From a virus: a stretch of DNA of 42,830 nucleotides. A program made the translations under genes and the position numbers. This document shows, one piece after another, positions 1 through 42,830 of this stretch. The stretch is taken from positions 1 to 42,830 of the IMG/VR virus record IMGVR_UViG_3300045988_095743, one strand, 5' to 3'. Under the pieces are notes generated by a model. The model saw nothing but the letters and a program-made list of their open reading frames with translations, did not search any database and was not told where the DNA came from. Within the stretch, counting starts at the first letter, position 1. The number at the start of each line of letters is the position of its first letter.

Positions 1-99
1 AGTAGGCGTATATGAGGATGCTGGTATTTCCGCAAGAAAGCCATATAAAAAACGCCCCGCTCTTTTGCGGTTACTGGATGATGTGGAAGCAAAAAAAAT
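1..99. repeat. Terminal direct repeat, copy 1 (circular-closure overlap)
   Basis: Bases 1-99 are letter-for-letter identical to 42732-42830. Confidence 0.95.
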
Positions 100-1222
100 C
101 GATATTATCCTTTTTATCAAGCTGGACCGGTGGTTCCGCAATGTGGGAAATTACTACGCCGTCCAGGAGATTTTAGAGCGAAACAAAGTTGTATGGCAAG
201 CCACAAATGAAGATTATGAAACTCAGACGGCTGCTGGGCGGTTGAAAGTAAACATCATGCTTTCCGTCGCACAGGATGAAGCCGATAGAACAAGCGAACG
301 TATTAAGTTTGTTTTTGACGGAAAACGGGCACGTGGCGAAGCGCTGACCGGAGATAAGCCATTTGGGTACATCATCGAGGGGAAAAAATATATTAAGGAC
401 CCCCAAACGGAAACGGCGGTAAATGAGCTATTTGCAAAGTACGCCGCTTGCGGCTCTATTAGCCAAACGCAGGATTTAATTGCGGAAAAGTACGGGATAT
501 TTTTATCATATCAGGCTATCAGCAAAATAATTCGAAGCACGGCATATTACGGGAAATATTTTAGGGCCGACGGGATGTGCCCGCCTTATATTACCAAAGA
601 GCGGTATGATAAAAATCAAACCTTGCGAAAAACGATTGTCCGAAAATGCCAGCAAAATCGGATATATTTGTTTACCGGCCTTATGATTTGCGGGGATTGC
701 GGTGGGCATATTAGCGGGAGAATCAATCAGGATCAAAAAAACGTATCGTACAATTGCCAAAACCATTATTGCCGACGCCGCCCATGCGGCAACGCAAAAT
801 CCATCAGCGAGAAAAAAATAGAAGCGTTTTTGATGAACTCCGTTGAAAACAAATTGAAAAGCTATAAATCCAATTTAATGGGAATGGAGGAATCTGAGGA
901 AAAAGAAAATTACCAAGCGCTTATCGCATCAAAAAAAGCCCGGTTATCCAGGCTGAAGGATTTGTATTTAAACGAGTTAATCTCCTTGGAGGAATTCAAA
1001 AAAGATCATGCGGAAATCTGCGCCGCAATTGCAGCAATGGAAGAAAAACAGAACGCCAAAAAAACCCCAAAATTGGATAAGGTGGAAAAAATATTATCCG
1101 GCGACTGGCGCAACATTTACGCCGAACTATCCCGGGAAGAAAAACGGGAATTTTGGCGGGTGATTGTAAAAGAAATTCGGTGGTTTCCAGATCGGCACTT
1201 AGAATTTGATATCAACACATAA
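1..1222 (+). CDS. int: Large serine recombinase (integrase), C-terminal 407 codons; the N-terminus is at 42595..42830 across the junction
   Basis: The frame is open at base 2 and in phase with the ORF at 42595. It has a recombinase-domain region, a Cys cluster CGDCGGH...C.NHYC.RRPC (zinc ribbon) and a Lys/Glu-rich coiled coil. The joined product is 452 aa. Confidence 0.9.
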   Translation, partial: VGVYEDAGISARKPYKKRPALLRLLDDVEAKKIDIILFIKLDRWFRNVGNYYAVQEILERNKVVWQATNEDYETQTAAGRLKVNIMLSVAQDEADRTSERIKFVFDGKRARGEALTGDKPFGYIIEGKKYIKDPQTETAVNELFAKYAACGSISQTQDLIAEKYGIFLSYQAISKIIRSTAYYGKYFRADGMCPPYITKERYDKNQTLRKTIVRKCQQNRIYLFTGLMICGDCGGHISGRINQDQKNVSYNCQNHYCRRRPCGNAKSISEKKIEAFLMNSVENKLKSYKSNLMGMEESEEKENYQALIASKKARLSRLKDLYLNELISLEEFKKDHAEICAAIAAMEEKQNAKKTPKLDKVEKILSGDWRNIYAELSREEKREFWRVIVKEIRWFPDRHLEFDINT

Positions 1223-1240
1223 CGTTATTTTTTGAGAAAA

Positions 1241-1292
1241 AGTATTATACAATTAATTCCCCTCAGTGGATGGGTATTGATTGTATAATACT
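1241..1292. promoter_or_regulatory. Candidate attP: 52-bp imperfect palindrome
   Basis: AGTATTATACAATTAAT (1241-1257) against ATTGATTGTATAATACT (1276-1292) gives 16 of 17 complementary positions around an 18-bp core. It lies 19 bp after the integrase stop. Confidence 0.5.
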
Positions 1293-1320
1293 ATTGCCCC
1301 GCCTTAAAGCGAGGCAATAG
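1291..1320. terminator. GC hairpin between convergent gene ends (int and the 113-aa gene)
   Basis: CTATTGCC..CGC-loop-GCG..GGCAATAG. There is no clear U-run on either strand. Confidence 0.4.
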
Positions 1321-1321
1321 C

Positions 1322-1663
1322 TTATAATGCCTGAATCTTTCGCATTACGCTGTTGTAAACCCGCTCGTTTACAATGCGCAGCGTATCCATCAGCTCATCC
1401 ACAACCGCCCACGCCTTTGCCGGGTCCTTTCCGGCGACAGCCCGGAGAAAATCGGTATCGCCGTACTCCTCCACGTCAGCGCTCGCTATGACGGCAGGAG
1501 CTGCCGCAGCGGAGTACATAATCGGCGGCGCCGTACCCTCAGGCGTTTTCTTGTGCTGGTTCTGGATGATGTAGAGAGCCGCCAGTTTCTCGTAGTTGTT
1601 CCAGCTAGATTCTTCCGTTTCTAGGCGGCTGATCCATAGCCGGAGCTCGTTCTCGTCGATCAT
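1322..1663 (-). CDS. Hypothetical protein (113 aa), last gene of the post-lysis accessory block
   Basis: ATG start preceded by AAGGGGG. Protein-like composition, no recognisable motif. Confidence 0.65.
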   Translation of the reverse strand: MIDENELRLWISRLETEESSWNNYEKLAALYIIQNQHKKTPEGTAPPIMYSAAAAPAVIASADVEEYGDTDFLRAVAGKDPAKAWAVVDELMDTLRIVNERVYNSVMRKIQAL

Positions 1664-1677
1664 GGGGTTACACCCCC

Positions 1678-2052
1678 TTAGCCCTCCATCAGGGACATTG
1701 CCCGCCGAAGGGCCTCCTTTACCCGTTCGTCGTCGGTTTCCCGCATCATATCATTGAGCTGCTCCCGCAGGTGCTCTGCCCCGCCAGTGCGGCTATACCT
1801 ACCGCGGGAATCCCGATGGCGGCCCCGCCAGGAATCGCCGTGGCCGTAGGTGCCCCGGATATCGGCTTCCCAGTCGCCGGTGCCGGAATAGCCCTCGCTT
1901 TCCATCATCTCAATTTTATCGATATTTTTGATGGTGGCCGTCAGCTTGTGGGCAATCTCCAGGTCCCCGGCGCCCAGCTCACCCTTACGGGCCAGCTCGT
2001 TCAGCTCGTCGCACAGCATATTGCGAAGATCATACATTGCTTTCTTACTCAT
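1678..2052 (-). CDS. Hypothetical charged protein (124 aa)
   Basis: The start was moved to ATG 2052, behind AAAGGAG. The ORF-track form from 2082 lacks an RBS. Helical ends flank an Arg/Gly/His-rich centre. Confidence 0.65.
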   Translation of the reverse strand: MSKKAMYDLRNMLCDELNELARKGELGAGDLEIAHKLTATIKNIDKIEMMESEGYSGTGDWEADIRGTYGHGDSWRGRHRDSRGRYSRTGGAEHLREQLNDMMRETDDERVKEALRRAMSLMEG

Positions 2053-2065
2053 GTCCATTCTCCTT

Positions 2066-2488
2066 TCATGCGATTCTCTCAACCGTCAGATTCGAGTTGG
2101 CGAAGTTGACGGCCTGAGTGCTGGTGTTTTCCATTGCGACCGTCAGGCAGCAGCCTTTCGGGACGCAAACCTGTGCGGAAACATAAATGTTAAAGTAGTT
2201 CTCTACCGCCGCAGGCGTGACAGTTGCCGTTGCACTGGTCAGCGGCTCTCCGTTGATGGCAAGCGCCGCCGTGATGGCCTCAACCGTGCCTCCGGTTGGA
2301 ATCGCGATGTTGCCGCCAAAGGAGATCCTAAACAGGGCGCGATTTTGATTAGTGAGGCCGCGCAGCGTGACAATGCCTGCGCCCTGGCGATGCACGATAC
2401 ACGGCTTGCTATTGACCGCCGTTTCGGTCAAGGGGACGTTCTGCCCTGCGGCTACGCTTACAATATTCGCGTTTGTGTACTCTGCCAA
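2066..2488 (-). CDS. Hypothetical beta-rich protein (140 aa), possibly a C1q/TNF-like jelly roll (BclA C-terminal-like)
   Basis: TTG start 9 nt after AAAGGA. An alternating beta-strand pattern ends in ...NLTVERIA. The family call is pattern recollection only. Confidence 0.5.
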   Translation of the reverse strand: MAEYTNANIVSVAAGQNVPLTETAVNSKPCIVHRQGAGIVTLRGLTNQNRALFRISFGGNIAIPTGGTVEAITAALAINGEPLTSATATVTPAAVENYFNIYVSAQVCVPKGCCLTVAMENTSTQAVNFANSNLTVERIA

Positions 2489-2628
2489 AATAATCAGTCC
2501 TTTCTAAAGGGGTCGATTTCGACCAGGTTAAAATACAGCGGCGGAGCGATTGCCCCGCCGCGTTGGTATCAGTATCAGCACGGGGCTGAACAGTTCGGAA
2601 ATTCCGAACAGCTGATGCTATGCAGTTG

Positions 2629-3345
2629 TCAGCAGCCGCAACCGGCAAACTGGTTGCAGCAATAGGGGTTCTGCACCGTGTAGGCCGGAATGGGAGAAGG
2701 CCGCAGCTGGGACACCAGATAGCTGTTCTGCGCCGCCTGAGATGCGGCCAGCTTCAAGCCCTGGTTCTCGCTCTGGAGATCCTGAAGCTTGCTCTGGGTC
2801 AAGAAATCGAGGATCGCGCGGCTGTTGCTGTTGGCATTGTCGATGATATCCCGGGTAGCGTTCTGCACCGTGTTCCGGGTATCGCACGCCTGCGCGGCCA
2901 TGTCATATCGCACGCCCTCAATGCTACGCTGGGTGTTGCAGCAGCACTCAGCGGCCTGCATCTGCATGGCAGTCAACTGCTGCATGAGAGCCGCCTGCTG
3001 GTTACTGCGGGAAAGTTCAGCCTGTGCAAAGCCGTTGGCCATTGCCATGTTGGTGCCGTTGACAAGCTGCGCCTGCTGGTAAAATCCGTCACAAAGGCCC
3101 TGATTTACACTGTCGATCTTGCGCTCGACATTAGCAAAATCAGAGGTCAGCACATAGCCATCGACCACGCCGCCGGAATTGCCAGCGTTGTTGCCCCAGC
3201 TGTTGCCGCCCCAGCCAAAGACGGCAAAAATGAGGAAGAGAATAATGAGCCATGCGCCGTCACCGCCCCAGCCGAAACCGCCGCCGTTGTTGGTAGGCGA
3301 GACCGGCATGGTCAGCATGGGAGCGCCGCCATCGGAAAGAGACAT
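2629..3345 (-). CDS. Membrane protein with a Gly/Trp-rich N-terminus, one TM helix, a Gln-rich coiled region and Cys clusters (238 aa)
   Basis: Strong RBS AAAGGAG 7 nt before the ATG. Motifs GGGFGWGGDGAWLIILFLIFAVFGWGG, ECCCN and a C-terminal YCCNQFAGCGC. Confidence 0.7.
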   Translation of the reverse strand: MSLSDGGAPMLTMPVSPTNNGGGFGWGGDGAWLIILFLIFAVFGWGGNSWGNNAGNSGGVVDGYVLTSDFANVERKIDSVNQGLCDGFYQQAQLVNGTNMAMANGFAQAELSRSNQQAALMQQLTAMQMQAAECCCNTQRSIEGVRYDMAAQACDTRNTVQNATRDIIDNANSNSRAILDFLTQSKLQDLQSENQGLKLAASQAAQNSYLVSQLRPSPIPAYTVQNPYCCNQFAGCGC

Positions 3346-3405
3346 AAAATCACTCCTTTTAATTATTTATCAAATCGTGGCCACGATGTTGATTTATGTT
3401 GATGA

Positions 3406-3624
3406 TTACTGCACCAGGTTTTGAAACTGCTTTGCCATCTGCTGAAGCTGGTTGAGCTGATCCTGCGAAATCGCTCCGCTCTGCAACAGCTTTTCAACTT
3501 CCGCTTTGGGGTCTCCCTTGAAATTCGCCTTGAACTGGTTGAACTGCTGCACCATCTTGGCAAAGCCGCCAATCGGCCCGGCCATCTGTCCGCCGCCAAG
3601 CGCAGCCATAAACGGATTACTCAT
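3406..3624 (-). CDS. Hypothetical small helical protein (72 aa)
   Basis: The second ATG (3624) sits 9 nt after GAGGAGG and overlaps the upstream stop (ATGAGTAA). Confidence 0.6.
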   Translation of the reverse strand: MSNPFMAALGGGQMAGPIGGFAKMVQQFNQFKANFKGDPKAEVEKLLQSGAISQDQLNQLQQMAKQFQNLVQ

Positions 3625-4054
3625 CGTCATCGTCCTCCTCTTCCATTCTGCGCTTCTTTTTGCCCTTCATTTCGCCCACAAGAGCCGCCAGTTTCTCAAA
3701 TTCTTCTCGGGTAACAAACTCCACAGCTTTGCCTTGTGGCGCCGGAATGGCCGTTTCTGTGCGCTCTACGAGGTCGTAGATTTTAAGCGTCGGCTTTCCG
3801 CTTGCGTCCGCCTGTTTGAGGTACACCGTCGGCGCTGTGCTATCCCACAGAGCAACGGCAGAGTTGGGGGCGATCAGGTATCCTCGGGCCTCCTGTTCCC
3901 CGCTGACCCACTGCACGCCGCCCTGCGCCACCGGATTCTGCGGTACGGGCTGCGGCATCTGCGGCTGCATCATCTGTTGCTGCCGCATCTGCATGAGATT
4001 ATCGGGCATCGGCTGCGGATAATACGGGTTCTGGTAGTAAGGATTAAACGCCAT
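3617..4054 (-). CDS. Hypothetical protein with a Gln/Pro/Tyr-rich low-complexity N-terminus and an acidic tail (145 aa)
   Basis: GGAGG lies 7 nt before the ATG. The sequence runs NPYYQNPYYPQPMP...QQQMMQPQMPQP, then a globular part, then EEEDDDDE. Confidence 0.65.
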   Translation of the reverse strand: MAFNPYYQNPYYPQPMPDNLMQMRQQQMMQPQMPQPVPQNPVAQGGVQWVSGEQEARGYLIAPNSAVALWDSTAPTVYLKQADASGKPTLKIYDLVERTETAIPAPQGKAVEFVTREEFEKLAALVGEMKGKKKRRMEEEDDDDE

Positions 4055-4056
4055 GT

Positions 4057-4440
4057 TTATGCCTCCGTTTCTTTTTCCCAGTAGTACAGCGGCACTTCGC
4101 CGCTAGAATCCCACGAATCCCAAATCACACCATCCTGCACGCATACCACATGCCCGGATAGCGCCAAAATGTATGTGCCTACCGGCCTTTCCGCCGCAAA
4201 ATCCGCCACCGTGAAGCAATCCGGGCAAGTATCTGGGACGATATGCCTCCGATACCCCAGCTTGCGAAGGTAAGCGCCCCAGCAGGCGTTGGCGTTGGGC
4301 AGATCACCGTCCAAGTACCCCTGGATGCAAAGCGCTAAATACACCTCGCCCCAGTCCTTTCTGGTTGCTTTGCAGATCGCCCGCACTGTGCAATCGGAAA
4401 CGTTACGCCCGTTGGGGTTTGGGTTAAAGTAGCTATACAT
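4057..4440 (-). CDS. Hypothetical Cys/His protein (127 aa), possible papain-fold thiol enzyme
   Basis: The ATG overlaps the stop of the 47-aa ORF. Candidate nucleophile DCTVRAI and GHVVCV His, about 90 residues apart. Pattern only. Confidence 0.55.
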   Translation of the reverse strand: MYSYFNPNPNGRNVSDCTVRAICKATRKDWGEVYLALCIQGYLDGDLPNANACWGAYLRKLGYRRHIVPDTCPDCFTVADFAAERPVGTYILALSGHVVCVQDGVIWDSWDSSGEVPLYYWEKETEA

Positions 4441-4576
4441 GATCCGACCTGGCGCTATGCATCAGCTCAATGGTTTTTACGTACTGCGCCAGCCCGTCCA
4501 GATCGTTGGCGTAAGCAATAATGATGTCCCAGGCCATGCGATCCGTAAAGCCGCAGGCGATAAGGCGATCAAACAT
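4433..4576 (-). CDS. Small hypothetical protein (47 aa)
   Basis: The ATG at 4576 follows GGAAGGTGG. The stop overlaps the next start. Below the ORF-track size cutoff. Confidence 0.45.
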   Translation of the reverse strand: MFDRLIACGFTDRMAWDIIIAYANDLDGLAQYVKTIELMHSARSDHV

Positions 4577-4604
4577 TTAACCACCTTCCTTCTTCCCTTA
4601 TGGT

Positions 4605-4636
4605 ACAAAAAATCCGGGCAGTCAAACTGCCCGGAT
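4605..4636 (-). terminator. Rho-independent terminator (minus strand)
   Basis: ATCCGGGCAG-5 nt-CTGCCCGGAT (4612-4636) followed on the minus strand by TTTTTTG. Confidence 0.7.
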
Positions 4637-4663
4637 TCTGCCTGCATTCTGCGGGGGGTACCC

Positions 4664-4692
4664 TTGACAACAGCGGCGGTATGCGCTATAGT
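4664..4692 (+). promoter_or_regulatory. Sigma-70-type promoter (plus strand)
   Basis: TTGACA (4664-4669), a 17-nt spacer, then TATAGT (4687-4692). Confidence 0.65.
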
Positions 4693-4786
4693 AATCTCGT
4701 CAGGTACGGAGGGCGTCCGCACCTGGTGGGCCTCGATCCTGGCCCCGTGGGTTGAAACATAATCTTGTGCAGTTAAGCATCGGGAA

Positions 4787-4817
4787 AACCGTGCCCTATC
4801 AAGGGCACGGTTTTTTC
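4787..4817 (+). terminator. Rho-independent terminator or attenuator at the end of a roughly 115-nt leader
   Basis: AACCGTGCCCT-atca-AGGGCACGGTT followed by TTTTTT. It lies 33 nt upstream of the 4850 ATG. Confidence 0.7.
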
Positions 4818-4849
4818 TGCTGAGGGCAAGAGCCCAGGAGGAAATAAAC

Positions 4850-5146
4850 ATGGAAAACATCATCAACCTGCCCAAGATGACTGACAGCATGCCACTGTAT
4901 TTCTGGATCGCAGAGGCCAACGGAGAGCGCCGCTACGGCGGCTCCTCCCCGGACTTTCCCCTCGCCCACAGCTGGGCGGAGAAAGCGGCGAAGCGCGGGG
5001 CCGTCGTGGAGCTCCGCTCCCTGGAGGAGGATGTGTGCTCCGACGGGGCAGAGCTTGCCCGGATGTTTATCCGCGGCGAAGACGATGTGCTCTCCTCCTC
5101 CGATCTCTGCGCCCGCTGGCAAAATGGCGTCGAAATCCAAAAATAA
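4850..5146 (+). CDS. Hypothetical protein (98 aa), plus-strand moron
   Basis: AGGAGG lies 8 nt before the ATG. Opposite orientation to its neighbours and bracketed by hairpin terminators. Confidence 0.7.
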   Translation: MENIINLPKMTDSMPLYFWIAEANGERRYGGSSPDFPLAHSWAEKAAKRGAVVELRSLEEDVCSDGAELARMFIRGEDDVLSSSDLCARWQNGVEIQK

Positions 5147-5151
5147 GCAAA

Positions 5152-5178
5152 AGGCCGTGCCCAAATTGGGCACGGCCT
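5152..5178. terminator. Bidirectional hairpin terminator
   Basis: An 11-bp stem, GGCCGTGCCCA/TGGGCACGGCC. The T-rich run is on the minus-strand side (TTTTGCTTATTTTT). Confidence 0.65.
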
Positions 5179-5182
5179 CTTG

Positions 5183-5443
5183 CTATCCCCTGATGTCATC
5201 CGCCAGGTGGGCATAGGCCCTCCGGCGGAGCTTATAGAGCCCGTCTATGCTGAGGCTGAGCCGGGCGGCAGTCTGCAGGCAGCTGCGGCCCAGGACGTCC
5301 ACCTCAACGATGCAGGTCTCCTCGTCCGGCGGCAAGCCCGCCGCACGGACCGCCTCCGTGGCCCGGCGTGGGGCCATGCCGGAGAGCAGCGCTCTGATCT
5401 CCCGGTGCTGTGCGTCCATCTTGTCGCCGGACTTGCAGGACAC
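5183..5443 (-). CDS. Small HTH protein, sigma-70 region-4-like (78-86 aa)
   Basis: ...SCLQTAARLSLSIDGLYKLRRRAYAHL has an HTH pattern. The start is uncertain (GTG 5443 or ATG 5419) and neither has an RBS. Confidence 0.55.
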   Translation of the reverse strand: MSCKSGDKMDAQHREIRALLSGMAPRRATEAVRAAGLPPDEETCIVEVDVLGRSCLQTAARLSLSIDGLYKLRRRAYAHLADDIRG

Positions 5444-5494
5444 GGCGGGGCCGTGCGGATGTTGCCATCATCTGGCTTGCCTCCTCTCAAATTG

Positions 5495-6508
5495 TTAGCC
5501 CGTCCAGTCGGCGCGGGCCTCGCGAATGTCGATGTGGGTAAAGCCCTGCTTGGCATAGATGCCAACGCCGCCCCAGTCGGGCATGATCTCCCGGGCGTAA
5601 GCGGCAACCTGGGCGGGCGTCTTGCCCTTGACGCTGATGTCCGCCGCCGTGCCGTAGCAGTGCTGGGAATGGGCTACGCCGCCGACCTTGGTGTTGTACT
5701 GCGGCGTCCGGTAGGCGCTGTGGATAGTCACCGGTGCCGCGAAGTGGCTCCGGATGCTCTGCAGCACCATCACCAGCCGGGGTGCCACCAGGACGGCGTC
5801 GCTGCCGTCGCTGCACGCGAACTCGCTCACCTTGAAGTTGGTGGACAGCTTTTTGGAGCCGTCCTGGGCCTTGCTGTACGCGTTGATCTCTACCATAGGC
5901 TTGCCTCCCTCCGGCTCATTGTCGTTGAGATATACCAGGATGTAGTGCTGCACCCTCCGGGAGCTGGTGATCCGCTGGCCCTGGAAGTCGCACTGGCTGC
6001 TGCCGCCGCTGTCCAGCATCACGGCGCTGGTCCAGCCCGCCCGGGTCAGGTCGTCCCGCAGGGCCTCCGGCGTCCGGGCGGAAGCGGAGCCGTCCCGGGA
6101 GCAGTAGAGGGCCAGCCGGTCGCCCTTGATGCCGATGGCGCTCCTGCCCCGCTTGCCGCCCTGTCCGGGATCGTAGGTAAGCTTGCTCAGGGCCTTGCCG
6201 CTGACGATCAGGGGCGTGCAGGCGATGTAGCTGCGGGCGCTGTCCGGCAGCGCGTCCATGCGGATGTCCGGCCCCTGGTCCCAGGCGTAGCCTGCCACGG
6301 TGTAGGCGGGCGTCGCCAGGACCTTGCCGTCCGCCTTGAGGTGGCAGTTGACGGCCAGGGTGCGCATGTTGTAGAGGGTCCCGTTGATCCCGTAATCCGC
6401 CCCCGTCTCCCGCATGATCTGGGTCAGCGTCTTCCGTCGGGTGTTGACGTAGATCTGGATGCGCCCGATCCGGGAGAGCGGCACGGTCACCGCGCAGGGG
6501 TTACTCAT
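5495..6508 (-). CDS. Endolysin (337 aa): N-terminal phosphodiester-glycosidase-like (DUF2233/NAGPA-like) region plus a C-terminal peptidase M15-type domain
   Basis: ATG 6508 overlaps the holin stop. The C-terminus carries SEFACSDGS...HSAYRTPQYN...SQHCYGTAADI, which are zinc D-Ala-D-Ala-carboxypeptidase-family motifs. Confidence 0.75.
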   Translation of the reverse strand: MSNPCAVTVPLSRIGRIQIYVNTRRKTLTQIMRETGADYGINGTLYNMRTLAVNCHLKADGKVLATPAYTVAGYAWDQGPDIRMDALPDSARSYIACTPLIVSGKALSKLTYDPGQGGKRGRSAIGIKGDRLALYCSRDGSASARTPEALRDDLTRAGWTSAVMLDSGGSSQCDFQGQRITSSRRVQHYILVYLNDNEPEGGKPMVEINAYSKAQDGSKKLSTNFKVSEFACSDGSDAVLVAPRLVMVLQSIRSHFAAPVTIHSAYRTPQYNTKVGGVAHSQHCYGTAADISVKGKTPAQVAAYAREIMPDWGGVGIYAKQGFTHIDIREARADWTG

Positions 6509-6767
6509 TGAGCTGCCGCATGGCCTGGTTGGCGCCGGTGGCAGCGAGGCCGGAGACGATGCCGATGGCCGCCGCCGTGATGTAGTCGGTGGCCGGGAAG
6601 TCCGGCATGAGGTACATGGCGGCGATGCCAAGGATCAGGCCGCAGACGCCGCAGATGATGGGGATCCACTTGCTGTCCACGGCGCTGGCCTTGACGGCCT
6701 GCCCGATCAGCAGGCAGATGACGGTGATGGCCGCCACCCCCGTAATGCCCAGGGTGTTGATATCCAT
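6501..6767 (-). CDS. Holin (88 aa, three hydrophobic helices)
   Basis: AAAGGAG lies 6 nt before ATG 6767. Position immediately upstream of the endolysin. Confidence 0.75.
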   Translation of the reverse strand: MDINTLGITGVAAITVICLLIGQAVKASAVDSKWIPIICGVCGLILGIAAMYLMPDFPATDYITAAAIGIVSGLAATGANQAMRQLNE

Positions 6768-6809
6768 ACTGTTCTCCTTTCCGCGGGGGTCTCCCCCGCT
6801 CACGATTAC

Positions 6810-7799
6810 TTAGTGCAGCTCAACAGACGAGACAACGCCGTTGGCGCCTAGCCAAAGGCCGCATTCGTCCCCCAAGGAATTGCGCAGCTTAATAATTTGG
6901 TGCTCGGCGGACAAATGCAGCGACTTTGTCCACACTACTCCGTGGAGGCGCAAGTACACGCCTATGCCAGGAGAGTTAAAGCCCATTGTAGTGCTTGTTC
7001 CTGCGACCTGAAGTGCACAATCGCCAGCACGTGTAGCAACGATCCACCCAGCACCAGCAGCGTAGCAACCGTCTCCAGAATGCAGTTCGCCATAATCCTG
7101 CGAGTTGTTTTGATCGATTGCGTATGCAGATTTCACCACATCGAAGGCGACAGCATCATCAGATACTTTGTAGTATTCAAACCCGTTGTGGATGAAATGA
7201 TCTCGCCCGTCGGTATCTCCGGTCCAGGAATACTCGTGCTCCACGGTCACGATATCATATACGTTGGATAAATCAACGTACTTTGCCGGGATCTGTACCG
7301 CCTCAACGATATCCGAATGTGTCAGCGAGCGGCAATACGTCTCACTGTCTACATATATCATGTAGACGCCAGGATGCTCCCAATATGCGCCAAGCGCAGT
7401 AACTGGGCGGTATACGACTAAGGCGAATTCGCCAATGATTGTAAAACCATCGTCTTGGCCAAGGTCTGCAGCCTCAAAAGGACCGTACTCCTTCTCAGCA
7501 CCAGAAAGTACGACTGAAACAGTGCTATTGCAAAGTTCGAACAAAGTGGGCGTCAAATCGGATACTCGGACAAAGGATTCATCGCCCAGATTGACGGTCT
7601 CCCGATCCCCGATTGTCCCATCCCATGAAATGCTTACAGCTGGATACTTCACATCATATCCATAGCTCTGCCCTTTCGTCCACAGCCTCCCGTCCGCATC
7701 TACGCCAACAGGCTCCGTCATCTCTTTTGTTTTCGGGCCCGGTCTCGCCAACTTGAAAGAAATTGCTTGGCACATCAGCCGCAAATTCTGCTTATTCAT
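6810..7799 (-). CDS. Hypothetical late protein (329 aa)
   Basis: ATG behind GAGGGG. Located between the fibre genes and the lysis cassette. No motif recognised. Confidence 0.65.
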   Translation of the reverse strand: MNKQNLRLMCQAISFKLARPGPKTKEMTEPVGVDADGRLWTKGQSYGYDVKYPAVSISWDGTIGDRETVNLGDESFVRVSDLTPTLFELCNSTVSVVLSGAEKEYGPFEAADLGQDDGFTIIGEFALVVYRPVTALGAYWEHPGVYMIYVDSETYCRSLTHSDIVEAVQIPAKYVDLSNVYDIVTVEHEYSWTGDTDGRDHFIHNGFEYYKVSDDAVAFDVVKSAYAIDQNNSQDYGELHSGDGCYAAGAGWIVATRAGDCALQVAGTSTTMGFNSPGIGVYLRLHGVVWTKSLHLSAEHQIIKLRNSLGDECGLWLGANGVVSSVELH

Positions 7800-7812
7800 A
7801 CTAGCCCCTCAC

Positions 7813-8061
7813 TCACCCGGGATTGTACATGGTGCCGTTTTTGGCAAGTGTCCCATTATCGTCAAAAGTTTCCACATAGGTCACAGCAGTGGGGTCCGTC
7901 TGCGTGCCATCGCTGTTCTCCCAGTAAATACTTGTTGGGGAAATCACATTGCCGTCCCCTTTGTCGATGCGAACAATGCCGTCCATAAAAGCATCGTAGA
8001 CCTGTTGAGCGGTTGCCTCAGCATCGCCAAGCCACAAACTATACGTTACAGTAATCGCCAT
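7813..8061 (-). CDS. Hypothetical protein (82 aa)
   Basis: Clean ORF whose start directly follows the upstream stop. Confidence 0.6.
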   Translation of the reverse strand: MAITVTYSLWLGDAEATAQQVYDAFMDGIVRIDKGDGNVISPTSIYWENSDGTQTDPTAVTYVETFDDNGTLAKNGTMYNPG

Positions 8062-8062
8062 C

Positions 8063-8242
8063 TTATTTTTTCTCCTTCCGTTGGAACACCGTTACCTGTG
8101 CGGACGGGTTTTGGCTATTGCCACCCAGTCCGGCTTTTTCGGCGGACATCCTCTTTGCCTCGTTCCCGTCCACTAGGATAATGCTGGCATCCTGCGGAAG
8201 CTCTTCCAGCTCAACTAACTCTGTTACCCTGCGAAGTTCCAT
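8063..8242 (-). CDS. Small hypothetical protein (59 aa)
   Basis: AAGGAGG lies 4 nt before ATG 8242. It fills the gap between two called genes. Confidence 0.45.
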   Translation of the reverse strand: MELRRVTELVELEELPQDASIILVDGNEAKRMSAEKAGLGGNSQNPSAQVTVFQRKEKK

Positions 8243-8251
8243 AATACCTCC

Positions 8252-9043
8252 TTACCACCAAAGAACATTTCCGTTTTCATCTGCCAAAACAGCGCCGCTG
8301 CCATCTTCGACAGCCGCCAGCAGTCTATTTTCAGCCAATACATCCAGGATATCAGAGACCATCAGCTGGTCCGGCTGCCACCGAGCCCCGTCCGCCGTGC
8401 GGACCACGATGTCCCCCGGGTCTCCGCCGGGCGGCAGGCTGCCGTCAATGGCGATGGGCAGGCCCGTGTCCCGGTACGCCCCATCCTGCCAGATGAGCCA
8501 GGTCTGGGTCTCCTCGTTAATGCGGGGCGGGTGCTCCGTGGCATCCTGGGCGGCCATGGCCGCGCCCGCCGCCGCATCCGCCGAGCCCTTCGCCGCCTTG
8601 GCGGCGTCCTCTGCGGCTTTCTGCGCCTCCTGGGCATTCTTGGCCCCCTGCTGGGCCGCTGCGGCGTCCTTGCCTGCCTGGTCCAGCCAGCCCTGCTGCA
8701 CCTCGCCGGGGTCCCCGCAGGCGCAGAGGGAAGGCGCCACCAGCGTCCGCCAGGTCTGGGACTTGGCCAGCGTGTCCCCCACGTAGTAAGATAGCTGCAC
8801 GTCGCCCCAGCCGGGCTTGTCCACGTCGGCGGCCCGCAGCACCCAGACCGCCGTGTCCTCCTCCTGCGTCACGCCGCAGGGATAGGGCTCCGCGTCCCCC
8901 GCCCGCTTGGCGCAGAGGCTCACGGCGCCGTCGCCGTAAGCCGCCCGCCAGGCCCGGAGGTCGAAGACCACCTGTCGGGCCAGCGTCTCACCCTTGCGCC
9001 CCAGCGCCAGGTGAACGCCGGGATGGGCATAGATACTCTGCAT
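8252..9043 (-). CDS. Hypothetical late/structural protein with an Ala-rich coiled segment (263 aa)
   Basis: The start was moved to ATG 9043, behind AAGGAGG. The longer form from 9208 overlaps the neighbouring gene. Confidence 0.65.
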   Translation of the reverse strand: MQSIYAHPGVHLALGRKGETLARQVVFDLRAWRAAYGDGAVSLCAKRAGDAEPYPCGVTQEEDTAVWVLRAADVDKPGWGDVQLSYYVGDTLAKSQTWRTLVAPSLCACGDPGEVQQGWLDQAGKDAAAAQQGAKNAQEAQKAAEDAAKAAKGSADAAAGAAMAAQDATEHPPRINEETQTWLIWQDGAYRDTGLPIAIDGSLPPGGDPGDIVVRTADGARWQPDQLMVSDILDVLAENRLLAAVEDGSGAVLADENGNVLWW

Positions 9044-9053
9044 ACCCGCCTCC

Positions 9054-9350
9054 TTACCGCAGCACCCTGCGGCCCTCGACGGCGTACCAGTCGCCCTTGA
9101 GGCAAACGAAGGCGGGCATCTCGCCGCAGTCGCAGTCCACCAGCTCATCGTCCCGGACCTGCACGGGGTCCAGGGTGCCGGTGCCGGTGTCCAGCAGGCC
9201 CCAGCCATCGGCGATCATCTCCGGCGTCAGCCGGGGGCGGTCCGGGTCCACCAGGATGGGGTGGCCCAGCTCCCGAAGACGCCGGTTGCACTCCTCCAGG
9301 GTGATGCCGCCCTGGGCGTAGGCGTTGACGGTCTCAGTAACCTTGCTCAT
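9054..9350 (-). CDS. Hypothetical protein (98 aa)
   Basis: ATG behind GAGAGGAG. Confidence 0.6.
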   Translation of the reverse strand: MSKVTETVNAYAQGGITLEECNRRLRELGHPILVDPDRPRLTPEMIADGWGLLDTGTGTLDPVQVRDDELVDCDCGEMPAFVCLKGDWYAVEGRRVLR

Positions 9351-9666
9351 GCTCTCGCTCCTCTCTCACATCCCGCCGCCGCTGATGAGCCAGGCGGCAA
9401 AGGCCCCCCGCCAGAGCCGCCAGCAGCGTGCTCACAATGCTGTCCCAGCGCTTGCCGGGCCGGGCCGCCAGGCCCTTGACATCCTCCTTGATCTCCGCCA
9501 GGTCCTGCTTGACATGCCCCTGCTCGTTGGCCAGCTCCCGCACGGAGGAGGTCAACTCCAGCAAGGCCTTCTGGTCTGCCTCCAGCTTCTTGATCCGCCC
9601 CTCGTTGCGCCGGGAGCGGTCATCCACCTCCTGCAGCCGCCGCACATACTCAGTCTCGTTCTCCAT
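9334..9666 (-). CDS. XhlA-like protein (coiled coil plus C-terminal membrane anchor); the C-terminus may be frameshifted
   Basis: GAGGAGG RBS. The coiled coil is followed by KRWDSIVSTLLAALAGG. The frame then becomes Arg-rich after a C6 run at 9404-9409. Confidence 0.55.
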   Translation of the reverse strand: MENETEYVRRLQEVDDRSRRNEGRIKKLEADQKALLELTSSVRELANEQGHVKQDLAEIKEDVKGLAARPGKRWDSIVSTLLAALAGGLCRLAHQRRRDVREEREHEQGY

Positions 9667-9683
9667 GGGTCACCTCCTCAAAA

Positions 9684-10448
9684 TTATCGGATCCTCTCGA
9701 TGCGCACGCATCCCGCGCCGCCGGACCCCGCACCCAGCCAGCCGGTATAGTAGGCGTCGTTGCGGACTGCGGTCGGCTTGCCGCCTCCTCCGCCGTAGCC
9801 GCCTCCGCCTCCGGCCCCGGAGTAGTAGCCCTTGGTACTGCCAACATAATACAGATTGCCGTTGGCTCCGCTGCCGGCCCCGCGGCTGCCGGTCCTGCCG
9901 TTGCTGGTATGTGTGTTGCCGGACTCGGACAGCGCATATCCGCCATCGCCTCCGTCCCCGCCGAAGAGGCCCGCCCCTCCGGCTGCACTTACCGCCTCGT
10001 CGTCCCGCAGGCCTGCCGCTCCGCCGACGGAGCGGAGACTGGCGTCATAGATGCCGTCCGGCGGCGTGACGTCCGGAGTTTCGGTCCCGTTGCTAGGAAA
10101 TGCCACCACGCCAGAGCCGGTAACGGCCCCCGCCGTCTTGCCGCTGCCTCTGGCGGCGGAGATCAAAGCGCTCCCGCCGTAAGAGAGTGTGCTGGCCATA
10201 TCCGAAATGGTAGCCGTCAGCACTGCTCCCGCCGGGAGATACTTGTCCAGATATCCGCCGCCGCCTGCACCTCCGGGAGCAGGGGTGGAGAGCGGAGCGG
10301 AATCGTCTCCGTATCCGCCGGCGCCGTGTCCGATGGCGGTAATGCGGTACCATCCGGCATAGGGGACGGTATAGGTGCCGCTCTCCGTCAGGAGCGCCAG
10401 AACCGGCCGGAACTGGGCGGACATGCCGCCCACACTGAGCTGTCCCAT
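9684..10448 (-). CDS. Glycine-rich tail-fibre-type protein (254 aa)
   Basis: GGGAGGTGAGGGG RBS. Contains GGAGGGG and GGGGGYGGGGG tracts. Confidence 0.65.
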   Translation of the reverse strand: MGQLSVGGMSAQFRPVLALLTESGTYTVPYAGWYRITAIGHGAGGYGDDSAPLSTPAPGGAGGGGYLDKYLPAGAVLTATISDMASTLSYGGSALISAARGSGKTAGAVTGSGVVAFPSNGTETPDVTPPDGIYDASLRSVGGAAGLRDDEAVSAAGGAGLFGGDGGDGGYALSESGNTHTSNGRTGSRGAGSGANGNLYYVGSTKGYYSGAGGGGGYGGGGGKPTAVRNDAYYTGWLGAGSGGAGCVRIERIR

Positions 10449-10452
10449 CCCC

Positions 10453-11001
10453 TCACCTCCCGATGGTCACCTGCAGCTTGATGGCCGCAGTGGGCTTGTT
10501 GACGACCCTGCAGTAGAGATAGCCGTTCTGGCGGCACCCCACGTAGGCCCCCGGCTCCTGCAGGCAGGCGAAGGCCTCGTCGTTGGCCTGGGACCCGCTC
10601 TCGCTGCGCACCGGGTCTACCCGTGTCCGGGTGTCATCCGTGGTCAGGAGGCCCGCCACCGCCACGCTCTGGGTGTACCCGCCGGTGACGGCCGTCCATC
10701 CGGAGACCGTCAGCGTCGCCTGGATGGGCTTGCGCAGGATCCCCGCCAGGGCCTGGTTGACGGTCGGGTCCCCCGTGAGCCCCAGCTTGCTGGCCGTGGT
10801 ATCATCCAGCAGATTGGCCTTATTCAGATAGGTAGGTTTCTGCTCCCACCCGGCGTCGTTCAGACCGTTCAGGTCGATGGGCAGAGTTCCTTCCACAAGA
10901 GCCGCGGCAAACGCCTCATAGTCAGGATACAGCGTAAGGAAATTTGCTACCGATTTTAGATACCGGCTGTTGCCGTTCGCTTTGCTGATTCCGTCTTTCA
11001 C
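10453..11001 (-). CDS. Tail-fibre-associated protein (182 aa)
   Basis: The GTG start overlaps the upstream stop (GTGA). Assigned by position within the fibre cluster. Confidence 0.6.
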   Translation of the reverse strand: MKDGISKANGNSRYLKSVANFLTLYPDYEAFAAALVEGTLPIDLNGLNDAGWEQKPTYLNKANLLDDTTASKLGLTGDPTVNQALAGILRKPIQATLTVSGWTAVTGGYTQSVAVAGLLTTDDTRTRVDPVRSESGSQANDEAFACLQEPGAYVGCRQNGYLYCRVVNKPTAAIKLQVTIGR

Positions 11002-12296
11002 ACTTCACCACATCCAATCTCACCGCACCCCCACCAGGAGGAGAGCATTTTTGTGATGGCACTGTCCAACTGGGACAGCATCCTCTCAATGTCGTTAGCC
11101 TTCTCGACGGTCAGGCCGTCGCTTTTCCCGGTGGCAGAGGGATAAATTCGCGTAGGGACTTCCGGCAGGCTCGACAGCTCCCCAACGGCCCCACGGATCG
11201 TGGATACGTCCGCCAGGTATTTTTGCAGCTGTGCTGCCGTCGGTTTATCCCCCGTCTTCCAATCCGTCTTGGGCGTGACATTGACGGCATATCCGTAGTT
11301 ATTGATTCGGTCCCGGAGATACACAATTGCATTGCCGACACGGTTCAGGTCGCTGACGTTATACGCGCCCCGCATTTCAGCCTGCGCCCATTCGATCTTT
11401 TCGGCTGCGGTAAGCCCATTATATCCCTTTGCATGGAGCTCCTGCCACCGCGCGAGATCTGCCGCCGTCCGGTCCGTGATAAGATACATCCGCGTTGTCA
11501 CGGAAACCGCCGTGCTTTGTGCGCTCTCTCCTGCGGCATTGTACGCAGACACGGTCAGCAGAACTCTCCCGTACACAGTGGGCTGCACCATAACGGTTGT
11601 CCTGCCCGGCACCGTTGCCAGGAGTGTTCCATTCTGGTACACCTTGTACCCTTCCGCCCACTTTGCTGCATCCCAAGCCAGTGTTACGCCGTCCTTGCTC
11701 TCTTCGGCGACCATAAGTCCGGTAGGCGCCTTCGGGGCCGGATCAGGGACGGAGGCCGTGGAATCCGTAAACGGGATGTTGGCGTCGCACCAGGCCGCCG
11801 TGGGCTCATACCCGGCCCCAAAGGCGTCCGTGAGATCCACCAACATCAAGCCATCAAACCACATGGTCCCGGCAGTATTTGCATTGTTGTAATCAATGCG
11901 CATTTCATACGATCCGGCAGAAAAGCTGCTGCGGTCCACCACCGTGGAGCAGACATTCCACTGCCCAGCCGGGCCGGATTGCCCTGCCAGCATCGAAGGC
12001 TCCGCAATGGGCCAATAGATGTCCGTGGACCCCGCGGCCTCCTCCTGGTAGGTCTCCACCCGCACATAGTACTTGTGGGTGGGGACCAGCGTCGGCTTTA
12101 CAACGCCCCCGGAGTTGCGCAGAGTATACGTCCGCTCAAATACGGAGGTATCGCCCTTCATCTGGAGGGAATTCGAGCCGTATTTTGCCCGCGCGGTAGC
12201 AATGTAGGTATAGGCTTTTTCGGCTGTTGTCAGATTCCACGTCCCACTCTCAAAGCTGCCGATACTCCCCACCAGGTTGGTGATCGTTACGCTCAC
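10998..12296 (-). CDS. Receptor-binding/tail-fibre protein with a CBM-like N-terminus and an FN3-like segment (432 aa)
   Basis: GTG start. The segment APTGLMVAEESKDGVTLAWDAAKWAEGYKVYQNG...SAYNAAGES is FN3-like. Confidence 0.65.
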   Translation of the reverse strand: MSVTITNLVGSIGSFESGTWNLTTAEKAYTYIATARAKYGSNSLQMKGDTSVFERTYTLRNSGGVVKPTLVPTHKYYVRVETYQEEAAGSTDIYWPIAEPSMLAGQSGPAGQWNVCSTVVDRSSFSAGSYEMRIDYNNANTAGTMWFDGLMLVDLTDAFGAGYEPTAAWCDANIPFTDSTASVPDPAPKAPTGLMVAEESKDGVTLAWDAAKWAEGYKVYQNGTLLATVPGRTTVMVQPTVYGRVLLTVSAYNAAGESAQSTAVSVTTRMYLITDRTAADLARWQELHAKGYNGLTAAEKIEWAQAEMRGAYNVSDLNRVGNAIVYLRDRINNYGYAVNVTPKTDWKTGDKPTAAQLQKYLADVSTIRGAVGELSSLPEVPTRIYPSATGKSDGLTVEKANDIERMLSQLDSAITKMLSSWWGCGEIGCGEV

Positions 12297-12298
12297 TT

Positions 12299-13756
12299 TT
12301 ACACCCCCAGACTATCGCAACGAGCGGCGATGGTGTTGGACAGCGCAATCTCCATCCGGATGACGTTTCCGGTGTTGGTTTCGCCCCACGGGTTTGGTAA
12401 CTTCACGCAGTCTCCCAGCTTCTCTTCGGCCCAAACGATTTTGGCAGTGTGGGTATTCCGGCGTGCATAGTAGTTATATACCCTCTGGGTCACTGCCTGT
12501 CCGATAGACGGAGATACCAGCGTAGCACCCGTGACTTCCACCACATTCTCCTTGTCCGTCGCCGTGACCCCCGGATTCTTAATGCTGTACGTCCGGGTCT
12601 CGTCCGCATATTTCTTGGAGCCGACAGTGATGCTGCCGTTGGCGCTTTCGGTGTAGGTATGTGCGACAACACGGACCTCAGTCACGATAGATGCCGTTTT
12701 TACCTCTACCCCGCTGTACACCCTATTTGCATCTACCGTTGTGGGCGTAGATGCCGGCGCAAAGATGCGGATCTTCTCGGTTCCATCCGTGGCGGCGCAG
12801 ACGCCCCAGGCAAACAACAGCTGCTGCAGAGCCTCTTTCCGGGTGCAAGGAGCAATGATCCCGGTCAGAGTGGTATCCGCCACCCCGGAATACTCCGTGC
12901 CAAAAATGCCGCCCAGAATCTCCGTCAAAATGGCCTTGGCGGATTTCCCGGAATAGACGCCGCCGGGGAACTGGCTATCTCCCAGCACCCCGATTGCATC
13001 CTTGCATTCGATGTCGTAGAGCCTTGCCCCCCGGCGGCTGGATCTGTCGATGTAAAATACACCTACAAGGTCACCATCATTGCGGACCTCCATCGGCTGT
13101 TTGAGCTGGAACATATACTCAGCGTCTTTCTTGCTGTCCAGTGTCCAGCGGAACGTGGATGCCGCCAGCCGCGAAGACAGCAGGTCTGTTTCCGCCACAA
13201 TGGAGGCGCTGCGGAATTCCTCCGCGTCGAAATACCGCCAGACACCAAAAAGGATGCGCTCCAGTTTGGCGTAGTGGTATGGGAGGTTGGTCTTCTTCAA
13301 ATCGATTTGCACGCCGTCAAATGCTTCTACAGCATTTTCGCAGAAATAGGTACTTTGGTCGGGGTAAAACGTCTTTGTTGCCTTTGTCACACCGCCTTGG
13401 ACCCACCGGATACTGACCTCACTGCACCACTCGCCCCCGGCGGTATCAAACAGCAGCATGATTCCCATCGATGAGTACTGCTGGTGGAAAGAGATCTGGA
13501 TGCTCGGAGGAGACGAAAACACGCCGTCCGCCCCAGACTGCCCCGAAGACCACAGGGCGATGCGCTGTGTGTCCTTCGGCCACCGTTTGCCATCCAGCGG
13601 CCAGCCATTTGGCTCGCAGGTCAGGATCGGCTGAGGCGTAATTCCCGCCAGCAGCTCACCTGCCTCGGAGGCAACATCAGCCCCGGAAGTCTCGACAATT
13701 GCATTATCTTCTGCGCCAATGGCAACGTCCTTGTAGCAGATGATCGTCTTGCTCAC
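12299..13756 (-). CDS. Tail-tip protein (Tal-like, 485 aa)
   Basis: The GTG start overlaps the upstream stop. Second gene after the tape measure. Confidence 0.6.
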   Translation of the reverse strand: MSKTIICYKDVAIGAEDNAIVETSGADVASEAGELLAGITPQPILTCEPNGWPLDGKRWPKDTQRIALWSSGQSGADGVFSSPPSIQISFHQQYSSMGIMLLFDTAGGEWCSEVSIRWVQGGVTKATKTFYPDQSTYFCENAVEAFDGVQIDLKKTNLPYHYAKLERILFGVWRYFDAEEFRSASIVAETDLLSSRLAASTFRWTLDSKKDAEYMFQLKQPMEVRNDGDLVGVFYIDRSSRRGARLYDIECKDAIGVLGDSQFPGGVYSGKSAKAILTEILGGIFGTEYSGVADTTLTGIIAPCTRKEALQQLLFAWGVCAATDGTEKIRIFAPASTPTTVDANRVYSGVEVKTASIVTEVRVVAHTYTESANGSITVGSKKYADETRTYSIKNPGVTATDKENVVEVTGATLVSPSIGQAVTQRVYNYYARRNTHTAKIVWAEEKLGDCVKLPNPWGETNTGNVIRMEIALSNTIAARCDSLGV

Positions 13757-14148
13757 GGTCTCACCTGCGCTTCCATTGGGATAAAGTTGACCTCGATCTC
13801 TCCCCAGTAATTGGCCCCATTCTCCACCTTTTCCAGGTCCTGCGTTGCGCTGGTGTAGTACGCCTCGTAGGAGATGGAGGTCTGCCCGTCAGCGGCCTCT
13901 AGGAGGACGGAATCGTCCACGCTGTGTTGGTACAGGTAATCCCAAAACTCGTCAAGACCAGCGTAGTTGTTGCCCCGGCGGAAGACGGTGATCTTGTGCC
14001 CCAGGTAGGTGCCGATGATGTCCCGGATCATCCGGCCCGTCATGGCGCGGCCCGCATTTTCGCCGTCTAAGACGTTGAAATTGCGGTTGTACTTGGAGAT
14101 GGCAACATCAGCGTCAAAGCTGCGGCCGTTGAGCTTGATATACCCCAT
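13753..14148 (-). CDS. Distal-tail-type protein (131 aa)
   Basis: Immediately downstream of the tape measure gene. Assigned by position only. Confidence 0.5.
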   Translation of the reverse strand: MGYIKLNGRSFDADVAISKYNRNFNVLDGENAGRAMTGRMIRDIIGTYLGHKITVFRRGNNYAGLDEFWDYLYQHSVDDSVLLEAADGQTSISYEAYYTSATQDLEKVENGANYWGEIEVNFIPMEAQVRP

Positions 14149-14149
14149 A

Positions 14150-16303
14150 TCACACCCCCGTAAGGCTCACGCCGATGCGGTTGCCTTCGGCCTTGTTGAG
14201 CTGGTACACCACCCGGCCCAGAACATCTCGGTCAAGCATCAGGACCGCCTCATTTTTCCCGCCAAGAGCACTCAGTTCCTCCCGGAGGAGCTGCCGGAGC
14301 TTTGCGTCCGGGACCTCGTAGTTGTTTCCGCTCCGCTGGTCACCCAGCACGGCCAGAAACTCCCGGTTAGGCGGGATAACAGCGCCACGGGCCAGGGCGG
14401 GGATAGTGTTTACGGAGATGGGAAAACTTGCCGACTGTCTAGCCCCTCCGCTTGCGGAGGAAAAAGAGCTGCCCGCATTGGAAACTTCCGCTTTCGCTCC
14501 GGAAAACTGCGATTTGATCCAGTTAACAGCGCTTGTGACCCACTTTTTTACTGTTTCAAATGCGCTCTTAAGACCATCCAAAAACCCATCCATGAAGTCT
14601 CGCCCAAAACTTGCCCAATACTCTTTTTTAAAATATTCGGCACAATTTGAGTTCCACCATTGCTTGATGCCGCTCCACACTTCCGCAAATTTTTCTTTGA
14701 TGGCGTTCCAATTCAGGATCGCTTCCCCGACGCCCAGCGCAGCTCCGCCCGCTGCCATCAGGCCAAGGCCAAGCGGAATTTTTACGCCAGTCAGCACAAA
14801 GAGAAGGCCTAACACCAAAAGGGATGCCCCAACAATCTGAAAAATCTTTCCGATTGCTGTTTGCACATTAGACGTAATTGCGTCCCAGTTGAGAGCGGCG
14901 CTGCCTACCGCCAGAACGGCGGCTCCGGCAACCATCATCCCAATGCCCAACGCAACTTTAACGCCGGAAAACGCCAGAATTGCGCCGATTACCAGAAGAC
15001 TAGCGCCGATAACCGTTAAGACTTTGCCAATGGATTCCGCAAGGGTATCCCGCATGGTATCCCAGTTTGCTGCCGTAACTGCCGCAAGGCCAATGGCCCC
15101 AGCAAGAATCATGCCGATACCAACCGGGATATTTGCACCGCTGAACGCCAGCAATGCGCCGAAAACCAGGAGAACGGTGCTGGTAATCGCTACAGCGTCG
15201 CCAATTGCGCCACGTAACAGATTTTTGATAACATCCCAGTTTGTGGATACAGCGTCCCAGATGGCGAGAGCGCCCAGAGCCATGAGAGAAAGGCCAAGCG
15301 GTACATTTGCCCCAGAAAACGCCAGGATTGCGCCCAGGGAAAGCAGCGCCGCACCCGTGAAGAGCTCCAGAAGAGCGCTCAAAGAGCTACTTACCATGTT
15401 TTTAAAATCCGGAACAACACCGCTAGAAGATCCGCCGCCACTGCCAGAACTATCGCTGGACAGTTTATTGATTTCGTCAAACGACGCCAAGGACCCCTTT
15501 GCCTTTTTGGCGGCGCTCCCAACGCCTTTCAGCGCCTTTTGCTGTTCATACAGGTTTTCCGCCGCTTTCGCCGATTCCTCGGCGGTCGTCCCGAAAAGCA
15601 TGGAAAGCAACCTGGAAATAGCGTTTACAACCCGGGTAATTACATCTACGAGAACAGTAAAAGCCGGGATAACTACGTTTACAATCGGCTGCGCCAGCGT
15701 CATAAGGGCGGCTTTCAGCTTTGCGATGGACGCCATAGCGTCCTCGTTTGTTTGGATGGCACTCCACATGTAATCCTTCAGGGAGCGCAAGGCCTTTGTA
15801 ATCAAAGAGAAAACGAGCACACGGCGGGCCAGAACCTTGATTCGGTTGGTAAATTGCTCCATGTGCTTACTTGCCGCTTCCGCAGCAGGGGAAATGCCTC
15901 GGGTCTCGTTTTTGGCTTGAGCAAGGCGCTCCGCATAGCCGCCCGCTTCATCCTTCATCCGGTTTAATGCCGTCGTATCGTTTTGAATTGCTTTATCCAT
16001 GTTTTGCAGGCTTTTATCGGCGGCGTCATATTCTTTTTGCAGGCTCTTTACCGTCCGCTCCTGCTCTTTTACCGATTCTGCGGTAAAAAATTCTTTGCCC
16101 GATTGCATCTGGTCCAATTTGGCTTTTGCGGCGTCAAGATTTGCGGCAAGCTGCTTTGTCTGCTCAACAAGCGGCATTTTCTCCTGCTTTTTATCTGCGA
16201 TCTTATTATTAAGGGCGTCGATTTTCTTACTAAGTCTATTAAGCTCAGTTTGCGCCTGCTTATCGTCGATTTCAGCGCCGATAATTACGGAACCGTCGGC
16301 CAT
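14150..16303 (-). CDS. Tape measure protein (717 aa)
   Basis: Long coiled-coil N-terminus and four hydrophobic repeats of about 58 aa (AFSGANVPLG, AFSGANIPVG, AFSGVKVALG, VLTGVKIPLG). Position after the chaperone genes. Confidence 0.85.
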   Translation of the reverse strand: MADGSVIIGAEIDDKQAQTELNRLSKKIDALNNKIADKKQEKMPLVEQTKQLAANLDAAKAKLDQMQSGKEFFTAESVKEQERTVKSLQKEYDAADKSLQNMDKAIQNDTTALNRMKDEAGGYAERLAQAKNETRGISPAAEAASKHMEQFTNRIKVLARRVLVFSLITKALRSLKDYMWSAIQTNEDAMASIAKLKAALMTLAQPIVNVVIPAFTVLVDVITRVVNAISRLLSMLFGTTAEESAKAAENLYEQQKALKGVGSAAKKAKGSLASFDEINKLSSDSSGSGGGSSSGVVPDFKNMVSSSLSALLELFTGAALLSLGAILAFSGANVPLGLSLMALGALAIWDAVSTNWDVIKNLLRGAIGDAVAITSTVLLVFGALLAFSGANIPVGIGMILAGAIGLAAVTAANWDTMRDTLAESIGKVLTVIGASLLVIGAILAFSGVKVALGIGMMVAGAAVLAVGSAALNWDAITSNVQTAIGKIFQIVGASLLVLGLLFVLTGVKIPLGLGLMAAGGAALGVGEAILNWNAIKEKFAEVWSGIKQWWNSNCAEYFKKEYWASFGRDFMDGFLDGLKSAFETVKKWVTSAVNWIKSQFSGAKAEVSNAGSSFSSASGGARQSASFPISVNTIPALARGAVIPPNREFLAVLGDQRSGNNYEVPDAKLRQLLREELSALGGKNEAVLMLDRDVLGRVVYQLNKAEGNRIGVSLTGV

Positions 16304-16316
16304 CGTATCACCTGCC

Positions 16317-16865
16317 TTAAATCCAACTGCTGATTATTTCTTCGTCTTCCGCAGTGTACTTTCTCTCAAAATCCACCAAATCACGATTGTTTCTGTAGAA
16401 CTCCTGCTCAGACTTATCTAGCTTCTTCCCTTTTGCCTTCTTACCGCGGATCGCAACTACCTGGGCAAAGGTACAATCCCCGATTTCGGAGTAAGCGCTT
16501 AACCATGTAAACCAGTGGACGTACTTTTCCGCCCGGACCTCCGTCCCAAGAACACGGTTGACGGGAGCAACGATGAGGGGGAAATCTTGCTGCCAATCCA
16601 TCAGCTTCGGGCCCTGCTTTTGAGGCTTGGTCTCCTTTCCGCCGTTGATGAAAATCACGCACTGCCGCAAAGCCTCTTCATAGTCGCTTTGCGGCATTTC
16701 CCGAAACGCCGGATAAAAAATATCCAGTGTTACTTCCGCTTTGTCCTCGTCCGTCAATTCGGCATCGGAAAACGCCTCAATGATGGTGAGGATATCTCGG
16801 TAGTCCGATCTGATAGCGTATTCCGTCCCGTTGATCTCAACGGTTGTCGGCAGGCTGTACCTCAT
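16317..16865 (-). CDS. Phage Gp15-like tail-assembly protein (182 aa)
   Basis: Position before the tape measure. The N-terminal pattern INGTEY.IRSDYRDIL.I resembles the Gp15 family. Confidence 0.6.
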   Translation of the reverse strand: MRYSLPTTVEINGTEYAIRSDYRDILTIIEAFSDAELTDEDKAEVTLDIFYPAFREMPQSDYEEALRQCVIFINGGKETKPQKQGPKLMDWQQDFPLIVAPVNRVLGTEVRAEKYVHWFTWLSAYSEIGDCTFAQVVAIRGKKAKGKKLDKSEQEFYRNNRDLVDFERKYTAEDEEIISSWI

Positions 16866-17296
16866 TTATGGTATTTCTTGGTGTACCGTGCCACCCGGGG
16901 ATTTGTAGCTTTCTGCTCCCGGGCAAATGCGGTGTCTACCTCGTCCATGATGGCAAGCATCAGATTTGCCCACACGGGAAGCCCGTCCGCCAGAGCGTAC
17001 ACGTTCATTTCACCAAACAGCGCAGCGCAGATATCAAAGCCAAACACTTCGCCTATAATTTCCCGCATTTCCTCATCCATCTTGCGGGCAATCTCAAAAA
17101 CTTCCCGCTTATTGCCGGTCTTTTCGACTTCTGCCTTATACGCTTCCTGCTTTTTGTCCAGCGTATCAAACGCCGTAAACAGCTTTTCCACGAAAACGCT
17201 ATCGGTGGGGTTGAAGACGATATCACAGGTCTTTCCGTCGGACGTTTCAAGCGTCTTCTGGACGACGCCGGAGTTGATCAAAATCGTTTCTGCCAT
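16862..17296 (-). CDS. Tail assembly chaperone (144 aa)
   Basis: AGGAGGAG RBS. Acidic protein located between the major tail and Gp15-like genes. Confidence 0.6.
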   Translation of the reverse strand: MAETILINSGVVQKTLETSDGKTCDIVFNPTDSVFVEKLFTAFDTLDKKQEAYKAEVEKTGNKREVFEIARKMDEEMREIIGEVFGFDICAALFGEMNVYALADGLPVWANLMLAIMDEVDTAFAREQKATNPRVARYTKKYHK

Positions 17297-17339
17297 ATTC
17301 TCCTCCTAATTGGGGCGGGCAGAGCCCGCCCCGCTGTCG

Positions 17340-17864
17340 TTAAGCTGCGTCCGCCGTGAAGGTCACACCGCTATCGCTCTTAGTGACGGTGCCCAGGGTC
17401 CGGTCGCCGCCGTAGGTAATCTCGGTAGCAATGTTCAGGTCGCCGCCGCCATCGCCGCCAATGCTGGTCACAGCCACGGCGCAGCCGGAATAGCGTTCGG
17501 CAAACTTCGCCTGGCCGCTGGTGGCGTAGAAATGGGCGATAAGCATATCCTGGTTGGAGAGCGCCTGGGCGTCGTGATCCTTGACGGCCAGATTCCACAG
17601 CTTTACCGCTGCGGCGTCGCCCGCATCCATGGGAATGGGGTCAAACGTCTGCGTAATGGTAGGCTTCTTCATGGTGGTAAAGGTGTTGCCAAGGATATCC
17701 TGCTTGCTTTCCTGGCTCCAGTCCATCTCGGCGGAAGAATCCTCCACACGCTTACCGATGGCGCTCCACACGGGTGCGGAGGTAGTGCCGGTGTTGAGGT
17801 AAGCGATCAGGAGTTCCCGGGCGATGGTCTGGCCGGAAGTAGTGCTAAATTCCAAATCAGCCAT
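17340..17864 (-). CDS. Major tail protein (174 aa)
   Basis: Position, size and beta-rich composition typical of siphovirus tail-tube proteins. Confidence 0.65.
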   Translation of the reverse strand: MADLEFSTTSGQTIARELLIAYLNTGTTSAPVWSAIGKRVEDSSAEMDWSQESKQDILGNTFTTMKKPTITQTFDPIPMDAGDAAAVKLWNLAVKDHDAQALSNQDMLIAHFYATSGQAKFAERYSGCAVAVTSIGGDGGGDLNIATEITYGGDRTLGTVTKSDSGVTFTADAA

Positions 17865-18340
17865 TATACATTCACCTCGTATGTCAGTTTCATGGGGACG
17901 TAATAGTCCTCGTATTGGTCAGTGGTCGTACCGAGATAGGACGCATATGCCGTCGGCTCGACCCTGAGAGCACGTCTGCCCTCTCCGATATCCGGGCGCT
18001 GTGTCTGCGCCCAGTCCGCAAATTTGTTCAAAACCTCCACGGCGTCCAGCCGTTTTCCATCACTAGCGCCAGGCGGCTCGATCTGGTAGTGAATCTCGAA
18101 AGAGTATTCCGCCTTGTAGCCTCCCAGGATATCCCGGTTGGTGATGGCCGCTCCCTGCACGGAAGACAGCGCCATTCCGACCGTTTTTGCGGCGAAATAC
18201 TCATACTTGATGAGCATGACGTTTTCAGGCATGTCCGGGAACTTATTGGCCCATACCATCATCAGCCGGTCAAGGTCTGCTTTTTCGTTGCTGGAGGCCA
18301 TTTCCCGTGGTTTGCTGCCAATATTCAAATCAAAGCTCAT
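17864..18340 (-). CDS. Tail terminator / head-tail joining protein (158 aa)
   Basis: Position only. Confidence 0.5.
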   Translation of the reverse strand: MSFDLNIGSKPREMASSNEKADLDRLMMVWANKFPDMPENVMLIKYEYFAAKTVGMALSSVQGAAITNRDILGGYKAEYSFEIHYQIEPPGASDGKRLDAVEVLNKFADWAQTQRPDIGEGRRALRVEPTAYASYLGTTTDQYEDYYVPMKLTYEVNV

Positions 18341-18740
18341 GTTTCACCGCCTTGTCTGCGACACGGAGCCACTTTTTCAGATTCTGGTTTTTAGAAGCTT
18401 CAAACCAGTGGGAGCGGGTTCCAGGGTGCCAAAACTTTAGAGCACGCTCAGGCGATGCAAGTACTTTGGTTACTCCTTTGCGGGCGTATGGGCTCTTTGT
18501 TTCCGGGTCTACCATCAGTTTCCCATAGTAGAGATAACGGGCATAAGGCCCCGGATAGATGATCTGGTTCCCAACAACCGTTGTGCGCTGCCGGAGAGAG
18601 CCCTCCCGCATGGGTACAAATGGCTCAGTATCTTTTGCGATTTGTTCCGCTACGATGTGCTCCGCCTTTGTGCATCCCCTTGCGATAGCCTCTTTTATCT
18701 CATCCCAACCGTCAGTATAAACCGTGAATTTCAACGCCAC
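18330..18740 (-). CDS. Head-tail joining protein, HK97 gp10-like / minor-capsid family (136 aa)
   Basis: GTG start right after the upstream TAA. The motif IIYPGPYARYLYYG is recalled from this family. Confidence 0.55.
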   Translation of the reverse strand: MALKFTVYTDGWDEIKEAIARGCTKAEHIVAEQIAKDTEPFVPMREGSLRQRTTVVGNQIIYPGPYARYLYYGKLMVDPETKSPYARKGVTKVLASPERALKFWHPGTRSHWFEASKNQNLKKWLRVADKAVKHEL

Positions 18741-19190
18741 TTAGACACCCCCGCACTCAAAATGCTGCATGCCAGGGCTCCCGTAGTCCATTCGATCCAC
18801 CTTTGTCAGGGTGTAGCTATCATCGTGGGAAAGCGCCTTTGTGAGACTGTCTGCCACATATTCACCTTTGACAAAGACTGTGATGCCGCCGTTTCCTTCA
18901 ACCGAAAGCGTCCACAAACCGGAACGGTCAGCAGCCCCAAAAAACTCCTGCGGGCCTGTATATGTCTTTGGAGATCCTGTGATTCCGTCCACCGCTTCCA
19001 CAGCAAAGGGAATATACAGGTTCACGGCGTCGGCCCCTTCTAGCCCTGTCTTACGGACGTTAGCTCCCTTTGACGCCTGAAGCATAACCCCCCGAAGGAT
19101 AGTCACGTTCAGCGTCTCGACGGGCTGGAAAGTGTCCTTGTCGGTGCCCTGTATGACGTTGTAGATCGTTACAGTGTGGGGAGCGTACAT
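18741..19190 (-). CDS. Head closure-type protein (149 aa)
   Basis: Position only. Confidence 0.5.
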   Translation of the reverse strand: MYAPHTVTIYNVIQGTDKDTFQPVETLNVTILRGVMLQASKGANVRKTGLEGADAVNLYIPFAVEAVDGITGSPKTYTGPQEFFGAADRSGLWTLSVEGNGGITVFVKGEYVADSLTKALSHDDSYTLTKVDRMDYGSPGMQHFECGGV

Positions 19191-19606
19191 CCGCAGCCTC
19201 CTCCCCGATACAACAACCCAGTGTGGGCAAGGTACTCATTGCATGTTGCCGCCAGCAACTTTTTTGCCCCGTCCGTTACGTTGATTGCGGCCAACGCAGA
19301 TTCACCGCCGGTCGCCAAAGTGCGAGAGTATCCACCTACCGTTTCGCTTTTCACGTTATCTCCGTTCGCTGCTTCTACCATTTTTGCAGCGGCAAGCGCC
19401 TGTGCCGCTTCAATGACGGCATACTTGTCAATGAGAGCGCAGCAGCACATTTTTACAGCGTCCAAATCAGCGTTATTTTTTGCCTTGTTGCGAGTGTAAT
19501 AATCGAGGAAGGAGCTGGCCCGAACGGATAGCCGGGGAAAATCCTCATCTTTTGCGGCAGTCCCACAATAAGTGCAGGAGTAATACTCATAGTCGGCGTA
19601 AATCAT
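19169..19606 (-). CDS. Head-tail connector (gp6-like adaptor, 145 aa)
   Basis: First gene after the capsid gene. The N-terminal pattern is typical of adaptors. Confidence 0.55.
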   Translation of the reverse strand: MIYADYEYYSCTYCGTAAKDEDFPRLSVRASSFLDYYTRNKAKNNADLDAVKMCCCALIDKYAVIEAAQALAAAKMVEAANGDNVKSETVGGYSRTLATGGESALAAINVTDGAKKLLAATCNEYLAHTGLLYRGGGCGCTLPTL

Positions 19607-19626
19607 ACGGGTCAGCTCCTTTCAGG

Positions 19627-20838
19627 TCAGGAAACGGTAACGGTAGCGGTGCCGGTCTTACTGCTGTCCTGCTTGGACTTGGCAGTTACGGTGATGCTGG
19701 TGGAAGTCTCGTTGGAGGCCACAGTCAGAACGCCATCCTCGGAAATGGAGGACTTAGCGCCATTCTGGCTCCACTCAACGTTCTCGCTCACGATGCCATC
19801 ACCGGCCACAACGGCGGAAAACGCCTTCTTGTCGCCCTTTGCCATGGTAGCGGTAGCGGGAGAAACGGTCACAGTGGACACGGTGCCCGCCTTTCCATAC
19901 ACAGAGAAGGGGAAGGGGTTGGTGATATCGGCGTTGTAGGCGTTGATGGGGTTGGCGATTTCCCAGCCAAGACGCATGACGGCACGGAGAGCTACCATGT
20001 CGTTCTGCATCAGGTTGTAGGTGATGGCCTTGGTGGTGGGGTCCTGAATAACACCCTCGGTGAAAATCTTGAAGGTCATATCCTGCCGGATAGCGTAGAC
20101 CAACTGGCTCCAGTCGCCAACGATCATCTGAGCCTGGGTGGGGTCAAAGGCGCCATTCATGGGGAAATACATGTCCATGCCATCAAGGCCGTAGCGGGTG
20201 GCTCCCTGCATATCGGACTTAAAGATGGGCTGGCCGGTGGTATCCTTTAGGCCACGCAGCTTGCCACGCATCTGGATGGCGGACATGACGCCGTTGGGAT
20301 TGAAGCCGTCCAGCTCAACCTTGGCAATCAGGCCGTTTTCGCCCATAATGTCGTCAAAAACGCTGGTGCCAACGGGCACGCCATTACCGGCGGCAATAGC
20401 GGAAGGCACAACGCCGTTACGCCAAGTGCTGGGCTTGTTGGTGCCAAACAGGATGGCGGCATCAATAACCTTGCCGAAAGCCTCAGTCAGGCGGGGGCGG
20501 ACCTCACCCCAGATGTCGTAATCGGAGTCATCGAGAACGGCCTCAGGGATGGGGACAATGACGGCGATTTCCTCGGCGTAAATTTTCTTCTTGTCCCACG
20601 CCATCTTAGTGGTCTGCTTCCAGGCGTCACCAGCGCCGCTGTCAGTGGCCTCGCCGTTGACAAAGTAAGCGGAGGGCAGAGCGTCAAGGACGTTGATGGT
20701 CTGGGTCTTGCTGGACATGTTTGCCAGGCGGCGGCCCATACGCAGGACGGCGCTCTCAGCAATAGCTCCCTGCATAATCTCACGAGTTACGGGCTCAGGG
20801 ATCAGGCCGGAAAGTGCGGAACGATCAATAGTTGCCAT
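19627..20838 (-). CDS. Major capsid protein (HK97 fold) with a C-terminal Big_2-like Ig domain (403 aa)
   Basis: Follows the scaffold gene. The last ~85 aa, VTVSPATATMAKGDKKAFSAVV...TVTAKSKQDSSKTGTATVTVS, look like a bacterial Ig-like domain. Confidence 0.85.
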   Translation of the reverse strand: MATIDRSALSGLIPEPVTREIMQGAIAESAVLRMGRRLANMSSKTQTINVLDALPSAYFVNGEATDSGAGDAWKQTTKMAWDKKKIYAEEIAVIVPIPEAVLDDSDYDIWGEVRPRLTEAFGKVIDAAILFGTNKPSTWRNGVVPSAIAAGNGVPVGTSVFDDIMGENGLIAKVELDGFNPNGVMSAIQMRGKLRGLKDTTGQPIFKSDMQGATRYGLDGMDMYFPMNGAFDPTQAQMIVGDWSQLVYAIRQDMTFKIFTEGVIQDPTTKAITYNLMQNDMVALRAVMRLGWEIANPINAYNADITNPFPFSVYGKAGTVSTVTVSPATATMAKGDKKAFSAVVAGDGIVSENVEWSQNGAKSSISEDGVLTVASNETSTSITVTAKSKQDSSKTGTATVTVS

Positions 20839-20849
20839 ATTCTTTCTCC

Positions 20850-21356
20850 TTACTTCACTGCGCTGCGAATCAGACTGTTCATCGCAGCATTTACGTCAAT
20901 TTTCTTCTCACCGCCGCCAGCAGGGGCCGCCCAGTCGATTCTTACCTTCTGGCGATTTTCGGTAAGCTGGTCCACCGCCTGCTCAAAGGTGGTTTTTTCG
21001 TCCACCATTTTCAGAGCTTTAAATGCGATAAACTCAGCTTCTTCGCCAGTCAGGCCCTTGGAAAAAACGTACTTGTCTCGCTTCATCTGCTCAATTTCAG
21101 CCTGTGCGGCGGTCAGAGCGGACTTGCTGTCGGCAAGCTCCTTGTCTCTCTTGGCCTGGCGCTCCTGTTCGGTCTGCTGGCCCTCTCTCCATGTGCGGTA
21201 TGCGGCGATCTCTTCCTCGCTGGGGATACCCTTCATCGCCTTTGCGAGGCGCTTGCCAATCATGGCGTCTACTTCCTCCTGCGTGAAGGTCTTCGCAGGG
21301 GACGGCTCCGGTACGGGGGCCGGGTTCGGATTGGGATTGTTAATGGGTTCGCTCAT
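20850..21356 (-). CDS. Scaffolding protein (DUF4355-like, 168 aa)
   Basis: Pro/Asn-rich N-terminus, then charged helices. Located directly upstream of the capsid gene. Confidence 0.7.
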   Translation of the reverse strand: MSEPINNPNPNPAPVPEPSPAKTFTQEEVDAMIGKRLAKAMKGIPSEEEIAAYRTWREGQQTEQERQAKRDKELADSKSALTAAQAEIEQMKRDKYVFSKGLTGEEAEFIAFKALKMVDEKTTFEQAVDQLTENRQKVRIDWAAPAGGGEKKIDVNAAMNSLIRSAVK

Positions 21357-21420
21357 TTGATTTACCTCCGTTTATTTCCTGGGCCGTCGCCCAGCGGTTT
21401 AACGCCTCTCGGCAAGTGTT

Positions 21421-21467
21421 GATAAAACAAAAGAGCCAACCGGCTACAAATCGTAGTCAGTTGGCTC
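21421..21467 (-). terminator. Hairpin plus T-run inside the late operon
   Basis: GAGCCAAC...GTTGGCTC (21433-21467) with an inner CTAC/GTAG stem, followed on the minus strand by TTTTGTTTTATC. Confidence 0.55.
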
Positions 21468-21490
21468 CTATTGCCCTTCCCTTCGCCCAA

Positions 21491-21625
21491 TTACGCAGGG
21501 GATTGGTATTTTATTTTCTTTTGAACTTCCAGAATCACTACGCCGTCACCTTTTCGCCGGACCTCGGCGTTGTTCCCTCGTTTTAGGATAGCCTCGATGG
21601 CCTGTACCATTTCTTTCTCAATCAT
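21491..21625 (-). CDS. Small hypothetical protein (44 aa)
   Basis: The ATG overlaps the MuF stop (ATGATTGA). Sequence MIEKEMVQAIEAILKRGNNAEVRRKGDGVVILEV... Confidence 0.4.
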   Translation of the reverse strand: MIEKEMVQAIEAILKRGNNAEVRRKGDGVVILEVQKKIKYQSPA

Positions 21626-22814
21626 ACAGCACCATCGTCCTTTCTTTCTGCTCCGGCAGGCCCGCCGCCTTGCTAAACTCCCTGTATTTGGCGTTTAGGC
21701 GGTGCAATTTGGAGTTTGCCGCCGTGGCATCATCCATTAGGTTTGCGGCCTTGTAGCCGTTTTTAAGGCGCTTCTGAGCCCGAATTTGGCGCTCTACACG
21801 ACGCTGCATCTGGGTCGCCTCGTAAGCGGTGTATTTCTTACCGTCAAAGGTGCAGCCAAGGCCGTCGTCAATGTGGGCCAGCTGCTCGTCGGTATAGGTG
21901 CGCTCTGATACGCCCTCGACCCAACTAAACCTTTTATGGCGACAGTTGGCTCCTTCCAGTCCATCCACATACCCAAGCCCGCATACCTCGTAAATGTTGG
22001 GGTAAATATCACCGCTGTGAATGGAATAAACCTTCCCCTGCCAGTCTTTGTGTGAGGACCACGGAGACGGGCCAGGCACATCACGGGCCCCCGCATGGGC
22101 GGAAACTTCAAAATACGGTGTTTCCAGATATTCGGCGGATTGTTCCGTGTACTTTGCGCAAATCTTATTCACGCCAGTCATCACGGCTCTGCGGGCGGCC
22201 ACGTCAATTTGATCTCGATGGCCACTCTCATAGTCAACCACCTTTAGGCCGCTTTCCGCTAGCTGTTTTACGGCGGATTTGATAGCCTGATTGTAGCTGA
22301 TAGCGCCGCTCTGGATTTGCATTACGGCAATATCAAGCGCCCATTGGTAAGCCTTTGCCGGTGGGAGCATTGTCCGCCCTGCGTCTACCAGAAATCCCAT
22401 GGAGGCCGTCAGGTTTCGGAACGTATCCAGCGTTTGCCGCCTGATCGTATCCACCGTGGCGGCGTCCACCAGCGTTTCCGGCTGCGTGACGTGGGCGAGA
22501 TCAATCATTTCGGTGTAGTATTTTTGGTTGCGCTCTACTACATCGTCTAGCAGCTTTTTGAGCTTTTTCTCGCTGATGCCGGAAGTCTGGCGGATGGCCT
22601 TTTCAACCTCTTTGAGATCAATACCGTGCGCTCGCAAAGCCCGGATATCTTGCACCGTTACCTCGTTGAGCTGGTCGGCGGCTTTAAGGCGAGAGCATAT
22701 TTCATCTAAAAGTGTATCTTCAAGGCCTCGATACAACTTTGCCAATTCTTCGGGGAGGGCATCTAGCAGCTCTGGCGTAAAAGGGTACTTTTTCAAGACT
22801 TTTTCTTTTTCCAT
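21618..22814 (-). CDS. Minor head protein, MuF / SPP1 gp7 family (398 aa)
   Basis: Position in the head module. The central region has the pattern typical of the head-morphogenesis family. Confidence 0.75.
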   Translation of the reverse strand: MEKEKVLKKYPFTPELLDALPEELAKLYRGLEDTLLDEICSRLKAADQLNEVTVQDIRALRAHGIDLKEVEKAIRQTSGISEKKLKKLLDDVVERNQKYYTEMIDLAHVTQPETLVDAATVDTIRRQTLDTFRNLTASMGFLVDAGRTMLPPAKAYQWALDIAVMQIQSGAISYNQAIKSAVKQLAESGLKVVDYESGHRDQIDVAARRAVMTGVNKICAKYTEQSAEYLETPYFEVSAHAGARDVPGPSPWSSHKDWQGKVYSIHSGDIYPNIYEVCGLGYVDGLEGANCRHKRFSWVEGVSERTYTDEQLAHIDDGLGCTFDGKKYTAYEATQMQRRVERQIRAQKRLKNGYKAANLMDDATAANSKLHRLNAKYREFSKAAGLPEQKERTMVLYD

Positions 22815-23341
22815 TTAAACGCATACTTAACACCAGCGGCTTTTGCAAATTTGGCATACACATTGTTTGTCGCTTCTGTTTGCGCTTTTCTGCTCGCTGC
22901 CTTGGCCTCCTGCGGACTTTTGTACTTTCCCGCCTTATAATCGGCTGACACTTTATTTGCCGCTTCTCTTACGGCTCGTCGGACATAATTATGATTATAT
23001 GCTAGCGTTTCATAAAATCCCTTGTTGTGAGGCCCAGATAATGTAAACGTTGCATCTCGGCTCTCAATTATGATTGCTTTGGCGCCCGACTTTTGCCACG
23101 TTTCAATATCTTTTAAGGACGGGACGGGAAGAACGCCCTCCGGATGATTGTGTAAAACAATATTCCCTTTATAGTCGGTATCGCCGTATCCTGCGTGTTG
23201 AGCTGTTCCTTGCTCTTTATAGAGCAAATCGCCCGATGGAGCAAATACAAAAAGCTGTTCTTTTTTTAGGTTGGCGATTTTTGCCCTAGCAGCATTTATT
23301 GATGCAAATCCAAAACTTCCGCTTCCTCCTCTTCCGCCCAT
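22793..23341 (-). CDS. JAB/MPN (RadC-like) domain protein with an MGGRGGSGS leader (182 aa)
   Basis: AGGAGG lies 8 nt before the ATG, embedded 46 nt inside the upstream gene. VLHNHPEGVLPVPSLKD resembles the JAMM H-x-H...S-x-x-D motif with one extra residue. Confidence 0.55.
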   Translation of the reverse strand: MGGRGGSGSFGFASINAARAKIANLKKEQLFVFAPSGDLLYKEQGTAQHAGYGDTDYKGNIVLHNHPEGVLPVPSLKDIETWQKSGAKAIIIESRDATFTLSGPHNKGFYETLAYNHNYVRRAVREAANKVSADYKAGKYKSPQEAKAASRKAQTEATNNVYAKFAKAAGVKYAFKWKKKKS

Positions 23342-23958
23342 TTTGCTTTCCTCCTGTTAACAATGCTATCGTAGTGTGGAGCTATGCGTATTACGTTCCA
23401 ATCGCACTCTGGGGGGACCTTCCCATAAAAGATCACCCATTTCGGCAGTAGCCTTTTCATCATTTCCTCATAGCCACGCAAAAACAAGCGGTTGCTTTCC
23501 TTGTTTTTCTGCGTCCCCACCGAGGAAACCGCCACAACACCGCCGACAGGTTCACCGTCAAAGCACCAGTCATAACTATTCTCATCGCTCCATGAGATTG
23601 TCGGATAAACCGTCATTCCGTGGAGCTGCCAGTATGCCGCAAGCCAGTGTTTACGATAGTGATTGTATATCTGCATTGCAAGCGGCATATCTGTGTATGT
23701 GGAAAAATCAGGCGCGCACACCGCCGCAAACTGTGAAAGCTTCGGAATGTACTTATCCGGCGTATTCCAGTGCCGGATAAATTGGTAATCGTCCACAAAG
23801 AAATGTACAATTTTGCTTGCCGGGTCTTTTTCTGCGTAATGGTAATTTACCGGGATAAAATCGCTTTTCGGGTATGCCTTGACCGGCTCAATCTGCGGAA
23901 TGCCGTACTTGCCAACGCCGGAAAATGTAAACTTGTCGAGGTTTTCAAAATTTATCAT
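23296..23958 (-). CDS. DUF4417-like protein (220 aa)
   Basis: The pattern VHFFVDDYQF...PDFS...YRKHWLAAYWQ..G..V.PT.SW is recalled from DUF4417. The region is AT-richer by eye. Confidence 0.6.
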   Translation of the reverse strand: MINFENLDKFTFSGVGKYGIPQIEPVKAYPKSDFIPVNYHYAEKDPASKIVHFFVDDYQFIRHWNTPDKYIPKLSQFAAVCAPDFSTYTDMPLAMQIYNHYRKHWLAAYWQLHGMTVYPTISWSDENSYDWCFDGEPVGGVVAVSSVGTQKNKESNRLFLRGYEEMMKRLLPKWVIFYGKVPPECDWNVIRIAPHYDSIVNRRKAKWAEEEEAEVLDLHQ

Positions 23959-23969
23959 ACAACCTCACA

Positions 23970-24019
23970 ACCTCCAACAAGCAAAATGCCGTAAGATGCA
24001 TTTCTGCACCTTACGGCAT
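23970..24019 (-). terminator. Hairpin plus T-rich run inside the head operon
   Basis: ATGCCGTAAG-14 nt-CTTACGGCAT (23986-24019), then TTTGCTTGTT on the minus strand. Confidence 0.55.
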
Positions 24020-24078
24020 AGCAAGCGCCCGGAATCAAACCGGAACTCCCTCAAACAAAGTGTGCTGCCATTACACCA

Positions 24079-24471
24079 CTACTTGCTACGCCGATTGTAC
24101 CATATTCTTTTCACCCTTGCAACCATCTTCTTTTCTTCGGTTGTAAGGTTCGCATACCCTTTTGTACTGTTATTCTCGTTGTGAATATAGCCGTGGTGGG
24201 TATGCGGGGAAACCTTATCATGCGGTCTGTCTAGGTCTATTTGTTTTGTGCGCTTGTTCTCGACATCATAATATGTAATTGATTTGATATTGTTGTTCTT
24301 GTTCAGCGTTACGTATATGCGCCCACGTGTCATGGTTTCCATTGGCGTTTTCTGCGCACCGTCAACCGCCTTTACAAACTTAATATTGCCAACTTTTAGA
24401 AGCGTTCTAAATTCGCTGCCGTAAGGCTTGCCCTTTACGCTCATGCCGCTACTAGCGCCACGCCCGCCCAT
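24079..24471 (-). CDS. Hypothetical protein with an MGGRGASSG leader and a His cluster (130 aa)
   Basis: The ATG overlaps the portal stop (TAATG). AT-rich. Contains SPHTHHGYIHNE. Confidence 0.65.
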   Translation of the reverse strand: MGGRGASSGMSVKGKPYGSEFRTLLKVGNIKFVKAVDGAQKTPMETMTRGRIYVTLNKNNNIKSITYYDVENKRTKQIDLDRPHDKVSPHTHHGYIHNENNSTKGYANLTTEEKKMVARVKRIWYNRRSK

Positions 24472-25895
24472 TATTCGACCTCATCCTGTTTCTCGTCCAC
24501 CAGCTCTTGCAGCTTCGGAAGCATTTTCCTTGCCGTCGCTTCGTCTTCCCCATACCATTTCATTCGGTATTCAACAAGGCTCATGGCTCCCATGCTTACA
24601 TCCTGCCGGTCCTGCGCCCGCTCGCTTTCGGTATCGGTGATAATCGAATCGTCGAAATTAACCGTAATCACTACATTTTCGTTGAGCCCCGCGTTCATTG
24701 CGGTATTGCCCAGCCGCAGGATCACGCGGCACAGCTCCACAAGCGCCTGCCGCAACACGATTTCGTGTTTTCTGATTGTGCTGAACATGGTGCTGTTTTC
24801 ACTGATAACCTGTGTCGCCGTGGCCATGCTATTGCCGTTAAAACGGTAATAGGTTTCTCCAAAGCCGCACTTGCTAGATAAAAGGTTTAGCTGATCTTGC
24901 AAGCCCACATTGAGCTTATCTGTGCGGAGCTGCGGGGAAATGGGCTCAACAACGCTCCCCTGCTGAGTATCTTCTTCCAGGAGATAAAACCGGCGATCAT
25001 GGGAATCGAGAGACGGCTTCCCATCCTCCCACCTGGTAGCGGGCATTTTTACCGCAAGTAACAGAGGGCCGTTTTCAAACTCGTTGACGTAGCAATCATA
25101 GGCGCTATCCACGCCACGAAGTACATCAATTGCGTTGGCAAATACAGGGATACCCGTCGGGAGAAGGTAATTAAAATTGTTGGCGATGTTAGGACGATCA
25201 ATCACGAACTGCCGCTTATCGCTTCCGGTATGTACCACGGGCGGAATGCGCTCAAACCCGGAAACATCCGTCAACGCAACATCGGACAGGGTTTCGTTTT
25301 CATAGCGGTAAATGCTGTTCTCGATGACGTACAGGCCGTTTGCGTCTTTTCGGTGAATCTGGAGATACAGGTACGTCTTTCCGTGCACCGTTACCACGCT
25401 ATCAAAGGCGCACTCGGAGATAAAGCCATTCCGCCACGCAAGGGGGAAAATATGCTCGATGGTAACGTAATCCAGCTCAATCCCAGTCGCTTCGCCCGGA
25501 ATGGGCTCACCGTCGCTACGGACGCTCTGCCCAATCACTCTAGGAATATAGGCTACCGTGCCAAGAGCGGATTTCATTTCCTGCATCTCGTTTGCCTTAA
25601 CGGAAAAATTATTCTCCGTCAGGATGCGATCAATGAATTCCTGCTCCTTCTGTCCTTCCAGCGTGATCTGGACTTTTTCGTTCATCAGAAGGTTTGCCCA
25701 ATCCTCGCAAACCTTCTTCCCCATGCCAAGCGTCGCCCGTTCGCAGCTCACCCAATCATGGCCGTTATAGCGCTTGTAGCGATGGAACCCCTTGACGTTT
25801 CCCTGATACCAGGACTTCCACACATCAACCTGCGTGTAAAACTCCTCGGGGATCGTGGTATAGCCAAGCTGTTTGAGTTTGTCGATTACCGTCAT
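24471..25895 (-). CDS. Portal protein (SPP1 gp6-like, 474 aa)
   Basis: Follows TerL with an overlapping stop/start. Size and N-terminal pattern are typical of portals. Confidence 0.85.
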   Translation of the reverse strand: MTVIDKLKQLGYTTIPEEFYTQVDVWKSWYQGNVKGFHRYKRYNGHDWVSCERATLGMGKKVCEDWANLLMNEKVQITLEGQKEQEFIDRILTENNFSVKANEMQEMKSALGTVAYIPRVIGQSVRSDGEPIPGEATGIELDYVTIEHIFPLAWRNGFISECAFDSVVTVHGKTYLYLQIHRKDANGLYVIENSIYRYENETLSDVALTDVSGFERIPPVVHTGSDKRQFVIDRPNIANNFNYLLPTGIPVFANAIDVLRGVDSAYDCYVNEFENGPLLLAVKMPATRWEDGKPSLDSHDRRFYLLEEDTQQGSVVEPISPQLRTDKLNVGLQDQLNLLSSKCGFGETYYRFNGNSMATATQVISENSTMFSTIRKHEIVLRQALVELCRVILRLGNTAMNAGLNENVVITVNFDDSIITDTESERAQDRQDVSMGAMSLVEYRMKWYGEDEATARKMLPKLQELVDEKQDEVE

Positions 25896-33446: not shown

Positions 33447-33958
33447 CCCTCCATCAGCGCCGCCAGCTTGTCCGGCGGCATCGTCTCAATGCCCTGGGAT
33501 TTGCAGTCATAGACGATCATGTCAATTAACCGGGACATTTGCGCCGAATCATAGGTGCTGGACCCGTAGTAGAGGATAACGTTGATATAGCCCGGCTTTT
33601 TGCTGGGAAACGTATCCGTTTGCCAGCCAAGCCCATTATGCTCCCACCCGGCCCGCAACCTTTGGGCGGCGTCCTCTGCTACGCAAAGAGTCTCGCTGTT
33701 CCCTCCTATATCTCGGATATATAGGCGGTAGATATCGGTTTTAGGGATCCCCGTTTTTGCGGCCAATTTATCAGCCAAACTCCAAAAGTAGGCGTTGGCA
33801 TCAAGACTTCGCCGCTCCCGATGCCGTTTGATCTCCACGTCATACAATTTCCCAGGCGTAAGCTCGTCCAGAATCTTCCTAGCGCCTTTTGTCCGGATGC
33901 AAAGCCAATCGCCGGAAGCATCCATGGACCACCGAAAATCCGATGCGTTAGCCTGCAT
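33428..33958 (-). CDS. NinB / HNHc_6-like recombination-associated protein (176 aa)
   Basis: The motif RSLDANAYFW, plus its position between Erf and HNH. Confidence 0.45.
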   Translation of the reverse strand: MQANASDFRWSMDASGDWLCIRTKGARKILDELTPGKLYDVEIKRHRERRSLDANAYFWSLADKLAAKTGIPKTDIYRLYIRDIGGNSETLCVAEDAAQRLRAGWEHNGLGWQTDTFPSKKPGYINVILYYGSSTYDSAQMSRLIDMIVYDCKSQGIETMPPDKLAALMEGWECGR

Positions 33959-34562
33959 GGGCCCGTTCCTGCTGTTCAGCCTTCATGCAGGCGCCGCAAA
34001 GCTCCGCCCCGAATTTGAGTTTGCTGTAAGTGCACATATCGGGGACGGTCCACAGGGTGCCGTCACGCTTTTCTACAGGCGTGATCTCCTTCCCGCATTT
34101 GGCGCATTTGGGCGGGATAGCCGCTTTCTTCTTGGCCGTGCTGGGCTCCGGCGTTTCTGCGTCCGGGTCCTTCATTTCCTCGGTAGGGATGCAAAACACC
34201 TGGAAAAATGCGTACTTCATGGCGATAGACATTGCCTTGTTGCTGGCCTTGTCGCCGCTGTCCATGCCCTCGCCGATAACCACGGCGGAAACGAATGTGC
34301 CATCCTCAGCGTAAAAGCTGTACTTGATCCGCATCACGGAGTACATCAGCGTACCGCCCTTGTTGGTCTGCCGCTCCTCCCGGCTCTGCTCCAGGACTTC
34401 CGGGACCACAAAAACCTTGTTTTTAGAGAGGATAGGTTGCAGGGCGTTCATCACATCATCGATGCCCCGGTACTTAAATCCCTGCTGCTGATTCTTCTTG
34501 TCCTTCCCGATGGCGGGAATTTCCTGCATGATGGCGGCGATGCTCTCATAGATGTTCATCAC
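33948..34562 (-). CDS. erf: Erf-family single-strand annealing protein with a C-terminal zinc ribbon (204 aa)
   Basis: FKYRGIDDV...GEGMDSGDKASNKAMSIAMKYA; CAKCG...CGAC. Confidence 0.8.
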   Translation of the reverse strand: MMNIYESIAAIMQEIPAIGKDKKNQQQGFKYRGIDDVMNALQPILSKNKVFVVPEVLEQSREERQTNKGGTLMYSVMRIKYSFYAEDGTFVSAVVIGEGMDSGDKASNKAMSIAMKYAFFQVFCIPTEEMKDPDAETPEPSTAKKKAAIPPKCAKCGKEITPVEKRDGTLWTVPDMCTYSKLKFGAELCGACMKAEQQERAHAG

Positions 34563-35056
34563 TTCACCCCCATGCTGAGCCCGGAGACCAATTCCGCTCC
34601 GGGGACCGGCTCCGTCGCCATGATGCGCTTGAGCTCCGTCTTGGATACCGTCGGGGCCTCATACTTCACGGCGTCCTCGTATCCATGCGTTTCCAGCCAC
34701 TCCACCACCGTGCCCATATCCAGGATGCTTACACTGGGGGGCGTTGCCCGAAAAGAAATCTTGCAGCGGGCGGACTCAAAATTTTCTCCGTGCAGAACGA
34801 AAGAGAGGTAATCCTTCATTCGCTTTGCCTGGTTTTCCGCCGCCTTCTGGCGGGCGGCAAAGGCGTCCTTCTCCGCCTTGTAGGCGGCGGCGTCCGCCGT
34901 AAGGTTCTTGATGTAGCAAGCCAGATTCTCGATTTTCTTGGTCTTTTCCATTTCCAGCGCCTCAATTGCGCTGGTATCGGTGATTTCTCCCGTCTCCGGG
35001 TCGATCAGCTTTTCAATCAAAGCGTCGATCGCCGGGTCAATTTCGTAAAGCTTCAT
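34559..35056 (-). CDS. Siphovirus Gp157-like protein (165 aa)
   Basis: MKLYEI...IDALIEKL... helical pattern. Upstream partner of the annealase. Confidence 0.65.
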   Translation of the reverse strand: MKLYEIDPAIDALIEKLIDPETGEITDTSAIEALEMEKTKKIENLACYIKNLTADAAAYKAEKDAFAARQKAAENQAKRMKDYLSFVLHGENFESARCKISFRATPPSVSILDMGTVVEWLETHGYEDAVKYEAPTVSKTELKRIMATEPVPGAELVSGLSMGVK

Positions 35057-35104
35057 TTGTCCTCCTTATAAATCAAACTCTTCACCCTGCTTTACTTCGT
35101 CTTC

Positions 35105-35402
35105 CCATTGCGTTTCAATGCGATGCTTCCACATCGCCGTCCAGTTCCTCCCGATGCCAACCTATTCCACCGCTCTGCGTTTCTCTGCGCCACTCTTCCG
35201 TCGCTGTTCTCCGCAGTGCCATGCACCCCCATTGCCATGCAACGCAGAAGAAATCATCGCAGCTCCATTGCCGTGCTCCACGAAACCTCGCCTTTGCAGG
35301 TCGTCCCAATGCATTACCGGGCAATTCCAGTGCTGATCATCGCTCAACTGCGCCCTTGCTGTTCCGTCCACAGCGAATGCGTTCCCTAACATTTCCATTG
35401 CC
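35105..35402. repeat. Dispersed GGCAATGG motif (minus-strand sense), 3 full and 1 partial copy
   Basis: Plus-strand CCATTGCC at 35395, 35265 and 35229, and CCATTGCG at 35105. The spacings are 130, 36 and 124 bp. Confidence 0.7.
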
Positions 35403-35494
35403 ATTCAGCGCTTTTCCGTGCCAAGCTGTTCCCTCGCTGCGACACTCGGAACATAGCCTTTGCTCATCTAGGCGAGTCGGAGCAGATCCGTCGC

Positions 35495-36085
35495 TTACAG
35501 CTCCTCCCAGCGGAATCTGCCTTTCCCGCTGTTGCGCCACTGGCCGATGCCGGAGAAGCGGCCATAATCCAGCCATTCCCGGACCGCCTTCTCGTGGTCA
35601 TCACAGAGGCAGACAACGGTAAACTCGCACGTTGCCCCGGCGGGAATCTCCTCGCTCATCGCAAGGCTGATGCGCTCTCCCTGCGCCGTCTGCGCTCTCA
35701 GGGGGCGCTGGCACTCGCCGATTTTGCCGTCAAACAGGAGCGGAATCGTTCTGGGCTCCGGAAAAATCAGCTTGTCGATTTCCTTCTTGTACGCCTTGAT
35801 CTTCTCACTTGCGGTTCCCTTCACTTTGCGAAGGCCGCCGCAGGTATCCTTGAAAAATCCCTTGATCTGGTAATCGTAAAGAAACGGCGTGCCATCATCC
35901 AGACGGGGAAATACCGTCATGCCCTTATCCGCCACAGCGTCGGCACCAAGAGCGGCAACCTCATCCTCCACGCTCAAAGCGTCCGGGCTTTTGCTGCCGA
36001 TGAACTCCCGATACACCTCGGGATTGGCCGGAGACGTTCCCAAAATGGGCTCCGTAAATGTCAGCTTAACCTTGATCTCCTTCAT
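35495..36085 (-). CDS. Conserved hypothetical early protein with a C-terminal glycine-rich loop (196 aa)
   Basis: Clean ORF. It ends ...YGRFSGIGQWRNSGKGRFRWEEL, which fits a G-h-G-x5-G-x-G pattern. Confidence 0.65.
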   Translation of the reverse strand: MKEIKVKLTFTEPILGTSPANPEVYREFIGSKSPDALSVEDEVAALGADAVADKGMTVFPRLDDGTPFLYDYQIKGFFKDTCGGLRKVKGTASEKIKAYKKEIDKLIFPEPRTIPLLFDGKIGECQRPLRAQTAQGERISLAMSEEIPAGATCEFTVVCLCDDHEKAVREWLDYGRFSGIGQWRNSGKGRFRWEEL

Positions 36086-36111
36086 GTTGTCCTCCTATTG
36101 CTTCCCAAAAT

Positions 36112-36285
36112 TTAATCTGCCAAATGCCGGTTTTCCCAGGCGTCCAGGGCGTCCACGCACTTCTCGCAGCCAACGACGGCCCCGGAGAACGCCCGGTACA
36201 GCGTCTCGCACTCCTCGCCGCAACAGGGGCAGCGGGGATTTTCTTCTGGCTCCGGCGGCTCCAGCGGCCGCTCCGGGATATCCAT
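36112..36285 (-). CDS. Small zinc-ribbon protein (57 aa)
   Basis: ATG 36285 lies 1 nt after the MazG-like stop. Contains CPCCG...CEKC. Confidence 0.55.
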   Translation of the reverse strand: MDIPERPLEPPEPEENPRCPCCGEECETLYRAFSGAVVGCEKCVDALDAWENRHLAD

Positions 36286-36286
36286 G

Positions 36287-36604
36287 TCAGAAAAGCGTCT
36301 CACCGGTCACATCCTCGATTCTCCGCCGCAGGCGGTTCAGCTTGCAGATCTCCTCCTCGGTGGTATCGCCAAAAATGAGGGAGAGCTGGTTGAGCATGAT
36401 GCCCACGTCGGCCATCTCCTCCCGGATACTAGTAGCCGAAATCGTGGCAGCATCATCGGCCCGGATGTACTTGGTGAGGGCCTTCGTCAGCTCGCTCATC
36501 TCCTCGATGGCCACGACGATCTGCATCTCAGAGCCCCAAGTGTCGATGGCGGCCTCCAGGATCCGGCCTTCCCGTTCCTGGGTCATCTTCATTTCTTCGT
36601 TCAT
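36287..36604 (-). CDS. MazG-like nucleotide pyrophosphohydrolase (105 aa)
   Basis: EEMSELTKAL...EEMADV paired acidic helices. Confidence 0.65.
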   Translation of the reverse strand: MNEEMKMTQEREGRILEAAIDTWGSEMQIVVAIEEMSELTKALTKYIRADDAATISATSIREEMADVGIMLNQLSLIFGDTTEEEICKLNRLRRRIEDVTGETLF

Positions 36605-36659
36605 TGCTTTTTCCTCCGTTCTCTCCCCCGGCGGCCGCTTTGGCCGCCGGGGGCATCCA

Positions 36660-37376
36660 TCACATCATCACAATGACCTTGCCCGCCTTGACCTCTTCGG
36701 CCAGGTGCTCCTCGAAGTAAGACAGGATGCTGGCCTTGGCCGTCTGCTTCCACATACCGCCGTCGGCCTCGAAGAGGCCCACATTGCCGTTGTCGTCCAG
36801 CCGCAGCAGGAACTCACTCTCCGGCTGATCCACCTCCAGGAAAGTGCGATAGGGGCGCAGTGCCACACGAGGCTTGACCGCCACCATCGTCTTCAGGGAG
36901 ACGCCCTGCCGGGCCTCCACCGTCTGGGAAACGCCGTTGTCGCTGGTGGTCACGCCATTCTCCTTGCTGATGCGGGAGAGCAGGTCCAGCATGTAGTCCA
37001 CGCCGGGGCCAGGGGCGAACTTACTCCGGAGCTCGATGATGGCCTTCTCATACTCTCGGAAGCCATCACGGAAGCCGGGAACATCGCACTCCGCAATGTA
37101 GAGGCTGTCTCTGCGCATCACGTCATCGTAGGTCGTGAACACAACGACCCGGTTGGCGCCGTCCACACGGATGAAGACCGGCAGGTTGGTGAGCATGTCC
37201 ATTTCATTGCGGACCAGCTTCACGATGCTGTCCAGGCCGGAGACGGAGATGCTGGTGGGCCGGTCGATGTGAGGCTCAATGCGGACCAGGTCACGGTCGG
37301 AATAGGTGTCGCCGTGGATGTCATAGGTCTTGTTGTCCTTGAGGGACACGAGGTACTGGGCAAATTCTTTCAGCAT
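36660..37376 (-). CDS. Conserved hypothetical early protein (238 aa), possibly DUF2303-like
   Basis: AAAGGAGA lies 7 nt before ATG 37376. The family call is a weak recollection. Confidence 0.6.
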   Translation of the reverse strand: MLKEFAQYLVSLKDNKTYDIHGDTYSDRDLVRIEPHIDRPTSISVSGLDSIVKLVRNEMDMLTNLPVFIRVDGANRVVVFTTYDDVMRRDSLYIAECDVPGFRDGFREYEKAIIELRSKFAPGPGVDYMLDLLSRISKENGVTTSDNGVSQTVEARQGVSLKTMVAVKPRVALRPYRTFLEVDQPESEFLLRLDDNGNVGLFEADGGMWKQTAKASILSYFEEHLAEEVKAGKVIVMM

Positions 37377-37403
37377 AGGTAAATCTCCTTTCAACGTTCC
37401 GGC

Positions 37404-37775
37404 TTACGCCTGCCGGGCAAATCTGAGGATCTTGGGCTGTTCCTGCTCGTCCCCGTCCATGAAAATCTGGCCAGGCACCTGGGGGACCATCTCCGCCACC
37501 ACCATCTCGCCGGTGTTGGGAGCGGAGGTGATAAAGAGGCTGGTAGTCACGGGGTCCGTGGGGACCAGGGCCGCCTTCGCCGTGGTAAGGACCGTGATGG
37601 TCTTCCGGTCGGCGCTGGGCACCAGCTCCAGCCCCACGGTGATCTTCCGCTTGGCCGTGGCCTTGGTGTTGGGGTCCAAGACGTTTTCCAGCACCCGGCC
37701 CATCTCGTAGTCCACCCGCTCCAGGATGGCGCCCATGGACATCTCCAAAATGCTCTTCTTGTCAAACTGCTCCAT
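37404..37775 (-). CDS. Hypothetical early protein (123 aa)
   Basis: Clean ORF with no motif recognised. Confidence 0.6.
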   Translation of the reverse strand: MEQFDKKSILEMSMGAILERVDYEMGRVLENVLDPNTKATAKRKITVGLELVPSADRKTITVLTTAKAALVPTDPVTTSLFITSAPNTGEMVVAEMVPQVPGQIFMDGDEQEQPKILRFARQA

Positions 37776-37791
37776 TTCGCTTTTTCCTCCT

Positions 37792-37998
37792 TCAAACTTT
37801 TCCCCTGGGCACCCACACGACCTGATACTTGGAGCGCCCAGGACGTTTTGCGCGTTTCCTGCGGCTGAGGGAAGCAGTCACCGTCCCAACGGTGACATCC
37901 GCCATCCGGGCCAAATCCTCCGCGGAATCCGCTACCGCCAGCGGCAGTTCGTACTTATCCGACGTGACCCACAAATACAAAGGCTTGCAGGTGTTCAT
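37792..37998 (-). CDS. Small HTH-like protein (68 aa)
   Basis: ATG 37998 overlaps the methyltransferase stop (ATGA). Contains AEDLARMADVTVGTVTASLSRRK. Confidence 0.55.
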   Translation of the reverse strand: MNTCKPLYLWVTSDKYELPLAVADSAEDLARMADVTVGTVTASLSRRKRAKRPGRSKYQVVWVPRGKV

Positions 37999-38660
37999 AG
38001 GCTGCCCCACTGTTCTGCCATCGCGGCGGCGATGCCGGGGAAAGTCCTCGATCTTGTCCGCTGATCACGATGTGAAGAAAGAGAATACCGAGAATACACA
38101 GAAGCATCACGACGGCCAGAAGTACTCCCAACCCAAAGCCCCTTAGGCTCTACAATATTCGTAGGCCGCAATAGGGGCAAATTGCGTAGCCAAAGGCAAG
38201 TCCGTTTTTTCCACGGATCGCCAAACATATACGGCTCAATAATCTGACTATAAGGCGGAAGCGAATATCGCCGTAACGGGCAGGGATTCTCGATAGCCAC
38301 GTATCGGATATCGCATTTCCAGAACTCCATAAAAAAATCGGCAGCCGCCCACCCCTTGGAATCACGGGCAGAATCTTTAATCGAATGATCCGGCGCAAAG
38401 AGCCGGACAGCGCTTGCGGCTGTAAGATAAGTACAAGGAGGATGAGCGATTACCATATCCCAACGCCCAATATAGTGGAGAAGATTGTCCATAGTGAGAA
38501 TAAACTCGCCTTTAAGGGCTTCCAGTGCATCCCCCAAAATATGCCACTCGGGATGCCCACCACTGGGCCCCTGCACATCGCAGGAGTAAGCCTCGTGCCC
38601 TCGTTCCCGGAATGCTTTGCAGACTTCCTGCGATTCCTCGCAGGCAACCAGGACTTTCAT
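37995..38660 (-). CDS. DNA (cytosine-5)-methyltransferase-like protein, orphan (221 aa)
   Basis: ATG 38660. Motifs AHPPCTYLT (PC motif), AIENP (ENV-like) and TFPGIAAAMAEQWG. Confidence 0.65.
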   Translation of the reverse strand: MKVLVACEESQEVCKAFRERGHEAYSCDVQGPSGGHPEWHILGDALEALKGEFILTMDNLLHYIGRWDMVIAHPPCTYLTAASAVRLFAPDHSIKDSARDSKGWAAADFFMEFWKCDIRYVAIENPCPLRRYSLPPYSQIIEPYMFGDPWKKRTCLWLRNLPLLRPTNIVEPKGLWVGSTSGRRDASVYSRYSLSSHRDQRTRSRTFPGIAAAMAEQWGSL

Positions 38661-38833
38661 CCCTTCCCCATCTCCTTCCTGATATCCCGCAGCGCCGCCA
38701 GGTAACCTTCCCACCAGATAATACCCGTTGGGTGCTGCTCCATCAGGTACGGAGCGCCCTTCTGGGTCCTGGCGTAGTTTTCCATAGCATCCAGCTTCGC
38801 CATAAGCTTGTCCTTCGTGGGGTTGCGGCTCAT
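38657..38833 (-). CDS. Small hypothetical protein (58 aa)
   Basis: ATGA-coupled at both ends. Confidence 0.45.
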   Translation of the reverse strand: MSRNPTKDKLMAKLDAMENYARTQKGAPYLMEQHPTGIIWWEGYLAALRDIRKEMGKG

Positions 38834-38925
38834 CTCCGCCCCTCGATCCTATCAATGAGCCGGAACACCCAGCTCGTGGCCGTCCCAGCACCGATCACCA
38901 CCAGCGCCAGCGTGTATCCATCCAT
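38830..38925 (-). CDS. Very small membrane peptide (31 aa)
   Basis: AAAGGAGGA lies 7 nt before the ATG. Hydrophobic core LALVVIGAGTATSWVF. Confidence 0.35.
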   Translation of the reverse strand: MDGYTLALVVIGAGTATSWVFRLIDRIEGRR

Positions 38926-38975
38926 GTGCTTGTCCTCCTTTGTTGGGAGCTTGTCCATCGCCGCCTTCCGGCGGC

Positions 38976-39095
38976 TCAGGCCTTCGCCTCCTCCGTTTCC
39001 TTTTCTTCCCGGAAGATCTCAATTTCGGCGGTATAGCCGTACCGGGCTAGGGTCTTCTCGATCAAAAACCTATAAGCCTGCTCAAAGCAATCCAT
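38976..39095 (-). CDS. Very small hypothetical protein (39 aa)
   Basis: GAGGAGG lies 7 nt before the ATG. Confidence 0.35.
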   Translation of the reverse strand: MDCFEQAYRFLIEKTLARYGYTAEIEIFREEKETEEAKA

Positions 39096-39160
39096 AACAC
39101 GACCTCCTCATGCCACGATATGCGGGAAACGCTTGTCTCCTGCGCATCTCCTTCTTGCGG

Positions 39161-39445
39161 TCAAACCTCAAACACGCGCCCCTGGGAGCGCAAAGCGTTG
39201 ACCAACTCATCATAGGCCGCGTTCGCCTCAGATTCCGTGGGGTAGAACTTGACCACCGTATAGCCCCGTTGCAAGGCAAACATTCTGATGCAATCGTAGG
39301 AGCGCCCAACTTTCGGAAGCTCCCCCTGCTTCAGCGGCTCGCGCGTCTTGGTGTTGACCAGGACTTCTGCGGGCTTTACGTAGATATCATCGCTCTCTCC
39401 CAGAGAGCAGCAACACATTCCCATGGGATTGTTGATGTAATTCAT
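39161..39445 (-). CDS. Hypothetical early protein (94 aa)
   Basis: Clean ORF with no motif recognised. Confidence 0.6.
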   Translation of the reverse strand: MNYINNPMGMCCCSLGESDDIYVKPAEVLVNTKTREPLKQGELPKVGRSYDCIRMFALQRGYTVVKFYPTESEANAAYDELVNALRSQGRVFEV

Positions 39446-39454
39446 GCTTCCTCC

Positions 39455-39658
39455 TTAGTCCTCCTCAATTATCGCCACAACCAAGCCAACGGCCGCCGCC
39501 AGCAAGAGGAGAAGCACGATGCAGAATAATACGCCGTTCTCCGTCCCAACGATCAACGCCGTAACAAGCATTAAAATGATGGCGACCGTAGCGGCTACCG
39601 CAATCGTTGCGCAACAAACCAAAAAGCACTTAATAAATCGCTTAATGAACCGCTTCAT
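39455..39658 (-). CDS. Small two-TM membrane protein (67 aa)
   Basis: Two long hydrophobic stretches. ATGA-type overlap with the Cro-like gene. Confidence 0.6.
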   Translation of the reverse strand: MKRFIKRFIKCFLVCCATIAVAATVAIILMLVTALIVGTENGVLFCIVLLLLLAAAVGLVVAIIEED

Positions 39659-39876
39659 GCCCCCTCACCCGCCCTTGCTTCTTGCGCCGCCCGGATGGCG
39701 GCGATGATCTCCTCGTCGGTGACGTGGTACAGCTTCGCCAGTTTGGGAACGAACTTGCTTGCGATGCCGTTGGCTCCTCGCTCCCACTGAGAAACGGCAT
39801 TCTGGGAAACGTACAGCTTCCGTGCGACATAGGGCTGTTTCAGCCCCGCCGCCTCCCGAAGCTCCTTCAATGTCAA
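39655..39876 (-). CDS. Cro-like XRE-family HTH protein (73 aa)
   Basis: TTG start 6 nt after AAGGAGGG. The ATGs at 39969 and 39909 have no RBS. HTH: QPYVARKLYVSQNAVSQWERG. Confidence 0.7.
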   Translation of the reverse strand: MTLKELREAAGLKQPYVARKLYVSQNAVSQWERGANGIASKFVPKLAKLYHVTDEEIIAAIRAAQEARAGEGA

Positions 39877-39910
39877 ATGAAACCCTCCTTTCAATATGAA
39901 GAACTTCATC

Positions 39911-39939
39911 TTGACAAACAGAGATACGGCCGCTATTAT
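39911..39939 (+). promoter_or_regulatory. Near-consensus sigma-70 promoter firing rightward
   Basis: TTGACA, 17 nt, TATTAT. Confidence 0.65.
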
Positions 39940-39990
39940 GTAAGTGTCAGCCAACAAAATATCGGTCATAGGCCCGCAGAACGGAGAAAT

Positions 39991-40010
39991 CCGAGGGGGC
40001 TTGGTTTTTT
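39991..40010 (+). terminator. Weak hairpin plus T6 (possible attenuator of the rightward transcript)
   Basis: CCGAG-GGGG-CTTGG, then TTTTTT. Confidence 0.35.
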
Positions 40011-40032
40011 GTTGCCTTGTGAAGTTCTGTAA

Positions 40033-40088
40033 GGCTATTATAGCCTACATAATGGTGGATGTCAATGGAATATCCGCCATTATGTAGG
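40033..40088. promoter_or_regulatory. Nested palindromes (candidate operators) over the leftward promoter
   Basis: GGCTAT-t-ATAGCC (40033-40045). CCTACATAATGG (40044-55) and CCATTATGTAGG (40077-88) form a perfect 12-bp inverted repeat, extendable to 17 bp. Confidence 0.6.
40037..40065 (-). promoter_or_regulatory. Consensus sigma-70 promoter firing leftward (early/lytic)
   Basis: The minus strand reads TTGACA (40065-40060), 17 nt, TATAAT (40042-40037). Confidence 0.7.
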
Positions 40089-40135
40089 ATTTTATGTTAT
40101 GTACAATATTCGCTTTTTTAATTTGGTGATTTTGT

Positions 40136-40837
40136 ATGCTTAATAGTTCTTTTAATATCTTGCGATCTACAGGCGCATACAATATTTTTGACGACGAATC
40201 AGTTTCTCTTGAAGAAAAAAATGCGGCATATTTAGAGATAAGAGAAAATGAGATTGCTCGGCTCAAAAACGCATACGATTTTGAAACCGTTCAAGGTATA
40301 CGAAGTATCCCGGTTCCTTGCCGGGAAGTTAACGGCGATTCTCCAACAGGAAGGGTAGAGTACTATCTTAGAGGCAAATGCTTTATTGACCATTGCAGGG
40401 CCGGGCACGTACAAATAGCCGTAGAATGCATTCGCAAGGCTCATAGTTTAATGTTTGTTTCTGATATGATATGGAAATATGATTCCTACATATCCGGAAT
40501 TTCTTGGTTGCATAATATTGGGGCGCATAAAGAAGCTTGGGAAGAAGAGCAAAGAGTTGATGAGCATTTTAAAAAAGAAGGATTTTACCCTCGTTTTTCT
40601 TTGTGGGATTTTTCAAGCCCATTGAAATATTTTGAATGGAAAAAAGAAATTAAGAAAATGGAAGAAGAGCGTTTACGAAAACGAAAACTTCGCCATGAGT
40701 ATTATTTATTGCAAGAAAAATTGCCGGAGTTGTGCCCAAAATCATTGGCAGGGTATTCAAGGATGAAAAATTCTAATACTAAGAATTATCAAAAGCTGAC
40801 AAAAATTGCTTTGCAGGCCGGAGTACAATTGGACTAA
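40136..40837 (+). CDS. Hypothetical AT-rich protein (233 aa), first gene of the repressor operon
   Basis: GGTGA lies 6 nt before the ATG. Composition is strongly AT-shifted relative to the rest of the genome. No motif recognised. Confidence 0.7.
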   Translation: MLNSSFNILRSTGAYNIFDDESVSLEEKNAAYLEIRENEIARLKNAYDFETVQGIRSIPVPCREVNGDSPTGRVEYYLRGKCFIDHCRAGHVQIAVECIRKAHSLMFVSDMIWKYDSYISGISWLHNIGAHKEAWEEEQRVDEHFKKEGFYPRFSLWDFSSPLKYFEWKKEIKKMEEERLRKRKLRHEYYLLQEKLPELCPKSLAGYSRMKNSNTKNYQKLTKIALQAGVQLD

Positions 40838-40850
40838 AGGAAAATTATAT

Positions 40851-41297
40851 ATGCCCAAAAAAATTAACAGCGTTTTGCTTAATAAAAGCAGCGTAAATTT
40901 AATTTCAGATTTTTGCAAAAGAAACGATATAAGCGAAGCGGCATTTTCAAGGAAATTTGGCAAAAACAATCGATGGATTAGTGATTTAAGAAGATGCAAA
41001 AATTTAAGCCTGCCTGACGCCGAAGAAGCCGCCCGCATGTGCATCCTCCTAGAAACCACCCCGGAAGAAATCCTGCTGCAAGAAGGAGAGACGGATGAAG
41101 AAACGGCCAAGTGCTTGGAGGATATCCAGAGGGTAAAAGAGCTGGTGGCGGAGCTGCGGAAAGAAGAAGCCCCCGATCCGAAGATCGAGGGCATTAGCGC
41201 AGAGCGTAAAGCGTTATTGGATATTGTTTATTCTCTTACGGATGAGCAATGTAGAAAGCTGCTTGGCGTAGTTTTGGAAGCAAAAAAACTAATGTAG
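40851..41297 (+). CDS. CI-like XRE-family repressor without a peptidase domain (148 aa)
   Basis: ATG 40851 follows AAAGGA. HTH ISEAAFSRKFGKNNRWISDLRR, then an acidic helical C-terminus. Confidence 0.65.
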   Translation: MPKKINSVLLNKSSVNLISDFCKRNDISEAAFSRKFGKNNRWISDLRRCKNLSLPDAEEAARMCILLETTPEEILLQEGETDEETAKCLEDIQRVKELVAELRKEEAPDPKIEGISAERKALLDIVYSLTDEQCRKLLGVVLEAKKLM

Positions 41298-41311
41298 AAG
41301 GAAATCAACAT

Positions 41312-41503
41312 ATGCCTGACTTACATTTTGAAATCCCCGAACTTGCCAAAGGCACTGTTATCCCACGCGGTGTGCAAGAATATATCAAGCTTCAAGACGA
41401 AAAGAGAGCCGCCGAAAAGAAAGCGCGCCTATACTTCTGGATCGGCATCGCAACCAGCATTCTTTGCGCGGTTGGCGGGTATTTGCTGGGCAAATTTTGC
41501 TAA
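41312..41503 (+). CDS. Small C-terminally anchored membrane protein (63 aa)
   Basis: GAAGGA RBS. TM segment LYFWIGIATSILCAVGGYLLG. Confidence 0.55.
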   Translation: MPDLHFEIPELAKGTVIPRGVQEYIKLQDEKRAAEKKARLYFWIGIATSILCAVGGYLLGKFC

Positions 41504-41626
41504 CTCGCAATATAACTTTTCTTCCACGGAAAACAGTTTTTTAATCAGCACCCAAATCCACACCCACTGTATAATTGTGCCTGCAAAGGCAAAGGCGGCC
41601 AAGCCGCACAAAACAGCGTAGCTCAT
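41429..41626 (-). CDS. Small N-terminal-TM protein (65 aa), convergent with and overlapping the 63-aa gene
   Basis: GGAGGA lies 7 nt before the ATG. TM segment AVLCGLAAFAFAGTIIQWVWIWVLI. The 3' 75 nt overlap 41312..41503. Confidence 0.45.
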   Translation of the reverse strand: MSYAVLCGLAAFAFAGTIIQWVWIWVLIKKLFSVEEKLYCELAKFAQQIPANRAKNAGCDADPEV

Positions 41627-41757
41627 AATACTTCCTCCAAATGCTGCAAAACATAGGCGAGCTGTTCTTCTGTCAACGTCATAATTTCGGAAATCAACCT
41701 ATTCCGCACATCTTCCGGCGCAAGCGCCGAAGATCCCGCACACAACAGTTCTTTCAA
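41623..41757 (-). CDS. Possible small ORF (44 aa, TTG start)
   Basis: GAAGG lies 7 nt before the TTG. The stop overlaps the next ATG (ATGA). Confidence 0.25.
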   Translation of the reverse strand: MKELLCAGSSALAPEDVRNRLISEIMTLTEEQLAYVLQHLEEVL

Positions 41758-41792
41758 TTCCCCGCCTTCTTCCTTTTAGTTTATACAATTTG

Positions 41793-41856
41793 CAATCGCA
41801 AGTCAACAACAAGATTCCAATATGTAATACTATATCGATTGGGGAGCCAATCGCAA
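41793..41856. promoter_or_regulatory. Two copies of CAATCGCAA, 55 bp apart, in a divergent control region (candidate operators)
   Basis: Copies at 41793-41801 and 41848-41856. Both sit in CAAT-rich contexts. Confidence 0.4.
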
Positions 41857-41868
41857 TTGTGTTCTGTT

Positions 41869-41959
41869 GGCCCCCCTGCCGCCTGCAACCGGCAGAGGGG
41901 CCTTATAGCAGATAGCCACGAAACATCAAGCCTACCTGCTATGGCTGCATCATAGCAGG
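41869..41959. other. Two strong hairpins in the int-proximal control region
   Basis: A 12-bp stem with one mismatch at 41869-41902. A perfect 9-bp stem, CCTGCTATG/CATAGCAGG, at 41935-41959. Confidence 0.55.
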
Positions 41960-42017
41960 GTGGTGGTTGGCAAAGCAAGCCGAGGCAAAGGCAGAATCCG
42001 TCCGATTCGTGAGAATC

Positions 42018-42026
42018 TGGTAAAAT
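42018..42026 (+). promoter_or_regulatory. Extended -10 promoter element (TGgTAAAAT)
   Basis: It lies 52 nt upstream of the 42078 ATG. No good -35 element. Confidence 0.35.
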
Positions 42027-42077
42027 TAGGCTTGGTAACATCTGCCAGAAACTGGGCAAACGAAAGGAGCGCACCCA

Positions 42078-42485
42078 ATGGAAACTATCCAGGATCTTTG
42101 TTGGAAGGAACGAGAAGCACAAAGAAAAACAGCGCAAACCATAGCGGACGAATCCGGAATCTCTATCTCGACCGTCAATAACTACTTTTCCAGCGCCTCT
42201 AAACAGCCGTCCGTCTACACTGTCGGTCCCATTTGCAAGAGCCTGGGGGTGTCCCTGGACCGGTATTTTGAGATCGTGCCGAAAGGCGAAGATTTGACGG
42301 AGCGGGAGGAAGCCCTGCTTACCCAGCAAGTGGGCCACGAACAAGACATAAACAAGCTGTTAAATGAAACCATTAAGCACAAGAACCGGGTAATCTTTGC
42401 CCTGCTGTTTATTTTTGCCCTGGCGCTGGTGTATGGCATTACCCTGGACCTGTTAAACCCCAGCATGGGCCTTTTCAGAGGATAA
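42078..42485 (+). CDS. Membrane-anchored XRE-family HTH regulator (135 aa)
   Basis: AAAGGAG RBS. HTH TAQTIADESGISISTVNNYFS. C-terminal TM VIFALLFIFALALVYGITL. Confidence 0.7.
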   Translation: METIQDLCWKEREAQRKTAQTIADESGISISTVNNYFSSASKQPSVYTVGPICKSLGVSLDRYFEIVPKGEDLTEREEALLTQQVGHEQDINKLLNETIKHKNRVIFALLFIFALALVYGITLDLLNPSMGLFRG

Positions 42486-42594
42486 AAAGAGGAGCCGCCT
42501 CCGATACCGAAATACCGGAGGCGGCGATCAGGAAGCGGATGCTGATGCAAAGCAATCCGCTCCTCCATTATAGCAAAGCAGGAGGAAAACGCAA

Positions 42595-42830
42595 GTGAAA
42601 ATCCCAGAAGAAAAAATGCGGGCCGCATTATATATCCGGGTAAGCACGGAAGAACAGGCCCGCCACGGCCTGTCCCTGGGCGACCAGCGAGCCGCCCTTG
42701 AAAGCTACGCAAAGAGCCATAACATGACGGTAGTAGGCGTATATGAGGATGCTGGTATTTCCGCAAGAAAGCCATATAAAAAACGCCCCGCTCTTTTGCG
42801 GTTACTGGATGATGTGGAAGCAAAAAAAAT
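42595..42830 (+). CDS. int: Large serine recombinase, N-terminal 78 codons (continues at base 2 after the junction)
   Basis: GGAGGA lies 8 nt before GTG 42595 (alternative in-frame ATG at 42616). ALYIRVSTEEQ...GLSLGDQ is the catalytic-serine motif. The frame is in phase with 65..1222. Confidence 0.9.
   Translation, partial: MKIPEEKMRAALYIRVSTEEQARHGLSLGDQRAALESYAKSHNMTVVGVYEDAGISARKPYKKRPALLRLLDDVEAKK
42732..42830. repeat. Terminal direct repeat, copy 2
   Basis: Identical to bases 1-99. Confidence 0.95.

Follow-up and report, generated by a model that had tools for sequence, protein, structure and literature searches.

The window analysed here, a stretch of 42,830 nucleotides from the IMG/VR virus record IMGVR_UViG_3300045988_095743, carries a cassette at positions 22793 to 24471 that separates the genes for the portal and the MuF-type minor capsid protein. 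Portal and MuF genes normally adjoin one another (Jamet et al., 2017), as the preliminary description of this locus had held. Here, all genes lie on the minus strand and follow each other in the order portal, P1, RNA element, DUF4417, P3 and MuF:

24471-25895, minus strand: portal gene, the upstream flank (PF05133; phrog_533, E=2.6e-110)
24079-24471, minus strand: P1 gene, 130 aa, starting MGGRGASSG
24445-24471, minus strand: leader-coding segment of P1, codons 1-9 (MGGRGASSG)
23959-24078, minus strand: intergenic stretch between P1 and DUF4417, holding the tRNA-like element and a 15-bp hairpin
24019-24091, minus strand: tRNA-like RNA, assigned as a divergent SpF41_sRNA member; its 5' end overlaps the final P1 codons
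23976-24019, minus strand: 15-bp hairpin and weak T-run, the terminator-like 3' part of the SpF41-type element
23296-23958, minus strand: DUF4417 gene, 220 aa (PF14386, E=1.7e-57), with a GGAGG ribosome-binding site in front
22793-23341, minus strand: P3 gene, 182 aa, starting MGGRGGSGS, with a putative JAB/MPN+-type domain
23108-23152, minus strand: P3 codons H64-N-H66-P...S75..D78, which together with E28 form the JAMM motif
21618-22814, minus strand: MuF-type minor capsid gene (Phage_min_cap2), the downstream flank (PF06152, E=5.6e-89)

The cassette has a GC content of 46.1%, compared with 55.1% for the whole window, which places it within the lowest 5% of equal-sized windows and bears out its initial description as a lower-GC insertion. 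Its genes are closely interlocked: the ATG of P1 overlaps the portal stop codon (TAATG), the ATG of P3 lies 46 nt within the DUF4417 gene behind an AGGAGG ribosome-binding site, and the end of P3 overlaps the MuF start by 22 nt. Both the coupling of P1 to the portal stop and the strong internal start of P3 had been noted before and were found as described, as was a degenerate tRNA-like sequence with a hairpin and T-run behind P1, located in the intergenic stretch. The MuF protein of the window is a short form (398 aa, with PF06152 spanning residues 13-380) that has no C-terminal toxin domain. P1 and P3 are separate ORFs, each with its own ribosome-binding site, and not parts of one polypeptide as in a MuF polymorphic toxin. 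Downstream of P1 lie the RNA element and DUF4417, and downstream of P3 lies MuF, so that neither gene is followed by the cognate immunity gene that marks polymorphic toxins; no small gene able to encode an immunity protein was found between the cassette genes. No prohead protease gene was recognised between the portal and capsid genes of the window.

A search for [MVL]GGRG in the six-frame translation of the window returned two matches only, the starts of P1 and P3, so the shared leader exceeds what chance would give. Because the Arg codon of this leader is CGT in P1 and AGA in P3, its conservation is at the level of the peptide; conservation as DNA, either as a recombination site or through an effect on ribosome binding, was ruled out on the same grounds. 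The consensus drawn from 105 leader ORFs is M-G-G-R-G-[SAG]-S-S-G-[LIFM], which invariably begins at residue 1 and is followed by a flexible Gly/Ser stretch. Behind it stand at least 28 unrelated C-terminal families (17 in viral loci, 28 in genome loci). Pfam matches among them include ADPrib_exo_Tox (E=4e-32), Gln_amidase/Tox-PL1 (E=1.3e-16) and DUF6883 (E=1.2e-14), and the leader-headed domains seen elsewhere comprise ADP-ribosyltransferases, a glutamine deamidase, an HExxH (metallopeptidase-type) protein and DUF6883, next to the putative JAB/MPN+-type P3 and the His-rich P1 of the window. As in polymorphic toxin systems, a conserved N-terminal part, here the leader, is joined to variable C-terminal domains, toxin domains among them. 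Basic C-terminal tails occur in 24 of the 105 proteins; for ten other leader-protein families of close relatives, Pfam and PHROG searches were essentially empty.

P1 belongs to phrog_9479 and has 1248 homologues. The 120 of these that were listed are nearly all of about 130 aa, contain no Pfam domain and, in 116 cases, start with MGGRG; distant P3 homologues also keep the leader, so the proposal that P1 and P3 share a conserved N-terminal tag holds well beyond the window. Streptococcus, Dorea and Roseburia phages carry P1 homologues at 50-64% identity. An invariant His-rich motif (H84, P89, H90, H92, H93, Y95, H97, E99) characterises the family. In the AF2 model of P1 (pLDDT 76), leader residues 1-8 are disordered; Foldseek comparison of this model with the PDB gave nothing significant (best, E=0.07 over 57 residues of SidI), a PDB sequence search gave no match, and a match to Ntox24 (E=0.016) fell under the threshold.

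Inspection of the region behind P1 revealed an acceptor stem, a D-like arm and a T-arm (GGTTTGATTCC); where a tRNA has its anticodon arm and loop, there is a short stem of 4-5 bp closed by a tetraloop. The 15-bp hairpin that follows contains GC, and the T-run after it (TTTGCTTGTT) is weak in the window and stronger in A25, SA01 and L001. The Rfam model SpF41_sRNA (RF02435) matches the window copy with 38.1 bits (E=1e-3), under its gathering score of 52; at the same position elsewhere it scores 99.6 bits in A25, 96.4 in SA01, 71.8 in the Dorea phage, 53.5 in Jekyll and 53.3 in L001. Our own model R1 gives the window copy 83 bits, a partly circular value, since its training set consisted of that copy and seven homologues. 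Compensatory changes were seen in 13 of 16 pairs, a value reached by none of 500 shuffles. On its predicted fold, then, the window element is a divergent SpF41_sRNA member, with the same cloverleaf and hairpin, supported by covariation, in the same place as in the streptococcal phages A25 and SA01; it differs in scoring below the gathering threshold, and in Rfam the family is entered as an sRNA of Streptococcus. The element follows 26 of 31 P1-family genes, always directly 3', versus none of 74 other leader ORFs. A published account of SpF41 that we consulted mentions neither a phage origin nor the P1-family link. A true tRNA or tRNA pseudogene was ruled out, ARAGORN and the Rfam tRNA model being negative and an anticodon loop being absent; the only tRNA that ARAGORN reports in the window is a tRNA-Ile at 27720-27795.

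The DUF4417 protein matches its Pfam family over residues 15-190 with 194.3 bits, against a cut-off of 28.9, and also matches phrog_8680 and phrog_940. Many of its Asp, His, Cys and Ser residues are invariant (among the invariant positions are H52, D56, D57, R62, D84, S86, D90, C132, D134 and S145), and for this reason the protein looks like an enzyme. The AF2 model (pLDDT 83.7, pTM 0.80) shows repeated beta-alpha units. A PDB sequence search returned no match, and comparison of the model with the PDB by Foldseek gave none below E=0.05, the weak matches being mostly barrel-fold enzymes (alanine racemase, TIM, PdxJ). Among viral models, Foldseek found phage 'queuine tRNA-ribosyltransferase' models at E=1e-3 to 2e-2 (TM 0.45-0.48). 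Since these nearest, weak structural neighbours act on nucleic acids, DUF4417 may have a role unrelated to capsid loading.

P3 carries the full JAMM catalytic pattern, E ... H-x-H ... S-x-x-D, as E28, H64-x-H66, S75 and D78, with a spacer between H66 and S75 one residue longer than that of RadC. A word-index search gave only six close relatives, and an exhaustive search was used for the wider set; in an alignment of 20 homologues at 25-39% identity, E28, H64, N65, H66, P67, S75 and D78 are all invariant. Profile matches of P3 itself stay under their cut-offs (RadC E=0.076, Cap3 E=0.08, PADLOC JAB E=0.008), PADLOC reported only weak JAB matches for P3, and the one match of a PDB profile search was RadC 2qlc (E=0.3). 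Within the 20-member family, Toxin-JAB1 is matched in seven (best 1.5e-3), Prok-JAB in seven and RadC in five. Motif and sub-threshold JAB matches together form a weak but consistent indication that P3 is of JAB/MPN+ type; of the earlier suggestion of a JAB/MPN-like motif, the motif itself proved complete and invariant, whereas the curated profiles stopped short of their cut-offs. It has been argued that JAB domains of the RadC type have nucleic acids and not isopeptide bonds as their targets (PMC5512222). The C-terminus of P3 is rich in Lys. Its homologues are either stand-alone proteins led by MGGRG or C-terminal domains of MuF and XkdF polyproteins, in which the P3-like domain stands behind Phage_Mu_F (P0140, P0151) or within XkdF-protease polyproteins.

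The partner of the leader in other genomes is DUF4417. MGGRG ORFs, one to four per locus, accompany 79 of 80 near-identical DUF4417 genes in IMG/VR, and across 80 species-level genomes a leader ORF directly adjoins DUF4417 in 68 and lies within 0.8 kb in three more. Over 469 kb, the DUF4417 strand holds 105 leader ORFs and the opposite strand none, and the leader start codon often falls within the 3' end of the DUF4417 gene. A blind DNA-pattern scan of IMG/VR, which yielded about 70 true MGGRGG ORF starts, found a DUF4417 ORF in the same stretch for 65 matches; the few matches without one are in short loci or close to a locus end. The pairing recurs in Streptococcus phages A25 and SA01, in Dorea and Roseburia phages, in Mycobacterium phage CELFI (gp110/gp111), in a Christensenellales phage with the variant MGTRGSSS, in D29 (ORF02/ORF03) with a Gly-rich variant start, and behind ParB_N-DUF4417 fusions. 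In the phage group of the window every leader gene lies between portal and MuF, yet leader genes are not near either in L003, in the Streptococcus, Dorea, Roseburia and Mycobacterium phages or in most Clostridia prophages. The preliminary description had proposed to look for leader ORFs beside MuF in other phages and had taken DUF4417 as a bystander. That adjacency is not conserved, the genes being mostly upstream of terminase genes, and was rejected as the defining context of the leader, while DUF4417 is its constant neighbour in about 90-99% of loci. Thus, the leader is tied to DUF4417, not to MuF or portal. A polyprotein locus marked by 'FNPYHDxxGRF' (P0149) was rejected as an instance of the same system: it is without DUF4417 and therefore separate. 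A programmed -1 frameshift joining DUF4417 to the leader protein was likewise discarded, as A25 and the Dorea phage lack the A-run (GCA AAA TGG) that the window and L292 have at the overlap; the overlap with the leader start codon by itself explains the conserved 'KW..EEE' tail of DUF4417.

The module is widespread among phages and previously undescribed: our search of the literature on DUF4417, PF14386, MGGRG, SpF41 and cluster A phage virion proteomics returned no functional description and no paper on it. The reading that we favour, with a probability of about 45%, is that the cassette is one copy of a mobile phage module, made up of DUF4417, one or more small swappable effectors sharing only the leader and, for the P1 family alone, the tRNA-like RNA with its terminator, whose effectors would be loaded into virions for the next host. 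Removal of the initiator Met would expose a Gly-Gly-Arg-Gly end that could serve as the handle recognised by DUF4417; DUF4417 would then prime or load the effectors, which would travel out in the virion and take effect in the next host. Loading by leader may thus serve the same function as a fusion of these domains to MuF, and the turnover of C-terminal domains may reflect an arms race with host defences. The site between portal and MuF would be a landing site particular to this phage lineage and outside the mechanism.

That the leader proteins are probably carried into the next host as effectors is suggested by the domains that they share with virion proteins. In Microbacterium phages, ADP-ribosyltransferases of the VIP2 type form part of MuF fusions, and in cluster A2 mycobacteriophages they stand alone (PMC7302621). 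The P3 domain and ADP-ribosyltransferases thus alternate between MuF fusions and leader-tagged forms, and in this the original notion of a split MuF cargo finds real support, although the adjacency of the tag to MuF and portal is not conserved. D29 ORF03 matches DUF3626, a family that includes the ADP-ribosyltransferase SopF of Salmonella. Several observations weigh against loading: a terminator-like hairpin follows P1, DUF4417 resembles an enzyme more than a simple adaptor, about 10% of DUF4417 loci in the species-level set have no recognisable leader ORF, and the module is placed away from the head genes in the majority of genomes (upstream of the small terminase, in a tRNA cluster, at a cos end or after a major tail gene).

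The strongest rival, which we consider unlikely though clearly ahead of the others, holds that the leader proteins are unpackaged enzymes or toxins of lytic growth, acting in the infected cell (host takeover, anti-defence) or freed at lysis, with DUF4417 as a common leader-recognising regulator (for example an activating or inactivating modifier, a chaperone or a generic immunity-like factor) in an overlapping pair reminiscent of antitoxin and toxin. The overlap of the DUF4417 and leader genes is as in coupled two-gene systems, the module often ends a replication/regulation block before the small terminase gene with a terminator after it, and toxin-type domains (ADP-ribosyltransferase, deamidase) occur here without individual immunity genes. 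A simple regulatory tag, however, would not be expected to require position 1 so strictly, the same domains are fused to MuF and to prohead-protease polyproteins, which are virion components, and in the lineage of the window the module sits inside the head operon.

Direct docking of the MGGRG tag on MuF or portal, with gene adjacency reflecting the partnership and DUF4417 an unrelated passenger, is improbable: it accords with the placement of all leader genes in the window's phage group and with MuF as a known carrier of such domains, but not with the absence of that adjacency from L003, from the Streptococcus, Dorea, Roseburia and Mycobacterium phages and from the majority of genome loci that are informative, nor with the constancy of DUF4417. 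We give equally little credence to DUF4417 being a base-exchange or glycosylase-type enzyme of TGT/DpdA-related fold that, helped by ParB-like domains, would covalently link the leader, through its free N-terminal Gly or through Arg4, to phage DNA or, in the case of P1, to the tRNA-like RNA, so that effectors travel on the genome. The viral Foldseek matches point this way, as do the ParB_N-DUF4417 fusions (DpdB is ParB-like; PMC10164549), the position of genes near pac or cos ends, the CELFI DUF4417 gene within a tRNA cluster, the strictly N-terminal leader and the basic tails. Against it, hhalign of DUF4417 with E. coli Tgt gave a probability of 0.1%, and neither TGT nor DpdA is among the best 50 PDB matches; the chemistry is purely speculative. 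A tblastn search from E. coli Tgt did not reach phage DpdA sequences. The likeness to DpdA/DpdB is that of a barrel-type enzyme paired with a ParB-fold domain, whereas structural similarity to DUF4417 is weak and sequence similarity nil. Among the loci for which annotation or Pfam calls were viewed, no genes for 7-deazaguanine synthesis were noted. Least probable of all is that DUF4417 is a new enzyme covalently coupling unrelated effectors by their free Gly-Gly-Arg-Gly N-terminus to phage genome or RNA, such as the tRNA-like element, for packaging and injection in attached form, which if true would be a generic, leader-programmed way of loading cargo into virions.

For leader-based loading, parallels exist in several known systems. 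Temperate phages encode variable effector domains (ADP-ribosyltransferase, JAB/RadC, peptidases) among their head genes, both in MuF polymorphic toxins (Jamet et al., 2017) and in phage-type polyvalent proteins (Iyer et al., 2017). The present module likewise has variable enzymatic effectors in the head region, and the P3 domain recurs as the C-terminal domain of Phage_Mu_F proteins, but each effector is here a small protein of its own, what is conserved is a leader of about ten residues and not the MuF domain, and a further conserved protein, DUF4417, accompanies the effectors.

In phage T4, a capsid-targeting sequence stands at the N-terminus of the internal proteins and of Alt; an ADP-ribosyltransferase and anti-defence proteins are among this cargo, and the loci are hypervariable. 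Unrelated proteins with a common short N-terminal tag, hypervariable loci and an ADP-ribosyltransferase among the cargo are shared features. The leader sequence differs, however, DUF4417 is an obligate partner here, no protease gene was recognised from portal to capsid, and packaging is a prediction for the present system. In type VI secretion, adaptor or chaperone genes such as DUF4123 and DUF1795 lie upstream of the effectors. DUF4417 resembles them as a conserved accessory gene directly upstream of polymorphic effectors that share only their N-terminal region, but no secretion system is present here and DUF4417 has conserved enzyme-like polar residues.

Delivery of stand-alone effectors by phages of Gram-positive bacteria is poorly understood; the known routes are MuF fusions, fusions to huge polyvalent proteins and the capsid-targeting sequence of T4. 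A leader of ten residues now groups dozens of unrelated small phage proteins, most of them unannotated, as one functional class. The DUF4417 family, with its more than 7,600 proteins, gains a functional context for the first time, and what Rfam lists as a 'Streptococcus sRNA' becomes a phage element linked to a single protein family. Should the leader indeed program virion loading, it would be a compact tag for placing chosen proteins in phage particles, and new anti-defence effectors of gut, streptococcal and mycobacterial phages could be searched for by means of it. The leader is readily missed in annotation: for A25 gp23 and SA01_31, the annotated start is an internal Met nine codons past the MGGRG start.

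The preliminary description had set out an AT-richer cassette between the portal and MuF genes, carrying two MGGRG-leader proteins (P1 and P3) and a DUF4417 protein. This cassette is real: its coordinates and protein starts hold, and its GC content is 46.1% against 55.1% for the window, which places it within the lowest 5% of same-size windows. The genes and the spacer are arranged as follows.

Features of the cassette and its flanks, in minus-strand order
27123-27533, minus strand, small terminase
25892-27133, minus strand, large terminase
24471-25895, minus strand, portal
24079-24471, minus strand, P1, starts MGGRGASSG, with an ATG that overlaps the stop codon of portal
between P1 and DUF4417, minus strand, spacer of 120 nt
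23296-23958, minus strand, DUF4417 (Pfam E=1.7e-57)
22793-23341, minus strand, P3, starts MGGRGGSGS
21618-22814, minus strand, MuF-type minor capsid protein

Past the MuF-type gene, the order continues with scaffold and then major capsid protein. P3 begins 46 nt within the DUF4417 gene, with an AGGAGG site upstream, and its 3' end overlaps the MuF gene by 22 nt. A second, stronger low-GC stretch, with GC down to 40%, lies at window 39000-41000.

A search of the six-frame window translation for [MVL]GGRG returned two matches only, the starts of P1 and P3. The leader arginine is encoded by CGT in one copy and AGA in the other, indicating that what is conserved is the peptide. The MGGRG start is present in 116 of 120 P1 homologues, among the matches listed, and distant P3 homologues begin MGGRGASS, MGGRGSSSG, MGGRGSAGG and similar, so that the common tag noted earlier stands. 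Between portal and MuF, 80 IMG/VR loci whose DUF4417 is nearly identical contain DUF4417 and one to four MGGRG-start ORFs, the C-terminal parts of which belong to at least 17 unrelated families. Across 80 species-level bacterial genomes with DUF4417 51-87% identical, we found 105 MGGRG ORFs of 28 families, with the consensus M-G-G-R-G-[SAG]-S-S-G-[LIFM]; all 105 share the strand of DUF4417, and the opposite strand has none. In prediction, the leader is disordered. Methionine aminopeptidase removes Met before Gly, and the mature N-terminus would thus be Gly-Gly-Arg-Gly.

Several otherwise unrelated leader proteins (from L003:7153-7521 and the loci L066, L070, L056, L099, L206, L215 and L281) have a second motif in common, LP.L.GS[EA]KQ[IV].WA..IR, after the Gly-rich stretch. 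Many end in a Lys/Arg run (KKKKKK, RRRRR, KRRKKR), as P3 does with KWKKKKS; at least four of the last eight residues are K/R in 24 of the 105 proteins. Annotation hides the leader in Streptococcus phages A25 (gp23, L084:3501-3911) and SA01 (SA01_31, L085:3501-3911), where the genes are annotated as starting nine codons past MGGRG, at an internal Met (position 3528), and the start annotated for AOQ27429 of phage SpGS-1 lies far upstream, making its GGGRG motif appear internal. At L156:11515 (minus strand), an ORF starting MGGRGGAGGG runs in frame into the C-terminal third of DUF4417 (VVAVSSVGTQ...) and looks like a deletion chimera of a leader gene and DUF4417.

Gene context gives no support to the proposal that the tag docks on MuF or portal, as the position of the module varies and the portal-MuF site is used in this lineage only. 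The module precedes the terminase genes in L003, A25, SA01, Dorea phage DO134P1, Roseburia phage Jekyll and L292, and sits at the left cos end in D29, within a tRNA cluster in Mycobacterium phage CELFI and behind a major tail gene in a phage of Christensenellales; of the 44 genome loci that have a recognisable neighbour, 28 have terminase genes as the first such genes downstream. A leader ORF touches DUF4417 in 68 of the 80 genome loci (downstream only in 52, starting -46 to +167 nt from the DUF4417 stop; upstream only in 14; on both sides in 2), and among the remainder three more have one within 0.8 kb and two are truncated. Of the viral loci, 79 of 80 contain a leader ORF, the exception being cut off 231 nt upstream of DUF4417. 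A blind degenerate-pattern scan of IMG/VR returned about 70 genuine leader ORF starts, with a DUF4417 ORF in the same stretch for 65 matches; the few without come from short loci or from near a locus end, and the other matches are internal Gly-rich runs in high-GC contigs. The constant, key conserved partner of the leader is DUF4417, not MuF.

Leader proteins at these other sites include CELFI gp111, a 117-aa protein starting (V)MGGRGGGGGG and encoded with DUF4417 (gp110-gp111, L209:2417-3465) amid 11 tRNA genes; a near-identical pair is found in L150, a prophage contig (IMG/VR UViG 2595698624). The Christensenellales protein, with an MGTRGSSS start, shows the pattern R / S-x-S / E-x-E. D29 ORF03 has a Gly-rich run at its start and carries DUF3626, a family that takes in the Salmonella effector SopF, which is an ADP-ribosyltransferase. 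In pneumococcal phage SpGS-1 and in L292/L293, a ParB N-terminal domain is fused to DUF4417, and a P3-like JAB protein follows.

What the leaders precede points to enzymes. Pfam domains among the leader proteins comprise ADPrib_exo_Tox (E=4e-32), Gln_amidase/Tox-PL1 (E=1.3e-16) and DUF6883 (E=1.2e-14), and by motif there are also one HExxH protein and further JAB proteins; from their sequences, these would be effector-type counterparts of MuF-fused domains. The P3 domain itself occurs C-terminal to Phage_Mu_F in two homologues (P0140, P0151) and within polyproteins with an XkdF protease domain in two others (P0143, which also has a 2H/Acb1-like domain, and P0149). VIP2-type ADP-ribosyltransferases are MuF-fused in Microbacterium phages, and D29 and other cluster A2 mycobacteriophages have them as stand-alone proteins (PMC7302621). 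That two independent effector families switch between MuF fusion and a GGRG leader beside DUF4417 is our main argument that the leader system may be another way to send cargo with the virion. This alternation strengthens the earlier idea of a split cargo system, which we still infer. We found no publication describing the leader or any DUF4417 function. The module is best filed among phage-delivered polymorphic effectors, as a variant of them whose loading chemistry is possibly new.

A different, recurring motif, [KR][FY]NP.HD..GRF with a Gly/Ser-rich stretch after it, stands before every module of the large polyproteins P0143, P0148 and P0149 and before the one JAB domain that the shorter homologues P0141 and P0142 have; it may be another targeting or cleavage signal. 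DUF4417 is absent from L295, which encodes P0149 and is the sole locus with this motif that we examined. Next after the MuF gene of L292, the phage with ParB_N-DUF4417 and a P3-like protein, comes a gene for a separate 174-aa protein that has a CdiA_C toxin domain and no MGGRG leader (L292:9017-10497). L003, a relative, encodes a 508-aa MuF protein adjoining portal (L003:2472-3998, minus strand), with a C-terminal extension of about 110 aa that has no Pfam match; its DUF4417 and one leader protein are encoded ahead of the small terminase gene, so that both delivery styles may coexist there.

The JAB/MPN-like motif first noticed in P3 is borne out by its relatives, of which an exhaustive search through 1.8 billion representatives yielded just 32. 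When 20 of these are aligned (25-39% identity), the sole invariant residues are E28, H64, N65, H66, P67, S75 and D78, which read as the JAMM/MPN+ signature. Sub-threshold matches of P3 (RadC, Cap3, PADLOC JAB) are all to JAB families and all cover one segment, and among 20 family members seven match Toxin-JAB1, seven Prok-JAB and five RadC in Pfam. We accept P3 as a putative JAB-type domain on grounds of motif and profile. It may be an isopeptidase, as first proposed; for RadC-type JAB domains, an action on nucleic acids has been argued (PMC5512222).

The Pfam membership of DUF4417 is secure, and the large number of its invariant Asp, His, Cys and Ser residues suggests an enzyme. The confident AF2 model (pLDDT 83.7, pTM 0.80) consists of repeated beta-alpha units and has no PDB match at E<=1e-3; its best PDB matches, at E of about 0.05-0.1, come mainly from enzymes with a barrel fold (alanine racemase, TIM, PdxJ). 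When predicted viral structures are searched, the top-ranking models that do not belong to the family itself are TGT/DpdA-like, from phage proteins labelled 'queuine tRNA-ribosyltransferase' (E=1e-3 to 2e-2, TM 0.45-0.48); hhalign of DUF4417 with E. coli Tgt was negative. The partner of DpdA is a ParB-like ATPase, DpdB (PMC10164549), a suggestive parallel to the ParB_N domain fused to DUF4417. Kinship to TGT/DpdA, as modelled, is a lead only.

P1 belongs to a family of 1248 proteins; the 120 listed members lack a Pfam domain, and nearly all have a length of about 130 aa. It has an invariant His-rich motif, matches nothing in the PDB by sequence or fold, and reaches Ntox24 below threshold (E=0.016).

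The tRNA-like sequence and hairpin reported after P1 are present, but as an element tied to P1, not DUF4417, rather than as punctuation of the cassette. The spacer 3' of P1 matches Rfam SpF41_sRNA at 38 bits, and the same RNA occurs at the identical site after the P1 homologue in A25 (99.6 bits), SA01 (96.4), the Dorea phage (71.8, followed by a genuine tRNA-Met), Jekyll (53.5) and L001 (53.3). It folds as a cloverleaf in which a short stem with a tetraloop serves as the anticodon arm, and a terminator hairpin comes next. Of 31 P1-family genes, 26 are followed by a match to a model that we built from eight copies, and the match usually begins 12 nt ahead of the stop codon's end. None follows the 74 other leader ORFs, and the model matches no other site in the 80 genome loci, indicating that the RNA belongs to P1; the sole other match is weak (window 28397-28451, 20 bits). 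Compensatory changes occur in 13 of 16 pairs, a count that favours structure since the alignment was fitted to the model. Its role may be that of a decoy or antitoxin for P1, of a processing signal or of a partner RNA.

The stretch of about 1 kb that precedes the small terminase gene, window 27534-28590 (minus strand), is GC-rich, and none of its mechanical ORFs makes a convincing gene. Besides the weak match of the tRNA-like model at 28397-28451, it contains two RNA features.

27720-27795, tRNA-Ile
27594-27657, match to the DUF3800-VIII RNA motif (Rfam, 46.5 bits; gathering score 40.2)

The site matching this stretch is where related phages have the DUF4417/P1/SpF41 module.

Follow-up and report, generated by a model that had tools for sequence, protein, structure and literature searches.

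The immunity region of the phage genome studied here is best explained by a lytic promoter that is controlled by a repressor at two operators and opposed, head-on, by a small gene for an antisense RNA. We give this arrangement, taken as a whole, a probability of roughly 0.55, and the same joint figure covers the view that the window carries the conserved immunity-switch core of a temperate phage family of Oscillospiraceae. By the window we mean the entire stretch of DNA that was analysed (42,830 nt, 42.8 kb). It is a complete temperate phage genome whose ends overlap by 99 bp, with a serine integrase gene spanning the junction, which bears out the lysis-lysogeny control region proposed in a preliminary description of this DNA. 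Nearly all genes from 39876 down to about 1300 lie on the minus strand; thus, leftward is taken as the lytic direction. The rightward arm contains, in addition to an AT-rich 233-aa gene and a 148-aa CI-like gene, the genes for a small membrane protein, for an HTH protein that has a transmembrane segment, and for the integrase.

Matches to the phage in genome collections came only from an uncultured Oscillospiraceae MAG, and a BLAST search of 39100-41400 against 50,697 GenBank phages returned no match. For comparison, about 100 IMG/VR contigs were retrieved with the Cro protein and two leader DNA patterns, and integrated prophages were retrieved via a repressor homologue. Most of these relatives are closely related to each other, and covariation counts are therefore inflated by shared ancestry. 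The loci L005 and L006, which encode more distant Cro homologues (41-44% identity), were set aside as not comparable, having ordinary back-to-back promoters and short intergenic regions. The features of the control region of the window are the following:

39655-39876, minus strand: Cro-like HTH protein of 73 aa, started by TTG and encoded first in the lytic operon
39877-40030, minus strand: 5' leader (about 154 nt) of the early lytic transcript, with hardly any differences among the closest relatives
39891-39914, minus strand: hairpin directly 5' of the ribosome-binding site of the Cro-like gene (inverted repeat I14)
39911-39939, plus strand: rightward promoter P1, TTGACA-17-TATTAT, 11/12 against the consensus
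39930-39944, no strand: O3-like site CCGCTATTATGTAAG, over the P1 -10, two differences from O2
About 39946, plus strand: predicted transcript start of P1
39946-40012, plus strand: predicted small RNA, about 60-65 nt long and fully antisense to the lytic leader over about nt +20 to +85
39969-40010, plus strand: predicted intrinsic terminator, with a two-tier hairpin at 39969-40003 of about -16 kcal/mol
39969-39975 paired with 39997-40003, plus strand: lower stem of the terminator
39982-39993, plus strand: upper stem of the terminator, CGGA-GAAA-UCCG
40005-40010, plus strand: U6 of the terminator, with one G between stem and U6
About 40030, minus strand: predicted start of the lytic transcript
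40033-40045, no strand: palindrome GGCTAT-T-ATAGCC, spanning the leftward -10
40065-40037, minus strand: predicted early lytic promoter, TTGACA-17-TATAAT, 12/12 against the consensus
40065-40060, minus strand: lytic -35, TTGACA
40042-40037, minus strand: lytic -10, TATAAT
40044-40060, no strand: predicted operator O1, CCTACATAATGGTGGAT, a quasi-palindrome filling the promoter spacer
40072-40088, no strand: predicted operator O2, ATCCGCCATTATGTAGG, upstream of the -35 and inverted relative to O1
40100-40107, plus strand: TGTACAAT motif adjoining O2, candidate -10 of a weak maintenance promoter
40136-40837, plus strand: AT-rich cargo gene, 233 aa, first gene of the rightward operon
40851-41297, plus strand: predicted immunity repressor, 148 aa, in which the XRE-type HTH N terminus varies while the helical middle and C-terminal part are conserved

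A core of about 130 bp, running from the rightward -35 to the leftward -10, is common to about 100 viral contigs and to the integrated prophages. The flanks of this core behave as swapped modules on both sides across the roughly 100 relatives, and at least 16 unrelated sequence types were found to the right of the leftward -10. The core is thus likely to serve as a pivot for recombination, with repressor/operator modules exchanged on one side and cro alleles on the other.

The two promoters at the ends of the core are the near-consensus convergent pair that had been proposed before, of the sigma-70/sigma-A type, and both score as expected (12/12 and 11/12, each with a 17-bp spacer). Their predicted starts at 39946 and 40030 give the anticipated overlap of about 85 nt and a leader of about 154 nt, close to the 150 nt put forward earlier. 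Over both strands of the 42.8-kb window, only three sites match the consensus in at least 11 of 12 positions, compared with 0.22 expected from 200 dinucleotide shuffles, and the face-to-face pair accounts for two of the three. Two such sites within one 701-nt region did not occur in any of 2000 shuffles, and the actual pair spans 155 bp. The lytic -35 and -10 positions are kept in the five relatives compared first and, more widely, in about 100 sequences, although the spacer and the upstream DNA are replaced; in both promoters, flanks and spacers diverge around hexamers of conserved sequence and spacing. This pattern indicates that the leftward promoter is functional and has been kept in register across the mosaic junction. 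A plus-strand match at 40012-40041 (TTGCCT-18-TATTAT, 9/12) was rejected as a conserved promoter, its spacer being 19 nt in the major lineage. The palindrome said to enclose the leftward -10 is present as described; its inner TATTATA is already symmetric on its own, and of 24 flank combinations seen among the relatives, 4 have complementary 3-nt flanks, with some matching changes and many without. As a separate site, this palindrome is weakly supported.

The leftward -35 lies in the 11-nt loop of an inverted repeat (40044-40060 and 40072-40088) whose arms match at 16 of 17 positions. This repeat had been called perfect over 12-17 bp; its location holds, and only the outer 12 positions are perfect. 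The arms correspond to O1 and O2, with centres 28 bp apart, and exact matches to CCNCCATTATGTAGG in the whole window are found only in these two sites. Every immunity type in the comparison brackets its -35 with its own pair of 15-17-bp sites, one in the spacer and one upstream, and these type-specific sites are often palindromic themselves. When the N-terminal 58 residues of the CI-like protein were clustered for 70 loci, the 16 resulting clusters mapped almost one-to-one onto 16 operator types. The sole exception is a singleton cluster that has the same recognition region and uses another cluster's operators. Operator types thus track repressor N-terminal types, which argues that the 148-aa XRE-fold protein is the immunity repressor, acting at O1 and O2 through predicted binding. 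Since the two operators bracket the -35 of the leftward promoter, comparison also identifies this promoter as the putative repressor-controlled early lytic promoter. In these terms, the preliminary description was right to place palindromes at the switch, and its "nested palindrome" would represent two operators for the 148-aa repressor, co-varying with the N terminus of the CI-like protein.

The repressor belongs to a family of 685 homologues, some of which are named XRE-family regulators. Its AlphaFold model (pLDDT 83) has an all-helical C-terminal half, and the best PDB fold matches of the model are all lambda-repressor-like HTH domains, the top ones being XRE, lambda cI and P22 c2 domains, with probabilities of 0.9-0.99 and weak E-values of 0.07-0.4. 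Neither Pfam nor the structure model revealed an S24 (LexA-like) self-cleavage domain. The O3-like site over the P1 -10 was rejected as a general operator because it sits in the core common to all immunity types; it may be important only for the window's own immunity type.

The rightward promoter P1 is part of the core, which recombines independently of the repressor module. Its -35 is invariant in 71 distinct core sequences, and its 17-nt spacer varies in sequence and never in length. As the first search pattern covered the P1 -10, the search was repeated with the terminator sequence only. In the loci of this second search, the P1 -10 is TATTAT, TATCAT or TACTAT. One locus has TTGACA-17-TATCAT; a divergent lineage, whose transcribed sequence is unlike that of the others, has TTGACT-17-TACTAT and an upstream TG. 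The convergent rightward promoter of the preliminary description is therefore conserved, also where its surroundings have changed. On the plus strand, the invariant TTGACAAAC is at the same time the complement of a segment with which the lytic leader pairs through its 5' end; hence, some of its conservation could be owed to the other strand.

A hairpin followed by a U-tract lies 25-65 nt downstream of the predicted P1 start. Alignment of the core with MAFFT and RNAalifold misaligned its inner stem and was replaced by folding of each variant and by a covariance-model alignment (93 copies, 52 distinct). The 34 distinct variants adopt one common fold, and the upper stem shows compensatory changes (CGGA/UCCG, CGAA/UUCG, AGAA/UUCU and ACGG/CCGU). 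In the covariance-model alignment, 91.8% of the terminator cells are paired, compared with 55-69% when the partner is slid by one column. Double changes number 17 versus 5.3 in shuffles, and none of 500 shuffles reached the observed values; the pairs showing double changes are 3 of 12, no more than in shuffles. The structure is also strand-asymmetric, with a mean free energy of -13.8 kcal/mol on the plus strand versus -8.3 on the minus strand and a more stable plus strand in 31 of the 34 variants. The divergent lineage follows the same trend (-15.2 versus -5.6 kcal/mol). Pairing is 74.6% when the sequence is read on the minus strand, and a fifth of the terminator pairs are G.U on the plus strand and would be A.C on the minus strand. 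Because it is conserved, carries compensatory changes and differs in stability between strands, the hairpin can be recognized as a predicted terminator for rightward transcripts, apparently selected not to stop the lytic transcript. Its stem base is weak (U.G, A-U, G.U) and it contains internal loops, so read-through could be large. The weak hairpin with T6 previously noted at 39991-40010 is real and had been described incompletely, as the 5-bp stem at 39991-40004 belongs to the two-tier hairpin of about -16 kcal/mol.

Bounded by P1 and the terminator, the small RNA falls inside the lytic leader. The two signals together most likely form a self-contained gene for a presumably expressed RNA of about 65 nt that is antisense to this leader. 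The covariance model detected one copy per locus in 93 of 100 sequences, the seven unmatched ones being the divergent L100 lineage, and all 5 prophage loci examined carry the small RNA unit. Fold z-scores are modest (-2.4 for 39946-40014 and -1.2 for 39946-40012). Rfam returned no match in the control region at gathering thresholds; at E <= 10, only microRNA-model hairpin matches, a 14-bit DUF2800 and a 12-bit Ysr206 were listed. When the phage genome was searched for trans targets of the 5' part of the small RNA, only its own locus was found. A 47-aa plus-strand ORF at 39944-40087 was rejected, as it has no ribosome-binding site. The antisense RNA of about 65 nt, which the preliminary description had offered conditionally, is better supported than a pure 186-type switch by virtue of the conserved, strand-specific terminator.

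On the opposite strand, the leader can pair its 5' end (40020-40028) with 39900-39908, a segment immediately preceding the ribosome-binding site, at -16 kcal/mol versus -8 in shuffles. The fold of the whole leader is not better than that of shuffles (z = -0.9). The equivalent pairing in another lineage has a different sequence (GUGAGUU/AACUCAC). The hairpin at 39891-39914 overlaps the complement of the P1 -35, and the major cro allele has an equivalent hairpin of different sequence, read directly from the alignment.

The TTG at 39876, with a ribosome-binding site (AAGGAGGG) 6 nt upstream of it, is the most likely start of the Cro-like gene. An in-frame ATG at 39969, which would give a 104-aa Cro, was rejected because, unlike the TTG, it has no ribosome-binding site. 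The product matches HTH_31 (E = 3e-11) and HTH_3 (E = 1.5e-10) as well as PHROG regulator families. The cro alleles reassort freely relative to operator types, one allele occurring with at least 11 types and the window's allele with 4, which argues against the 73-aa protein as a matched competitor at O1 and O2. More likely, it acts on the invariant core or on the conserved part of the repressor, and classical Cro-CI competition does not appear to describe the switch of this phage.

The repressor gene starts 13 nt after the stop codon of the cargo gene, which has a GC content of 0.33-0.38 and no Pfam match. Related immunity types have a 221-aa homologue of the cargo protein in the same slot, and other relatives have other cargo. 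Between O2 and the ribosome-binding site of the cargo gene lies the TGTACAAT motif, and its general form TG[CT]ACAA[TA] occurs 37-41 nt from the leftward -35 in most operator types, the divergent lineage included. The centre of O2 would be at about -34 relative to a presumed start some 7 nt after TACAAT, a position for which the OR2-PRM geometry of lambda offers a comparison. A consensus scan found no other promoter of at least 10/12 upstream of 40136, and the lack of a strong separate promoter for the repressor operon favours P1 as the source of repressor mRNA.

According to the proposed mechanism, the 148-aa repressor would shut the lytic promoter via O1 in the spacer and O2 upstream of the -35. 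P1, as the promoter of a constitutive small-RNA gene, and the lytic promoter would fire at each other across about 85 bp and antagonize each other in two ways. The first would be transcriptional interference, through polymerase collision and occlusion. In the second, the small RNA would pair with the leader and thereby probably lead to duplex cleavage or to refolding around the ribosome-binding site; that it acts by disturbing the conserved leader fold is conjecture. In a lysogen, the repressor would silence the lytic promoter while the small RNA neutralizes leaky lytic transcripts, and after induction, heavy lytic transcription over P1 would silence the small RNA. Such mutual antagonism is expected to sharpen the switch. 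The weakest step concerns the cargo and repressor operon, which may be supplied by read-through of the terminator, by the weak O2-side promoter at TGTACAAT, or by both.

A true 186/P2-type switch is a real, if minority, possibility. In that case, P1 would be the lysogenic promoter for the cargo-repressor mRNA, the hairpin would be a leaky attenuator, and the repressor bound at O1 and O2 would boost its own production by freeing P1 from interference by the lytic promoter. In 186 and P2, the lysogenic promoter is activated when such interference is relieved, and P2-like phages are reported to operate in this way (PMC5001618); in addition, prophages of Clostridium clostridioforme are predicted to have convergent promoters (PMC11318856). 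Conservation of the convergent geometry, predicted co-transcription of the repressor gene with the cargo gene and the failure to find another promoter of at least 10/12 upstream of 40136 all agree with such a switch. However, transcripts from P1 would meet a conserved, strand-specific hairpin with a U-tract, maintained by compensatory changes, before they reach the operon, and P1 itself is close to the consensus and not weak. Moreover, P1 is located in a core whose reassortment is independent of the repressor module, two repressor-occupied operators would stand in the way of rightward polymerases, and the conserved motif at a fixed distance from O2 provides an alternative promoter. The 186/P2-type switch of the preliminary description thus survives in its convergent geometry and in the predicted action of the repressor at the lytic promoter; it also requires P1 to be the repressor promoter, which the terminator in between makes less likely, although polymerases may read through it.

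A further reading, which builds on the antisense RNA and which we consider unlikely in its joint form, assigns wider roles to the small RNA and the Cro-like protein. The small RNA would be a second layer of control that is independent of immunity type, is common to the whole phage family and could act in trans on superinfecting relatives, while the Cro-like protein would switch without operator competition, either by silencing the small-RNA promoter or by binding the conserved middle part of the repressor. Since the leader is conserved across at least 16 repressor/operator types, the RNA of a prophage could act in trans on other immunity types. If true, such a logic of switching would have no described counterpart in any model phage.

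It is improbable that the core is solely a structured, cis-acting lytic leader, serving, for example, stability, processing or put-like antitermination, with the plus-strand signals as by-products. The pairing of the leader's 5' end just before the ribosome-binding site, complementary in another lineage with a different sequence, and the hairpin that abuts the ribosome-binding site in two cro alleles would fit this explanation. On the other hand, the central hairpin is much weaker on the minus strand, where its G.U pairs would become A.C, and the P1 hexamers hold their 17-nt spacing across a variable spacer and survive in a lineage that has a different leader and no long-range pairing. Neither a leader fold better than shuffles nor an Rfam cis-element match was found. 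As for chance, consensus scans alone are not functional evidence and sites of at least 9/12 in a 3-kb region are as numerous as in shuffles, yet promoter-like and palindromic sequences devoid of any regulatory role are effectively refuted by the 0 of 2000 shuffles with two sites of at least 11/12, the position-specific conservation across about 100 mosaic relatives and the covariation of operators with the repressor.

The favoured arrangement, a repressor-controlled lytic promoter opposed by an antisense RNA gene, appears to resemble the convergent geometry of 186/P2 combined with an antisense RNA of the OOP/sar type, and a pure 186-type switch it probably is not. As in 186 and P2, a strong lytic promoter and an opposing promoter face each other at a short distance with overlapping transcripts, a repressor is predicted to act at the lytic promoter, and mutual interference is expected. 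In contrast to those phages, a conserved terminator follows the opposing promoter, whose main product is likely to be a small RNA and not repressor mRNA; furthermore, both promoters are near-consensus, and the host is a Gram-positive anaerobe. Pfam, PHROG and fold searches relate the regulators only to generic XRE-type HTH proteins, with no homology to 186 CI/Apl or P2 C/Cox.

Antisense RNAs are established in phages, P22 sar being directed against ant and OOP of lambda against cII. Precedents include OOP and STnc6030, the superinfection-exclusion RNA of prophage BTP1 (PMC7067206). The RNA predicted here is likewise short, has its own promoter and terminator, lies opposite a transcript of the lytic pathway and is expected to be present in lysogens. 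It differs from these RNAs in that it would target, right at the switch, the untranslated leader of the entire early lytic operon, neither a coding region nor a distal gene, and in that its gene coincides with the conserved pivot for the exchange of immunity modules. The small RNA matches no Rfam family in sequence or structure.

The operator side is closer to lambda OR, with which it shares a lambda-repressor-like HTH repressor, two adjacent operators at the lytic promoter, immunity defined by operator-repressor pairs and, possibly, a weak promoter beside the distal operator. Unlike lambda, the phage has only two operators, a Cro-like allele that is not matched to them and a repressor devoid of an S24 peptidase domain; it also has a 154-nt leader and a convergent promoter. 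MOR and CI act jointly in TP901-1. The phage resembles TP901-1 in having a small HTH protein as the first product of the lytic operon that need not compete for the repressor operators, whereas the TP901-1 promoters are back-to-back and without an antisense RNA. That the 73-aa protein might interact with the conserved part of the repressor is pure conjecture.

To our knowledge, almost nothing is known experimentally about the choice between lysis and lysogeny in temperate phages of strictly anaerobic gut Firmicutes. For a phage family represented by more than 100 metagenome contigs of human-associated origin, the region described here offers a testable wiring diagram, consisting of a repressor with two operators, a head-on antisense RNA gene and a recombination pivot of about 130 bp. 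The cargo slot, presumably expressed together with the repressor, is a place to seek prophage-encoded defence genes. Finally, at least 16 repressor-operator pairs of the family, orthogonal to one another and built on a common promoter scaffold, could serve as genetic parts in gut anaerobes.

The two ends of the window are joined by sequence identity, as its first 99 nt (1-99) recur as a 99-bp direct repeat at its end (42732-42830), and the phage genome is therefore circularly closed at approximately 42.7 kb. The junction runs through the following gene:

~42,6xx to 1222 (via the junction), gene for a large serine integrase (Resolvase, Recombinase and Zn_ribbon_recom)

Integrated copies are present on bacterial contigs of 70-140 kb (L110-L113). 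There the integrase gene sits directly at the 3' end of a Spo0A gene (Response_reg and Spo0A_C; 4955-6447), with a 4-nt overlap, which points to an attachment site at that gene's end in a spore-forming host.

Apart from the two promoters of the switch, the genome holds a single near-consensus promoter, together with an operator-like site and two RNA matches outside the switch:

4664-4692 (+), near-consensus promoter TTGACA-17-TATAGT, 11/12
27594-27657 (-), DUF3800-VIII RNA match, Rfam gathering level, 46.5 bits
27723-27795 (-), tRNA match, Rfam gathering level, 67.4 bits
34523-34537 (-), operator-like site CCGCCATCATGCAGG, 2 mismatches to the operator

The promoter is oriented against the late genes around it. 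The two RNA matches are neighbors, and both lie upstream of the packaging genes. The operator-like site lies in the early region, distant from the switch, and may be a chance match or a distal operator. Within the switch, most immunity types have a TG[CT]ACAA[TA] motif (40100-40107 in the window) at a constant distance of 37-41 nt from the leftward -35, and its position is kept even where all the neighboring sequence differs between them. This motif could act as the -10 in a weak maintenance promoter; alternatively, it could be a protein-binding site.

The comparison of the cro gene (39655-39876) with the predicted operator pair O1 and O2 (40044-40088) across 84 loci unveiled free reassortment between 8 cro clusters and 18 operator clusters, with one Cro-like allele accompanying at least 11 operator types. 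Consequently, judged from these sequence pairings, the small Cro-like HTH protein is unlikely to recognize O1 and O2. In a divergent lineage (L100-L107; e.g., 1650-1860 in L100), half-sites of its own operator (CTAGCA/TGCTAG) are present at the lytic promoter and also around and within the spacer of the rightward promoter. The small-RNA promoter of this lineage may also be controlled by the repressor or by another protein.

Over 40090-41010, GC content falls from approximately 0.55 to 0.33-0.38. The drop covers the cargo gene together with the opening third of the repressor gene, which encodes the N-terminal HTH part, and phage-typical values return past that third, within the repressor gene itself. 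The operator-cargo-HTH block was probably gained as a single unit through recombination inside the repressor gene. The cargo carried between O2 and the repressor gene differs among relatives:

window 40136-40837, cargo slot
L003 1805-2728, cargo slot of a related locus
L002 2088-2739, cargo slot of a related locus
L012, L022, L024 and L027, equivalent slots

It includes Mrr_cat nuclease-domain proteins of two kinds, a YidD-like protein together with DUF4177, an ATPase resembling FtsK/SpoIIIE, and several proteins without a family, among them the AT-rich 233-aa protein of the window. The slot looks like a hot spot for defense or exclusion genes expressed in the lysogen.
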